From NCBI GenBank assembly GCA_946965045.2, contig OX337234.1, positions 2,976,001-3,040,000 of the forward strand: 64,000 nt of DNA, read 5' to 3'. The translations under genes and the position numbers were made by a program. This DNA is from Epithemia pelagica (lineage: Eukaryota; Protista; Bacillariophyta). Positions 1-64,000 of this stretch are shown one piece after another. The stretch's first letter is position 1, and the number at the start of each line of letters is the position of its first letter. Below the pieces are notes generated by a model. That model did no database searches. It was not told the origin of the DNA and saw only the letters and a list, made by a program, of their open reading frames with translations.

Positions 1-2
1 CA

Positions 3-2981
3 GTGACAGAGCTGCGCATGTCGGCTGAAAATTTCAAAAAGGAAATATTACATAGGGTTACACATGGTACATTCAACGGTATCACGTGTCCCAAGACAAT
101 GCATGCGCTTGCCTCATTTATGCAAGAAGCGTGCCTGGGGACAAAGCGTGATACGAGTGTGCTATCAAACTTCTTTGACGGTATGGAGTTTTGTGTACCG
201 GCCTGCGCTACCAACACGTGTGCTTTGTACGACTCGTTTTCTCGCCAGAAACTCTTGGTTGTGGATTGGGAACTCTTTTTTCCTGGAGAAGTACTCTTTT
301 GCCCTCTATGCAATGGTAAACTCCATCGGACACGGAGTAATTTCTCCAAAAACAAGTGTCTTTTCCCCCTATTCGGAAGCTCTGGTCCCCCAAGATACGC
401 CATTGTCATGCACTATAGGTGCTCGGCATGTAAAACATGCTTCCAAGGGAATGAAGGACGATTTTTAGCAAAACTCCCACCTTGGATGGCCATGGCATAC
501 CCTGTGGAGCCAAAGTACGCTCGTGGGATGGCACATCTTACTCGAGATGCTACCCACATGCTAGAACACTCTATGCTGACCTACGGCAATGGAGATTATT
601 TTTCTAGAATGATCTACAGTGGTATCAATACAGACTACAAAGACAGACAAACAAGGTACTATTCATTCTGTGCATCCACTGGCCAAAAAAGTGAGGACTA
701 TCCCAAAAAGGATGGCGAGTGGCTGGTCAACTTCCCTCCACAAGGTGACACCATCCGTCAGCTGTATGACGATGCGGCTAGTTCCAATTGGAATTGGTGG
801 GGTCTGTCGGATCATGATAGACACACGAGAGAAATGCAAATGGTGAGATGCGAACGAACATTTGCGAATGATCATACTCACCAGACAGTGAAAAACTATC
901 CCTCAGCCTGTAAGGCAAAGGCCCTGTTTGACGTAGCCAACGAAAAAGGTGAGATCGCCTGTGCTATTCTCGTTGAAAATACCAAAATCCAGGAGGTGAG
1001 CCATGCTGTCGAACAGCTTGCTCGTCGGCCATGGTTTTGTCCGAAGGCCATGTATACTGATACATGGCCTTCTTCCATTGACTTCTGGGTCTTGATTTGG
1101 GGTGACGAGGTGAAGGGTTGCCTCGGCCTGTTTCATTTCCTGCAGAGAATTGTGAAGACTCTGCGACCAAGACACATTGATTATGGGCGAGCACTCCGTG
1201 ATCTCAAAATGGCCCTGTATGAGTATAATGATGAGGATATGAATAATGTCCTTCAAGCGCTGAAAGAAGGAAAAATGTCAAGTAGCAAGAAACAATACAC
1301 TGAGGGTGAGATACAGGATCTGCTCGACACTCCAGAGTTTGGACGAAGGTATGGAAAGTACATACGAAAAATGATCCGCTCGAAAGAAGTCATCATTGCG
1401 AAGCTGGAAGAATTCAAAGTGACCTATAAGGTCACTGCCTCACCAGGCAAGCCATCAGCAAGAGGTCGACGAGATCCGCGGACAAATCAACCTCTATTTA
1501 CGGAGGATACTCATCTCGCGATAGAAAATTGCAAACAAAAGGCAGTGTATTTGTCAGATCCACTACCACTTGAAGACATGTATTTGACAGTTGCAGCCAA
1601 CAAGAATTCACGCCACTCCTTACCTGAATACATTGCAGTCAGAGGGGAATCCAAGTTGGAGAGCTTCCACGACAACCTGGCAAACTTTGCAAATTGTGGA
1701 ATGCGTGAGAGCCTTGCAGACAATCTTAACCTACAGGGAACAGCGCATTACAATCTTACCATTCGATTCAAGCATCGATTGCTTGCAATGACTCTTGATG
1801 AGCGATCTCTTGTTCCAGCCGGATGGGAATGTGTGGTTCCTTATTGGAACCACACTGAACTGCGATTCATCAATGAAATGGCTGTGAGTTCTGGATCGCA
1901 ACAACAATTTCAATGGGTTGAAAACTTACCAGAAGACACTGGTGAACGCTTTTTTTCGGAATACTTGGCACAACAGAGCAGACGGAAATTGGAGATTCCG
2001 AAGCATCCACTCAATGACCGCTGTCAGTGTTGCTTGTGTGCCAAGTCTGTTGTGCGCCTTCCCCATGACAAGTCCTTTCACCCACCACCAGCACCTACTC
2101 TTTCAACACTACCACCAGTCCAAACAGTACAGGGGATGATTGTTAACCCGTACCGAAAGAGGACACCATCAAATAACAGTGATGAAACAAACCGAGACAA
2201 TGAGCATGACAAGAGAGAGGAGAATGAGAAAAATGAGAGTGAGGACGGCAATTCCCCCAAAAGCAGTCCAAACAATCAGAGTGAGGGGTTGTTGTGTGTT
2301 CCGATTGTGGGAAATCCAACAGCAGTCGAATCCGAAAAAGAGCAGCATGTACAGAAAAACCAAAATGCCAGTGAGAAGGAGACGATAACAACAATGGAAT
2401 CTGGTGACAGTGAGCCTCGACAGGAGGAGAGTACTTACATCAAGAATGTGGGTGAGCAAGAACCAAGTGAGACTCGGCCGCTGGTTCCACAAGCACAACA
2501 ACAAGAACAGGCTGGGGAAGCACGTCACCAAGAAAGTAGCACCAGTCAAACAAAGAAGCGAATGAGAGAAGAGAATCAACAAGAACAAGAAAGAGCACAA
2601 CATAGGCGTGAGATTATGCAACAACTAAATAGTGCACGATTCAGCTCTGGTTTTGGAACAGTCAACAAGAACGACAGAATCACCAGCACACCAGCAAGAA
2701 TCACAACCACAAACACAACACATGCACAACAAGAACTTACAACAATGACAACAAGCCAAGCAAGTGGGCCATTGGCTCAAACACTTTTGGCTCTGTCGTT
2801 GCTGATGCCAAATTTAGTTCAACAGCAGCACCATGCCGCGACCACAACTTGGATGCGGCCAACCCCACGAAACCAACGGCAATTCTGTTGTCCGAAGTAT
2901 TTTGAATACTTCGAGAATGGAAAGCGTGGGAGACCTCATCACAACAAAGACTGCCCCAACAAAAATACCAAGAAGCCTTGA
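3..2981 (+). CDS. DDE-type transposase-like protein, copy 1 (Mutator/hAT/P-clade RNase H fold, DUF6729-like; 5' end outside window)
   Basis: 992-aa ORF with CxxC...CxxC zinc motifs (CPLC/CSAC). Candidate catalytic D (ANDHT), D (MYTDTW) and E (KLESFH), a C/DxxH-like GLFHF motif, and a C-terminal CC..GRP.H..DCP motif. Clearly paralogous to 3834-7305. Confidence 0.65.
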   Translation: MTELRMSAENFKKEILHRVTHGTFNGITCPKTMHALASFMQEACLGTKRDTSVLSNFFDGMEFCVPACATNTCALYDSFSRQKLLVVDWELFFPGEVLFCPLCNGKLHRTRSNFSKNKCLFPLFGSSGPPRYAIVMHYRCSACKTCFQGNEGRFLAKLPPWMAMAYPVEPKYARGMAHLTRDATHMLEHSMLTYGNGDYFSRMIYSGINTDYKDRQTRYYSFCASTGQKSEDYPKKDGEWLVNFPPQGDTIRQLYDDAASSNWNWWGLSDHDRHTREMQMVRCERTFANDHTHQTVKNYPSACKAKALFDVANEKGEIACAILVENTKIQEVSHAVEQLARRPWFCPKAMYTDTWPSSIDFWVLIWGDEVKGCLGLFHFLQRIVKTLRPRHIDYGRALRDLKMALYEYNDEDMNNVLQALKEGKMSSSKKQYTEGEIQDLLDTPEFGRRYGKYIRKMIRSKEVIIAKLEEFKVTYKVTASPGKPSARGRRDPRTNQPLFTEDTHLAIENCKQKAVYLSDPLPLEDMYLTVAANKNSRHSLPEYIAVRGESKLESFHDNLANFANCGMRESLADNLNLQGTAHYNLTIRFKHRLLAMTLDERSLVPAGWECVVPYWNHTELRFINEMAVSSGSQQQFQWVENLPEDTGERFFSEYLAQQSRRKLEIPKHPLNDRCQCCLCAKSVVRLPHDKSFHPPPAPTLSTLPPVQTVQGMIVNPYRKRTPSNNSDETNRDNEHDKREENEKNESEDGNSPKSSPNNQSEGLLCVPIVGNPTAVESEKEQHVQKNQNASEKETITTMESGDSEPRQEESTYIKNVGEQEPSETRPLVPQAQQQEQAGEARHQESSTSQTKKRMREENQQEQERAQHRREIMQQLNSARFSSGFGTVNKNDRITSTPARITTTNTTHAQQELTTMTTSQASGPLAQTLLALSLLMPNLVQQQHHAATTTWMRPTPRNQRQFCCPKYFEYFENGKRGRPHHNKDCPNKNTKKP

Positions 2982-3154
2982 CGGATTGTCCATGGCAATG
3001 GCTTGTCCATTTTGCCGTTGCTGGCAGGAAGGAGGATCCAGCCACATCACCGAAATATCATGGCGGATGTGGCTCAAGCACAAAAAGGAAAACCAAGAAA
3101 TCCATCACACCAAACCCATGCACCACACCACAAAGAAGAAAAAGACACAAAACC

Positions 3155-3240
3155 ATTAGGATGAGACGACCCGTATACCTGAAATAAGAAGAACTAAATT
3201 AGGATGAGACGACCCGTATACCTGAAATAAGAAGAACTAA
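3155..3240 (+). repeat. Perfect 43-bp tandem duplication in the 3' region of element 1
   Basis: ATTAGGATGAGACGACCCGTATACCTGAAATAAGAAGAACTAA occurs at 3155-3197 and 3198-3240. Confidence 0.95.
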
Positions 3241-3667
3241 AACATAAGATGAAGAATGAGTTAGAAACATGCCTGTTCAAAAATTATGAGAGCGATCTTT
3301 CGGTAGATTTTTGTGTCAACGATCGACGTACAGAGCACACATGAAGCTTACCATGGACAGACGTCTTGTACGTTTGTCGAGCGTTGACCACTGATGTAAG
3401 CACAGAAATTTCTGAACTAAGACCAAAATCATTTATGGTGATTGAAGGGGAGGTGCCTTCGCCCCTCATGACAGAGAGTTAAACCAGATGCAAGGGTTAG
3501 ACAAGACATGGTAATTCAGCCAATGAGAGTGAAACCGACTAGGATGCAGAAAACGACAGAATCTTACCATTTTGAACGTTGGGAATCTCTTCCTTTTTTC
3601 TTCCTCTCTTTTTTTCCCTCCCCTTTTTCCCTTCTCTCTTCTGCCTTGGGCCCCCCCCCCCATTTTC

Positions 3668-6600
3668 GTGGAAGGGGTGTTAGTTTGCTCAGGCAGCAAT
3701 ATGATTGGATGAGACCATGTCGTTCCACACAAAACACTTAAAGGAAAACTCATAACGACATGTCTTACCATTTCAAAAATCAGTCCCCCCATCGCCCCCC
3801 AAACACGGATTGGCAGCTTGAAAATCTCACCAAGTGAGATTCCAAGTGCCGATCCGGTCGGTCGCGGCCGCCAAGTCTCATCTCGGAAAGACGACAATGA
3901 GACATTGGCCACTTTTCTGGCCATCTCATCTCGTCGATGACGATGACACACCTGTAGAAAACGTAAAAGAAAAGATGGTTAGTAGGTCACACCAAACAAC
4001 ACAATCTTGGGCTGCTCAACAGGCTGCAGCAAGGGCGGCAATGGGCCCCCAATCCCAACGACGAGGGAACATTTACAGTCGCTTGCCAGTGCCACAGGGG
4101 CAGCGACGCTCGGGCAACCAAACCATGACAGGAGTAGTGGAGTTTGAGCCCCACATAGACTGTTATGTCTGCAGGGCTGTCCACAATGGACAAAACAAGC
4201 CACACAGAGCCCACCACATGCTCTGTCCACTCAACAAAACAACAAAGGGCAAGGCAAAGACACAGGAGAAGGGCCAGATCCAACGACTGCTCGACAAAGC
4301 AGCAAAACAACACAAGAAGAACAACAATAGGCCAATGAATGGCACAGAACAACTCACCCCAGGCAATGTCAGTGAGGAGGCACTGGGTGCCTTTTTTTCT
4401 GTTCGCAACAACACGACGAAACAAGTGAAGACAACGGGCAAGCTCACGTTGGAGTCGTTGGCGACGAAGAAAAAGCCAGTAGAAAGGAAGGTTGGGAAAA
4501 CATGTGACAGTCACATACCAACGAGTGCACGCATGTCGGTCGAAAATTTCAAAACAGAAATTCTACATAGGACAAACATGCTGGTTGAGGCGAGTTCGAT
4601 TGCTCCCAAGACCATGCGGGCTCTCGCGTCACTTATTCAGGACACGTGCCTTCGTTCAAAGCGGAGTACAACGGTTCTAGAAGCTTTTTTCGAAGGTATG
4701 GAGTTTTGTGTACCGGCTTGCTCTGGGAACACGTGTCCTTTGTACGACTCGTTTGTGGGACAGAAACTCTATGTAGTAGATTGGGAACTCTTTTTTCCAA
4801 ACCAAGTACTGTTTTGTCCTACATGTGGAGGTAATCTCCAGCGGACGCGGACTAATTTCTCCAAGAACAAGTCGCTTTTCCCCCAATTCGGAATAAATGG
4901 TCCCCCAAGCTACGCGATCGTGATGCACTATAAGTGCTCGGCATGTGGTGCCAATCACCAAGGCAACGAATCGCAATTTCTCGCGAAACTTCCTCCCCAC
5001 ATGGCCATGGCGTACCCAGTCGACCCGAAATACGCGGTCGGCAACTCGCACCTCAAGACTGACGCGACGAGACTCATGGAGCGGCTCATGGTGACTCATG
5101 GGAATGCAATTCTATGTGCAGAATATCTCTATGAATCAATCAACCAGTGCTATATGGACAAAACTATGAGATTCTACTCGGAGCTCCTAGCGACAGACCA
5201 AGCAAGTGACCAACCTTATCCAAAGAAGGATGGCAAATGGCTCGTGTCTTATCCCCCTCAAGCGGACACCCTTCGTCAGATATACGAGCAGGGTGCTTAC
5301 TCAGACTCTGTGTGGTGGGGAGTATCCGATGTTGACCGACACCAGCGAGAAATACAAATGGTGAAGTGTAGATTATCGTTTGCTCAGGACCACACCTGGG
5401 AGGTGGTCAAGAACTACCTTTCCAGTTGCAAGGCAAAGGTCCTGTGGGATGTTTGCACCGAGACAGGCGAGATTGCCTGTCTTGTCTTGGTGCAATCAAC
5501 AAAGCTGCAAGAGATTGCCCATGCAGCAGAGCAATTGTCGCGTCGTATCGGGTTTTCTCCCGTAATTATGTATTCCGATACCTGGCCCCACAAGGATGAC
5601 TTTTGGGAACTGATACTCGGAGCACGGTTGATTGGCAGGTTGGGGTTGTTTCATTTTTTGCAGCGAATTACAAAGACGCTTCGACAGCGTCATTGCGACC
5701 ATGGGCAAGCACTTCGTGATTTGAAGGCTTGCATCTATGAAGAGCACGATGAAGACCTTCAGAAAGTCATCCATGCCCTCAAGACCGGATTGTTGGGAAA
5801 GGAATACACAGAAGAAGAGATTTGTGAGATGAGAGCAACGAAAGTCTTTGCTCAACGATACAACAAATACATACGAAAAAGGATTCGTTCGGCCGAAGTC
5901 ATCAAAGGGAAACTCGACGAATTCAAGGTGAGGTACAAAGTCACCGCCTCAGATGGACAACCAGCTGCTCGTGGCCGTCTTGACCCAAAGTCGGGCCAGA
6001 CTCTCTTCACTCCAGAAACACACGATGCCCTGGTGAATTGCAAAGAGAAGGCTCAGTTTTTGGCCGACCCAAAACCAATCGAAGAGATGTATTGTGAGTT
6101 GCCACCGAATTGCAATGCAAAACATGGTCTCACTGAGTTTCGTGCTTACCGTGGCGAGAGCAAGTTGGAGTCGTTTCACGACAACCTTGCTCATTTTGGG
6201 AACTGTGGGATGCGCGAGTCATTGGCAGATGCACTAAATTTGTGCGGAACTGCCAGGTACAATCGTACCATTTGACACAAGCTCGCTCTGTTGGATATGA
6301 ATCCAACAGAGCGAGCGCAAATCCCAGCTGGATGGGAGTCGGTTGCGCCGTTTGACAACCACTTGCAACTCGAATTTATAAACAAAATGGCAAGGGCAAC
6401 TGGTGTTAGTGGGCCATTCGCCAACGTAGATAGAACAAATCCCAGAGGACAACGGAGAACGATTTTTGTCTACTTACCTCAAGCAACAAATGGAAAGAGA
6501 CAAAACCGTGCCAAAGCATCCGCTCAATGATCGCTGTCAGTGTTCGTTGTGTCAGGGCAATGCCAAGAGATTGCCCCATGACAGCTCCATTCCACCCTTT

Positions 6601-7939
6601 GCTTCGTCAGCTTCCTCCTCGTCTGTTGTTGTGTCTGCTTCATCACCAACCATGGCCGAGATTTATTTGAATCCGTATTTTCCCCAAAGAGGACGGAAAC
6701 AACCCAAGAGCACCGTCCAAATCGAAGAAATATCCGAAGAAATAGACAACAGCATCAGTTGTTGCGGTGATGTAGCACCAGAACAGTCGGTTCCGATTGC
6801 GAAGGACGCAAACAAACGAAAAGCCGGCAACAACACAACAACAGAATCCAACAATCCATCCAAAAAGCAACGCATAGAGCAGCAAACGAATGAGACAGAA
6901 ACTGGTGAGATGGAAGCTACACCAGGAAATGCAACAAGGGAAGTGGTAAGCTTACCTTCTTTGTCACGACAACAGGCCCAGTTGCATACGGCAACACAGC
7001 AGAGCAACACGCAACAAACAAAACAAACAACAAATCACCATGCACCACCAGCACAGCAATGCAATCGTCCACCATTCTTTGGACTCCCTGTTGCCATGGC
7101 CAAGTACTCCAACCTGTTGCCGCCACCACCACTCCATCCAACTTTGTACCCGTGCCATCCGTTCGGCTATCCTCATCGTCCATCGCCACAAACTCAAATC
7201 CAGTTTTGTTGCGTGAAGCACAAAGAATACTACGACAGTGGCAAGAGGGGACGACCACCACACAGCAAAGACTGTCCAAAGCGGAATTTCCGAGGCTTCG
7301 ATTGATCCGGGCTGTCCATTTGTCGAGACGACAGGAAGGAAGATCCAATGGCACACCGAAAGACATGGCGATGCCATCCAGCCATCACAACCAATCCACC
7401 CACCCAAAAACCACCTTCATTACCACCACTGCATACCCCATCATCGCTCCAATTACAAGAACTTAAAACATGAATCGACCAACAACCTGAATACCTGAAT
7501 GACCAAGAACACAACAAGCACGACAAGATAGTTAGTAACAAAAACACGAAAAACAGAATTTATGAGACATCCATATCTTCTCTAGCCACCGTAGCACATG
7601 GAAAGGGCACCCGGAAAGTGACAAGGCTCTTGCGGAATTCGGGTGTCAAGTCAAACCTGTTGAACGACAGACAATTAAAGGTGAGAGGCCAATAAAGACA
7701 GAATGTTGCTACCGGTCTTGTAAGGGGAAAAATGCTTCCACGTACTTACCTGCCTGATCCCCCTCTGAGGACATGAAAGGTGATGTTACGACATGTCACA
7801 ACAATCCTCGAAAATGCGAATGAAACGATCGAACCAGAACGATGGAATCCAGCTGCCAAAACTCTCCCCTTTTTCCTCCCCTTCTTCTTCCTCTCCTCCC
7901 CCTCCCCTTCTCTCTTCTGCCTTGGGCCCCCCCATTTTC
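3668..7939 (+). mobile_element. Putative DNA transposon unit 2; unit 1 is <1-3667
   Basis: Both transposases are followed at a similar distance (~630-690 bp after the stop) by the same block CCCTTCTCTCTTCTGCCTTGGG-C(n)-ATTTTC (3629-3667 and 7905-7939). The boundaries are inferred from this block; no TIR or TSD was found. Confidence 0.5.
3834..7305 (+). pseudogene. DDE-type transposase-like gene, copy 2, disrupted (likely ATG 3975)
   Basis: Three ORF pieces (3834-6275, 6291-6530, 6466-7305) align collinearly with copy 1. TGA at 6273-6275 lies where copy 1 has CGA (Arg). A duplicated TAGA (6427-6434) shifts the frame; removing it restores NVEQIPEDNGERF versus WVENLPEDTGERF in copy 1. Confidence 0.8.
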
Positions 7940-9346
7940 AGCTTCCGACCAACTGCCTTCATCGGCAGCAGTCAACAAAGAAGACGATTCTCGTGGTAGT
8001 GGAGGAGGATGAACCGAGGAGGATGTATGTGTTGTTCCACCTCTACTATTACTTTTACGTTTCCAGCCACTGGGTGTGGTTGTGTTTGTGGTCTCCTGGT
8101 CGTGATCGGTACCCATTTCGTCCCCCAGGGGCAAGCCCACTGGTGTTTCGAGATTGTTGTCTCCTCCTCCTCCTGTAACAGGATTGTTGTTGTTGTTAGG
8201 AAGGGACGGCAAGGAAGACGATTGACCAGGTACCGCCACGGACCGAAGGGAGGTGGAGGTATTCCTTGCGAAACGTGGTTCTTCTTGTTCTGGTTCTTGA
8301 AATAGGGAGGTTTCCAAAGGTGGATGAACGTCGGGGACAAGATTGATAAAGGATCGAATGGCAGACATGGATTGATGCCGATGAGCTGTATGTCGTCCTC
8401 GAACGGATTGATACGGATTTCGCAACAAGGTACTGGTCCAATCCAAGACCGTGTTGCTACTACTGCTGTTGCCGCCACCTCCAAACGTGATACTCGGCCG
8501 TCGACCCGTTCGATTGCTACTACTGCTGGAGGGATTGGTACGAGACGTGGCTCGTCGTCGCAATTGGCGTTGTCCTTGACGTTCTTGGCGTCGTTGCAGT
8601 GAGACAATAATGGAGGAGGAGGAGGGTAAATCGGCGGAGGAGTCTTCCAAACTGCTCGAACTGCTCCAACTGGCATTGGAGGATCGAGGGAGAGCCGATT
8701 CCATGGGTGAATAATCATGATAGTTGGATTCCTTGTAAAAGGATGAGACAGCTCCCGCCAAGGTCGAATAGGTGGCTTCGGCTGCATAATTCAAGGATTC
8801 ATTGGCTTGATTCCAAGGAGCCGAAAACCAGGATGTGTAGGATTGCTGTGGTTGCTGCGCATCAGTCGTCGTTGTTGGAGTGTTTAGGGTATGGCCGTCT
8901 ATCGATAATGGTGTGGACGAATGACTGACACTTGCTGTAGTAGTTGTTGTAGTTGTGCGAGTAGCTACATGAGACGGATTCGGATCGTAGGAGGTGGAAG
9001 GATTAGAAGATGTGGCGGTGTTGGTTGAGGTGGAATCGGCATAGAGTGTATTCAATGAAAACGACGAAGGGGAGAACCAATTTCCAGCTGGGGTTGCCGA
9101 TTCCTGGGACGATGAAGAGGATGGTCCTGTCGTCTGGTGGTGGTTGTAGTTGCCACCGGTGGTAAACATGCCCAACAACGTCGACGATGATGATCCAGTG
9201 GCAGAGTCGACGTAGTCTCTCGCATTTCCTCCAGTTCCAATTCCAGATCCTCCTCCTTCTCTTCCTCCTCCCAACTGATGAGGTGTGTCCCTGCCGCTGC
9301 TGGATCCTGCCGGAGTTGTGTCTTGCGTCCACAGTCGAACCACCAT
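7940..9346 (-). CDS. Ser/Thr-rich hypothetical protein whose 3' end runs into the transposon terminal block (probably interrupted)
   Basis: 516-aa minus-strand ORF (7796-9346) of low complexity. Its last ~48 codons are the reverse complement of the TE block at 7796-7939. Confidence 0.45.
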
Positions 9347-9598
9347 GGTCTGGTCGAGTTCCTATTTCCTATTTTTTGCTCCAGGGAAGAATCCAGACGC
9401 GCTCTCACCTCCTGTATGTGTGATGTCACGGAGTCGCGGATGGCGTCCTGAAGAAGTCCGATCCCTTAATTGACAGCGACTGACATCATCGCATCCGAGT
9501 TGACGTTTCCATCGAATACACCCAAGCGGGTAAAATTAGTATGTGTCTCTAAGGAGTACTTAAGATAAGCGACCTAGGAGCGACTATCTCCATACGGG

Positions 9599-10705
9599 GT
9601 GCGCCGTGCGCCCAACTTTCACCACAAAGTTTCAATCCACCATGGTGGTCTTCCAACAAGTGTTTTGGAACAAGCTCACGAAGAAATGGAACCTAAAAAT
9701 GACAAAAATAACGCTGGTGGCGTCCAACAGGACCTGATCCATGTCCAAGAGGAAGAAGAACCGGAGATGAAGGATCCCTTTGATTGGATCCTTCGATGTC
9801 AACGACGGTCGTTTTCCTCGACACAACAAGACGGTAGTAGTACCACCCCCAGTACAAATGATGCGGATGATCCTCCAATGCGTTTCTTGCTGTGGCACAG
9901 TCCGACTCCCCCAATCCCAATCGCGACCGAACAGGCCTTGTTGGCTGGCAAGCAATTGATTCGATATGGTGCCAAGGAACGAGGCATGATGAAGTCGCAA
10001 CCCGATTGGAGAAAGAACCAAGTTCGTCGCTTGTGTGATCAACATGGTGTATCTGTAGAACTCGCCCTCTCCTTACGACGACATGTCATGAAACAATTCA
10101 ACCCCTACAAGAACATGCCGGCTTTAAGATTGGGGAGGGAAGACGAGATTCTAGAATCTTCCCGTCGGTTTGAAGGAGTGATTCACGAGTTGTTGCAACG
10201 ACAAGATGTTCCCTTTTATTCTGAAGCCGAAATCAAACGTCACATTCAACAACACCGAGGTCAACGACCCTTTCCTCCGACACCCGACTTTGTGTTGCAC
10301 CAGGAAATGGTCATTGAGACCTTTGTGTACAAGAAGAATAAAAATGACCGAGGGAGTCGCAAACGCCAACGGACTCTGAAGAATACTTCTCAAATTCGTA
10401 CAATTCAGCGACGATCTGTTTGTTGGATCGATGCCAAAATGTTTTATGGAGCCTCCACCATTGATCATGACAACAACAGTGCGGTGGGATGTTTGTTGGC
10501 CACAGCGCGCAAATACACTGCCGTCTACGGACCGGGTGCCTTTGTCTTTTTTCATGGCTATGGAGATCAATTGGCCAACGAATTGGATCAAACGGGAACC
10601 ATGGCCTTGGACTGCACCGGAGAGCATGTCCATTGCTTGTTGAAACCGGTTCGTGATCACCAACGAACGTGGTGTGCCGATGCCAAGGGAGACATTTTGC
10701 CATGA
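9599..10705 (+). CDS. CDIN1: TPD-domain / CDAN1-interacting nuclease 1 (C15orf41)-like PD-(D/E)xK protein
   Basis: Motifs PPTPDFVL, WIDAKMFYG and YTAVYGPGAFVFFHGY match the TPD-family pattern (TPD...WIESK...Y..RFGPG.VIYW.G). Confidence 0.7.
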   Translation: MRRAPNFHHKVSIHHGGLPTSVLEQAHEEMEPKNDKNNAGGVQQDLIHVQEEEEPEMKDPFDWILRCQRRSFSSTQQDGSSTTPSTNDADDPPMRFLLWHSPTPPIPIATEQALLAGKQLIRYGAKERGMMKSQPDWRKNQVRRLCDQHGVSVELALSLRRHVMKQFNPYKNMPALRLGREDEILESSRRFEGVIHELLQRQDVPFYSEAEIKRHIQQHRGQRPFPPTPDFVLHQEMVIETFVYKKNKNDRGSRKRQRTLKNTSQIRTIQRRSVCWIDAKMFYGASTIDHDNNSAVGCLLATARKYTAVYGPGAFVFFHGYGDQLANELDQTGTMALDCTGEHVHCLLKPVRDHQRTWCADAKGDILP

Positions 10706-10989
10706 AGAGAGATACCATCTTTAGGATGATACAACAAACACAAGAGAAGCATAATGGCATACGAGAGACTCTCTCTCCCTGTCCCTACTACTTCTCTTTG
10801 GAATAGATGTGTATAGTGTATAGTTGTAGAGTGGCACGCCTTCACAAGTGAGGCCAAGTGCATCCGCCACGGACCCTCCCAACCCGTTTCAACGCTATAC
10901 ACCGGACTCTATAACACCATCGAATGCTTCTGTCCATCTACCTAGTAGAATTGATTGGTAACGTCAGACTACCTTAGCTTCCCTAAATT

Positions 10990-11500
10990 GTTGTCGTAAT
11001 AGCAGAACGATTTCCCAAACCAAATTGTAAACAATGCGATGAATCTAGGCGAAACAAACATTGTCCATATGACAGGGTGACGGGATTCATGATGGAGTTC
11101 ATCTTGTTGTATTTTCGTACCTGTTGAAAAGTCGGATGCAGGATCCATTCCGTTTCCAACAGCTGCATCGTGCAAGACATAAGCGCTCGATCATATGTTC
11201 ACCTCGCGTCAATCGCCACCTGGGCGACTCGGTCACAGAAAGGAAACCCAACACAGTCGACACCAAGCAAGGAATGGCACAAAGTATCACACATTGGTGC
11301 CAATTCCCAAGCTGTCCATCGTTTCCCAGACTCAACCATGCCAAAGCGGGCAGCAATAGAGTCCCGCATGTCCAAACGAATTCCATGTACAACAGATGAC
11401 GTCCACAATGGGAGGTCGGACTAAACTCGGCAAATGTATCGAACGGAACCGTCAGCCCGCCGACTCTTAAGCCCACCAGGAATCGGACAAGTAACAGCGC
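10990..11500 (-). pseudogene. Fragment of an SVOP/SV2-like MFS transporter
   Basis: VRFLVGLRVGGLTVPFDTFAEF...VTESPRW in one frame and NGMDP...IWFGKSFCYY in another. It is frameshifted and lacks both ends. Confidence 0.7.
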
Positions 11501-11514
11501 TGTGAGTCGTAACG

Positions 11515-12579
11515 TTATTCTCGCTCGAGGAAAGACTTGTGAGCAGCCCATTTTTTGTTGGTGTCTTGTAATTTCCATTCAATGCATTCCTGGAAGATTG
11601 CTTTGTCGGTGACATAGACCACAGAAGTCCATGCATCGTTGGCAACCTTTTGTGCCCCGTTCATGGCCGCAAACACGGTTGCAAGCTCTTGGTAGTAAAA
11701 CGTGAGTCGGAGGACGACGCGGTATCGATTCCCATGATCTGCCACGCGGTCTTCAGACACCTCGCTCACAGACAAAGCCACTAACGGTATTCCTTCCGGG
11801 ACGTTGAGGCCGTCTAGTTGTTGATGAAACATCCAGCTAGCAGCCACCATGTTGTTTTCGTCGTTTTGAAATTTCTTGAACATGGCCTTATCTTTCAAAT
11901 GACACTTATAGTGTGCAATATGAGGAAAGGGCTTATCAATGCTCTGATAGCGAGCTAGATCCGTAGTTGGTTCTACTGGCTCTGTGACAGGCACGGAGAG
12001 CCGGTATGAATGCAATTGATCCAGGGACTGACATGGCGACTCAAAATCTTGCGGGTGATAGTCTTGCAATCGAATGCGCTGGAGATCACGTGGGGCTGGC
12101 ACTGCCTTTGGAGTGATGGGATCCAGTTCAATCCCATCCAAGTGAAGGAGGTCTTTGTGAATTTCCCATGCGTTTATAGCGGTCTGAAACGCACTTGCGG
12201 AGTCATCGTTCATAAAGTAGGCTGTAGCCACAAGATCGTCATTTTCATACCTCACTAAAACTCCTTCCGCTTGAGAGAAACGCCCGTTGTGTTGCTCCAA
12301 CAACTTGTAGACATTTCCCCTTGCTCCCTTCGACTGCTTGGCTTGTCGTATCTTCAATCCTACGAAGTACACGGCGGGCGGATGAGCCGCGGCGCTTTGC
12401 CGAATGTAGCTGCGGAGTCGAGATCTCGCGGCAACACCTTTGACGTCCAAAATTTGATGCAGCTCCGCCATATCCTCCTGGCTCGTCACGTCAACGTGAC
12501 GTAACACAATGCCATTTTCGGCGGATTTTTTCTCCCAAGCATCAATCTCGTCTTGTCGACTAAAGATCATGGTCTCCAT
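11515..12579 (-). CDS. Hypothetical protein with SAM-like N-terminus and HNH-like C-terminus (Crinkler-related type)
   Basis: Intact 354-aa ORF. EDMAELHQILDVKGVAARSRLRSYI resembles a SAM helix pattern; AHYKCHL...ENNMVAASWMFHQQLDG resembles the H-N-H core of CR-HNH nucleases. Confidence 0.45.
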   Translation of the reverse strand: METMIFSRQDEIDAWEKKSAENGIVLRHVDVTSQEDMAELHQILDVKGVAARSRLRSYIRQSAAAHPPAVYFVGLKIRQAKQSKGARGNVYKLLEQHNGRFSQAEGVLVRYENDDLVATAYFMNDDSASAFQTAINAWEIHKDLLHLDGIELDPITPKAVPAPRDLQRIRLQDYHPQDFESPCQSLDQLHSYRLSVPVTEPVEPTTDLARYQSIDKPFPHIAHYKCHLKDKAMFKKFQNDENNMVAASWMFHQQLDGLNVPEGIPLVALSVSEVSEDRVADHGNRYRVVLRLTFYYQELATVFAAMNGAQKVANDAWTSVVYVTDKAIFQECIEWKLQDTNKKWAAHKSFLERE

Positions 12580-12785
12580 GGCAGTACCATGTATTGTTCA
12601 ACTTAAGAGATGTTGCTCCGTCGAGATGCACAGTTTTCGCGTGCTCAACACTGTACTCGTCTCTTCTTTGACTACTGCGGCTGCAATTTTGTCGAGGTGG
12701 AGCTCGTATTGCATGCAATGTATCCGCGACCCCCTACAGGGAAGCCCACTTACACTGACGTGTTCCCTCCAAAAGATCTTTTTGC

Positions 12786-13964
12786 ATGTCCAATCTATTT
12801 CGACGATTGACATCCATGACCATGACGCCATTGTCGTTCCTAGTTCTCCTTGTCTCTTTTCTGGTCGTAAATACTGCATGCGGCTTTGTCTCTGCACCAT
12901 TATTTATCGGAAGCTCGGTGGCCGCTCCAAGAACGGTGCCAGTGCGAACTGAGTTTGTTGGCGATACTACTACCAAGTCTCCTTCTCCGTGTCGCCATGC
13001 CACGAACAAGGATCCAGATTCCTCGTCGTCGACTTCCACCACAAACACATCCGGACGGGCCTCGTTGAAACGTGCTCGTGATTTGATGCGTTGTTTGGTG
13101 GAAGAAGAAGAGTGCTTTGTGACGGAATCGGGTGCCCGTGCCTTTGTTGAGGCGTGTGCACCGAATGTCGTGATTGCCGATTGTTTTTATCCTCAACCGT
13201 TTGTCGGTCTCGCACAAGCCAAGGATTACCTCTCCCGTCGAGTGGCACAACGCAAAGGTAAGGGTCGGGTCCGCATTGACAAAATTAGCGATGGAGATAC
13301 CGCCTGTGGCTATGCCTGGACTTGGACCTGTGAGGAACAAGAAGGATTGCGAGGTACCACCTTTGTCCAACTCAATGATCAGGGAGAAATTCAATACCTG
13401 CAAGAAATTCCCGAACCCATTTTTAAACCAGGCGATTTGACCAAAGATTTGTTAAAAGCCTTGACGCAAGGCTTGGAACCAGCCACACCCCAACCCTACG
13501 AAAAACAACAACCTACCAAAGCCTGTGAGGTGGCGCAATATCTCTTTGGACCCTTGCAACAGGGAGACTTTCAAGAGGCTACAGACGAACTCATGACTTT
13601 TTTTGACGAATCTGTCATTTACCGTGATTTCAACTTTGAAGACGTGTTGAATGGACCCGCCCAAGTACGACAATTTGTGGAAGATTTCAATCTTCCGGGA
13701 TGCGAATTCACACCCACCCGCTTTGACGATGGAGAAACGAGTACCTGTTTTACATGGGAATTTAAGATTGCCGATGCACCCGATGCCATTAAAGGAATTT
13801 CCTTTTACGAATTGGATCCAGAAACAAGAAAGATTATCTATGTTCGGGATGTCCCTGAAAGTGCCATTAAGCCACCCCTCTTGGGGACGTGGGCCCGCGA
13901 CTTGCGACCCGGATTGGGTGTCTTTCAAAGTGTTCCGTTGGGAAGCCGACCGGGAGGTATGTAA
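12786..13964 (+). CDS. Tandem SnoaL/NTF2-like domain protein, probably plastid-targeted
   Basis: Hydrophobic signal followed by ACG-FVSAP (ASAFAP-like). Two repeated NTF2-like units (D.FYPQPFVG...TWTW...G.TF..L / D.NFEDVLNG...TWEF...GISFYEL). Confidence 0.7.
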   Translation: MSNLFRRLTSMTMTPLSFLVLLVSFLVVNTACGFVSAPLFIGSSVAAPRTVPVRTEFVGDTTTKSPSPCRHATNKDPDSSSSTSTTNTSGRASLKRARDLMRCLVEEEECFVTESGARAFVEACAPNVVIADCFYPQPFVGLAQAKDYLSRRVAQRKGKGRVRIDKISDGDTACGYAWTWTCEEQEGLRGTTFVQLNDQGEIQYLQEIPEPIFKPGDLTKDLLKALTQGLEPATPQPYEKQQPTKACEVAQYLFGPLQQGDFQEATDELMTFFDESVIYRDFNFEDVLNGPAQVRQFVEDFNLPGCEFTPTRFDDGETSTCFTWEFKIADAPDAIKGISFYELDPETRKIIYVRDVPESAIKPPLLGTWARDLRPGLGVFQSVPLGSRPGGM

Positions 13965-14180
13965 AGACTACAAATAAGTAATCCTTGAGACCAGCTGGAA
14001 ACTACAAGTATACCATCGTACCTGAGCCAGCCGGGCGGACCATATATATTCGATTGTAGAGAGTCAGTGCGAAGATCGTCAGTATCATCCACAAGCTGAA
14101 AATATGGGCAGCAATCCCCTGCTTGTTGAGTTGTCAATTCGTAGAACACTCCGCATTCCAACTGTTGTGCGTTTGCTTGT

Positions 14181-16280
14181 TCAGGTTTTTGTTGCAAGAG
14201 CCTTCTCTTGTTGGATGTTCGTGGCGTCGCTTTCCACCAAGTCTTTTCCTTCTTCTTCTTCTTCTTCCTCCTCTCCCTTCAAGTCCCACTCGGCATCGCC
14301 AGTGTCGGATTCATCGTCAAGCCACACAATGACAATGGTAATATTGTCATTGCTTCCCCGATTCAGTGCTTCTTGTACCAATCCTTGTGTAATATCGTCT
14401 CGAGTAGTACATGCCTCTTCCTCCTCTTCTTTGTCATGGACACGAGCGGCATGCCAGGCTTGGACAAATTCCACCACTTCCTGATTGGTCATGACATCCC
14501 ACAATCCATCAGTGGCCAAGACGATAAAGTCCACTGGGTCGTTGGTCTTCTTCTTCTTTTTTATTGGGTCATTGTCGTCCGTTGTTGTATCATGATTGTC
14601 CTGGTGTGTCTCTTCACCATGTCCAAGTGCTTGTTGTTGTAGTTGTTGTTCCAGTAAGAGGGTCACGGTGTGAATATCTGGTTGTGCCGTGACATAGGGT
14701 CGTTCCGATCGATCTCCCACGGCACGCGACAAGGCCAAATTGCCATTGACCCGAGGGACCGAAAGGGGTGAAGAACCAACCGTGACCTGACCTCCCATGG
14801 ATGTAATGCGATGATATTCCAAGGGATTGTCGGGTTTGTGATCCTTGGTCAATTCCATCAACCGTTTCTTGTGATGCAAAATGGCACGACTGTCACCAAT
14901 ATTGGCCACAATCAACGTCGTCCAGCACGAACGAATACTGTCACCGCTACTAGAATGAGCATCCTGCACAGTGTCTTTCAAGAGTATCGTCGCATCGTTC
15001 TTCGTATCCTCGTAACTATCGGTATGACCATGGACGTTGGATGTTGTCTGCTTTGTCTCTTGTTCTTCCTGGACCAGCAACGGATCCTCTACTACTAGAG
15101 CAGGAGGACCCGAGGGTATCCACCATAGTACTACAGCCGTACTTCCTTGATAACTCCAATGACTTATTTTTTGTACTTCTTGATCGACCTTGTCTAATGC
15201 CTTGGTCAAGGCTGTGACGTGCTGCTGAATCCAAGATGACGACGATGACGAGGATTCGTGTGGCATGGGTGTCATTGTTGTCGTCGTCGTCGTCGTCGTC
15301 GTAGGACGTTGGTGTTGCAATTCGGCCAGTAAATTTTGTTTCAAATAGCGACTGACCGCTTTGCCGCCATGTCCATCAAAAATCGCCACACAATCGGTAC
15401 CCACCACATATTCATCTTCCATGTAGGGTCGAAGGCCTTGCGTTTGTTGAACCGTGACACGCACCTTGCGGGTGGTGGTTGTCGTCGTCGTGGTGCTTGT
15501 TGTTGCAACATGAAGATACATGGGTGGTTGAGACAAGGACGACGGTCGTTGTTGTTGTGGGTTTCTTCGTTGTGGCTTTTCTCGTGTCGATGTTGTTGTG
15601 GTTTGCGTCGAGAATGTTGGTTTTGGTAGTGGTGGTTGTTTGGTTTGCACCTCCTCGGGTGATACCTGCTCACGTCCCTCCGATTCGAAAACACTAAAGG
15701 AACTCGTCATCATCTCTCCGTGTGGTCGGTCATTGTCTTGAGGAACCATTTCATGGTTGGAATCCGATTGAGTAGAAAGTGTTGTTTCTGATGGAGAGTG
15801 ATGTTGGTCTTCTCCTCCACCACGAACCTGCTGTTGGAGGCAGACTTGGCCCCGAATCACGTTTGTTCGAGTCCCAAAGAAGGAGGAGGGTGGTCGTTGT
15901 CGACTGGTATGCCAGGGTCCACCACCACCACCACGAGGACGACGAGAGGAGGAGGGGGAGATCTTGGTGGTGGTGGTCACGTCATGGGCATCGAGATCAC
16001 CACCACCATTGCCCCAACCACCACCACAAGTGACGTCACAACAAAACAACGAAAGCAACAGCAGCAGCACTCGACCAAAGCGGTGAAGCACTGTACCAAC
16101 CGTTGCGTCGTGCGCCAAGAACCAGGAGACGGGACGATCCGATGGGATCTCCTTGCGGTACCAGAGCCACGTCATGGTTGGCTCTGTGTAGAGAATACCA
16201 GACAGTGTCCTGAATCGAGTTGTGGAAGCAGCAGCAGCGCTTGGACTTTTGGACATCTTTGCCATCACCACCCACCACAA
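14181..16280 (-). CDS. Protein phosphatase 2C (PPM family) with low-complexity insertions
   Basis: QGLRPYMEDEY, IFDGHGG, ANIGDSRA, DHKPD, LALSRAVGD, ATDGLWDV and GSNDNIT motifs. Confidence 0.92.
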   Translation of the reverse strand: MWWVVMAKMSKSPSAAAASTTRFRTLSGILYTEPTMTWLWYRKEIPSDRPVSWFLAHDATVGTVLHRFGRVLLLLLSLFCCDVTCGGGWGNGGGDLDAHDVTTTTKISPSSSRRPRGGGGGPWHTSRQRPPSSFFGTRTNVIRGQVCLQQQVRGGGEDQHHSPSETTLSTQSDSNHEMVPQDNDRPHGEMMTSSFSVFESEGREQVSPEEVQTKQPPLPKPTFSTQTTTTSTREKPQRRNPQQQRPSSLSQPPMYLHVATTSTTTTTTTTRKVRVTVQQTQGLRPYMEDEYVVGTDCVAIFDGHGGKAVSRYLKQNLLAELQHQRPTTTTTTTTTMTPMPHESSSSSSSWIQQHVTALTKALDKVDQEVQKISHWSYQGSTAVVLWWIPSGPPALVVEDPLLVQEEQETKQTTSNVHGHTDSYEDTKNDATILLKDTVQDAHSSSGDSIRSCWTTLIVANIGDSRAILHHKKRLMELTKDHKPDNPLEYHRITSMGGQVTVGSSPLSVPRVNGNLALSRAVGDRSERPYVTAQPDIHTVTLLLEQQLQQQALGHGEETHQDNHDTTTDDNDPIKKKKKTNDPVDFIVLATDGLWDVMTNQEVVEFVQAWHAARVHDKEEEEEACTTRDDITQGLVQEALNRGSNDNITIVIVWLDDESDTGDAEWDLKGEEEEEEEEGKDLVESDATNIQQEKALATKT

Positions 16281-16920
16281 AAATGAGAAACGAAAACTCC
16301 AGAACTTTCTGAGAGCTGCTGTTTGGGTTGACGGGACTTCTGTCCCGCCACGTCATATAAGTTTCAACTCCGGTCACGAGTTAACAGGTTTGGTCCAATG
16401 AACTAGGAGTAGAACATTTCTCTACGAGTAATAGCTACTCCTAGTAGTATAGATGTGGCCGTTTCATTCCCAATCTGATCTGGTTTCTGTGGTTGCCATG
16501 AAGGGGCATTGAATTGACTTCCACGGGTTCACCCGGTGTCCTATGTTTCTATGGTGGTACAATAGAAAGAAACGGTTGCGGTTCATATGATATATGATAT
16601 GGTATATCGTCGTCTCTCGTTGGCGGAGGTGACGGCCAAGAGTCGACTACGAAAATGTTCCGCGACGCAAACACGTTGTGAGTCTACCCCCCCCCCCCCC
16701 CCAAAAGGAATACTTGAACCTCCTCAAGTTGTTCCTATCGACATTACCAACGATTATATATCCGTGATAAGACAAAGAGAATGCTCAGCTTTACTCTCCT
16801 TCGTATTCTAGTGTTCCAACACACACAAGTGTTCTTCTCAAGGGCCGAAACGACACGTTGGTAAATGTTGTCCAATACTCGGAATCACACAGAATCCAGG
16901 CGCTAGAAACTTTTCTTTTG

Positions 16921-17141
16921 CATCAAAATGGTCAACTGCTTGCTAACAATGGCTTGTAACTTCTCAGGCGATATGGTGTCCTTGTTATGCTTTTCGAGTG
17001 ATCCCAAGTCACTCAGAAACAGACTCCTGTTTCTCTTTCATCAACATGGCCAACTGCTTGTCGACCATGGCTTGTAACTTGTCCGGCACTGTGGTGTCCT
17101 CTCCATGCTCTTCGAGTGATCCCAAGCCACTCAGAAATACT
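16921..17141. repeat. ~100-bp imperfect direct duplication (period 118) of the kinase C-terminus
   Basis: CATCAA(A/C)ATGG..AACTGCTTG...TTCGAGTGATCCCAAG(T/C)CACTCAGAAA at 16921-17024 and 17039-17141. Confidence 0.9.
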
Positions 17142-18835
17142 TGGCCCTGTGCATCGACGAGCACGTGTCGCCAGCGAATGTCGTCATTTTTATACCGATA
17201 GCCTTGTTCGGCAAATCGATACAATTCTTCTTCCAACTTTTGTGTGATGGCATCGCGATTCTGGACCTGCTTTCCATAGGGCATGACCAAACAAGGGCGT
17301 CCAGCCAGATCCACCACATTGACATGAGGAAAGCGATCCTGGTAGAGCTCTCGCCAACGGTCAGCCTCCCCTTTTGCCACTTTTCGAAGAATCGCAATCT
17401 TCTCGTTTTCCTCCTTTTCTCTAGCCTGGTTGGTGGACTTTTGGGAAGGACGGACGTGGTAACTCTTCAACGCGCAAACGCGGCAACTGGAATTGCAGGC
17501 AAGAATCACCGATGCATGGCTCCCAACTCCCAGTTCACCCAAAAGGTAGAATGTCTGCGACGAAGGATCCGGAAAATCCTGGAGATTGGCAGTGAATGCT
17601 ATCTTCTGTTTCTTGATCGTAGTGTACAAAGGTGTCTGGACCCAAGTGTAGTAGTCCTTGCCAATCTTGAACACAACCCTATTTCCCAGAGACTCACCAT
17701 GGCTAATGTCTGGGATTTGAGTAGCAACATTGGACTCAACTTTTTGGTAAGCCATTTCATTGGCTTGCAGAAGAAAAGGAAAGACATATCCATTCTCAAA
17801 CACTTCTGAGTAATAAACAACTCGGTCCACCTCTTTTTCTTCGTAAGCCTTCCTCTTAGTGTCATTGGCGTCTTGCAAGAGGTGTGAGACAGTAACGCTC
17901 TCGCGAATTGGGCTAGTGATCTGGTCTTCGCACTTTTCAGCAACTTGTTGCACTCTGTCCGGCGGCGCTTCGTTGGAAGAAAGTGTTTCCTCTACATCTT
18001 TCACAATTTTCGCATGTGCAGCGTCATTGGCGAAGCTTTCCAATGACGCGAGAGCAATCTTGTTGTACGTCATGACTGCTCCAAGGGGTTACTGGATGCC
18101 TGTGCTTCTCATTGCCAGCAAGTAGGACCAGATCTGGCCGCTGGTGTTCTCCGATGTAAAGACCTGATCGTTGTGGTTTCCATATCGCGCATCCGGACTC
18201 TTCACTTCAACGGCAAATATGATCTTTCCCTTGATTCGAAGGACAACGACAATGTCTGGTTTCATCAAGAAAATTGAAATCTCCGTTGCCACACGAGCTT
18301 GACGTAGCTTTAAACATCTGCAAGCATCTTTGATCATACTCACGCACAACCGTTGAACCCCGAATTCGTTAGCGTATTCGAAACCAAGAGTTTCGAAATA
18401 GCGTTCGGCTCCCAAGACACTTGGAATCAGTGCATTATTAGCTTGGACGGGAATGCGAACGTGAGATGGATGCACATAGTGCTCTGTACGGACCTCAATC
18501 TTGGCCTTTGGAATTTGTAGAAACCCATTGCGAAACGTTTGTTTCTCCTTGTCAAAATAGCTGATTTTTCGGGAGTTTCCCGAGGCACTGGGTTTTACGG
18601 CATTGTTTAAGATCAGAGGAGGAAGACAAAAGTTTTTCTTCGGATCAAGGTATGTTTGCTCGATGGATGTTCGATGAAGGTCTCGGGCTGCATCGGTTTT
18701 TGCTTTCAGTTCCTCATCTTTTGCTGCATAAGCGGCTTTTATTCGATCCATTTCTATTTTCTCGCGCAATGTATATATTTTGCAATGTAGATCTTTTATA
18801 TCGTCAAGGACACCACGAATCTCACTAGTGAGCAA
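17009..18835 (-). pseudogene. Crinkler-related restriction-endonuclease-fold + protein-kinase-like gene with one in-frame stop
   Basis: ORFs 18089-18835 and 17009-18073 are in the same frame, separated by TAA (GIQ*PLGAVMTY). PD-(D/E)xK motif KPDIVVV...AVEVKSPD...GQIWSYL is followed by kinase motifs LGVGSHASV, CALK, PCLVMPY, NDDIRWRHV and FLSGLG. Confidence 0.7.
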
Positions 18836-18960
18836 CCCCCCAGGCGACGGAAGCTACGGGAAAAATAAGATGTCATGGATATTACTAGATACCTAGACAA
18901 AAGCGCATGGGTTGTTACTAGAGGAAAGCTTCTTATACCATCAATTATGCTATAGGCTCT

Positions 18961-20043
18961 CTACTCATAGTCTTGAACGTCGTCATCATCGTCACCACCA
19001 TATCCTTCAGTTGCACGCTCAACCATGCAAGAAATGAGCATGACAAGTGTGGGTAAGGCAGCCCCACTGGGCCCATCCCCATCGAGCTTGTAGAACATGG
19101 GCCGAGACACAACATCACCTTTGATGTCAATCATGTTATTCTCGACCTTCTTCTCTAGGTGGATTGTTAGGTTGGTGGTGACGACTTTACTGTCATCCTG
19201 TTTGAGTTTCTCTTTTGTTTCAACGATGCCAGCAGCTTTGGCACTTGAAGCATTAGAAGCGACGCCGCCACCACGATCCAACTGGCCCTCGAAAAGCCGC
19301 TGAGGGTCGAAAAGATACTCGGGCCATTTGTGGACGATCCGAATCTTCATACCACCAGGAGCAATGGAAACTGACATATCCTCCGCCCGTGTTCCCGATG
19401 GAAGAAGAACGAAGAAGCAAAGGCGAAGATTCTTGTCCTTGTCATGCCAATAAGAGTTCATCGTTGGCCAGTAGAGGTCTCCACTGGCATGCATCTTACC
19501 CTTCTTTGTCCCCCCTGTCTTTGCAGAGCGTGGCGTTTTCATGCTGACACTTGCACCACCAGGAGTGGGAGGACCAAAGAATGCAGTGGCACGACCAGCT
19601 TGACCCATCAATCCACCCCCCGGAGACATAAACCCAACATGCTCTGCCTCTCCACGCCGCGCTCCCGTTGAGAGAGCCACATCCTCAGCAGCTTTCAGGT
19701 TGCGTTGGGCGTTCTTCCACGAGGAGCTGAAGTTCTGGAACTTCAGCACCTCTCCTTCCGAAGCTTCGTAGACTGCCTTGTACTGTTCTCGGGAGGGATT
19801 AGGAGGCATCTTGCCTTCACTAATCTGCTTGCGAATGTATTCGCCTTGCTCCCCCTTCCAATTAAAAGCCTTTGTAGATTTCTTCGCCATGTTGTTTGAT
19901 TGTTTGCTGCGTTCCTCTTGCGGTTTGGGAGTCGGCGTTTTTTGAGCCACCAAAGCAACAATGAGTCCATCTGGTCCCTCTGGGATCTGGGAGGCGGAGA
20001 GAGGAGAGACCATACTGGGTGGATGGCATAATTCTTCATTCAC
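18961..20043 (-). CDS. Probable accessory (ORF2-like) protein of a PIF/Harbinger-type element; basic HTH-like N-terminus plus beta-sandwich-like C-terminal domain
   Basis: Intact 360-aa ORF co-oriented with and 220 bp downstream of the transposase. Harbinger elements characteristically pair the transposase with a DNA-binding ORF. Shares two motifs with 22294-24113. Confidence 0.5.
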   Translation of the reverse strand: MNEELCHPPSMVSPLSASQIPEGPDGLIVALVAQKTPTPKPQEERSKQSNNMAKKSTKAFNWKGEQGEYIRKQISEGKMPPNPSREQYKAVYEASEGEVLKFQNFSSSWKNAQRNLKAAEDVALSTGARRGEAEHVGFMSPGGGLMGQAGRATAFFGPPTPGGASVSMKTPRSAKTGGTKKGKMHASGDLYWPTMNSYWHDKDKNLRLCFFVLLPSGTRAEDMSVSIAPGGMKIRIVHKWPEYLFDPQRLFEGQLDRGGGVASNASSAKAAGIVETKEKLKQDDSKVVTTNLTIHLEKKVENNMIDIKGDVVSRPMFYKLDGDGPSGAALPTLVMLISCMVERATEGYGGDDDDDVQDYE

Positions 20044-20264
20044 GGTTCAAGTGAAGACAAGATTGGTCGTTTGAAGGGCATATCATGGGCAGTGGTATTC
20101 GTTTTTGTCTGAACTAGAATATAGACGATAGTTAGCTTGCTGTCATTCAAAGTGTCTGTCTTTCCTACACAAGTTACTATGAGTCATTGTGTGGCTGTAT
20201 CTAAGGCGTGTGCTATGGGGAGTAGGGCGATTGGATAGTATGAAGTATGAAGGTATTATTACTC

Positions 20265-21188
20265 CTAAGCGTAACCAGCAGGCATCGAAAAATGTCTGTC
20301 ATCGTAGTCAACGTCGAAAAGAGTGAGTTCTCCATTTTCGACAGAAAGCTGAACAATCACAGCAACTGCCCGAAACATGGCAGAGTGCTTGTCCAATGAA
20401 TGCTTTAAGCATTCTTTGATGCACTTCCATTCCTTTAGGCGCCTGTTGATTGTTTCATGTCTGTTGCGGACGCGCTGTCTTAGCTCCACGTCCGCTGCTG
20501 TCCGCGAGTTCACTTCGGGCGTGAGAATTTTTGTAGGTTCGCCCACATATCCATCATCCGCTTCTGCCTTCTCGTTGTCATGTAGGAAAGACTTCATCGC
20601 GTGGCGGAAAATTTTAAGATCTGGCCAACGCCCGCAAGGGAAGGGTCCATGCACCCACACAATGTCACGGCTGCGGATGGACAGGCCAATCTCCCAACGA
20701 GTTCCAGGGCCGTTGAACTTGTGCGAAAACCAACCCTTCCAAAAGGGCCGATAACTGGGAACCCTCGTGTCTGTTCCATCCACAGAAACTGTAGAATCGT
20801 TGTAGATGTCATTGTTGAATCGATTTTCCCAGCGAATTACAAGCGGTTCAAGAAACGAAAGCCCACGGACAAAATGCCAGCTCCACTTCCGAAATGTCTT
20901 GGGGTCCACTCTTCCACCATCCTCCCCTCCAGCATCCTTAGCCATATCAGGCTCATCTGCGTAGGTCCGAAGAAGCATGAGAGCCCACAAAAGATGCTTG
21001 GGTTGTGGATTGTTTGGCATCTCATGCTCTCGTGCATCCTCCAAACGAACCCATAGGATGCTGCACATGGATGGCGAGGCCCCAAACTTGTTGGCCCAGA
21101 GACGCCGAAAGGTCTCCGTCTCGGAGATTCTCTTGCGCAAGATGCTTGCTCCCAGTTCCTGAAACAGCTCTGGAGCAATGGCGTTCAT
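20265..21188 (-). CDS. PIF/Harbinger (DDE_Tnp_4-type) transposase
   Basis: N-terminal HTH (HLLWALMLLRTY...KTFRKW) and DDE motifs SVDGTD, ADDGY and RNRHETINRRLKEW. ATG at 21188. Confidence 0.85.
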   Translation of the reverse strand: MNAIAPELFQELGASILRKRISETETFRRLWANKFGASPSMCSILWVRLEDAREHEMPNNPQPKHLLWALMLLRTYADEPDMAKDAGGEDGGRVDPKTFRKWSWHFVRGLSFLEPLVIRWENRFNNDIYNDSTVSVDGTDTRVPSYRPFWKGWFSHKFNGPGTRWEIGLSIRSRDIVWVHGPFPCGRWPDLKIFRHAMKSFLHDNEKAEADDGYVGEPTKILTPEVNSRTAADVELRQRVRNRHETINRRLKEWKCIKECLKHSLDKHSAMFRAVAVIVQLSVENGELTLFDVDYDDRHFSMPAGYA

Positions 21189-21415
21189 CGTCGTTTTTGT
21201 TGGATTGTTGGGAGAATTGTGTGTGAGGCTGAAGACGAATCGTGATATCGTTGATGAGGTAAGACACACTACTTAGAGTACCTACAGTAGAACTTATGAA
21301 TACGTAAGTAGTGTACATCAGTATTCTGTACACCCGATGGATATCCATGGATACCCACGATACTCACAAAATCACAGATTTCCCGTGGAAACTGGGAATC
21401 CCAACAAGTCGAATT

Positions 21416-21729
21416 TTCCGACGCCATTTTCTCAGGCCTTGAAGGACCTCAGACAAAACCACACCAGGATCTGTTAGACCCCAATGGACCCTCAAGATCC
21501 CCCATGAAACATATGGGATTGGGGCATCGTGGCTCTCAGGATATGCTTGGGAAAGTGTGGATATCAACGCTTTTTTGATGATTTCACGACTTTCCCAAGC
21601 ATATCCTGAGAGCCACAATGCCCCAATCCCATATGTCTCTTGGGCGATGTTTAGGGTGCATTGAGGTCTAATGGATGCTGGTATGGCTCTGAGTGAAAAG
21701 CTCCACAGCTCGAGAAAATGGCGTCGGAA
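21416..21729. repeat. Long fold-back (nested inverted repeats)
   Basis: Inner arms 21510-21556 and 21589-21635 (47 bp, 1 mismatch). Outer arms TTCCGACGCCATTTTCTC at 21416-21433 and 21712-21729. Confidence 0.9.
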
Positions 21730-22293
21730 TAATGGGAATGGTGGATACCCATGGACATCATGGATATCCGCCATTCCCATCGTTTCATAGTTTTGCCATG
21801 GAGGTGCGAGAGCGCCGGCAGAGACCCATGTACAATAATACGCACTACTTTAGAACCATAAAGTGACACATACGAGTAATCCAAATAGTATAGTACAAAT
21901 CCGGCCCATCCGGGATCTTTCTGGAATATATATAAAATACAAATATTGCCTTGGGATGGCTTTGTTTTATGCCTCTTGCGATATACTCCGACGTCCGTTG
22001 ACGTGGTGTTCACATACAAATTTTCGATTCTAAGGCTTAAGTCTCGACGCTTTATACCTACGACTAGACACGACCAAGCGGGGTGATTGAGATGAAGAAA
22101 CTACTGTGTGGTTGTGTGGAGCGAACACACTTTGCAACAAAAATGGTGGCGGCATCTCATTTTGTCTCATCTTGTGTTTTCCATTCGGCCATTGCGCCTC
22201 TACCTTTTGCACGGCTACTATCCATCAATCAAACGCTTTGTCTCGTCTGAAGCTCATTTCTTGCTGATTGTTGGGTTTCTTCTTTGTAAGTGA

Positions 22294-24113
22294 AATGCGT
22301 TTTCAAGAAGTCTTTGAAACAATGCGTCAGAGGTTTGACAATGGGCTTTGGGATCCTAACTTGTGTTCCAAAGCCCATGTTGAATACTTGTTTCATGAGA
22401 ATGGGGGATTTGGAGTCGATTTTGAATCATTTTCCACCCTTTATCGTCGTGCTTGTTGTGAGGAACTCACAACCAAATGGAAGACCACTCGTGAACGAGA
22501 GAGGACTGCTGCTCTTGGAGTTGATGCTCCTCCTCCTCCTCTTGTTGCGAATCCTGTCGCAGGTGTGTTTGATTGTTGGTGTTTTGAGTTGCATGCAGCT
22601 TTCTCACATCATTGTTGTTTCAGTTGTGCCAGTCAACATGTTTTCGCCCTTTCGTGACAATGTGGAGGAGTCAGACGACGATGAGAGCTATGACGAAAAT
22701 GAGGAAGAAGACGACGGGGCGGAACAACAAGGCGGCTATGCGGAGCAGGTCTTTGGAAGCACAGGTGGTGCTGGCATGGGGAAAGGCGAGGGAGGAGGGG
22801 ATGGCTACGTTGTCCTGGGTGACAGTGCCCCCAATCATGATGCTTTCCTAGACGAAAAAATGAAGAAGATGTCGATAGCCCCCCAAAAAATGGTGGCTTT
22901 GGTTGATGGGCCAGTATCCCCGTTTCCAGTGATCTTTTCATCTTGGAAAGCCCATGATGGGCAGAAGCGACTCTCGGTCGCAGTGAATCTGCTTTCGGGG
23001 GTGGAGGCAAAGGCAGTCGCCCCCTCTATTACGAAGAACTCAGAGATCCAACTTACTCTGAAGTGGCCAAAGGCAACAACAAGTGTGGCACAGTTTGTTC
23101 CTGTCAAGTTCCTCGCCCAGCTTCACCGGTATGGCCACACAGCTATTGGGCCTCCCCGCAATGCTGAAGAGATGAAGACCTACCCCTTCCAGACTGTGCC
23201 TGTTGTCTCCAATCTGGTCGTTCAGATGGACAAATGGAAGAAGCGGTCGAACGTGCCCGGGGAGGATATGCGGCCAAGCATGACAATCAACCTCAGTGCC
23301 CCTTGTCAGCTCGACCCGATCCCAGTTGGGAACTCCTTTGATTTGATGGGCCTGGAGGGAGATCGTGTGACGCTGAAGAGCCACGGATACTGGTGTGGCG
23401 CTCTTCTGTTGGAGTGTGAAGGACAACGCAACACCTTCCGTAAGCCTGTGGGGCCAGACCACTACACATTTGTTTGTCGGAGCAACGGAGGATGGGCGAG
23501 TCAGCAGGATACAGATGAGCTAATGGAGGATGCAAACGAAAGCAACAACAACGCAAACAATCAGCGACCAAAGCGTACGCGCACTACAAACGCTACATCA
23601 ACCACAATTGCAGCCAACGATCTCATGCAAGAGAATGAGAAGCTGAAGACTCGCCTCGAAGAGGTGCAATCTGCGCACACCGAGGCCGTGAAGCAGATGC
23701 TCTCGGCCGAGCAGTATGCCGAAAGTTGCAAGAAAGATGTCGAGTTTCTCCGTGCATCTGTAGAACTCAAGAAGCATGCTTTGGAACAAGCCAAGGCTGA
23801 GGCGGAGACACATGCTCGGGCAGCACAAGAAATGTCAAACGACATTCACACAAAATTCGCTGGGCATGCACGTTCTTGCATGGAGATGGCTCGGCAAGCT
23901 GTACTCAGCACCGAAAAATGTCTGGATGAGGCGAACAAGGACTTGAACTCTCCAGGAGTCACCACTCACGCAAACGCTGCACGAGAATATGTGAAAAAGA
24001 CGGTCCAGCTCTATCAGAAGCACTTTGGTGAGGGAACTGCAGTCGTCGGGAACCAGGATCGAAACATGGAGACAGCAACAGCAGTGAGCGACTTTGACGA
24101 CTTTGATAATTAG
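22294..24113 (+). CDS. Diverged homolog of the Harbinger-associated ORF, split across two frames (22294-22657 and ~22638-24113), with C-terminal coiled coil
   Basis: NGLWDPN...VDFESFSTLYRRA matches EGKMPPN...LKFQNFSSSWKNA, and FPVIFSSW..HDGQKRL..VNLLSG...KWP matches WPTMNSYW..KDKNLRL..VLLPSG...KWP of 18961-20043. Confidence 0.5.
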
Positions 24114-24293
24114 GTACCATATAACAATGACTACTAGTTTCTACATTCAATTGATTCTCTAAGAGCTCTTGGTCTTCTCGGTGGAATTGTGATGAGGCCG
24201 CAAAGCTGTAGACTAGAGGACGATGGAGTCACATAGCGACTCCTTAGGGATGCCCTTGGATAACCATGCACATCTCGTTTTTCCCGTAGCTTC

Positions 24294-24451
24294 ACGGCGA
24301 GGTGGAGGAGATGGCAAAGAAACAGAAACTCTAACAAGAGCTTTGGAGCGAGGCACAGACACGGGACTTTGCAGCAACCCCCGTGTCTGTGCCTTGCTCC
24401 AAAGCTCTTGATAGAGTTTCTATTTCTTTGCCATCTCCTCCACCTCGCCGT
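24294..24451. repeat. 72-bp near-perfect inverted duplication of a coding-like fragment
   Basis: 24294-24365 is the reverse complement of 24380-24451 with ~3 mismatches and a ~14-nt loop. Confidence 0.9.
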
Positions 24452-24871
24452 CGCCTGGGTTATCTTCTTCTCGCTTGCGTTTTGCCCTACTTGCTTCGCT
24501 CATAATGGCAGTTGTTCTTGTGCCAGTCGGATCGCAAGGCTCAACCTCCAACGTTTGCTGCGGCGGAGAAGAAGGTTGGTGTTTATCTACTACAACCACG
24601 CACAGTGTGCTGTGTGTGTGTGGTGTGTGGCCTCTGGCCCTTCCCCTTGCTCCCAAAATCCCGAATATGCCTCTAGCTAGGAGTACTATGAAACAAGGAA
24701 GATGATACAAAAAAGACTCCAGTTACAGACTGTGTCGTCTCATTCGTGAAATTACCGTTTCGCATCACTCTCCTTCATGAAATCCTTCGATTTTCTATTG
24801 TAGAGACGTCGACACATGGATTTTTTGCTCCCTCGTTTTGTTGGATGAGGGACGAACTGTGGTTTGTAGAA

Positions 24872-26542
24872 CTAAGATTCCTCCTCTAGAGGCCCTTTCT
24901 CTTCCTCCATTCTGACTGTGGTGGAGGTGGAGGAGGACGATGGCGTCAAATAGGTTTGAATCCAATTCGTCAATTCTTCCTTGGTAAATTGCAAATGATC
25001 TCCTTCAAATTGGAGATAGACATTTTTGCCCGCTTCTTCGGCGGTCCGCAACCCAAACAAGTCGTGTTGATACCAGGCTGTTTGGGTGCGAGGAATGACG
25101 GGTCCAAAAGGATCCTTTGGATTGGGTGCGGCCCAGTGTTCTCCTTCTCGTGGCAAGACCATGGTATCTTGCGTGGCCAAAACCCAAACATATTGGTGTG
25201 TTTGTTGCCAATGTTGAAACAAGGCCGTTTGATTCTGGACGGCATACGGGTTTTGAGCCGTGGCTTCATTGTTCCAAACGGCCAAGGGAGTCAAGGCTTG
25301 ATACTGGACATATTCGCGAGGTCGGGGATCACGCCAATAATTGGCTTGAAAGGAATGTTCTTGGGCAAATTCTGTATAGGCCGCTCGACTGGCTTGTTCC
25401 ATGAGCAATTCGCAAACACTGCTCGTTGTCAGAGGTTGTTGTTGGTGGTGGTGGTGCTTGCGTTGAATACTTGAAAGACGACGACTATCACGATCGTCCG
25501 GTCGACAATGGGGGACGGCGCCTTCTCCAGCATTGACTCCATTAATGGACAAGAAGGTATGAACGGTCGGTGTATTGTACAAGCTAATGTATCCCCGAAT
25601 CACATTGTTGCCTTGCGAAAACCCAATGGCATGAAATCCTTGTTGCAATTTCGCATCTTGTTGAATGGCCTGGGCAAAAATATCGACATTGGCCGGCATG
25701 GAGAGGAAATAGCCATTGTTGGTATCTTCGGCTTGTGTCGCACCCGTGGGAATGCAAACGACGTAGGTCGACAACAAGGCACGCACCAATTCCACGACAT
25801 GTTGCATACCGGCATTGAAACAGGAATCGCCCATGCCATGGGCAAATACGACCGGCAATTGTTGCGGCGCGGTCGTACCAGCAATACGAGTGCGAGCCAG
25901 TGGAGCGGGTACTTGATGTTGTATGAATCGAGTCGTGGATTCTGGATGGGATTCTTCTTCTTCTTCTTCGGAGAGCCATTTGTGTCCAACCAAGAGGCCC
26001 TGCTCCAAGGCATGATGATACAAGACGTCAGCAACAGCTTGAGGATGGGTCGCCACGTGTTGCAACATGTGGCACAAGACGGAATGAGTCTTCCAATGAT
26101 GAGCCTTGTGACAAAGACGATTGTGATGGTTCTTATTGTTGTTGTTTTCAACCGACAAGGACAAGAAGGGAATTGATGATGATGTTATTGTTGTACTGGT
26201 TGCGATTGTTGTCGTATGGGATTCTCCTTGTCCTCCTCGTCCTCCTCGAAGAAGAAGAACGAGTTTGTCTTGGATACTCCCAGCAACTGGTCCTCCTCCC
26301 CTGGTTCCTCCTCCGTGCGGGCACATGTACAGAAAGAGGACCATTGACACTGGGATCATGGTGAGCCACCACTTGCGGTTGGATGCAAGTCCAGAAACCT
26401 GCAGCGAGGTGCGAGTCGGTTTCGGATGGTTTGAGGCGTGCTGGGTGTCATGTCGGTTCCCAAAAGGAGGAGAAAGATTGTGTTGTACCTGGTTCTTCTG
26501 GTATGGTTCGTGTTGCTTCCTTGTCATGGTCGGCGGTGGCAC
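24872..26542 (-). CDS. PPT1: Palmitoyl-protein thioesterase 1 with long N-terminal extension
   Basis: PVVFAHGMGDSC, GFHAIGFSQG (nucleophile Ser), ANYWRDP, DTMVLP.E and GDHLQF (catalytic His). Confidence 0.9.
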   Translation of the reverse strand: MPPPTMTRKQHEPYQKNQVQHNLSPPFGNRHDTQHASNHPKPTRTSLQVSGLASNRKWWLTMIPVSMVLFLYMCPHGGGTRGGGPVAGSIQDKLVLLLRGGRGGQGESHTTTIATSTTITSSSIPFLSLSVENNNNKNHHNRLCHKAHHWKTHSVLCHMLQHVATHPQAVADVLYHHALEQGLLVGHKWLSEEEEEESHPESTTRFIQHQVPAPLARTRIAGTTAPQQLPVVFAHGMGDSCFNAGMQHVVELVRALLSTYVVCIPTGATQAEDTNNGYFLSMPANVDIFAQAIQQDAKLQQGFHAIGFSQGNNVIRGYISLYNTPTVHTFLSINGVNAGEGAVPHCRPDDRDSRRLSSIQRKHHHHQQQPLTTSSVCELLMEQASRAAYTEFAQEHSFQANYWRDPRPREYVQYQALTPLAVWNNEATAQNPYAVQNQTALFQHWQQTHQYVWVLATQDTMVLPREGEHWAAPNPKDPFGPVIPRTQTAWYQHDLFGLRTAEEAGKNVYLQFEGDHLQFTKEELTNWIQTYLTPSSSSTSTTVRMEEEKGPLEEES

Positions 26543-26864
26543 AAAGGATCGTTGCGTTCTTGTCGAATGTGACGAATATTCAAAGAGTTGTCGAGAGAGA
26601 AAGAACGTGGTTGTTCGGGGTGTCTAGATAAGTTGTGTTATCCCAACGATCCTCATTGATGAAAATGAAAGACAACAAAAGATCTCGTTTGACCAAAAGA
26701 TCCGCCTTGCCCATCATAGTCGCCCCGGGGCGGTCCACAGAAGATCGTGTTTTGGTTTGTTCGCGAGAAAACGCGAAATCGACGACAATGACACAGCGTG
26801 TCTGGAGTGATGTGCATCAACACCGTCTGGTACAATACTCCTTTCAACAAGGTCAACGAGGACC

Positions 26865-27353
26865 ATGAGCAGCGATCAAGATGAATTGGACATCAAGCCG
26901 TCTGCATTGGCCGGTTCAAACGAGTCAGCAGTATCGGTCAAAGCGTGTTCTTCCCCCGTTCGAAAGAAAAGCCGAAAGGGGCGAACATGGGATGTGGATG
27001 GCATTAACGCAGATGAGCCCGAAACGTATATTCATCGCGAAGAATGAGTTTCCAAGGCCATTGCTTCTGCCAGGCATGGCCGCTTTTTAGTCGTCGTCTC
27101 GCCCCCTGGAACCGGTAAAACATCTCTGTCGCAGTTGATTCAACGAAAACTAAAGGAGGAAACGGATCGCGAGCCGGGGAAATCGATCATGAGCTATCGA
27201 CTGCGGCCAGCGTCCGTAGGAGAGATTACCAATTTGTTTGACTACGTTGAGCAGAAAACTCGGGTATCACTTGACGACTTTACAGATACTCGCCCGGCGC
27301 TTGGGGGTAGTTGTTGTCTAGAGGTTAGAGGTTGCATTTGCATTGAGTATTGA
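26865..27353 (+). pseudogene. Truncated P-loop NTPase fragment (Crinkler-related NTPase-like)
   Basis: Reading through TGA 27045-27047 gives YIHREE*VSKAIASARHGRFLVVVSPPGTGKTSLSQLI, with a Walker A motif at 27099-27128. The sequence is truncated by ~27350. Confidence 0.6.
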
Positions 27354-27873
27354 ATGTCTCATGCAGCTGTACAGTGTACAGTCAGTGCAGGTTGTTGTTT
27401 GTTCTGCGTTGCTCTTTTGCATGGATGTTTTTCTGCCTGGCCTGCTGTGACGTGATGTTGGACTATAACTCCCCAGCATTGGTGTGTCGTGGATTGATTG
27501 CATTCTCAACAAAATATTATTTATTGTAGCCTTTCTTTCGCGAATCAGAGCGACTACAATAATATATCGCTTGGGAGTAACGTTATGACCCCCCACCCAC
27601 ACCGCGGGCGTGTCTCATGTTCCTTTGGGGGTCATACCGTCAGTCCTTCGACACCACCACCCCCAAAACGTTTAGTTCTCCCCTCTAACTCCATCAAACA
27701 ATAGACGGACCCGATGGTTGAAACTTTCTTTGGCTTGCTTCGTCCATGGAATGATCATTATCATCAAATGCTCTTAGAATAGACGAGAAACATCGAAGGT
27801 CTTGCGACAAACCCCAACATTGCTCGCGACGCAAGAGACTGCTACAAGAACAACAACAACACACATCATCATC

Positions 27874-29187
27874 ATGCCACAACACGCCGTCAGCACGAAA
27901 TTGTTGCTTACCAGTCAACACGGTTCGTTGGGAATTTTGACCCTGAACAATGCCAAGGCCTTTCATGCCTTGACGTGGGATATGATTGTCTCGGCGCAAG
28001 AAAACTTGAATGCATGGTGGAACGATGAGAGTGTCAAGGCGTTTGTGGTGCAATCGGCAGAAACCAACAACAACAACAACAACGATTCGACATTGAAACG
28101 TTCCAAAACAAGAGCCTTTTGTGCCGGAGGAGATGTCAAAACATTGGCCTTGGCCTTGCAAGCATCCCAACAAGAAGAACAATCACAGCAAGTCCATGGT
28201 ATTGGACGAGATGGTGTGATTACCTCGGACTTTTTTCGACACGAATATTATTTGAATTATGCCTTGGCTTTGGAACGCAAGCCTCAAATTTCCATTTGGA
28301 ATGGATTGGTCATGGGCGGTGGTGTTGGATTGAGTTTGTATGGATCGTTCCGCATTGCGACGGAGCATACCGTCTGGTCCATGCCGGAAACGGCCATTGG
28401 ATTGTTTCCCGACGTCGGAACCATGTGGGCCGTTCCTCGAATATTGCCACAAGAGCAACAATACTGGATTGTCCCATACTTGTTCTTGACCGGTCATCGC
28501 TTGTTGCCAGCTGATTTGCTCTATACTGGTTTGGCGACCCATTATATTCCCTCACAAGATTTACCACAATTACACCATGCCATTGTGACGGCTCTGGAAA
28601 CCAACGAGGTAGACGAGACCAAAGAGGTGATTGCTCCTGTTTTGGATTCCTTTCATCAAGACGTACTGTCCACAGACAAGTGTTTTATGGCTGTGCATAG
28701 TGAGGAATTGCAACAGGTGTTTTCAGACGACCAGGATGATGATTCCAGTTTGCAGGATATTGTCAATCGATTCGAGGCCTTGCCCGATACATCCCTGTTG
28801 AAACGCAGTGCCTTGGAAACCTTTCATCGTGTGTCACCAACGGCATTGATTGTCACTTGGAAACATTGGAAATTGCGTCGTCAGGTCAAGCAAACCACAA
28901 CGAATGCTGATTTGAGAGGATTGGAGGAGCAAATGCAACAAGATTTTCGACTCATGCAACAGTGTGTTCATTCCGGTGACTTTTATCAAGGTGTTCGAGC
29001 AGCCTTGTTGGACCGATCGACGCCACCGCAATGGAATCCGCCTACCTTGCGACAAGCCTTGGAACAGGAATCCGACATTGTCGCGGAATATTTTGATTCC
29101 AATGACAATCGTTTGGAACAGGAGTGGAGGTTGCAAGATTCCACCCGGATACCATTAATGGGAGATCCTACCGGTCCTGACAAATAA
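27874..29187 (+). CDS. HIBCH: 3-hydroxyisobutyryl-CoA hydrolase (crotonase family)
   Basis: LTLNNAKAFHAL, RAFCAGGDVK, WNGLVMGGGVGLS, WSMPETAIGLFPDVG and GDFYQGVRAALLD. Confidence 0.92.
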   Translation: MPQHAVSTKLLLTSQHGSLGILTLNNAKAFHALTWDMIVSAQENLNAWWNDESVKAFVVQSAETNNNNNNDSTLKRSKTRAFCAGGDVKTLALALQASQQEEQSQQVHGIGRDGVITSDFFRHEYYLNYALALERKPQISIWNGLVMGGGVGLSLYGSFRIATEHTVWSMPETAIGLFPDVGTMWAVPRILPQEQQYWIVPYLFLTGHRLLPADLLYTGLATHYIPSQDLPQLHHAIVTALETNEVDETKEVIAPVLDSFHQDVLSTDKCFMAVHSEELQQVFSDDQDDDSSLQDIVNRFEALPDTSLLKRSALETFHRVSPTALIVTWKHWKLRRQVKQTTTNADLRGLEEQMQQDFRLMQQCVHSGDFYQGVRAALLDRSTPPQWNPPTLRQALEQESDIVAEYFDSNDNRLEQEWRLQDSTRIPLMGDPTGPDK

Positions 29188-29633
29188 GGTTGGTTTGTGC
29201 GCGATAAGGGATACACCCAGTCAGCAAACAAGACGAAGCGTCTCATGATGAAGAAGGATCGTCAACAACAACAGTCGATGCACCATACTTAAGGTAATGC
29301 ACCGCCGTTGGATCTACACGACGACGACACCTTAGCCGTAGAACGAGGGTTCCATGAAGAATAACTTGTTTCTAGAGAATTAGATTGACGTAGTACTATT
29401 CACGTTTCTGCGCATTCTGTCACCACAAATCTGTTTTGGGACAACATGGCAACCCCTGCAACACAGTCTCTGACGAAAAAAGCCTCGGCGATCGGGTTGA
29501 ATGATTCTTCATGTTGGTTGTCGCAACCGACCAACAATGGCAACACGAAAAATCTTCCTGTGCCTCAAAACAAAGCACTTCAACCAGATTCTCGTTCGTT
29601 GTAGTAGTACCTTATTTGTGCCTCAATCGCTCT

Positions 29634-30596
29634 CTATTCTTCTTGTTTTGTTTGAGGCACATAGTGATGGACTTGACCCGTCAAGTTTGTGAGTTGCAGT
29701 TGTATTGCAGCTCGTGTGAGTTTGGATTGCATTTTGGATTCATGCCATGCTTGGCGTTGGGCATCGCCTCCAAACGAGGCATCCCAGGCAATGCCAGGGA
29801 CAGGAACCAATTTGGCACGTGCCTCGTCACGGCCCAAGAGTTGTTGCAAGAGAGCAATCGTGACAACTTCTTCGACACCGGCATACTTGGTGGTCTGGCG
29901 GTTGGTTGTTTCCTCTCCGTCGGATGGTGATGGTGGCGGCGCCACAAGTCCCTCGGAAACCATGACAAATCCCGTCACGGCCAATTTGGACAAGTTCCAA
30001 ACGGCCAAGGTATTCCAAGGTGTTGTTCTTCCATTCAATTCCAGCACTTGGTAGTGTCCGGGACCGTCCTCCTTGTCGGACGACGACGAGGCCGTCGTAT
30101 CAGTTGTCGTCGTATGGGAATGCCCCGTCAACCGGGCACCCACCACCAACGTCGTATGGCGATCCATGTGTTGCATTAGCGTCGCAATGCTTTGTTCAGT
30201 GGCCGCCGTTTCGGCGGAAGCAAACAAAATAAAGTCGGCAGGAGAAGTAACAGTTGTAGCGTCTTGTTGTTGTGGTTGTTGTGTTGGTGGTTCTAGCGCA
30301 TGCGCAATCAAGGCATTGAGAGCGGGGACAAATTGTCCCCAGGGTGTCACGGGCAAGACGACCAGTTGTGGTGGTGGTGATTGATCTTTGGAAGGCACTC
30401 CTGACGATGGTAGTGTTTGTGAGGTGGTGTTGGTGATAGCCTTGGTCACGTGTTGGACCAGGACTGTATCGTGACCATCCACCGCAATAATGCCCTGAAG
30501 AGCATGAGCCAGAACACAGAGACGAGCAAACTTGTCAATCTTTTCTTGGACGGCCTCTTGCGACAAGGGATTTGTGGCCTGTCGATTGTCTGTCAT
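29634..30596 (-). CDS. Conserved-looking hypothetical protein
   Basis: Long ORF with globular segments (FVPALNALI, LVVGARL.GH, TPWNTLAVWNL, GVEEVVTIALLQ). Likely ATG at 30596. Function not recognised. Confidence 0.55.
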   Translation of the reverse strand: MTDNRQATNPLSQEAVQEKIDKFARLCVLAHALQGIIAVDGHDTVLVQHVTKAITNTTSQTLPSSGVPSKDQSPPPQLVVLPVTPWGQFVPALNALIAHALEPPTQQPQQQDATTVTSPADFILFASAETAATEQSIATLMQHMDRHTTLVVGARLTGHSHTTTTDTTASSSSDKEDGPGHYQVLELNGRTTPWNTLAVWNLSKLAVTGFVMVSEGLVAPPPSPSDGEETTNRQTTKYAGVEEVVTIALLQQLLGRDEARAKLVPVPGIAWDASFGGDAQRQAWHESKMQSKLTRAAIQLQLTNLTGQVHHYVPQTKQEE

Positions 30597-31533
30597 ATTG
30601 TTTGTGTGTGCGTATGTATATATATTTGGGGGAGGAACAGGAGAAGAAAAACAAGACAAACAATAAGGAAAAACAAAGGTTCCAGACCGGAAAGAATGCG
30701 TGTGTGAGAGAGACTGGTCATGCCTGAGAAGCAACCATGTATTTTGTGCCGGTAAGAAGGAACGTACGCAAGCGTGTGGCAACCACCAGCTTGAAAGGAG
30801 GGGTGTTTTCTTCGGTCATGGAATAATACGAGAATTCAGAATGAAAAAAAGAATCAATGGGCAACACTTTTGTACAAGCCCAGATACAGGAACCTCCAGA
30901 AATGGCTGGATGGGAACCGTATGTAATCGCTTGATGTGAGGCCGGTTGCAAGGACTTTTTGTGTTGGTCTGTCAAATCCCACTCTCTGCCAACAAGGAAC
31001 CAATGCAGTAGTGTGAGAGTACGACTGGCAGGCGAAAACCAAAAAGGACAGCAACAAGGCTCACCGACCAACAACGACAGACAAACAAGTGTGTTCTCAT
31101 TGCGTGTACACCCAACCACGAAACCTACCGATCAAACGACGCTCTTTGAGAGGAACTGGATTTGCAGCGAATATCAACTTGTGCCCAAATGGTGGTCAAT
31201 GGATGGATGGCTTCCCTAAAGAGAGGAAATGGGATGACACGACGAGACGATGATGCGTTCTTCAAATGTCGAAAAAAATGAGAATCTTTGCTGCCAAAGA
31301 TACGTCACAACACCGTCAGCGACTCGAAATGACCAATCTGAATAGGGTCGCTATTGAGACGCGTTTAAAGTGGATCATGATGGAAGAAGACGTGGTCGGC
31401 ATTCTTCGTCAGAATTGCAATGGCAAACTCTTCATTCGGCAATCTCGTAGCAACACAGTAACCAGAATACAATAGCGTTGCAACAAATCCACCTCTCTGT
31501 TGTCAATAGCCTCTCAAGGTAGACGAACTGAAA

Positions 31534-31923
31534 ATGCCCTTGTTTAGCGGTTGGTGGAAGAGTAACAAAAACAGCGACACGAAAACCGACGACGAACCCA
31601 AGAAGGACGCACCCACTTCTTTCGACACGCCTGCTTCTGCTCCTCTCAACGAAAGTAGCACTGCCTTTACCATTTCTCCTGTATCGGAACAAGATCAAGC
31701 CCAAGCCGCCTACTACAAGAACGCCACCAAAAACAGTCAGAATACTGCCAAGAAGGCGAACAAGCTGTCGTCGGATTGCAGTAAAGAAAGTGTGGATTCG
31801 CTCAATTGCAGTTTGAAATATCCCGAAACCAAAGATGACGTGTGCAAACCCTTTTATGACATTTATCGAGCCTGTCGCAAAGAAGAAAACAAGAAGCGCT
31901 TTCAAAATGGATGGTTCTCGTAA
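31534..31923 (+). CDS. COX23: Twin Cx9C mitochondrial intermembrane-space protein (COX23/CHCHD7-like)
   Basis: C-x9-C-x11-C-x9-C: CSKESVDSLNC...CKPFYDIYRAC. Confidence 0.7.
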   Translation: MPLFSGWWKSNKNSDTKTDDEPKKDAPTSFDTPASAPLNESSTAFTISPVSEQDQAQAAYYKNATKNSQNTAKKANKLSSDCSKESVDSLNCSLKYPETKDDVCKPFYDIYRACRKEENKKRFQNGWFS

Positions 31924-32959
31924 AACAACGAATGAGGGCTGGATTCGACTTGGACTGGGGAGGGCACTTGTGGTGGTTCTCGTCTTGGTTGCGCTGCTGG
32001 TAGAACGAGAAGGAACCAGGCAATGGCGGCACCACAGGGGCGTCGCCAGAATACCTCTGTCGTTCCCTTTTGTCGCAGAGGCATGGATGTCATCTCCTCG
32101 AAGCAACTCTTGTGTTGGACGTGGAAATGCCTGCAGTGGAAAACCAATAGTGCTGAGCAGTAGCACCACCACCACGGAGCAAGTACCATCATCCAACCAA
32201 CCACCCAAACCAAAACGACGTCAATTGGGATTGTTATCCTTTGATTTGGACAATACCCTCTTTCCCACCACACAAGTCGTCGAAGATGCCAATCAGGCCA
32301 TGATGGCACACATGCAAAGGGTGGCCCAGTGTCCCACGTCCTTGGATCACTTTTTAAGTACGACACGTCGGATTCGTCAAGGGTTGAACGGGACACCCAT
32401 TACCTATTCCGATTTGCGAAAACGTGCCATTGCGGCCGAATTGCAAGAGTGGGGATGGACGCCCCATACCAACGACAACATGGATCAGGAGGCCATGGTG
32501 GAGGAATGTTTCCAAGTCTGGCTGCAGGAACGACACAGGGCCGCGGAACGATACTTGTTTGACGATGTCTTGGACATGTTGGAGACCATTCAACACACAC
32601 ATTCCTCCGTCTGTCTGGCGGCCATTACCAATGGACGAGGCAATCCCCTCGACATGCCCTCGACCTTGGCTCCCTATTTTGACTTTTGTGTCAGTGGGGA
32701 AGATGAGGCCGTCTTTCCCCATCGCAAACCTCATACCGGCATTTATCAACATGCCTATCAATGGTATCAAACGTTGCGTCCGGATCATCATGACCCACAG
32801 CCAGCAAAGGACAATGAGACGGAATATATTTGGTGTCATGTCGGAGATTGTTTGGCCAATGATGTCGGTGCTAGTGCCAATCAAGGAGCCTTGGCCATAT
32901 GGTTGGCCCCCGACTTTGCATCCAACCAGGACGACGAGGCTGCACGACCTACGGAATCG

Positions 32960-33002
<43 letters not shown>

Positions 33003-33214
33003 TACAACCCAAATGGTCGACAGCCACTGCGTCGGAAGTATCGCATCGACAAGTCTTGGCACAGGAGGCACGATCGAAAATGGCGGCGCAGATTACCAGT
33101 CTCGCCCAACTGCCACAGGTTGTTGAACAACTCTTGGTCCAGGGCGAATCGACAACCACAATGTCGTCGCAACCCGACTCCAATGCGGTGCCTGTAGAAC
33201 AACCGGTTCGGTAA
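31835..33214 (+). CDS. HAD-superfamily hydrolase (YigB/NANP-like); true start probably downstream of 31923
   Basis: Motif I SFDLDNTL, motif II ITNG, motif III RKP, motif IV HVGDCLANDVGAS. Confidence 0.85.
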
Positions 33215-34199
33215 AAGAACTACAAAACCAACTCAGAAACACGAGAGAAATCACACCAAAGGCTAGAGAACCCATTACAATACTGTATTTCACACGCTAT
33301 AGCTACGGGATGTGTGTTCGAACCTCATACCACGACAACGTCTCTCGTCTAAACCTCTCGTAGGCTCCAACGGTATGGACAGAAGCGTGGCCGGATGACT
33401 GAGGCCGCTCGAACCTCTCTACCAGAGTGTACGAGCAAACTCTTGAAGCAGTATAGAGAAGAGAGGGGAAACAAGACAAATGGATAGAGGGTTCCATTCT
33501 TTGGTTGGAGATTGTTTGGAAGGGGATAGCTAAGGTTATACTATCCCGATGGTAGTATTCATAGCAACCCTAGCTCTTCTTGCATACGTCGCATGACATC
33601 GAACGACGCCACGGCAAAACACGTGGCGGCCGTCTTCCGAAGGCGAATCTCCACATTTCTCTACACGAGAAGACCACACACAAGTGACATTGACATTGAT
33701 TCCTACATTGGCAATTGGCATTCGTCTCTCGTTCGAGAAAAGAGTCAACGATGGCGTCTGGAATGACATGGTTTCGTCCCCTCAGGAAGCTTGCCTTATC
33801 ATCGGCTCATGGTCAATGGAGGATCAAGAGTCAGAGGGAATCCATCACGTTGTCCAAGCATGTCATCGGCAGTCGCAGTAGTTATCTGACAATCTCACGA
33901 CGAGGGTTCTCGACCACCTCGACACAAGAAGCAGGCGGACACTCACAACAACACAGGGAACAACGCGGTCATGAAATGAATCCACACAAGAACAGCAGCA
34001 GCAATAACAACACTGAATTTGCCCCTTCGGCAGATCTAGTAGGACGAACCACCGATGGGTATGCGTGGTCGAGTATCTACGATGAAGCGCACGAAATGAT
34101 GATGGGTACGTGCGTTAAACTTTCCTGGCAGGAAATATTCGCTTCGTTGTTTCGTTGCCTCATGATGCGTTCTATTCCTGTCTGTTCTGTCTTTTATTG

Positions 34200-35453
34200 A
34201 TGTTTTCCCCTCGCTCTATTGTGTCTGCAATGACTGTTACCGATGTAGCTGCTTTCGTGTCCTATCCAATCACCTTTATTTTGCGAGAGGCCCGAGCGGG
34301 TCGTTTGCGCAACAGTGAGGCCGTCCTGGAACGATTAAAGGCGAGCACAGATGACAATATGGGTACAGCCTTGGGCCCTCACGACTTTGTCGAAATTGTG
34401 CGCGACAATATGGACTACATTGCCACTCATTATCCCCTCGGAAGCAAGGAGTTTGGTTGGTACAGTGTGTTTCAACAATACGATCAAATGGATCAGGAGC
34501 ATGCCAAGGAGATTCAACTCATGGAATTTGACGACCGGCAAGAAACACATCGTTTGGTATACGCCATTGGTGTCAACAAACGTCTCAAACGAATTACCGT
34601 CATTTTTCGAGGGACGTATGCACAAGAAACACGCGATTGGGTCCGCAATTTGCAATTTGGGTTGGTCGAAGTACCATTGCCTAGCGTGGTCCTGGACCAT
34701 TCATCGTCAAAGGCCGACAGTACAACATCATCCGCTACTACGACACAACTCTTGGTTCACCAGGGGATTTACGAATACTTGTTTCATAATTCCGAACGAG
34801 GTTTGGATTATCCTCGGGAACGGTACGAGGAAATTATGGGTAACATTTTGACCTGTTTGAATCGCGAGGAATATCGCGATTTCAAGGTGTTTGTCACGGG
34901 ACATAGTTTGGGCGGCGCCTTGGCCTTGCTCTTGTCCTTTTTTGCCGCCGCCGATGCCCGCATTCCCAAACCCGTCACCTGCGTCTCGTTGGGTTCCCTC
35001 TTGGTTGGCGATGCCGCCTTTCAACAAGCCTTTGCCCGGTTGGAACAAGTGGGGTGGATACGACATTTGCGCATTACCAATGAACATGACCCCGTCCCCT
35101 GTTTGCCTCCCTTTACCTGGTACAAACCGGTTGGAATGCATCTTCGATTGCTGGATCAGCCATCATCATCAACAACAACAACAACAACCAGCCAGAATGA
35201 TATGCCACAAGGCCATTATTTGCAGCATGCCAGTCATGTGGACCATGTCCGAATGCCACCCATTAACAGCTTTACGTCCCTGTGGCAGTCGTATCAAGCC
35301 ACAGGGTCATTGGAAAACTTTCAAGCACCCCATCAAGTCTCGGAATACTTGAGGCGGCTCGAACGAGAAAAGTCGTTCTTGCAGGGCCAATTCCTCAATG
35401 AGTGTTATCGCCATCCCAATCATGTCGGACCCGACTTTGTCACACGATTGTAA
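34200..35453 (+). CDS. Class 3 lipase
   Basis: VIFRGT, LVHQGIY, FVTGHSLGGALA (GxSxG) and DPVP. Confidence 0.9.
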   Translation: MFSPRSIVSAMTVTDVAAFVSYPITFILREARAGRLRNSEAVLERLKASTDDNMGTALGPHDFVEIVRDNMDYIATHYPLGSKEFGWYSVFQQYDQMDQEHAKEIQLMEFDDRQETHRLVYAIGVNKRLKRITVIFRGTYAQETRDWVRNLQFGLVEVPLPSVVLDHSSSKADSTTSSATTTQLLVHQGIYEYLFHNSERGLDYPRERYEEIMGNILTCLNREEYRDFKVFVTGHSLGGALALLLSFFAAADARIPKPVTCVSLGSLLVGDAAFQQAFARLEQVGWIRHLRITNEHDPVPCLPPFTWYKPVGMHLRLLDQPSSSTTTTTTSQNDMPQGHYLQHASHVDHVRMPPINSFTSLWQSYQATGSLENFQAPHQVSEYLRRLEREKSFLQGQFLNECYRHPNHVGPDFVTRL

Positions 35454-36389
35454 CACGGAACTGGATGGAAAAATTCGTGGCCTCGCCAAAGCCAACAAGT
35501 GGGCAGGGGATCCACACCTGTACCACTGTACTGCAGGGAAGCAGGGCCTTTTGGAGACGACCAAATGACTGGATGGCGAATCCCCCCAAACACCAGTTGT
35601 GGTTGGTTCCAGAAAGGTCAAATGTTCGGACACTGTTTGTGTGTGTGCGTGGATCACAGCGGTTTGTGGAAACGTCAGATGGAATGTCATCCTGCACAGT
35701 ATCATGGACAGAGTCTGGTTTTCGGTCGTGTCCAGTGCCGTTGATCACAGTGTGGTGGGTTCGGCTTGTGGCGGGCACACACTTGGTAGTTGTAGTCGAG
35801 TGGGCGTTTGGTGTACCCCTACAATCTATCTATGCAGACTCGAGAACCAAATCTGGCAAAACAATTCTCCATGTGCCGAGTCGTTTTCTAGGTAGCTAGT
35901 GGTTCCACGAGAACCAAGCACATGGTGTCTCCTTGATAGTCTACGGAACGGAGAGTGGACACCAAGACGACCCACAACACGCAAACTCACGACGCGCCCA
36001 TGCGCTTCCACGAGAAAATGGGTCATTTGGATGACAGGCCATCCAAAGACTCACGACGAAGCAGCAAACAAGGTACTTCTAGGAAGAATCTACCGGGCTC
36101 TAGACTCTAGAGAGGAGGAGGAGTACCCAAAGACTACCCTTGGGTATTTGTGGGTTTACCTATGTTGGGCTTGTTCCGAATAGAAGAGGTGTAGCAACAT
36201 AGTGCGATCGTTTAAAATTCAAATATTTGAATTGTGCAAGTTGTCACAAAAGATCCGACAAAGGATCTTTTCGCATGAAATCACTTCGCTTCTCTTTTCG
36301 ACGACGTGTTCCCATAAAATCACAACACCTCTGTGTCTTGACCTGTCTTTTGTGTTGTGACAAGGATCAGAAGTCAGAGATCCCAAACC

Positions 36390-37811
36390 ATGGATATTCC
36401 TAGTGAAGTAACGGCCATTTTGGAGACACTGGAAGATGGTCCCAAAGGTGGGTAGTATCATTGCATCATGGAGGAGGGTTGACGGTATACACTGTTCCTC
36501 TCTCATGATTGGTGTTTCTCTCCTTCGGCGGTGTGTCCACACAATGATCTTGTAGATGTTGTCTTGAACTACATTTCCAGTTTGCAAAGTACCATTCAAG
36601 AAAAGGACAAGGAACTTGCAAGTCTCAAACCAGAGGATACTCCCATGGGCGAATCTTCCAAACCAGAATCCAATGACACGGATGATGATACCACGGACCA
36701 TGGCGTGGCCTTTCCTCCCATGTACGACAGCAGTGCCGGTGGTGAAGACTTTGACAAGGCGAGTGACTACAAACAAGAAGCGGCGGATCAAAAGGCGAGT
36801 GGCAATTGGGAAGGAGCCTTGGAACAGTATACCAAGGCCGTCTTGGCCGCCCCTCCCTCTGCCTTGCTCTATGCCAATCGGGCCATGGCACTCTTGAAAC
36901 TCGATCGTCCCAAGGCGGCCGAACGAGATTGCAATGCGGCCTTGCAAGAAAATCCCGATTCCGCCAAGGTATGTGCCTCAACATTCAGAATGCTCAGTCT
37001 ATTGTCGAGGCCTGTTTCTTCTTGTTCTGACGACGACAATGTCGACGACATCCACTTCTATTTGCCTCTTTTCTTCACTCGTTTTGCCATCGTCCTTCTT
37101 TGCGAAACAATCCCTCTACACTGGAACCAACAATCTGAAAATTCATCATTCTTCTTAAAACTTTCTGGAAACACAAAATAGGCCTTGCGCGTTCGCGGCA
37201 AGGCCCGAAAGCAATTGGAAAAGTACGAATTGGCCCTCAAAGACTTGTCGGCCAGTCAGGCCATTGATTTTGACGAAGGAACGGTGGAAGACTTGAAATT
37301 TTTGACGGAAAAGCATCAAGAAATGGAAAAGGCCGAGGCCGAAAAACGCAATCAAGAAGAAGAACGATTGCGCAAACGGGCGCAAGAAATCAAACAGGCC
37401 CAACAAGCAGCGGCAGCAGAAGAAGAACAGGAACAAGCGGCCCGGGCATCGGCCAGTGGCATGCCAGGAGGTATGCCAGGAGGTATGCCAGGTGGTATGC
37501 CTGGAATGCCCAACATGGCGGATATCATGTCGGATCCAGAACTCATGGCCGCCATGCAAAATCCCAAGGTCATGGCCGCCATGCAAGAACTCATGAGTGG
37601 TCCGGGTGGACCCATGGCGGCCATGCAAAATCCCGCCAAAGTACAAGAACTCATGAGTGATCCCGAAGTGGGACCCGTCTTGCAAAAATTAATGACCAAA
37701 TTTGCTGGAGGCGGCATGGCCGGAGGTGCAGCACCACCGGGGGCAGCAGCGCCCATGGACCAGGACGATGACGACATTCCCGATTTGGATGACTTGCCGG
37801 ATGTGGAATAA
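36390..37811 (+). CDS. ST13: Hsc70-interacting protein (HIP): TPR + GGMP repeats + STI1; exons 36390-36447, 36556-36968, 37182-37811
   Basis: TPR motifs (ALLYANRAMALLKL..P.AAERDC; ALRVRGKAR), GGMP repeats and DP/NP STI1 repeats. GT-AG introns 36448-36555 and 36969-37181 keep the frame. Confidence 0.9.
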
Positions 37812-38115
37812 GGATATCTGCTGGTTGGGTATTGGATGAAAGAAATGGGGGTCCTTCTTGTTTGGTTTGAACCGATGCAGCTAGAATGTGTAAAGGATAG
37901 TTTGGTAGTTAGACACAAGGTAGTAGGTTTGGTACCAATAAAAGGACGCCAGTACAAGCTCAGCGCTTCTGGATCAAGAGTGAACAGCCGGCTATCCTAT
38001 GCAAGAAGATTCGTCGACAGACATTTTAGATTACACTTATGGCCGTCACGAACGCTTGCACGCCTCTTCTTCCGGGAATCGAACTACTCCTATTCCTATT
38101 TCCTTTCTCTTGCTA

Positions 38116-38708
38116 AGGGCTGGGTAAGCCGATCCATGTTCGGCTAAGTAGGTTCAGTACAAAAGCTACGTAGCGTACATAAAATCCCATAGTACACGTC
38201 ATACCTGAAATGGTGGGAAGTCCGAAAAAATGCAAAAACACTCCACGACGACGGCGAGATCCGTTGATGCCGCATGCATTTACCGATGCATCGCATCAAC
38301 ATCCTACTACTGTAAGTTGTTTGAGTTTGCTAGTATTACTGTGTTCTGCAGCTACAGAAGATTTGTCGCGTTGGATCAAAGGTATACTGGTGATGTAATC
38401 CAAAAACCTTCCTAACTCATTCATTTCTCAACGGTGACTGAATCAAATTGAAACCATAGTTGCTCTAGTATTCAAGAGTATTATTCTAAAAGTGATTCAG
38501 TTAGGCTCAATTATCCATGAAGTTATTGCCATGGGGGTGATTTCTTCGACCATTGTCGAGTGATGGTTTCCGGATTGCATTGTTTCTCGTGGCAGCAAGT
38601 TTTCGATTTGTGACCATTCGCCCCACTTGTTACAGTGATGAAAATAGTACTACGTAGCTTAATGTACTGAGCCTACTTAGCCGAACATGGATCGGCTTAC
38701 CCAGCCCT
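38116..38708. mobile_element. MITE / non-autonomous TIR element, ~590 bp
   Basis: ~57-bp TIRs (AGGGCTGGGTAAGCCGATCCATGTTCGGCTAAGTAGG...AGCTACGTA) flanked by TA (38114-38115, 38709-38710). No coding capacity recognised. Confidence 0.88.
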
Positions 38709-40593
38709 TACAGTTTGGTACCGCTTGCATCTCAATCGCTCTTGTGAGAAAGAAGCTATATATGGGCTAGATGGGGCCTTTGCTCTATAGGAGTAATATT
38801 CCTATTGAAACAACAACAAGCGTTTTCGCAGGATTGTGAGACTATCGTTAGGCCGTTGGATACTACTTGCTATCCGTACGAATGTTTTTGTCACAGTCGA
38901 GAAGCTTTGGAATTTCTGTCTTGATTACTGTGAAAAGAAGATGATACTTGATCGAAATCGACATGTTCGGTCTAGAGGGCTCTTTCGAGGCGACTCTCCA
39001 ATACCGATTCCAATTCACAGCTAGAGACGTAAGTGACTCCCCTGGAAACAAAGTAGGGCTTGGATTCACGATGTTTTTTCGTAAATGACTCTATATTTTT
39101 CCATTTACGACCAAACATTGTGAACCCCCGCCCTGCCTTGTCTTGTTCGCCACCAGACGTCCCAGTGTTTTACGAAAAATATCTTTTGCGGCGGGTGTAA
39201 TCCAGTGTCCCCCTAAAAGCCAGTAACGCTTTCTCCGAGATCTCGTGCTTCCCAGAAGCCAATCCGCACTGCTCTCGCATAACTCTTGCTTCCCCAACGA
39301 TGATTTATAGGTTTGTGGGAGTCACATCACAACGACAAATTTCCTGTTGATTCAAATGGCATTCACATCGAAGATGAGGTGCAAGCCCGGATGAAAAGAA
39401 TTCAAAAAAGTTGGACGAAGTTTTCCCAGCGGGACTCGGCTCCATGGCGGGCACATCAACCTCAAGACAGAGCCTGCAACGTGTCTCGTCGAAAACTCGT
39501 ACGATTTCGTTGGGTTTCGCAAAAAGGGTGACGACGCTATACTGTGATGGCATTAAGAGCGGAATAGAGAAACAAACGAAACTATGGAAGAAGCAATCAG
39601 CTGGCAGTGCAACCAGCTGTAAGTTCCTTCAATAGTTTCGTTCCTTCTGTATCCCGCTCCTGATACCATACCGAGAAAGCGTTATCACACTCGCGTCGTC
39701 ACTCTTTTTGCTACAACTACCGCAGTTCCGCCGCTCCCGATTGGACTTGCCTTGAGGATACCGTCTCGTCTTGAATGTCTACTGAGACGCCATAAAGTTT
39801 CTAACTGGGTGGATTCATAAGTTGGAACAGTGCCCAAACTCCCAGAGGCAAGTCCAACACCATCCCCTCCGCCTGTCCCGTCTGTCCCGTACATAGAGTT
39901 TCTCCAATGGTTCTTGATTTGGATGTCCCGCCGAGCCTGACCATTCTTTGAAGTGTTCTCAACTTTTTTGAGAGGCATGAGCTTGGACTGATGCAATACC
40001 AACTTTGCGTCAGCTTAACTCAACGTTTTCCTAACGGAGCTCAAAAAGATATGCTTCGCAAGGTGAGATGTAAAACGTTTGATAATTTGTCGCCTCAATC
40101 CAAAGAGTGTGTATCGGGTGTATCAGAACCACGCTTCTATTCTTTGTGTGTGTGTAAAAAATGACGGCCAGAAAAAAAGGACCAACGAATGAACGGGGCT
40201 ATTTTGAAAAGAAACCATTGGAAACTTGATTGGGCCCGATGGGCTATACATTCAACTGTTTGGTTGGGGGTGCTTGGGGGCGTGGTCGTGATTTCAAAGA
40301 TCGGTCATGTTAACGCCAATCGTAAAGAACGGGTTTTAAGCTTATCGGAGTATCAAATAGCTGTGTCCCATAAATTTTATGGGAGTCAGCCAGATGCTCG
40401 AATTTGCTGTCTCCCATGCGAGCGCCTTAACAGAGGCTGTTTTAACCTTAAAACGCAGGTCTCATTTTTGTGACATTCAACACAGCCAAGATCATCGATC
40501 CATGTCAACAATGGCACAAGTAACCTATGAATGACCTGTCCAAGGTGAGTCTGTGTCGTCTGTGTTTACTATGTCTCTTATATAATGCTGCTT

Positions 40594-43500
40594 CTACAAT
40601 TCATGGATTTCCTCACCACTTTCATTCTCACTCTCGTTGTCTTCTTCCATAGGGGCCGAGGCTTCAATCCGTCTTCTCTTTCTTGAGAACTCCGGCGGCA
40701 GACCATGTTTCTCTCTCAAACCCAATACAAGAGGGTGATTTTTCTTTGTTGTGTACTTATATCTGCTGTCCCCTCCATCAGCCGGACGGCACATGAATAT
40801 CTCCCTGCCGTGAATTGAGTGCAGAATCTCGAAACAGGTTTTACCTGCGAATTGTGGTAGCTTATGAATCTTCCAACCATCCTCTCTTTCATCTGTGGAA
40901 TTCACCAAATGTGTGACAATTCCACATTTGGCACATTGACCGACATTCGAGTACAATCCTTTCATCCCCAATGTTTTCTTCTTCCAACGGTGCTCCAACA
41001 AACAAACAGCACACGCCAACCGTTTGTTGCCCTCCAAAGGGATTGGAAAGTGTCCATCTTCACAACTTGGTTGTGAAGGTTGTTGGGTCCGCCGCGCCAA
41101 GGCATCAACCTCTTCTGTATCTTCGTAACTGCACATAGCTTGTGCGACACACGTGTAGAAAGCATGTCTTGAAAGCTTTGTACGCCTTGAACGAATTCTA
41201 TCCCCAGCGGACATGTTCCAGGCTATGAGAGCATTGAGCAACATAATATCCATGATACCGAGGGCAGTTTTTTTATACCATTTCTTGAAATGGCCATGTG
41301 TGGCAAATCCGCCCATTTGTGACCGCATTTGGTCGCCACGGTCAATCCCCCCCATGTTGTCTTGGTATCGTATCAATGCTTGGGGGCACCTGAAGTCTTT
41401 CTTCGTTTGACCAACTTGGCGTTGTAGTTGTCCGGTCCCAACATTCTCGTAACTTGAAACAAAATTAACCACCTTAGAGTCTACCCATTGCCCGATTAGG
41501 ATTCCGTTCACTTCATCATGTCCCAGTTTCATCGTTCCACGATTGGTCTTGGTTTTTTTCAAATCCATGAGAACCTTGTTCCATCCAACACGGTTCACAC
41601 GAACAGTACCAGTAGCAAGGACTTTCAGTCGATCTCGCAAGATCACCAGGAGTTGTGGAGCGGCATACCTATTATCCATGGATAAGTGGCGGAATCCACG
41701 GGTTTCCTTGTTCAATTCCAGCGCGTAACACGCATTCACAACAGCCTTCATTGTTGTAGCAAGACGTTGTGCCTCGTGTCGGATGTATGAATTAGTAGCA
41801 TTCTTTCCCTGATATACGTCCAAATGCAAGATTGCATAGCTAGTGGACGAAGCCAGGATGAAGAAATCAACGCGGAACTTGGCTGGTTTATCCTTGTTGT
41901 ACTGCCTGACCGGGCAGTACCTCGAACGGCATCCAATACCTCCTTCGTCGAATGCCAAATCTTGTGGAATTTTGAAAGATCGTCTTGACGCAGAATTTAC
42001 AGCCTGGATGAGTCTTCACAGTTGGTAACATTTGTCACCTCCCCGTCCAGCTTCCTTCGATTCGGGGTGGAATGCTCCTCTGATTTGTCGGAATCGAGCA
42101 AGGCGCATGTATTTCGATGCCCAACCAGCACTATCTGCAATTTCCATTGCTGGAATTGCAGTTCCCAGGCTGTACATCATGTTGGAGTTGGTAAAGTAAG
42201 CTGCGTAACCACCACCATCAACGGGTCTCAAGGACATCATCAAGATGATGCCAAGAAACCGAGTCATTTCTTGCATTGTCACGTCTCTCCATTTCTGAGA
42301 ATGAAAATATCCTCGTCGTCCCATTAGGTTTGGACGGATTTTGTTGCGGAAATATTGATTCGTTGCCGCAGCCATGTCCGAAATGATGGATTTAGACAAT
42401 CCTCCAACAACTCGAAGACAGTCAAAGGGAGTATGAAATACATCTGCAATCCCCACTTTTAGACCGTCGCCACCACGAAACATCGATCTGTTGTTGCGCT
42501 CCTGCCCAACCCATGAGAAAGCATTATCAGACGAATCAACTTCCTTGAAGTGGAAGTGTAAATTGTCGATCAACACCCTCAAATTTGTTGAATTGTTGGG
42601 ATCTTCGTCGTCCGATCCTGAGGAAGCATTCTCTTCGTCAGGGTTATCCTCGTCGTCACTGTCATTGTATTCCAACAATGGATCGCTATCCCTGTGCACA
42701 GTTTCGTTTACATCTAAATCATAGCCACCAGATTCATCTTCGTCTGATGAAGAGTTGTCATTATTTGTTTCGTCGTCGGAGGCCTCGGTGGAATTGTTGT
42801 TGTTATTTACCCGCTGCTGTCGTGTCGTCCTGGAGGAGCCACCAGTACTAGCACTTCCAAAGAGACGAGTTGCAACTTCGTTAGTTGGAGTACCTCCTTG
42901 AGTACTTGGAGATAGCACTCCTTCTGGTGCAGTCATGAGTGCAGCACGACCCTGTGCACGCTCTTGAGTCGATGGCATGTTCGATGTAGAAGTCGAATGA
43001 CGACGAGGAGATCGCCTCAAAGACGCATCTGGTACATTCCTAATGGCGGCTCGGCGGCGTGCACGCTCTGCTGTGGAAGGAGGTTGAGGAGGTTCTTGTG
43101 CATTCCTGTTGTTGGTAGGATTGTTGTCGTCTACAGTGCTGTTGTTGGTAGGATTGTTGTCGTCTTGAGTGTGATTGTTCTGTTGAGATGCCGTCGTAGA
43201 GGTGTTGTTTGTTTGTTGTGAAGCCGACTGACCTGTTGCTTGCAACTGTTGGGATTGGGATGGTTGGGTCGATTGTGATGGTTGAAATGGCAGATTGGCG
43301 GGATTGTAGACTTCGATGAAGTGACGAAGTTTGGCTTTGACTGCTTTCGACGAGGTGAACTGTGTCTTGATCCAATTGTTGGGAATGTTCAAACTCGAAA
43401 TACTGCGTTTGTCCCAGACAATCGCATATATATTGTCATTCTTCTTCGAGGGACATTCCACAATTTTTCCGACAAGATGAATGTGACGGTCCGTAGGATT

Positions 43501-43842
43501 GGGTCGAAACCGACGACGGAAATCTTCCCTGAAATTATCATGGATCCAGAAGACGTCCATCGCAACGAAACTCTGCTTAGCGTATGAAAATCTTGATCTC
43601 GGGCGGGAAGATTGTCGTCGTCCAGGCAAATGTGCGACAAGACTCTCTAGCTCCGGTGAGAGCTCCATCGGGGCATTAGGCTCTCCGGCTGTTGAATTGT
43701 CGACTGGAGGTGCTGCGGTTTGAGTGTCACTGGCTTGAGTTACGACGGGTTGGTCTGCGTCTTGATCGATGAGCGGTTGCGATAAATCGGGTGGTGTCGA
43801 CTCATGGTCGTCCCACTCAATGGGAAAAGGTTGAGACGACAT
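40594..43842 (-). pseudogene. piggyBac transposase with long N-terminal extension and one in-frame TGA
   Basis: ORFs 42016-43842 and 40594-41958 are in frame (DKCYQL*RLIQ). AFDEG, MDNRY, MGGIDRGDQ (DDD triad), WYKK and a C-terminal CAVC...CAKC..H domain. Confidence 0.88.
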
Positions 43843-44143
43843 TTCCTTCCGTCCAAGTCTTCTTCACTATATAGACTTCCAGAATGGAGAGTCCTGCAAC
43901 GATCGGTTCAGAGAGACCGAATATATAAGGGCACCAAGTTGGGCTTCGGGCGAAGGAAACTGAAAATGGACAAAAATGAGGGAAATCGCCAATTTTTCAA
44001 AGCGAAATATCGCCATTATGACTTCATTTCTACTGTAGAGTATCATATATGAAGTTGTTCAGAATTGTAAGATCTATCGAACGATGAAGTTAGATTTGGA
44101 TGAAAATGGATTTTGATGAAGTTATTTGAAGTGAAAGTTAAGG

Positions 44144-44193
44144 GAGTAGCGCATAGCTGTCTCCCATATATGGGAGACAGCTATGCGCTACTC
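44144..44193. repeat. Perfect 50-bp palindrome just inside the piggyBac TIR; degenerate twin at 40360-40390
   Basis: GAGTAGCGCATAGCTGTCTCCCATA|TATGGGAGACAGCTATGCGCTACTC; twin GCTGTGTCCCATAA-ATT-TTATGGGAGTCAGC. Confidence 0.95.
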
Positions 44194-44456
44194 GATTACG
44201 ATTGGCGTTAAAGACTCGTAATCATAAAGAGTGACTATTAAGATCCTCTATACTAGAGGTCTATGTCTCGCTAAATCTTCGCTCACAAACGCGACCATTT
44301 CTCGGTCCCCTCGCGAATCCATAGTCCGCTTACTAGGGTATTCGTGCTTCATCTCTTATTCTCGTTCAGTTAGCTCCAAAACCTGCTTATAGCTCGTCTT
44401 CAATCGAGTGCAGGACGTACCCTATCCCAGAGAATCCATTCTGGTGGGAAACGCAC

Positions 44457-47400
44457 TTAATAAAGGATCATTGATGCAAGTCTCGTCCGTTCTGTACCTG
44501 TCTGAATCTTGGTCAAAAGGTCAGCAAGGTTAGTCTTAGACGGTTCAAAGGCGATACGGCAACTTCCATTCGCAACATTCTCTCTGACAAAGTGGTAAGC
44601 AATAGCATTCGATTTCTTACGCAACACCGATTCGGGTTTTGAACTGTTGAGGACCACTGACATGTTATCAACACGAATGTGTGCATGTCCTTCAAGTGGT
44701 ACTCCCATCATCCGCAACTTATACCGTAGGCCCTTTATCATCTCGATGCCCACCTTCAATGCCATGAACTCCGAACCAAACGTCGAAGTCTCAACACTGG
44801 TTTGTTTCTTACTATACCAGTTTACTGGAGACCGATTCAAAAAGATGAGAACTCCTGTCCTTGAGCGACGAGTTGCAAGGTCACCGGCATGATCGGCGTC
44901 AACAAACGCGGTCATCTGCACAGAAAGGCCAAGAGGTTCTGGAGCATCCGGTGGTAAATCTTCCTTGGCATCCGGATAGTGTGCACTCCAATCGGCAGTC
45001 TGCTCCTCACCATGAATGATGTAAGAGGGGTCAAGTACTAAGCGAGAACGGTCATGCGTATTGATGTATGCGAAAATATGAAGCATCGCATGGACATGGC
45101 CTTCTCTTGGCCCTGCAAGAAAGGCTGCCAACATTGACACTTCTGCTGTGATGTCTATCCGTCCAAGCTCGACTAGCCATCGAAGCACACCCATTTGCTG
45201 CTGGAAGAAATTCATCCAGTCACCATCACAATACGGACTAGTATCCAGTTCTGGCCTATACCCTGAAGGTAAGACTCCAGCTGTTCTTGTCTTGAATTTC
45301 ATGCCGTGCTTTTCCATCCACATGCTTACATTGCGTATGGCTTCGCTTGCATATCTTTTTGAACTCAAGGCCCAACACCTCTTTGCACTGTCACCATCGA
45401 TGTCGAACGTTTCAACTTGGTTTCCAAGATACAGTTTGGGAGGGCCGATCGAATTTGGTTTCAATAAATAATGTTGATCTAACATTGTCAAGATGTCTCG
45501 TCCCCTGTGTGAGAGCACAAGGACGTCATCGATATAAATGAAAACATACTCGTAGTATTGTGTTCCATCTGGTTTTGTTGCACGGCGTAGGTAGACATCT
45601 GGGTCTGCTCTACACGGAGAAAACCCCAAGGATTCTTGTAGGGTGGTAGAGAGATGCTCACGCCATGCAAAGGCGCTTGTTTTTAATCCGTAGAGTGTCT
45701 TGGTGATGATTGCGTATCGCCCTTCAAATTCTTTGCCGAATTCCAGACCACAGCGGGTGCAAATCTTTTCATGACAGGGCGCGTTTAGGTACGCTCCTGC
45801 AATATCGGCAGCAATGATGTCTATGTCATTGAGGGCAGCCAGAAGGAAGCCGATCCTCACACTCTCTCGACTGACGACGCTCGCGTAGGTCGGGGTTTCT
45901 GGTTCCCCTGTTTTGTGTCCGCCAGCAACATACCGAGCCTTCCGAGTGAAATCCATCTTGACATCGAAAACGATGTGGCAAGGAATAATCTGGTGGCCAA
46001 CCGGCTGTGGTGAGCCTTCATCCAAAATCTTCATGGCCGGAAAAATCTTTGACATTTCAAGTTGGAGGGCCTTAGCCCAGAAGTCGGTGCCAGTTTCCTT
46101 ATCGATTTCAAGTGCACGTTCGACAGTCTTTGGTACCTCAATACCATATTTCTGAAACTTCCGCATGTACCGTGTCGAAGTCGCTGCCTTGATCAATCGG
46201 TCACGTCTCTTTAAGGTGAAATGAACCCACCAATCAAATGCCGGTTCTTTATCTATCTGGTTGGCTATCGCATATTCTGCGACCTCTAAAGGATTTGACT
46301 CCTTGAGATCTTTTAGATGCTCCCAGCTGGAAGAGCCATCTTTCCACTGAACGCACAATGACCATCCACGTGTCGTCCTTTTCTTGTGTTCTCGCCCATT
46401 GAGCATGATCGTCCCGTTGGATGAGGTGATGGCACTCCCATCTTTCTTGTGATCTATGATCTGATCGATAATGCGGTACCGATTTCCTTCATCATTGAGT
46501 TGCTCATAAATATTCTCCGCGATCAAGTTCGCAACATATGATTCCACATGTCCGTCCTGGAATTCTACTTCATACATGGAAGTGTCCAGTATCGGGTTGG
46601 TCGATGTTCTCCCAATGAGCTTCCCATCCGCGTCTCTCTTTCTTCTCACGACTTGTCCAGGGCGTAATGAATCGCCTAATGGCAGCATGACTTTGGCTGA
46701 AATCAGCTTATCGTATGAGTCGGTAGTGTACTCATCCATCTCAGGTTTTGTCACGTCCTCCTGTTCGTCATCTTCATAGGGTTGATAATGTGGGGTTTCG
46801 GTTGCATATTCGTCGTCAACGTCGTCCCCTGGAGCGAGACCCTCCATCCTCTGGCCTAGGACTTGTCTGAGATTGTCGTCGAATTGTTCCTTTTGTGCTT
46901 GGAAACTGGGATCATGAGACTTCTCAACTGACAAGGGCCACACTGATGTTCTGTGGATTACTTTGCCTTTGTCCGTCAAGATTTTGGAACTCATGGCTTG
47001 TCCTACGCTGATACTTGGACCGAGCCAGCGCCCCAATTTTCTTCCTTCAAAGCCTGGGTTCGAATACCAGACCGGGTCATACCACTGGTGCTCTATCAAG
47101 TGGGAGATATCAGGGGTGTCCCCTGTTAGAGTCTTCATTGGAGGCCCGTCCAGATGTGGACTAGAAGATAAGACGGTATGTGAACGTCGTCTTGCCACCA
47201 ATTCCAAACAATGGTCCCATAGGACTGCCGGAGAATTCGCTCGCCTCATCTCTCTTCGGTACATTCTTTTAAGTTCCCGGATGTTGGCCTCAGCTAAATT
47301 TTGGTTGGGCGTCCACGCCTCTATCGGATGGATTTTGCATCCGTATTTGTATGCCGTCTTCCGAAAATTGCCTGTTGTGAGTTCTGGCGCATTGTCTGGG

Positions 47401-49925
47401 ATCACGCAATTAAAGATGCCAAATTCATCAAAGACACGCTCCAATGTCGTATAGGCCTCTTTCTTCTTCTGCATAGCGTAAAATTGGACCCAGCCAAAAT
47501 CTGTGGCATATACTTGGCCACAAGTATTCTGTCCCAAAGACTTGACATCCGAGAAGAGAGTGTCAGTGTAGACATCTGCTCTTAGTCTGCGGTGTTTGAG
47601 TTGGTAAGCGGTGTGTTTGAGCCGCTTGCTCCCGATAGATTCCGAGAAATCTCGAACTCCCAACTGAGTAGTTTGTTGTTACGTTTTCTCGGCCATGGGA
47701 ATCCCAATTCCCCATCGTTTTGAAAGCGTGATGGGATCAACAGTCCCCTTCCGCTTATGCCGCATGTCGGCAATGACTCTTGAGTTGACCCGGACTGTGG
47801 CTGCCATTCTCTTATGCAACTCTCTTGGTCCTTTATTTCTTATCTGGTCGGACTCAACATAGGTTCTGAGTTTCCTTTCATTGACGTCTTCCGTCAAGTC
47901 ATTCGGATTCCACTCAGGATCAGAGTTGGTCATGTCGATCCGGTTTGAGGGATCAATTTCTTTGATCTCGTCCCAACTTGGCTTACGTACCGTGAAGCCA
48001 CTTATTACTCCTGTCAACTGAAAAGGGATCTTCATTTTCCCGTTTCCATCATTCAGTGGTGCGATTAGGGAATGTGACGTTGCTGTCCTGTTTTCTTCCT
48101 TGATGTATTTCAAGGGAACGTCATTTATTTCTATCCCTGCCTCCCGCATTTGATTCGGGTTTAGGAGGCACTTTTGCATCATTGGCAGATGCAAAGCTTG
48201 ATGAAAGTAAAGCAAGTATGTTTCTCCTGATTCCGGGTCATCATATGCCACGACACCGGTCACAATTGGAGTCTCCTTGATACTTCCCAACGTATTTGTG
48301 AAACCACTAACTTCAGCGTTGCCCGTTTCATGGAGTACAAGGCAAATGCTTCCGAGACAGCAGGTATCTGCGTGACTGTCAAGCTCGCATTGAGCTGTAG
48401 TGGCTACAATGTCGCTCGAGACTCCTTGGATGGAGTGTCAGATTCGTTCTTTGCCTCTATTCTTGCGTTGACTGATGATTGCTCCAATTCCGGCATCTTT
48501 CGCTTCATTCTGGTCATCTTCGCTAGATGAGTGACTTTCATCAGTCGTCGAGGTCGACGAACCATCGTTATTCTTCTTCTTCTTGCTTCCTGACGAGACT
48601 GCTGATGCAGTACGCTTCTTTGTGCTGCTATTCTTGGCATCACGAGTTTCCCGGACAAGCTGTTGCTGCTCCTTGGACAGTTTAATCCATTCTTTATAAG
48701 GGAAGTACCGATTCGGGTTGAAGGATTTGTTACCATTCTTTCCATTCCCATTCCCGTTGTTCTTATTTCCTTTATTGTTCACGTGCACGGCTGAGATACG
48801 TGCTTTCCTGGTAGTGGCGCTATAAGAGACCTTGTTGTCAAGGACCTCGGCCATATAATTTGATGCCAATTCAAAAGATGTACGTAGATTTGGCGTTGCC
48901 AGAATTTGATTCTTGGCACTCTCCAAACGAGGGTCGTGAATTCCTGTAAGGAGCACTCGAATCTTCCTCTCAGTACTGACCAATTCTCCAGTTGATTCTA
49001 AATCAGTGAAGGCTCGATGAAGCTGTTCGGTGTACCTTTCGTAGGTAAAGTTACGTCTGGTTCCGTCGTAATAGCTTGTTTCTAGGGTCTGGTCCGCTTT
49101 AGCACGCAACCTTGTTTGGTATGCGTCACCCAAATAGTGGCCTTTCAATGCTAAATATGCAGCACGCCCACTTCTTGCTCGACTGTAGGATTGCACCCAT
49201 CCCCATCCAGGTCCTCCATGTGTAATATGGCGGACAACATCCCATACGGCTTCATTATCTGTGAGGGCTGTCGGCCCGGTATGGGGAGCTCGACGGATTA
49301 ATTCATGGAGGTGAGAAGGCGTCGCATAACCTGGGTCAAGGTCGTCAGGTGGGGGAATGGTTTGAATCATTCTGGTTTAAGCGGCAAGAGGAATGCCTGT
49401 CACGCCTCTCTTCCGTTCCAAGTAGTCATCTAGATTTTCAAGGACACTTCGAATGTTCTCGACAGCTGTGAGGCGCTCAGGAAGTTCAATGTCGTTGTCA
49501 TATTCCTCCTCACTTTCTTTGAATCGATAGAGGGCTTGGAGATTCTCCAGACTAGCAGAGTTGGCTGCTGGGTCAAAGGTACGTGAGATCTTGGTGAGAT
49601 GCTGGATGTAATATCGCAGCATTTTGAGACGCTTCTCAATGACATGTCCAACGAGAACTCCAGGGTTTTGCATCGTCGTTGGGATGCCTGCAACTGGGTT
49701 AGCCGCATCGTAAGCAGGGTTTGGGATCGTACCCCCTGGCTTACGGGCATTGGTACAAATTTCGGCGATATCATTTTCCGACAAGCCTTGGAAATCGCTG
49801 ATGGAAGTAAGTCCTTGTCCATTCAAGGCATCTCGGACGCTCTGGTTGTTGATAAGGAGAGTGTTCTGCAAGTAACCGTTGAGGATTTCAAGCGGAGTTG
49901 GAGGAGCTGGAGGTGCGGCGTCCAT
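44457..49925 (-). pseudogene. Copia Gag-Pol polyprotein in one frame with three in-frame stops (49377-9, 48438-40, 47679-81)
   Basis: Protease ELDSHADTC; integrase TDT/PDNAPE/AEANIRELK; RT YVAGGH, IAGAYLNA, LYGLKTS, YIDD; RNase H VDADHAGD, DNMS, NLADLLTK. Confidence 0.95.
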
Positions 49926-51076
49926 GGTTAGCTTTCAATTTGCAATACTTGTTGGTATTCTTTCAGACTTTCACGTATTCGGAAGAGTGAATGATCCTCA
50001 TCTTTTGGGATTGTCATGTGAGCGATTGAAAGGTAGAAAGCATGCACAGCTGCATTATCGTCCCGCGTCACATAAGTGATATTTGTTATCGCTGGGTCGC
50101 ATGGCAGGCTTCTCTTTTCAACGGCAAAGATTGGCGCGTCCGCCATTGCCCAGGAGTGTGCGCATCGCAGACCACACTCCTTCACTAGTCCGGTCTGGCT
50201 CCGTTGCAAGTCAGATATTCTACAAGACTAGTGGAACAACCTCAAGGTTGACCATATGGGCGGATCATAGGGACATACTTAGTCCGATCCAGATATTTTC
50301 ACTACCTTCCCAGGCCATTGTGCAAGCTTAGCTTTCTCATCCTTTCGTCATGGCTCAGAGTCTTGGGTCTGATAAACCAAAGATCGGTCATGTTAAAGAC
50401 TCGTAATCATAAAGAGTGACTATTAAGATCCTCTATACTAGAGGTCTATGTTCGACTGAGTTCAGAATGAACGTGTCGGGTAAGCCGGCAGGCTAAGGGG
50501 GTCTGGGGGTGGGAAAACAACAAAGACTAGAAAGAATTTTTTTAGCTCAAGAGTCGAAATTCAGTACTTTTCACCAAAAGCTTCCCACGTTAGGCAGAAA
50601 ACGCCGGGCCAACCCCTATTCAAAACCATTCAGCCCCGAAGAAAAACAATGATCGAAGAACGGTCATCCATTGTTTTATCACTCCATCAAATAAAAACCA
50701 TTTCACCACGCTGTTCCACGTCAGAATCTCGTCTGTTTTATCAATCCATTAATAAACTCATTTTTTCACCACGCTGTTCCACGTCAGAATCACGCCCAAC
50801 GAACCAACCCACGAAACATCTCCCCACGCCATAAGGAGTTTAGCAACTTTGTCACTAACACCAGAAGCTGAAGATTCAGACTTGTAGAAATGCATCCGAA
50901 GGCAACACAAATTGGAGTAAGATCCCCCCAGACATAGGCATTCCTAGTAAGAATCAGGCGTGCCGACGAAAAATCGTACAGTATTACCATACTAAAGTTT
51001 TTTTAGAATATAGGCGGGATTACGTTTCTACAACCGATCGTACCCATTCACTCTCTCCGTTCCCCGTACTTTCCGA

Positions 51077-51865
51077 TTAGACGAGATCCACACGCGGAAA
51101 ATAGTTCAAGTACTGATGTTCCTGTACAACGGCATCCATCAATCTCACGTTAAATTCAAGCTCTAATGTCACGATAGCATTGTCGTCGAAAATCGTTTCC
51201 ACCACAGTCGCATTAATGCCCAATTGGTCGCTCGTCCCCGATTTTTTGAGAATCATGAAACCAGGGTCAACCCCCGGTAGGTAGGTCTTGTACAACTCAG
51301 CCATCACATCACGAATCTCCCAGAAACGATTAACATGAACAATCAACTCACCCATCAAATTGTTGGTCTTGACCCGGCAAGGGAGCCAGTCGTGAGAAGG
51401 ACTAGCAAACGTGACAGGGCGTTGAATACCAGACGGAAAGCGATTACGAAATCCTCCCTCAATCGTCGACAACTTGTCAATCGGAAAGGGCCTGGACGTA
51501 GTAGGCGGACGAAAATAGATCTTGTAGCTACCCTTCAATACCAAATCTTGCTCAACCTTAGGCAATCCCCAGCTGTGTCCCCCACTCGAATCCACTGACC
51601 ACCGAACTCGCATGATTCGTCCGTCATGACCAAGAGATTCACCACCATCGATCACCTGGTTAGTCTGATCATCTGCCAAGCCAATCAAAGTTTCCGGAAC
51701 CTCCAACGCTTCGGAAACGCGAAGCCGAATGACGTCGAGTGGAGTGTCTTGCATGCACATTGCACCGAATCCCCACGTCGGCGAAACTTTGACAATAAAC
51801 TGCGCCATCTCGTCGTCGGCCCCAACAACGAAGTGCCGCGACGGCAAAACAACCAACTGAACCAT
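51077..51865 (-). CDS. Helitron cargo A: two predicted ubiquitin-like domains
   Basis: Intact ORF, ATG 51865. FIVKV...DTPLDVIRLRVSEALEVPETLIGL and CRVKT...EIRDVMAELYK..GVDPGFMIL follow the beta-beta-alpha-beta pattern of ubiquitin. Paralog of 62559-63326; no C-terminal GG. Confidence 0.6.
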   Translation of the reverse strand: MVQLVVLPSRHFVVGADDEMAQFIVKVSPTWGFGAMCMQDTPLDVIRLRVSEALEVPETLIGLADDQTNQVIDGGESLGHDGRIMRVRWSVDSSGGHSWGLPKVEQDLVLKGSYKIYFRPPTTSRPFPIDKLSTIEGGFRNRFPSGIQRPVTFASPSHDWLPCRVKTNNLMGELIVHVNRFWEIRDVMAELYKTYLPGVDPGFMILKKSGTSDQLGINATVVETIFDDNAIVTLELEFNVRLMDAVVQEHQYLNYFPRVDLV

Positions 51866-52123
51866 AGTCTTGACAACTGAGGTAAGTGCACAAATGCAGA
51901 CTGTGGTGGACACGAAAATTTATGAGACATCTTCGTTTCTAACCTTTTCCTCTATTCTGTTACCAGAAAAACCCACCCGCAAACTTATTCGACACCAACC
52001 GTAACCACACCTCCACGGAGGTCGTGCCGCGGAAACTCGTCACGGTGGACAGAAACCGACCGACACGACAATCAACCGAAAACCCACCCAACAATCAAAC
52101 ACATTTCGACGACGGACCGTGCC

Positions 52124-52825
52124 ATGGATCACCAGCTACTGTTAGTTGGTCCATTGTTTTGCTACATGTATCCTCGTCGTGCCATCTACCGTAACCGTGC
52201 CGGCTTTTTGCGTCATCCAGGCATGCCTGGTTATCGTGCACGCACAACGATCGACGGCGGCTGTTCTTTCCAACCCGTGGATTGTTACGTGCGTGTGAGT
52301 GATACGGTCGACTTCCGTACCTGCGTAGTCAAAAAGTACTCCACGGCAATTCACGTTTTACGCACCATTGCAAAAAAGATGCGGATTCCTCTATGTGACA
52401 TTCGCCTAACCAAGCAAAACGGAAAACGGATTGCTATGAAGGCATATGTGTTCGAAAGCGACAGCGATCTATCTAACGGTGCTATTACACTGGCTATGGT
52501 GATGGGAAGTCATCGTGATTTCAGCGAGACTTACCTTCCCGAGAATTTTTCGCTTTCGTCAACACCAGAATGCAAACAGGAAAACGACAATGAGCAAGAC
52601 GACGAGGATGAGGAAGACGATTCCGAAGAAGAGCTAGACGGGCAAGACCATGAGGATGATGATTCAGAAGAAGAGAAACAAGACGGGCAAGACCATGAGA
52701 ACGATGATTCAGAAGAAGATGATGATTCCGTTGTGTTGGTTGACAAGATCGAACAAGCGGAGAGCATTGGAGGCAAGCGAGACTCGTGCCGATTGTCGCG
52801 TTTGGTAGAAGAGGCGTATGTCTGA
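52124..52825 (+). CDS. Helitron cargo B: predicted SUMO/ubiquitin-like domain plus acidic repeat tail
   Basis: CYVRV...CVVKKYSTAIHVLRTIAKKMRIPLCDIRLTKQNGKRI resembles SUMO/Ubl. DGQDHE(D/N)DDSEE occurs twice. Confidence 0.5.
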   Translation: MDHQLLLVGPLFCYMYPRRAIYRNRAGFLRHPGMPGYRARTTIDGGCSFQPVDCYVRVSDTVDFRTCVVKKYSTAIHVLRTIAKKMRIPLCDIRLTKQNGKRIAMKAYVFESDSDLSNGAITLAMVMGSHRDFSETYLPENFSLSSTPECKQENDNEQDDEDEEDDSEEELDGQDHEDDDSEEEKQDGQDHENDDSEEDDDSVVLVDKIEQAESIGGKRDSCRLSRLVEEAYV

Positions 52826-53467
52826 TTGTTGCGGCTCGTCTCCAGTTGCGGCGGATCAAGAAACCAAACACCATTGTTTTTTGAGGTGAAAAATTGAGTA
52901 CCTTTCCGCCGTTTGTTGTCTTTGACACCACCACGTCTCAATTTAGACGATAGTAGTTTCTCTTGCATCACATCTTCTTGTTCATTTCCATAGGGATCTT
53001 CTTGTTGGGATCCTCTTGTTCATTTCCATAGGGAGTGAGAGCCAAATGGACAACGGCAGCCTTGAGAGCCTCCATTAGGCCGTATCGCCATTGTTCCCCG
53101 ATCTTTTTGGACAATCCTTTGCCAATTAGGCATCTTTGGTCCTTGGCATGTCGTCGATGATGGATGGTCAACAAATAACGCTAAACGCACGTCTCGTATT
53201 CTTCCATGTCCACGTAGGTGTCTCTCTGTCTCTCGCTTTGTCAATTTCAATGGTGCCAACCAAAGATCCGTCATCGCTCCCATGTGCAGAGCGAGAGGAA
53301 AAAGAAAGTAGGAGAATCACTGCGAATCGCAATGAAGGACAACCACTTGTATCTGTATGCAACCCTATAAGCACGAAACACTTGCGGCGCCGGCCTTAAG
53401 ACTTAAAGATTAGATTACTACAACAACTAATCAAAGGCCAATCTCTCCGTGCTCTCCATACAAGACC

Positions 53468-54348
53468 TCAGCCTTGAGTCATGCCGGGATATCCGAACTT
53501 GAAGCGCGCGACATTCGAATAACGACCGTTACGGTCGACGCTGAAAACCGAGTCATGTTCCACGTGTTCACCACCTTCACCACCGTCAAAAAACTGGGAA
53601 TAAAAATTCGTCGTGGGACTCCCTTCTTCGGCCAAGTAGCTATCGATTATTTCCGCCACGTGCTCATCGGTAAATAGATGATCAAGCGCGCGAGGCGGGC
53701 TCTGAGTGTGGTCGAACTCCGCCTTGTAAATATAATCCTTTTCCCAAGTAACATTGGCGTTCTCATTGTCCGCGCGCTCAAGAATCTCGATTAGCTTCTC
53801 CGCGAATTCTTTCTTGAGCTGCGCGTGCGCAGTGCTATCAACCAACGGATTGTGCTCGGTAGGCGGGCACGCGACAACACATGGCCAGAAAAAAACACCT
53901 TGGTTCGGCTTGGGGGGGCCCTTCACCAACGGAAGGTTCTTCTCGCGCGACACACGACGGTGTAGGGTCGTGATGCGCATGTCATACGATTCGAGCTCGC
54001 CTTGCGCACTATTGAGAATTTCGTCAGTGACTGGCTTCAGATATCCCGATTCTTCAACACCCGCCTTCTGAAGCTTAAGATACCCAACAATAAACGCTCC
54101 CTTCGGACCACACTGTTCGAGGTGAACCTGTGTCACCTGTGGCCCAGCCGCAGATGCACGGACGTCCTTCACTTTCTTCTTCCCTTTCGAAGCAAATGGA
54201 TTCCTCTTGAGCTTAACGGGAGTAACCACTTTGTGTGCACCCTGATACACATCGGGTGTTTCTGTTGCGTTGGTCTGCAAAAATGGGGAAGGTAAGTAGG
54301 CGCCGGGCCAAGCACCATGGTTATTGCACGACGAACGGAACTCACCAT
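53468..54348 (-). CDS. Helitron cargo C: unknown ~270-aa protein with an ATG-only first exon
   Basis: ATG (54348-54346) is followed directly by GTGAGT. The intron 54345-54275 ends in a pyrimidine tract + CAG and joins in frame to the open ORF (TNATETP...). Confidence 0.6.
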
Positions 54349-54532
54349 GCTGTCTTACTCAACTTTCTCCAGATAAGACACAAATTGTTCTCAGCCGGAT
54401 TTATGAGATCAACAGGAAATGAATGCTGTTAAGGTTGATTGTCGTGCCATCTCCATCAGTCCATTAACGTCGAATCCAGGTCGAGTCGTACCGTGGACTG
54501 CAACGGTCCATTTATGTCATCATCAGGACACA

Positions 54533-54829
54533 CAACAATTTACACACATACCCAACAATCAACCACGAATGCAGCAGCGTGAATCACCGGACGAAGTGCC
54601 AATGCAATCGGAGACACCACAAACAGCACACAGATTCAACAATCAACCACGACCGCAAGAGGACCGTGGAACACAACCGACAACAATTTACACACATACC
54701 CAACAATCAACCACGAATGCAGCAGCGTGAACCACCCGACAAAGTGCCAATGCAATCGGAGACACCACAAACACCAACAGATTCAACAATCAACCACGAC
54801 CGCAAGAGGACCGTGGAACACAAGAGCGA
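54533..54829. repeat. Two-copy 148-bp tandem repeat inside the Helitron
   Basis: CAACAATTTACACACATACCCAACAATCAACCACG... starts at 54533 and 54681. Confidence 0.9.
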
Positions 54830-56114
54830 AAAACACCACGCCGTACCGGGGGAGATGCCAATGCTGACGGAGACACAACAACGCGATGCACAGCAATCAA
54901 ACTACCTAGTCCGTTCCCATCAGCCCACGGCGTGCAGTCTATTTCCACGATCTTTCAAGCACCACACATATTCAACAATCAAACACGACCGCAGCGTGAA
55001 ACACAACACTAGTACAGTCTGTGGTACTAATCTAGCGTGGTGATTAACGTAGTAGTCCGGCGTGTTAGTTGTGTGCCGTCCACGTTTTTCTAGTACATTA
55101 CGGATTGGAACTGATCAGCATCCACTCCATCCATCTTGTTTCATTATTTCTTGCTTTCATTATTTTGTTTTCCGGTGCTGGTTCACAGTTCACAGCTCAC
55201 TGCATAATTTGTCGGTTGGTTGTTGGTACTTGGTACGAAGTTTATCACACGTATTGTTGTGTAACCGCGTGTTCTTGTGGCGGCTGAGTAACCACGTGTA
55301 ACCACGTGTGTTTGTGTGAAACGATCTGAGGAAGGAAGTGTGTCGCTTGATTCCGTGTGTGAGTTCTGTGTCTTTGCTAACAAAATCCGGGGAACCATCG
55401 GTGGTAACCAATCCAACCGGCAACTGGATTTCCAATCCCTAGAGATTGTTGTACACCCCCATCCCGTACCTTGAGTACAAGTAGACCGAAAGGTTGAAAA
55501 GAGGGCGATCCTTGCCAGACCGGCTGGATACCGTCAGGGGGGCGGAGTTTAAAGTACTCGACAGGTACAACTCCGCGTGCTACGGCACATCATTGCGCAC
55601 TAACGAAACATCTGTCGCGGCTGTGCTCGCCACATAGTCGGTACTCTTTTCTGCATCACGGACAGGGCGACTGATTCCGCGGGACCGAAACTGAATCTTG
55701 GTTGTCTTACGACATCGTCTGTCGTCGGCCGTGTGAAGTGGGCGACTGATTCGCGATCTGAACGGAAATCTGAGTCTTGGTTGACCTACGACGCCGTCTG
55801 TCGTCGGCCGTGTGGAGTACGGGCAAGGGACTGGCGATCCCACAGTGATTGAACAAGACTCAAGTATCAAGACTACATGGACAGGCTCAGTGCGTGGATC
55901 CCTAACAGGTGAAGCTGCCAGTCACGTGACATTATTGTCTGTGATATACTGACAACCTGGATTACTACAGTGTGAGGGGCCCGCTTTTCGTAATAAGTCG
56001 GGTACTACGGCAACGCGGCTGTTGGAAAAGAGGCTTCCTCAATAATTGTTTCTGACAACAAAGGAATTCCTGCCACAGCTTTCGTGCTTACAGCGACTTA
56101 CACTGAGTAACATA

Positions 56115-56553
<439 letters not shown>

Positions 56554-56560
56554 CAGTGAC

Positions 56561-59500
56561 ATGCATTTTGTTTGTTTGATTTTTAGCGTCATTTTAGTCA
56601 TGAATGCAAATGTTAGGGCAAGATCTCAGGGCATTAGAAATGCAGAATCCTCGCGCAATGGGTTGTTGTACACAGACGCACAGGGCAACTCCAACGCAAA
56701 AATATGCTGTGTTTGTGACACATTGATTCCATACGGTGATGAAAAATGCTTGACCATACAGGACATCCGTCACAAACATTTGTGTTCTGTGTTGTCGAAG
56801 AAGAACTTGGGTTTGTTGGAGTATGGGATTAAACAGGAAGGGTAGGTTGCTATCCAGAAGCACTATACACAGGACTGTTATACGACTAGACGAAAGGAGT
56901 TTAAGTTTCTGAACAATTTGGTTTTGTCCCCCAAATCATACCCCGCCAAAAAGGGCACAAAAGAAGGCCTTGGATGCTATAGGGCTTGTCACTCGCACCT
57001 TCAGAACATGAAAAACAAGAAAGGTGACTGCACCCCACCACGCTATGCCATTGTTAACGGCCTATCGATTGGAAAGCCTCCTGTGTGTTTGACAGACCTT
57101 AATGAGGTTGAATTGGCTATGATAGCGCCCGCTAGGACAAACAAACACATTTTTTCATTTACCGCTGGTAGCCATAAATCAATCAGGGGATGGCATTCGC
57201 TGTACTATAATGACCTTGATGCTGTCAATGGCGTTGTTAATTGGTGTAATGAGGCAACCACACAACGACACCAGCAAGGAGAAAGCAATGATAGCATAAG
57301 TGGGGAAGAAAACGCAGAAAAGAAGTTATACATTCCTACAATCGCGGTGGTATTGTGCGGCCCGTTTACGTCGGCCCAGCGTGCAAAAGTGAGGGAGAAA
57401 ACCGAAGTGAGATGGGAAAAAAATGCAAAATGCACTGGTATGGTTAAAAGCAAATAACCCACTATATGCAGAATATGATCTCCCAACAGACGCAATGCTG
57501 AAACCAATTTTCCTTGACAAAGCAGAGATTGTTCCTGAATCGTCGTCAAATGTCGAGCTGGTTTTTGAAATCAATGCGGTTTTCCCGGACTCTGATGAAC
57601 CCAAAACAGGTAATGGTGGGTTCGCGACTCAGCAGGAGTTCAGAAATGCTTCTGTAGAAAATTTAGTAACACCAGAGTCTGACAAGCAAGCAACATTGAT
57701 ATCCCGGCCAACCCCACATCTACTCCGTGATTATGAGGGTGACAACTTGATTCGTGCGTTCCCCCTTCAGTTTCCCTACGGAATTGGCGGTCGTAATTCG
57801 GAGGGTGAATTGCGGCAGGGGTTGGGTATCTGAAACATTTGTCTATGTTAGCCCCATCACGTTTTCATGGGGCAGCCTTTATATGTGTCCTTCATAATAT
57901 GTTTGAGAGACAAAGAATGGTTGCCAATACTTTCCTTAGGGTGTCTGATTCACAAGCACAGTCGTTTCCAGATATTTCGACAGAGGCAATTGAGGAGGCC
58001 TTGCGGATGATGCAGGACAACGTGTCATGTTCCACCCCGGGATACATGTTTCTTCAAAAGCTGAGAGCGATTACTTCTTCCATGGGCCATACGTTGGGTG
58101 CGGCAAAAAGGGCCCGACAGAGAATGTTTTCGATGATTTCGCATCATGGTTTGCCGTCTTTGTTGTTTACAATTACACCAGAGGATGCAATTAACTACAG
58201 AATCAGGGTAATGTCGACGGGCGGGACGGGCGAGCGTCCACCACCTGATCCATTCACTTGTGATTTCAGTGAACTTGCAAAATATGCTAAGGAATGTAAG
58301 GAAATCAGGGTTGATAATCCAGGGCTGTGTGCATTTGATTTTGAGAATGTACTCCGGATTACAATCGCACATTTGATAGGGTGAGACGAAACTGAACAGA
58401 AAAACAAACCCAGCTTTGGAATATTTGGAGACATAAGTGGGTGGTGTTACGCAGTTGAGGAACAGGGACGAAAAACCCTACATGCACATTTTCTGCTGTG
58501 GGTGAAAGATTGGGCAAAATTGCTAAATGGGCTATCAGATGAAAGCCTCAGGGACACGTTCAAGAAGCAAATGGAGAAATATGTGTCAGCCGTGTCAAGT
58601 GCGGAATTGCATGGTAACGATTGTCAACCGGTGTGCACAAATGATGGCTGCTCTGGGTCTGTCTTGGAGCACTGCAGTGCGCAGGACTTGCGAAATCTCC
58701 GTACACGGGCAGGAAAGACGGCTTTGGGTGGGAAACAAATTATGAAGTGTGAAACCTGTGAAAAAGGCTACTCAAGTGAGGATCTGGTAAAAATCCTAAT
58801 TGACCCAATGTTTTCTCTGCAGGGGGGGGACAATGAACCGTTTTGGCCACATGTTTCTTCACAACACACAAAATATCAGCTTCTTATGGAGTTTGCATTG
58901 ATGCGGCATAATCATCCGTTTGTTCCGAAGATCCTCGACGATAAACAAGCTGCAAGGTTTGTCGCAGCTTTGAGGAACCTACATAATTCGAATCACTGTA
59001 CAGCATGTCTCAAAAAAGGGGGAGAATGCCGGATGAAGATTCCCAACCTTCCCTTTGAAAGAACCACTTTGGTTTTTGATGAGCATTACACTAATTGGTA
59101 CGACTGGAAAGGGAACAACCGTGCACGACAGCTTTTCCATGTAGGTCATAAGCGTTCCACAGCAGATGTTATGATGAATATCCATAATCGTGCTGCAAGT
59201 AATCTGTTTGCTTGTAACACCAATGTGGTTGCGGGTGTCGATGGTGGTAGTGTCATGTATATGACATGCTATGTGTCGAAGAATACGCAGAATGAGGACA
59301 ATGAGCATTTTGCTTCTGCCGCGAAGCATATGGTTCGTAAAATGAAGACGTATTTAAGCAACGATTTAGAGGACAATGAGAATCGGGAGAACAACACTGC
59401 CGATACTGATAATGACAAAGTCCTGCACGGTATGCGTGGGCTAATTGGTGCTGTTTTGCTTTCTACGGGGGCACACGTATGCAGTGCACCAATGTCAGCG

Positions 59501-62260
59501 TTTTTGTTGAGGAATGAGTCTCGTTTTGGGTTTTCGCATGAATTTGCATATGTTGATCTCAGGGATTTTGAGTCAGACAAACTTGAGAAGTTTTCGTGTG
59601 ATGCCTATGACGGCGAGGTTTTCCTGAAATCGTCTGTGGCTGATTACTTATATAGGCCACATGATTTAGAGGGTGTGTGTCTTTATGACTTCCTCTGCAG
59701 TTATTCTGTTGGGCGTGCGACCTCTAAAAACCGTGGAATGGAGTGGGTAGCAGAGCATCCGTCGCGGGGTAATTTGGTGTTGAAAAAAAATAAGAAAGAC
59801 AAAATTCCACTTATTTCCTTTCTGGATTTTGTTGATACAAAATTTTTTGGGGACAGGTCAATTGAAAATGTTAATGCATCGGGAGATGTTGTTCTTGATT
59901 CTGGTTTGGCAGCCATGGAATCTTATGCAAAGAAGGCCTGCCTTCTTTTTTACCCCTTTCGGCAGACAGGAGATCTTAGATCAGGGAATGGGAGATATCT
60001 GGGGAAATTCCAGCAGGGTTTGGCTGGTGGTATCATTTTGGAACAGCATTTGACGGTTCTTTCAAACATACAAGACTGTCGTAATAGTCTTAATTGCGGG
60101 AGACCGAGCGATTCTCTAGAAAGAGTGACAGAGCAACCATCGCTTGTTGTTGGTGATGCAGGTGATTCTGAGGAAGAGTGCGAAACAGGAATCGACCCTG
60201 GCATGGATGCAGTTTTTGATGAATTGATTTCGTGCCTGGATGTGAGTCGGCCGTTGTTAAGAAACGCTGATGGATTGTTGGCAGTTGAAAGCAGGTTTAT
60301 TCGGTCATGTGGGACAAACAAATGTGGTGAAAACTTGGTGGTCTGTCCGGAGTTGCCTGACTCGTCGCCATCAGTGTTTCGTGTCAGTTCAGATGAGCAC
60401 GCAGACAGTACTACCTTTGTACAGCATGCAAGTGTGGATGAGGAGGTATTTGAATCAAGAAGAATCACTTATAGAAGTTTGCATGAACTGTCTGTCCGTT
60501 TTCGTGAGCGTGTGATGGGTGTAGATGCTAACAGTCACCTGCAGGCAACTGGGACATTGGAGAATATTCGGGCGTATGCGGATGTGTGTTTTGGAACTGA
60601 TGTGGATCAAAAAAGAACTTTTGAGTCAATAGTAGCTGCGTTTGTGCTGGAATTATACAAGGAGGCAAATAGAACACAAGCAGCAGTCGACTCCGAAGAT
60701 GAACTGGAGGCAAACCACCAGAATACGAGGTTTCTTAGTTTACGCAAAAAAGAATTAGAAAAAGTGAATAGAGGTCATCAATACATCGCGTTCCTTTCGG
60801 GTGCAGGTGGTACGGGGAAAAGCCATGTTTTAAAATCGGTTGTCCGATATGCAAAGAGCATGTGCCGCAATTTGAGTGTTAAGTACGACAAGCGGACTAT
60901 TGTTGTGACCGCGCTTACTGGTGCGGCTGCTGTTGGTATAAATGGTGAAACAACCCATAATGCCTGTGCTATAAATCGAGAGGTTGATGGAGAGGTCGAG
61001 GAGTGGACAAATGCGTATATGTTGGTTGTGGATGAAATTTCGTTTGCATCCAAAGATGTGCTTATAAGTCTGCATCATAAACTGCGTGAGATCAAAGAAA
61101 ATGCAACTGCCCGGTATGGAGGAATTCCTGTGTTATTTGCTGGGGATTTTACGCAGTTGAAACCCGTGAAAGGATACCCCTTGTTTGTGTATAAGGATCT
61201 TGAACATTGGTATGATTGGGTGCATACGTTTATGGAGCTTCGAACTAATCATAGATTCGTCGACGATCCAGATTACGGTGAACTGCTTTTAAGGTATAGA
61301 GATATTGGGCCTGATGCAATAGATCTAGATACATTGAATACACGTGTTGTTGGTAGTCCTGGGGGGCCACGTGAGAGCGACATACCGTCTACGGCAGATT
61401 ATGCCACAAAGTCCAACATTGATCGTGCGGCTATTAACGATGCCATCTTTTGCAAACATTTGGCAGAAACACATTCAAAGGATCCGGAAAGGGACCCCCC
61501 TTTGCATACGATTTGCGTTCGTGCGTCTGACTTGCGTTGGAAGAAGCCGAAGACGAGAAGGGACTTTGTGGACTTTAATTCGGCCAGTAAAGACATGTTA
61601 TATGCGTATTGTGGTGAAGGACATGTTAAGAGTAAAGATAATAAGCATTACGACCCATTGTTGAAATTTTACTATGGTCGTCCATTGATGATTAATGACA
61701 ATATCGATGTTGAGAGGTGTGTTGCTAATGGGGCAATGTGCACTTTCCGTGAAGTTGTGTTGATGCCGGGAGTTACAGTTGGTGATATGGAGAAGATATG
61801 TATTGATGGCTACTTTGTTTGGTGTGTTAGTGTGTCACAAGTTCGGGGTTTGAAAGTGACAATGCAAGATGGTGTTGAAGGTTTCGTAGTGAATTTGGAG
61901 GCTACAAAAGTTACAGCCACTGTTCAGTTTCTTCTGCCGGAATTTGGTAGGAATGTGAGGATTAAGAAGACTATGAGGCTGAAGCAGTTTCCAATTAATG
62001 TATCAAATGCACGAACAGGACATAAATTGCAGGGAAGGTCGTTGCGTCATTTGGTGATTAGTTCATGGGACTATACGGATAATTGGGTGTATGTGTGTTT
62101 GTCTCGTTGTGCCACTTTGAATGGTTTGTTTTTGCGGCAGCCGTTAAATTTGGACAAAACAAGAGGCATTTCGGAAGAGTGTGCGAGATTCTATGAGTTG
62201 TTCAGGGAAACTAAACAGCTACCAGAAAAGGTTGTTCTGTTTGAGGAGGAGAGGGGATAG
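56561..62260 (+). pseudogene. Helitron Rep-helicase (HUH endonuclease + Pif1 SF1B helicase), disrupted
   Basis: N-terminal PPRYAIVNG...P..LTDLNEVELAMIA, FPLQFPYG, Rep motif 1 PSLLFTITP, HUH VEEQGRKTLHAHFLLW and Y-x3-Y YMTCYVSK. Helicase GAGGTGKS, VVDEIS, AGDFTQLKPV, HKLQGRSL, YVCLSR. Stops at 56843-5 and 58382-4; frameshifts in an A7 run (~57422) and a G4 run (~57812). Confidence 0.92.
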
Positions 62261-62289
62261 TACCGCTTTCGATGTTTTTGGATTGACAC

Positions 62290-62472
62290 CAGTCCATTTC
62301 CGTCAAAAATTTGATTCGTGAGGTCCAGTTCTATCATCCGTCGGCCTTGCGTCGTTCCTTGTCCGTTCCAATCGATTGTTTGTGTACAAATCAAACATGC
62401 ATTGATGGTTTTGGATTGACAGTCCATTGCCGTCAGAAATTTGAGTCGTGAGGTCCGGTTCTATCATCCGTC
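62290..62472. repeat. ~53-bp imperfect direct repeat (period ~130) between RepHel and cargo D
   Basis: CAGTCCATT.CCGTCA.AAATTTGA.TCGTGAGGTCC.GTTCTATCATCCGTC occurs twice. Confidence 0.85.
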
Positions 62473-62501
62473 ATCAGACAGCCAAATCGGGCTTTCATTT
62501 G

Positions 62502-62511
62502 TCTCATAAAT
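62502..62511 (+). promoter_or_regulatory. TCTCATAAAT motif ~48 bp upstream of cargo D ATG (also upstream of cargo A at 51918-51927 and cargo C at 54399-54408, minus strand)
   Basis: Same decamer, same orientation relative to the gene, ~48-53 bp before three ATGs. Confidence 0.55.
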
Positions 62512-62558
62512 TCTGTGAGATAGATTTCTGTTGGGTTGTTGGTTAAATAGTCAAGATC

Positions 62559-63326
62559 ATGTGCCGTTATATTGAATTGTCCTTGGATAGTTGTGATTTT
62601 GGGACAAGCGATAAGTCAGTGGAGTTTCAGGTTCAGGTTGGTCTGTCAGCTCGCTGGCGGTTCAAGGGAGTGTGTCCACGGGACACACGGATGGCTGTGC
62701 ATCGCCAGAAGGTTGCTGATGCATTGGAAGTTGAGGCTTGTTTGATTGGGTTAGTCTGTTTCACGACGAATCGGGCGGTCAGTGGTCGTGAATGTGTCGG
62801 TGACCAGTGCTGTGTGGGAGTTCGGTGGGCTGTGAATCCAAATGAGAGGAATGAAACCTGGGGGTTCGAACGTGCAACACCAGATGACTTCGTGCTGCGT
62901 GATACGTACAATAGATATTTTTGTTGTGAGGCCAACGAGTATGTTGATCTGTTGAATGAGTGGGAGCGTGGGTATGATTGTTCCTTTCCGTCTGGTCGCG
63001 AATGGCCGGTCACGTTCCAAGAAAATGTGGTTAATTGGCTGTCTTGTCGTGTGGCTACGAATGCATTGTTAGGGGAGTTCACCGTCATTATTAACTGTTA
63101 TTGGAAGGTTCGCCATGTTAAGGCGGAGTTGTATAAGTTTATGGGGGTCGATCCAACTTTTATGATTCTTAAAAAGTCAGGAGAGAGTGCGGAATTGGAT
63201 GACGATGCAGCGGTGATCCAGGAAATTTATGGGGAGAATTGTACGGCGGTTTTGCAGTTGTCCTTGGATGTTGAAATGATGGTCAAGTTGGTGGCAGGGC
63301 ATCCATTGTTGTGTTTCTTTCGTTAA
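62559..63326 (+). CDS. Helitron cargo D: two predicted ubiquitin-like domains, paralog of cargo A
   Basis: KVADALEV...VRWAV vs RVSEALEV...VRWSV; WLSCRVATNALLGEF...KAELYKFMGVDPTFMILKKSG vs WLPCRVKTNNLMGEL...MAELYK...GVDPGFMILKKSG. Confidence 0.65.
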   Translation: MCRYIELSLDSCDFGTSDKSVEFQVQVGLSARWRFKGVCPRDTRMAVHRQKVADALEVEACLIGLVCFTTNRAVSGRECVGDQCCVGVRWAVNPNERNETWGFERATPDDFVLRDTYNRYFCCEANEYVDLLNEWERGYDCSFPSGREWPVTFQENVVNWLSCRVATNALLGEFTVIINCYWKVRHVKAELYKFMGVDPTFMILKKSGESAELDDDAAVIQEIYGENCTAVLQLSLDVEMMVKLVAGHPLLCFFR

Positions 63327-64000
63327 ATCGATTTAGTCATGTGAGCGGGTAGACAGGGGTCTTGAGTGTTGCTGTATGGTTTGGATGGCATAATGAAACT
63401 CTAGAAATTAAATTTATTCTCCTAGTCATGTTTGTTATGGAACTTTAGTGTCCCATCTCATAGTGGGTGGATCTCAGGTTGTTTTGATCTACACTTTCCT
63501 CTTCCTGTTTTGACGTGGACCGACGTGGTGAGGTGGTTGTGATTTATTGCGGACGCTAGCCCCAGCCGTCATGGGGGGTATGGGTGGGTCAGGTTGGCGT
63601 GGTAGGTTATGAGCCCTTTTATGTTTGGGTGGTCGTTGAACTCAGACGTTCCATCCCGAAGGGTACTGTCTCGCTAAATCTTCGCTCACAAACGCGACCA
63701 TTTCTCGATTTGGCCTCACAACTCACAAGCAAGGCATACGAGCAGGTATCCAGTAAGTACGAGTATTTAGCAGAGACGGTAGTTCGTAATTGGTGGTTGT
63801 AGTTCGTGGCTGCAGGGTTCGGGTGGGAGAAAGCAGTGGCATCTGGCAAATGTGAAATGACAGAGCAGTCGACTAACCTGCAATTAATAAAAGGAATGAC
63901 CACTCCTTTGCGACTGTGTATTCTTTCCTTGGAGTGGTGGGGCAAACGGAGTGGACAAGGACAGACTAAACCGTAGTGGAGTTTTCATATATTAAACTAC

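Follow-up and report, generated by a model that had tools for sequence, protein, structure and literature searches.

Helitrons often capture genes. Domains that they carry stably include OTU, UCH, VTD and Ulp1, the VTDs of Helentrons being active deubiquitinases (PMC9741609, PMC11417382), and it has been suggested that such ubiquitin/SUMO enzymes protect proteins needed for transposition (PMC9741609). Why Helitrons acquire enzymes that remove ubiquitin or SUMO is a standing question. A stretch of 64,000 nucleotides from Epithemia pelagica (contig OX337234.1, positions 2,976,001 to 3,040,000; hereafter the window) holds a Helitron predicted to carry four open genes, three of them for ubiquitin-like (Ubl) proteins. 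Are these genes passengers or parts of the transposon, and what might their products do? Selected, modifier-shaped proteins that cannot be conjugated would provide a second, complementary handle on how Helitrons deal with the host ubiquitin/SUMO machinery, here in diatom-like algae, whose control of transposons is poorly understood.

The element is one copy of a young Helitron2 family

The element spans 50452-63669 on the forward strand (13,218 bp, from TCGAC at the start to TACTGT at the end), and its insertion target was the 98-bp LTR of a Copia-like retrotransposon. One copy of this repeat stands at 44207-44304, and the second is split into 50392-50451 and 63670-63707. The original prediction had taken the element's ends from this split LTR; they proved exact, the 5′ end TCGACTGAG and the 3′ end GGGTACTGT being common to all eight copies in the genome, which are 95-98% identical (2-5% divergence). 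With the intact LTR read as the empty site, the insertion has no target-site duplication. The flanking base on the 5′ side is T in all seven copies with a readable 5′ junction, and on the 3′ side of the same seven it is C in five and T in two.

A 12-nt left terminal inverted repeat (50453-50464) is complementary at 11 of 12 positions to a right repeat that lies subterminally (63637-63648). Further inside, two left subterminal repeats (50689-50726 and 50766-50789) occur in inverted form at 63508-63545, with a local alignment score of 36 compared with a maximum of 28 among shuffles. The short palindrome CCCGAAGGG (63655-63663), which follows the right repeat and precedes the terminal CTGT, could form a weak hairpin with a 3-bp GC stem; folding of the 3′ end gave a z of -1.7, no clear improvement on shuffles.

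RepHel lies at 56561-62260 on the forward strand, delimited by Pfam and by comparison with sister copies, and matches DUF6570 (8.4e-9), Helitron_like_N (1.6e-7) and PIF1 (4.6e-18). A microsatellite, (GAGAAA)n-like and then (AAC)n, abuts its ATG on the upstream side (56049-56560). In the window RepHel is a pseudogene with exactly the two stops and two frameshifts that had been described: TAG at 56843-56845, TGA at 58382-58384, an extra A at 57417 and a G missing after 57817. All four lesions are private to the window copy when set against the seven sister copies, one of which (C10) has an intact RepHel, open across 1,901 codons. Mobility of the family would rest on RepHel (HUH nuclease plus Pif1 helicase) given in trans by open sister copies. 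The contrast between a broken RepHel and intact cargo was dropped as evidence on its own; the lesion rate of RepHel predicts about two lesions in the 3.1 kb of cargo, with P(0) about 0.1, so the contrast is not significant in one copy.

[quoted passage not shown] The assignment of the window element to this type was borne out. Like HLE2, it has a single large RepHel protein with DUF6570, Helitron_like_N and PIF1 helicase, a left terminal repeat with a subterminal right partner, no target-site duplication, a T 5′ of its insertions and accessory genes upstream of RepHel, and Pfam gave no Exo_endo_phos (AP endonuclease) match in any piece of RepHel. DUF6570 is the marker that separates HLE2 from HLE1 (PMC11417382). 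The element differs from HLE2 in the base 3′ of most of its insertions (C where T is usual), in its very weak 3′ hairpin and in its accessory set, Ubl proteins and the family of gene C, which falls outside the 20 Helitron-like element domains of HELIANO (PMC11417382). The window thus holds one slightly decayed copy of a young, recently active HLE2 rolling-circle transposon family.

Three accessory genes encode predicted ubiquitin-fold proteins

The four accessory reading frames, A to D, are open as predicted, with corrected starts for A (ATG at 51865) and B (ATG at 52166) and a spliced ATG for C. A motif, TCTCATAAAT, recurs 47-50 nt upstream of three of the start codons: at 51918-51927 on the reverse strand, 50 nt from the ATG of A, whose start it fixes; at 54399-54408 on the reverse strand, 50 nt from that of C; and at 62502-62511 on the forward strand, 47 nt from that of D. 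We propose that the four genes may be separately transcribed. All three public sequencing runs that contain this stretch come from genomic DNA, their contigs reaching about 500 kb.

Genes A (262 aa; 51077-51865, reverse strand) and D (255 aa; 62559-63326, forward strand) are paralogs near opposite ends of the element and point outward, as had been noted (38% identity, E 1e-55). The N-terminal domain of A, modelled with AlphaFold and compared through Foldseek and VIA, reached Z 9.0-9.8 to SUMO/Smt3, and its 50 best structural matches were mostly SUMO, ubiquitin, UBX and RA-type beta-grasp domains. These models support a SUMO-like beta-grasp fold for the first domain of A and, by homology, of D. 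Two Ubl domains had been predicted in each protein; the first stood, but the second is not established. It was modelled in A at pLDDT 20-38, and a PDB profile search with the A/D C-terminal alignment gave chance-level matches. By its language-model features the C-terminal half of A falls with Rad60-SLD/ubiquitin clusters at 0.89-0.90, and that of D matches Pfam Ubiquitin_2 below threshold (E 0.045, 14.7 bits; cut-off 23.1). A second Ubl in the C-terminal half of A is probable.

Gene B (219 aa; 52166-52825, forward strand) begins with a conserved RxGFxxHPG(M/N)P motif, followed by a SUMO-like domain and an acidic tail, the architecture that had been predicted. AlphaFold modelled B at a pLDDT of about 86, its best Foldseek matches were SUMO1, ISG15 and ubiquitin (TM about 0.8, rmsd 2.1-2.4), and its best Atlas match was SUMO. 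On this model B is a beta-grasp protein closest to SUMO/ISG15/ubiquitin. The tail is 43% Asp/Glu and includes a SIM-like DDDSVVLVD, and charge is split between the domain (pI 9.8) and the tail (pI 4.05). The possibility raised earlier that no beta-grasp fold would be found is therefore set aside for B and for the N-terminal domain of A.

Conjugatable modifiers (ubiquitin, SUMO, NEDD8, ISG15) have a C-terminal Gly-Gly, either exposed or before a short propeptide. The four products end in VDLV, EAYV, MTQG and CFFR, and the prediction that none would end in Gly-Gly held. The internal SSGG that follows the first domain of A occurs in the window copy alone; other copies read SSEG. As modelled, A, B and D are non-conjugatable proteins of the ubiquitin/SUMO fold.

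At the level of sequence, Pfam and PDB profile searches gave no significant match of A-D to ubiquitin or SUMO families. A Pfam scan of the whole proteins had no match at E 0.1 or below and none of the single domains was significant, and the B alignment matched PDB sequences at chance level. With hhalign, the two domains of A and the domain of B showed no significant similarity to one another, the profiles being shallow, so that shared ancestry of the Ubl domains is not proven. When A, C and a B profile served as queries in word-seeded searches of 5.8 billion proteins, every match came from an assembly of this organism or of one very close to it.

Gene C has a spliced start codon and accompanies RepHel

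The long exon of gene C (exon 2; 53468-54274, reverse strand; 268 codons plus stop) has no in-frame ATG, and the reading frame is completed by a spliced exon 1 that consists of the ATG only (54346-54348). The 71-nt GT..AG intron between them (54275-54345) is conserved in eight copies. In the C3 copy the intron contains an in-frame TAG, yet the AG acceptor is kept and exon 2 is open, and in subfamilies 2 and 3 an intron occurs at about the same place. The protein combines a basic N-terminus (pI 10.3) with a conserved core.

A sensitive exhaustive search with C as query provided relatives outside the assemblies of this genome. C and 32 relatives (33 members) share no common Pfam family and contain nothing RPA- or OB-like, and their alignment matched PDB sequences at chance level in a profile search. 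In contigs from other samples, C-like genes lie divergently upstream of a DUF6570/Helitron_like_N RepHel in all five informative contig groups; on these short contigs no B-like ORF was detected. Judged from these neighbourhoods, C is a member of an uncharacterised family that accompanies this HLE2 transposase clade in several independent ocean and other metagenomes, and no other partner of the Helitron lineage is as widely conserved. Its basic N-terminus and conserved core make a role as transposition cofactor probable.

Accessory genes are under selection and linked to RepHel

Among copies, omega (Nei-Gojobori site counts without transition-bias correction) was 0.24 for A (p 7e-5), 0.32 for C (p 6e-4), 0.36 for D (p 9e-3) and 0.40 for the B domain, the last not significant; RepHel gave 0.31, against 0.24-0.40 for the accessory genes. 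The genes are under purifying selection and not, as had been allowed for, neutral. B and C adjoin RepHel at 10 or more other loci in two further subfamilies, where RepHel is 43-63% identical, and accessory gene order and orientation are rearranged among subfamilies. Synonymous sites between subfamilies are saturated (pS 0.65-0.83), with pN at 0.24-0.48. In this genome A-D have no homologues outside elements: all lie inside Helitrons beside RepHel, which disposes of the suggestion that they are ordinary single-copy host genes. The earlier term "cargo" understates B and C, which are conserved beside RepHel in three subfamilies. The accessory genes therefore appear to be genes of the lineage kept by selection, not recent passengers.

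A and D are the least constant members of the set. Five of the eight copies have lost D wholly or in part, and in C10, whose RepHel is intact, A carries a frameshift, indicating that both are dispensable in cis; both are confined to one subfamily, bar a degraded A-like fragment (C16:2149884-2150283). These losses and this restriction would fit a history in which A, B and D are passengers captured from the host or a foreign genome, intact through youth and useless to the element, as would the low divergence between copies and the statistically unsurprising freedom from lesions of cargo in a single copy. Such a history sits poorly with omega values as low as that of RepHel, with the retention of B across subfamilies whose synonymous sites are saturated, with the divergence of A from D (40% identity, dN/dS about 0.3), with the shared promoter motif upstream of accessory genes and with the lack of a donor gene for A, B or D elsewhere in the genome, and we consider it improbable. 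Still less credible is that the genes are host-beneficial or toxin/addiction-like modules riding on the element and unrelated to transposition, given that every homologue lies inside a Helitron beside RepHel and that the linkage of C to RepHel extends to other organisms.

Possible roles of the Ubl proteins

The account that best explains the whole, on which our confidence is evenly balanced, is that of a young HLE2 family with RepHel acting in trans and selected accessory genes, whose Ubl products would be adaptors or decoys. For A, B and D themselves, adaptors or decoys on the host SUMO/ubiquitin machinery are the leading guess, and a tentative one. They would engage host readers (Ubc9, SIM-containing repressors or repair factors, STUbL or the proteasome), and this binding would shield the transposase and the DNA intermediate, or blunt SUMO-dependent silencing. 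The absence of a significant sequence match to either family and the low pLDDT of the second A/D domain speak against such a role. Because the beta-grasp fold is functionally promiscuous, with many unrelated roles, the link to the SUMO/ubiquitin pathway stays a candidate.

It is comparably possible that the Ubl proteins work for the transposition machinery itself, with no part in host SUMO/ubiquitin signalling. As parts of that reading, the beta-grasp domains could be simple protein-protein modules that bring RepHel, C and DNA together, and the tail of B could mimic DNA, or could chaperone either the basic N-terminus of C or the DNA-binding surfaces of RepHel. The co-retention of B and C in three subfamilies despite rearrangement, the opposite charges of the B domain and C N-terminus on one side and the B tail on the other, the lack of significant SUMO/ubiquitin sequence similarity and the promiscuity of the fold are consistent with it. 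The nearest structural neighbours, however, are consistently SUMO/ubiquitin modifiers and not other beta-grasp classes, and C-like genes stand beside RepHel without a detectable B-like ORF on the short contigs from other samples. Prediction of a B-C complex lent no support (score 0.00, alignments unused), and it counts neither for nor against binding.

A stronger form of the adaptor or decoy reading, which we regard as doubtful, is that a marine-alga Helitron2 lineage encodes SUMO mimics in A, D and B together with C as an obligatory second transposition protein. A and D would be proteins with tandem SUMO-like domains, and B a SUMO-like protein whose acidic tail bears a SIM. By titration, all three would draw off host factors that read SUMO and act to silence or restrict the element or the circular DNA intermediate. 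On this reading the C family would have escaped notice for want of a Pfam model and through the splicing of its start codon.

Comparison with known systems

The earlier impression that no dedicated multi-Ubl Helitron cargo was known was upheld: none of the 20 stably carried domains listed by HELIANO is a Ubl (PMC11417382), and our literature searches found no report of Ubl genes as Helitron cargo. Like the OTU, VTD/Herpes_teg_N, UCH and Peptidase_C48 domains of Helitrons, the present proteins are element-encoded, structurally related to the ubiquitin/SUMO system and recurrent within a clade. Those proteins, however, are enzymes and often fused to RepHel, whereas A, B and D have modifier-like folds, no catalytic domain or Gly-Gly, and separate genes.

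The proposed adaptor or decoy role would parallel both the Helitron deubiquitinases and Ulp1 proteases and the tandem SUMO-like domains of Rad60/Esc2/NIP45. Members of this RENi family carry a tandem pair of SUMO-like domains that cannot be conjugated; these domains bind Ubc9 and STUbLs and function in replication-coupled repair. A and D resemble it in plausibly having two tandem SUMO-like domains, no Gly-Gly and language-model neighbours with Pfam Rad60-SLD; they differ in being transposon-encoded, in having no significant Rad60-SLD match and in that the first domain alone is modelled as SUMO-like.

Kinship to the ubiquitin-like headers of Crinkler (CRN) proteins had also been suggested. A CRN header belongs to an LxLFLAK-type sequence family and is followed by a C-terminal effector domain. 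A predicted N-terminal Ubl fold in stramenopile proteins is common to both, and in Phytophthora clusters of CRN genes and Helitrons occur (PMC5289972). The accessory proteins, however, have no Pfam or sequence match to Crinklers and no C-terminal effector or toxin domain, and they are built differently, with either two Ubl domains or a single Ubl and an acidic tail; the kinship was rejected.

Gene C resembles the RPA-like single-strand-binding genes of Helitrons in being separate, upstream of RepHel in HLE2 and conserved within a clade (PMC11417382), and differs in that its family has no RPA, OB-fold or other Pfam/PDB sequence match. The C family is a candidate for a new core component of the elements of this Helitron2 transposase clade, and useful for marking them in annotation. 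Mobilisation experiments are realistic, since the transposon family is young and has at least one RepHel that is open throughout.

A Helitron2-type element inserted into a retrotransposon LTR

The 13,218-bp element interrupts a minus-strand Copia-like retrotransposon (44207-50451; RVT_2 in a 1,068-aa pol ORF). The retrotransposon is bordered by a 98-bp direct repeat (LTR) at 44207-44304, and the second copy of this repeat is broken in two, at 50392-50451 and 63670-63707, by the Helitron. A whole-genome search for the intervening DNA recovered seven further copies that are 95-98% identical. The 5′ start, TCGACTGAG, was found right behind a T in the seven of eight copies with a readable 5′ end (in the sister copy C3 the alignment begins only ~230 bp inside the element), and the 3′ end, GGGTACTGT, was common to all eight and followed by either C or T. 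No target-site duplication was detected at the junctions of the eight copies compared. Because the copies share these ends and the split LTR agrees with them, the element is delimited to 50452-63669, matching the limits of the original prediction. The retrotransposon LTRs are unusually short at 98 bp, and since they are 100% identical to each other the retrotransposon is young, as is the Helitron insertion.

The left 12 nt of the element (50453-50464) are complementary at 11 positions to a repeat on the right (63637-63648), which is followed by a short palindrome and then CTGT. Longer but imperfect subterminal inverted repeats are also present, and the 3′ hairpin is weak. Pfam identified DUF6570, Helitron_like_N and PIF1 on the plus-strand ORF pieces of the transposase gene RepHel (56561-62260), and no endonuclease domain in those pieces. 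DUF6570 is a published marker for HLE2 elements (PMC11417382); together with the terminal structure, it assigns the element to the Helitron2 type.

Two tandem duplications were observed, one of ~147 bp between gene C and RepHel (54532-54823) and one of ~130 bp between RepHel and gene D (62290-62472). Plus-strand ORFs at 54419-55043 were considered and set aside as probably not genes, being merely translations of the ~147-bp repeat.

Accessory genes of a young HLE2 family are under selection

The four accessory genes, A (51077-51865, minus strand), B (52166-52825, plus), C (53468-54348, minus) and D (62559-63326, plus), are all open in the window as originally proposed, with the starts of A, B and C requiring correction. 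Gene A begins with the ATG at 51865 and gene B with the ATG at 52166, just 5′ of which the window carries a private 1-nt indel. No ATG occurs in the long exon of gene C; its start lies at 54348-54346, where all eight copies have an ATG with a 71-nt GT..AG intron right behind it, whose removal puts the ATG in frame with the exon beginning at 54274. This intron is supported by the C3 copy, where an in-frame TAG lies within it while the AG acceptor is kept and exon 2 is open, and by the two diverged subfamilies of the same genome, where an intron likewise lies a few codons past the ATG. A and D are paralogs (38% identity, E 1e-55) that face outward, one near each element end, as had been described. 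A decamer, TCTCATAAAT, precedes the start codons of A, C and D by 47-50 nt, and we infer that it constitutes a shared core-promoter or start-site element.

Calculated from among-copy variants, dN/dS (omega) was 0.24 for A (p 7e-5), 0.32 for C (p 6e-4), 0.36 for D (p 9e-3) and 0.31 for RepHel (p 6e-10); the B domain gave 0.40, a value that was not significant. Selection thus constrains the accessory genes to about the same degree as the transposase, and the comparison suggested in the original prediction did not give neutral values (0.24-0.40, that of the B domain lacking significance). Five of the eight copies lack all or part of gene D, and a frameshift disrupts A in the C10 copy, indicating that A and D are dispensable in cis. 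None of the eight copies has all five genes intact; the C8 copy retains intact A, B and C and an open RepHel. These results show that the HLE2 family is young and that selection acts on its accessory genes.

Alignment with the seven sister copies reproduced exactly the two stops and two frameshifts previously noted in RepHel, all private to the window copy: a stop (TAG) at 56843-56845, a 1-nt insertion (A) at 57417, a deletion of one G after 57817 and a second stop (TGA) at 58382-58384. Both stops are C-to-T or G-to-A transitions (the sisters read CAG and TGG), a pattern that fits deamination of methylated cytosines in what may be a silenced copy. The C10 frame is open over 1,983 codons, 1,901 counted from its first ATG, and RepHel is open over 1,893 codons in C8 and C16. 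In C8, C11, C13 and C16 the frame shuts five codons past the C10 ATG, with 1,446-1,893 codons open downstream; RepHel translation may instead begin at a later ATG or at a spliced start codon like that of gene C. Adjoining the RepHel ATG is a compound microsatellite (56049-56560; (GAGAAA)-like units, then (AAC)n) that varies in length among copies and in C10 reads in the RepHel frame as polyQ/polyN.

Ubiquitin-like folds without a conjugation motif

None of A, B, C or D matched a Pfam family. AlphaFold2 run on the B alignment modelled residues 48-135 (numbered on the ORF as first listed) at pLDDT ~86 with a beta-beta-alpha-beta...beta order, and in Foldseek this domain matched SUMO1, ISG15 and ubiquitin in the PDB (probability 1.00, target TM ~0.8, rmsd 2.1-2.4 Å); its best ESM Atlas match was a plant SUMO. 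The domain is basic and is followed by a 93-residue tail with 43% Asp/Glu, in keeping with the SUMO-like domain and acidic tail first proposed for B. Within the tail, at window positions 52730-52760, an acidic stretch leads into SVVLVD, and the resulting DDDSVVLVD is similar to a SUMO-interacting motif; this motif is kept among copies of the window's subfamily and absent from B of the two others.

Of the two ubiquitin-like (Ubl) domains attributed to A, the first was upheld: residues ~18-96, modelled at pLDDT ~70, matched SUMO/Smt3 at Z 9.0-9.8, and the best 50 matches were mostly SUMO, ubiquitin, UBX and RA-type beta-grasp domains. A second Ubl in the C-terminal half is only probable. Here the model reached pLDDT 20-38 and profile comparisons for the second Ubl of A/D were not significant; secondary-structure order, language-model neighbours in Rad60-SLD and ubiquitin clusters (0.89-0.90) and a subthreshold Pfam match of D to Ubiquitin_2 (E 0.045) point to such a domain. 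The C-termini of all four products were checked and none ends in Gly-Gly, as anticipated. Thus, B and the N-terminal domain of A are modelled as ubiquitin/SUMO-type folds that do not carry the conjugation motif.

Rad60, Esc2 and NIP45 have SUMO-like domains in tandem and offer an analogy for the Ubl proteins of the element. By this analogy and from their nearest structural neighbours, the Ubl proteins might act as adaptors or decoys on host machinery that reads SUMO or ubiquitin, a role we propose tentatively. It would fit the repeated acquisition of OTU, UCH, VTD and Ulp1 domains by Helitrons (PMC9741609, PMC11417382), and Helitrons with accessory genes tied to the ubiquitin system are already a known class. 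The main alternative, that the Ubl proteins work inside the transposition complex as modules for its assembly, is likewise conceivable. In the HELIANO survey (PMC11417382), 20 domains are recorded as stable cargo of Helitron-like elements; there is no ubiquitin-like domain and nothing resembling C among them, and our literature search found no report of Helitrons with ubiquitin-like or SUMO genes.

Linkage of accessory genes to RepHel

B and C adjoin RepHel at at least 10 further loci in this genome. These loci represent two more subfamilies, with RepHel identity of just 43-63%. Between subfamilies gene order and orientation are not the same, and synonymous sites are saturated (pS 0.65-0.83; pN 0.24-0.48). 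Within this genome, homologues of A-D proved to be confined to Helitrons, small fragments aside. This deep linkage, together with the selection on the accessory genes, argues against the Ubl genes being passive passengers, which we regard as improbable.

A and D are limited to the window's subfamily, with the exception of one degraded A-like fragment (C16:2149884-2150283; 54-62% identity over short stretches), with a C-like fragment, also degraded, ~8 kb away. These remnants hint at an older fourth subfamily with an A/D-type gene.

Word-seeded protein searches with A, C and the B profile hit only proteins assembled from this organism or one nearly identical to it. Gene C had no sequence match in Pfam or the PDB. 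The C alignment, used as query in an exhaustive profile search, detected 47 relatives (E ≤ 1e-3) with several conserved motifs in common. Nine distinct contigs with C-like genes were inspected, and seven of them, in five independent groups, were long enough to show a neighbour; one C-like contig came from a TARA ocean metagenome. In all seven the C-like gene and a RepHel gene or fragment are divergently arranged, with the C-like gene 0.5-1.2 kb upstream. These neighbours carry DUF6570 and/or Helitron_like_N, and two of the RepHel ORFs are full-length (1,879 and 1,953 aa). Gene C is therefore found throughout the lineage as a companion of this particular HLE2 clade. On one metagenome contig (L067, 4532-12368), three more large ORFs of 285, 633 and 1,502 aa, none with a Pfam match, lie beyond the C-like gene and are possibly further accessory genes of a related Helitron.
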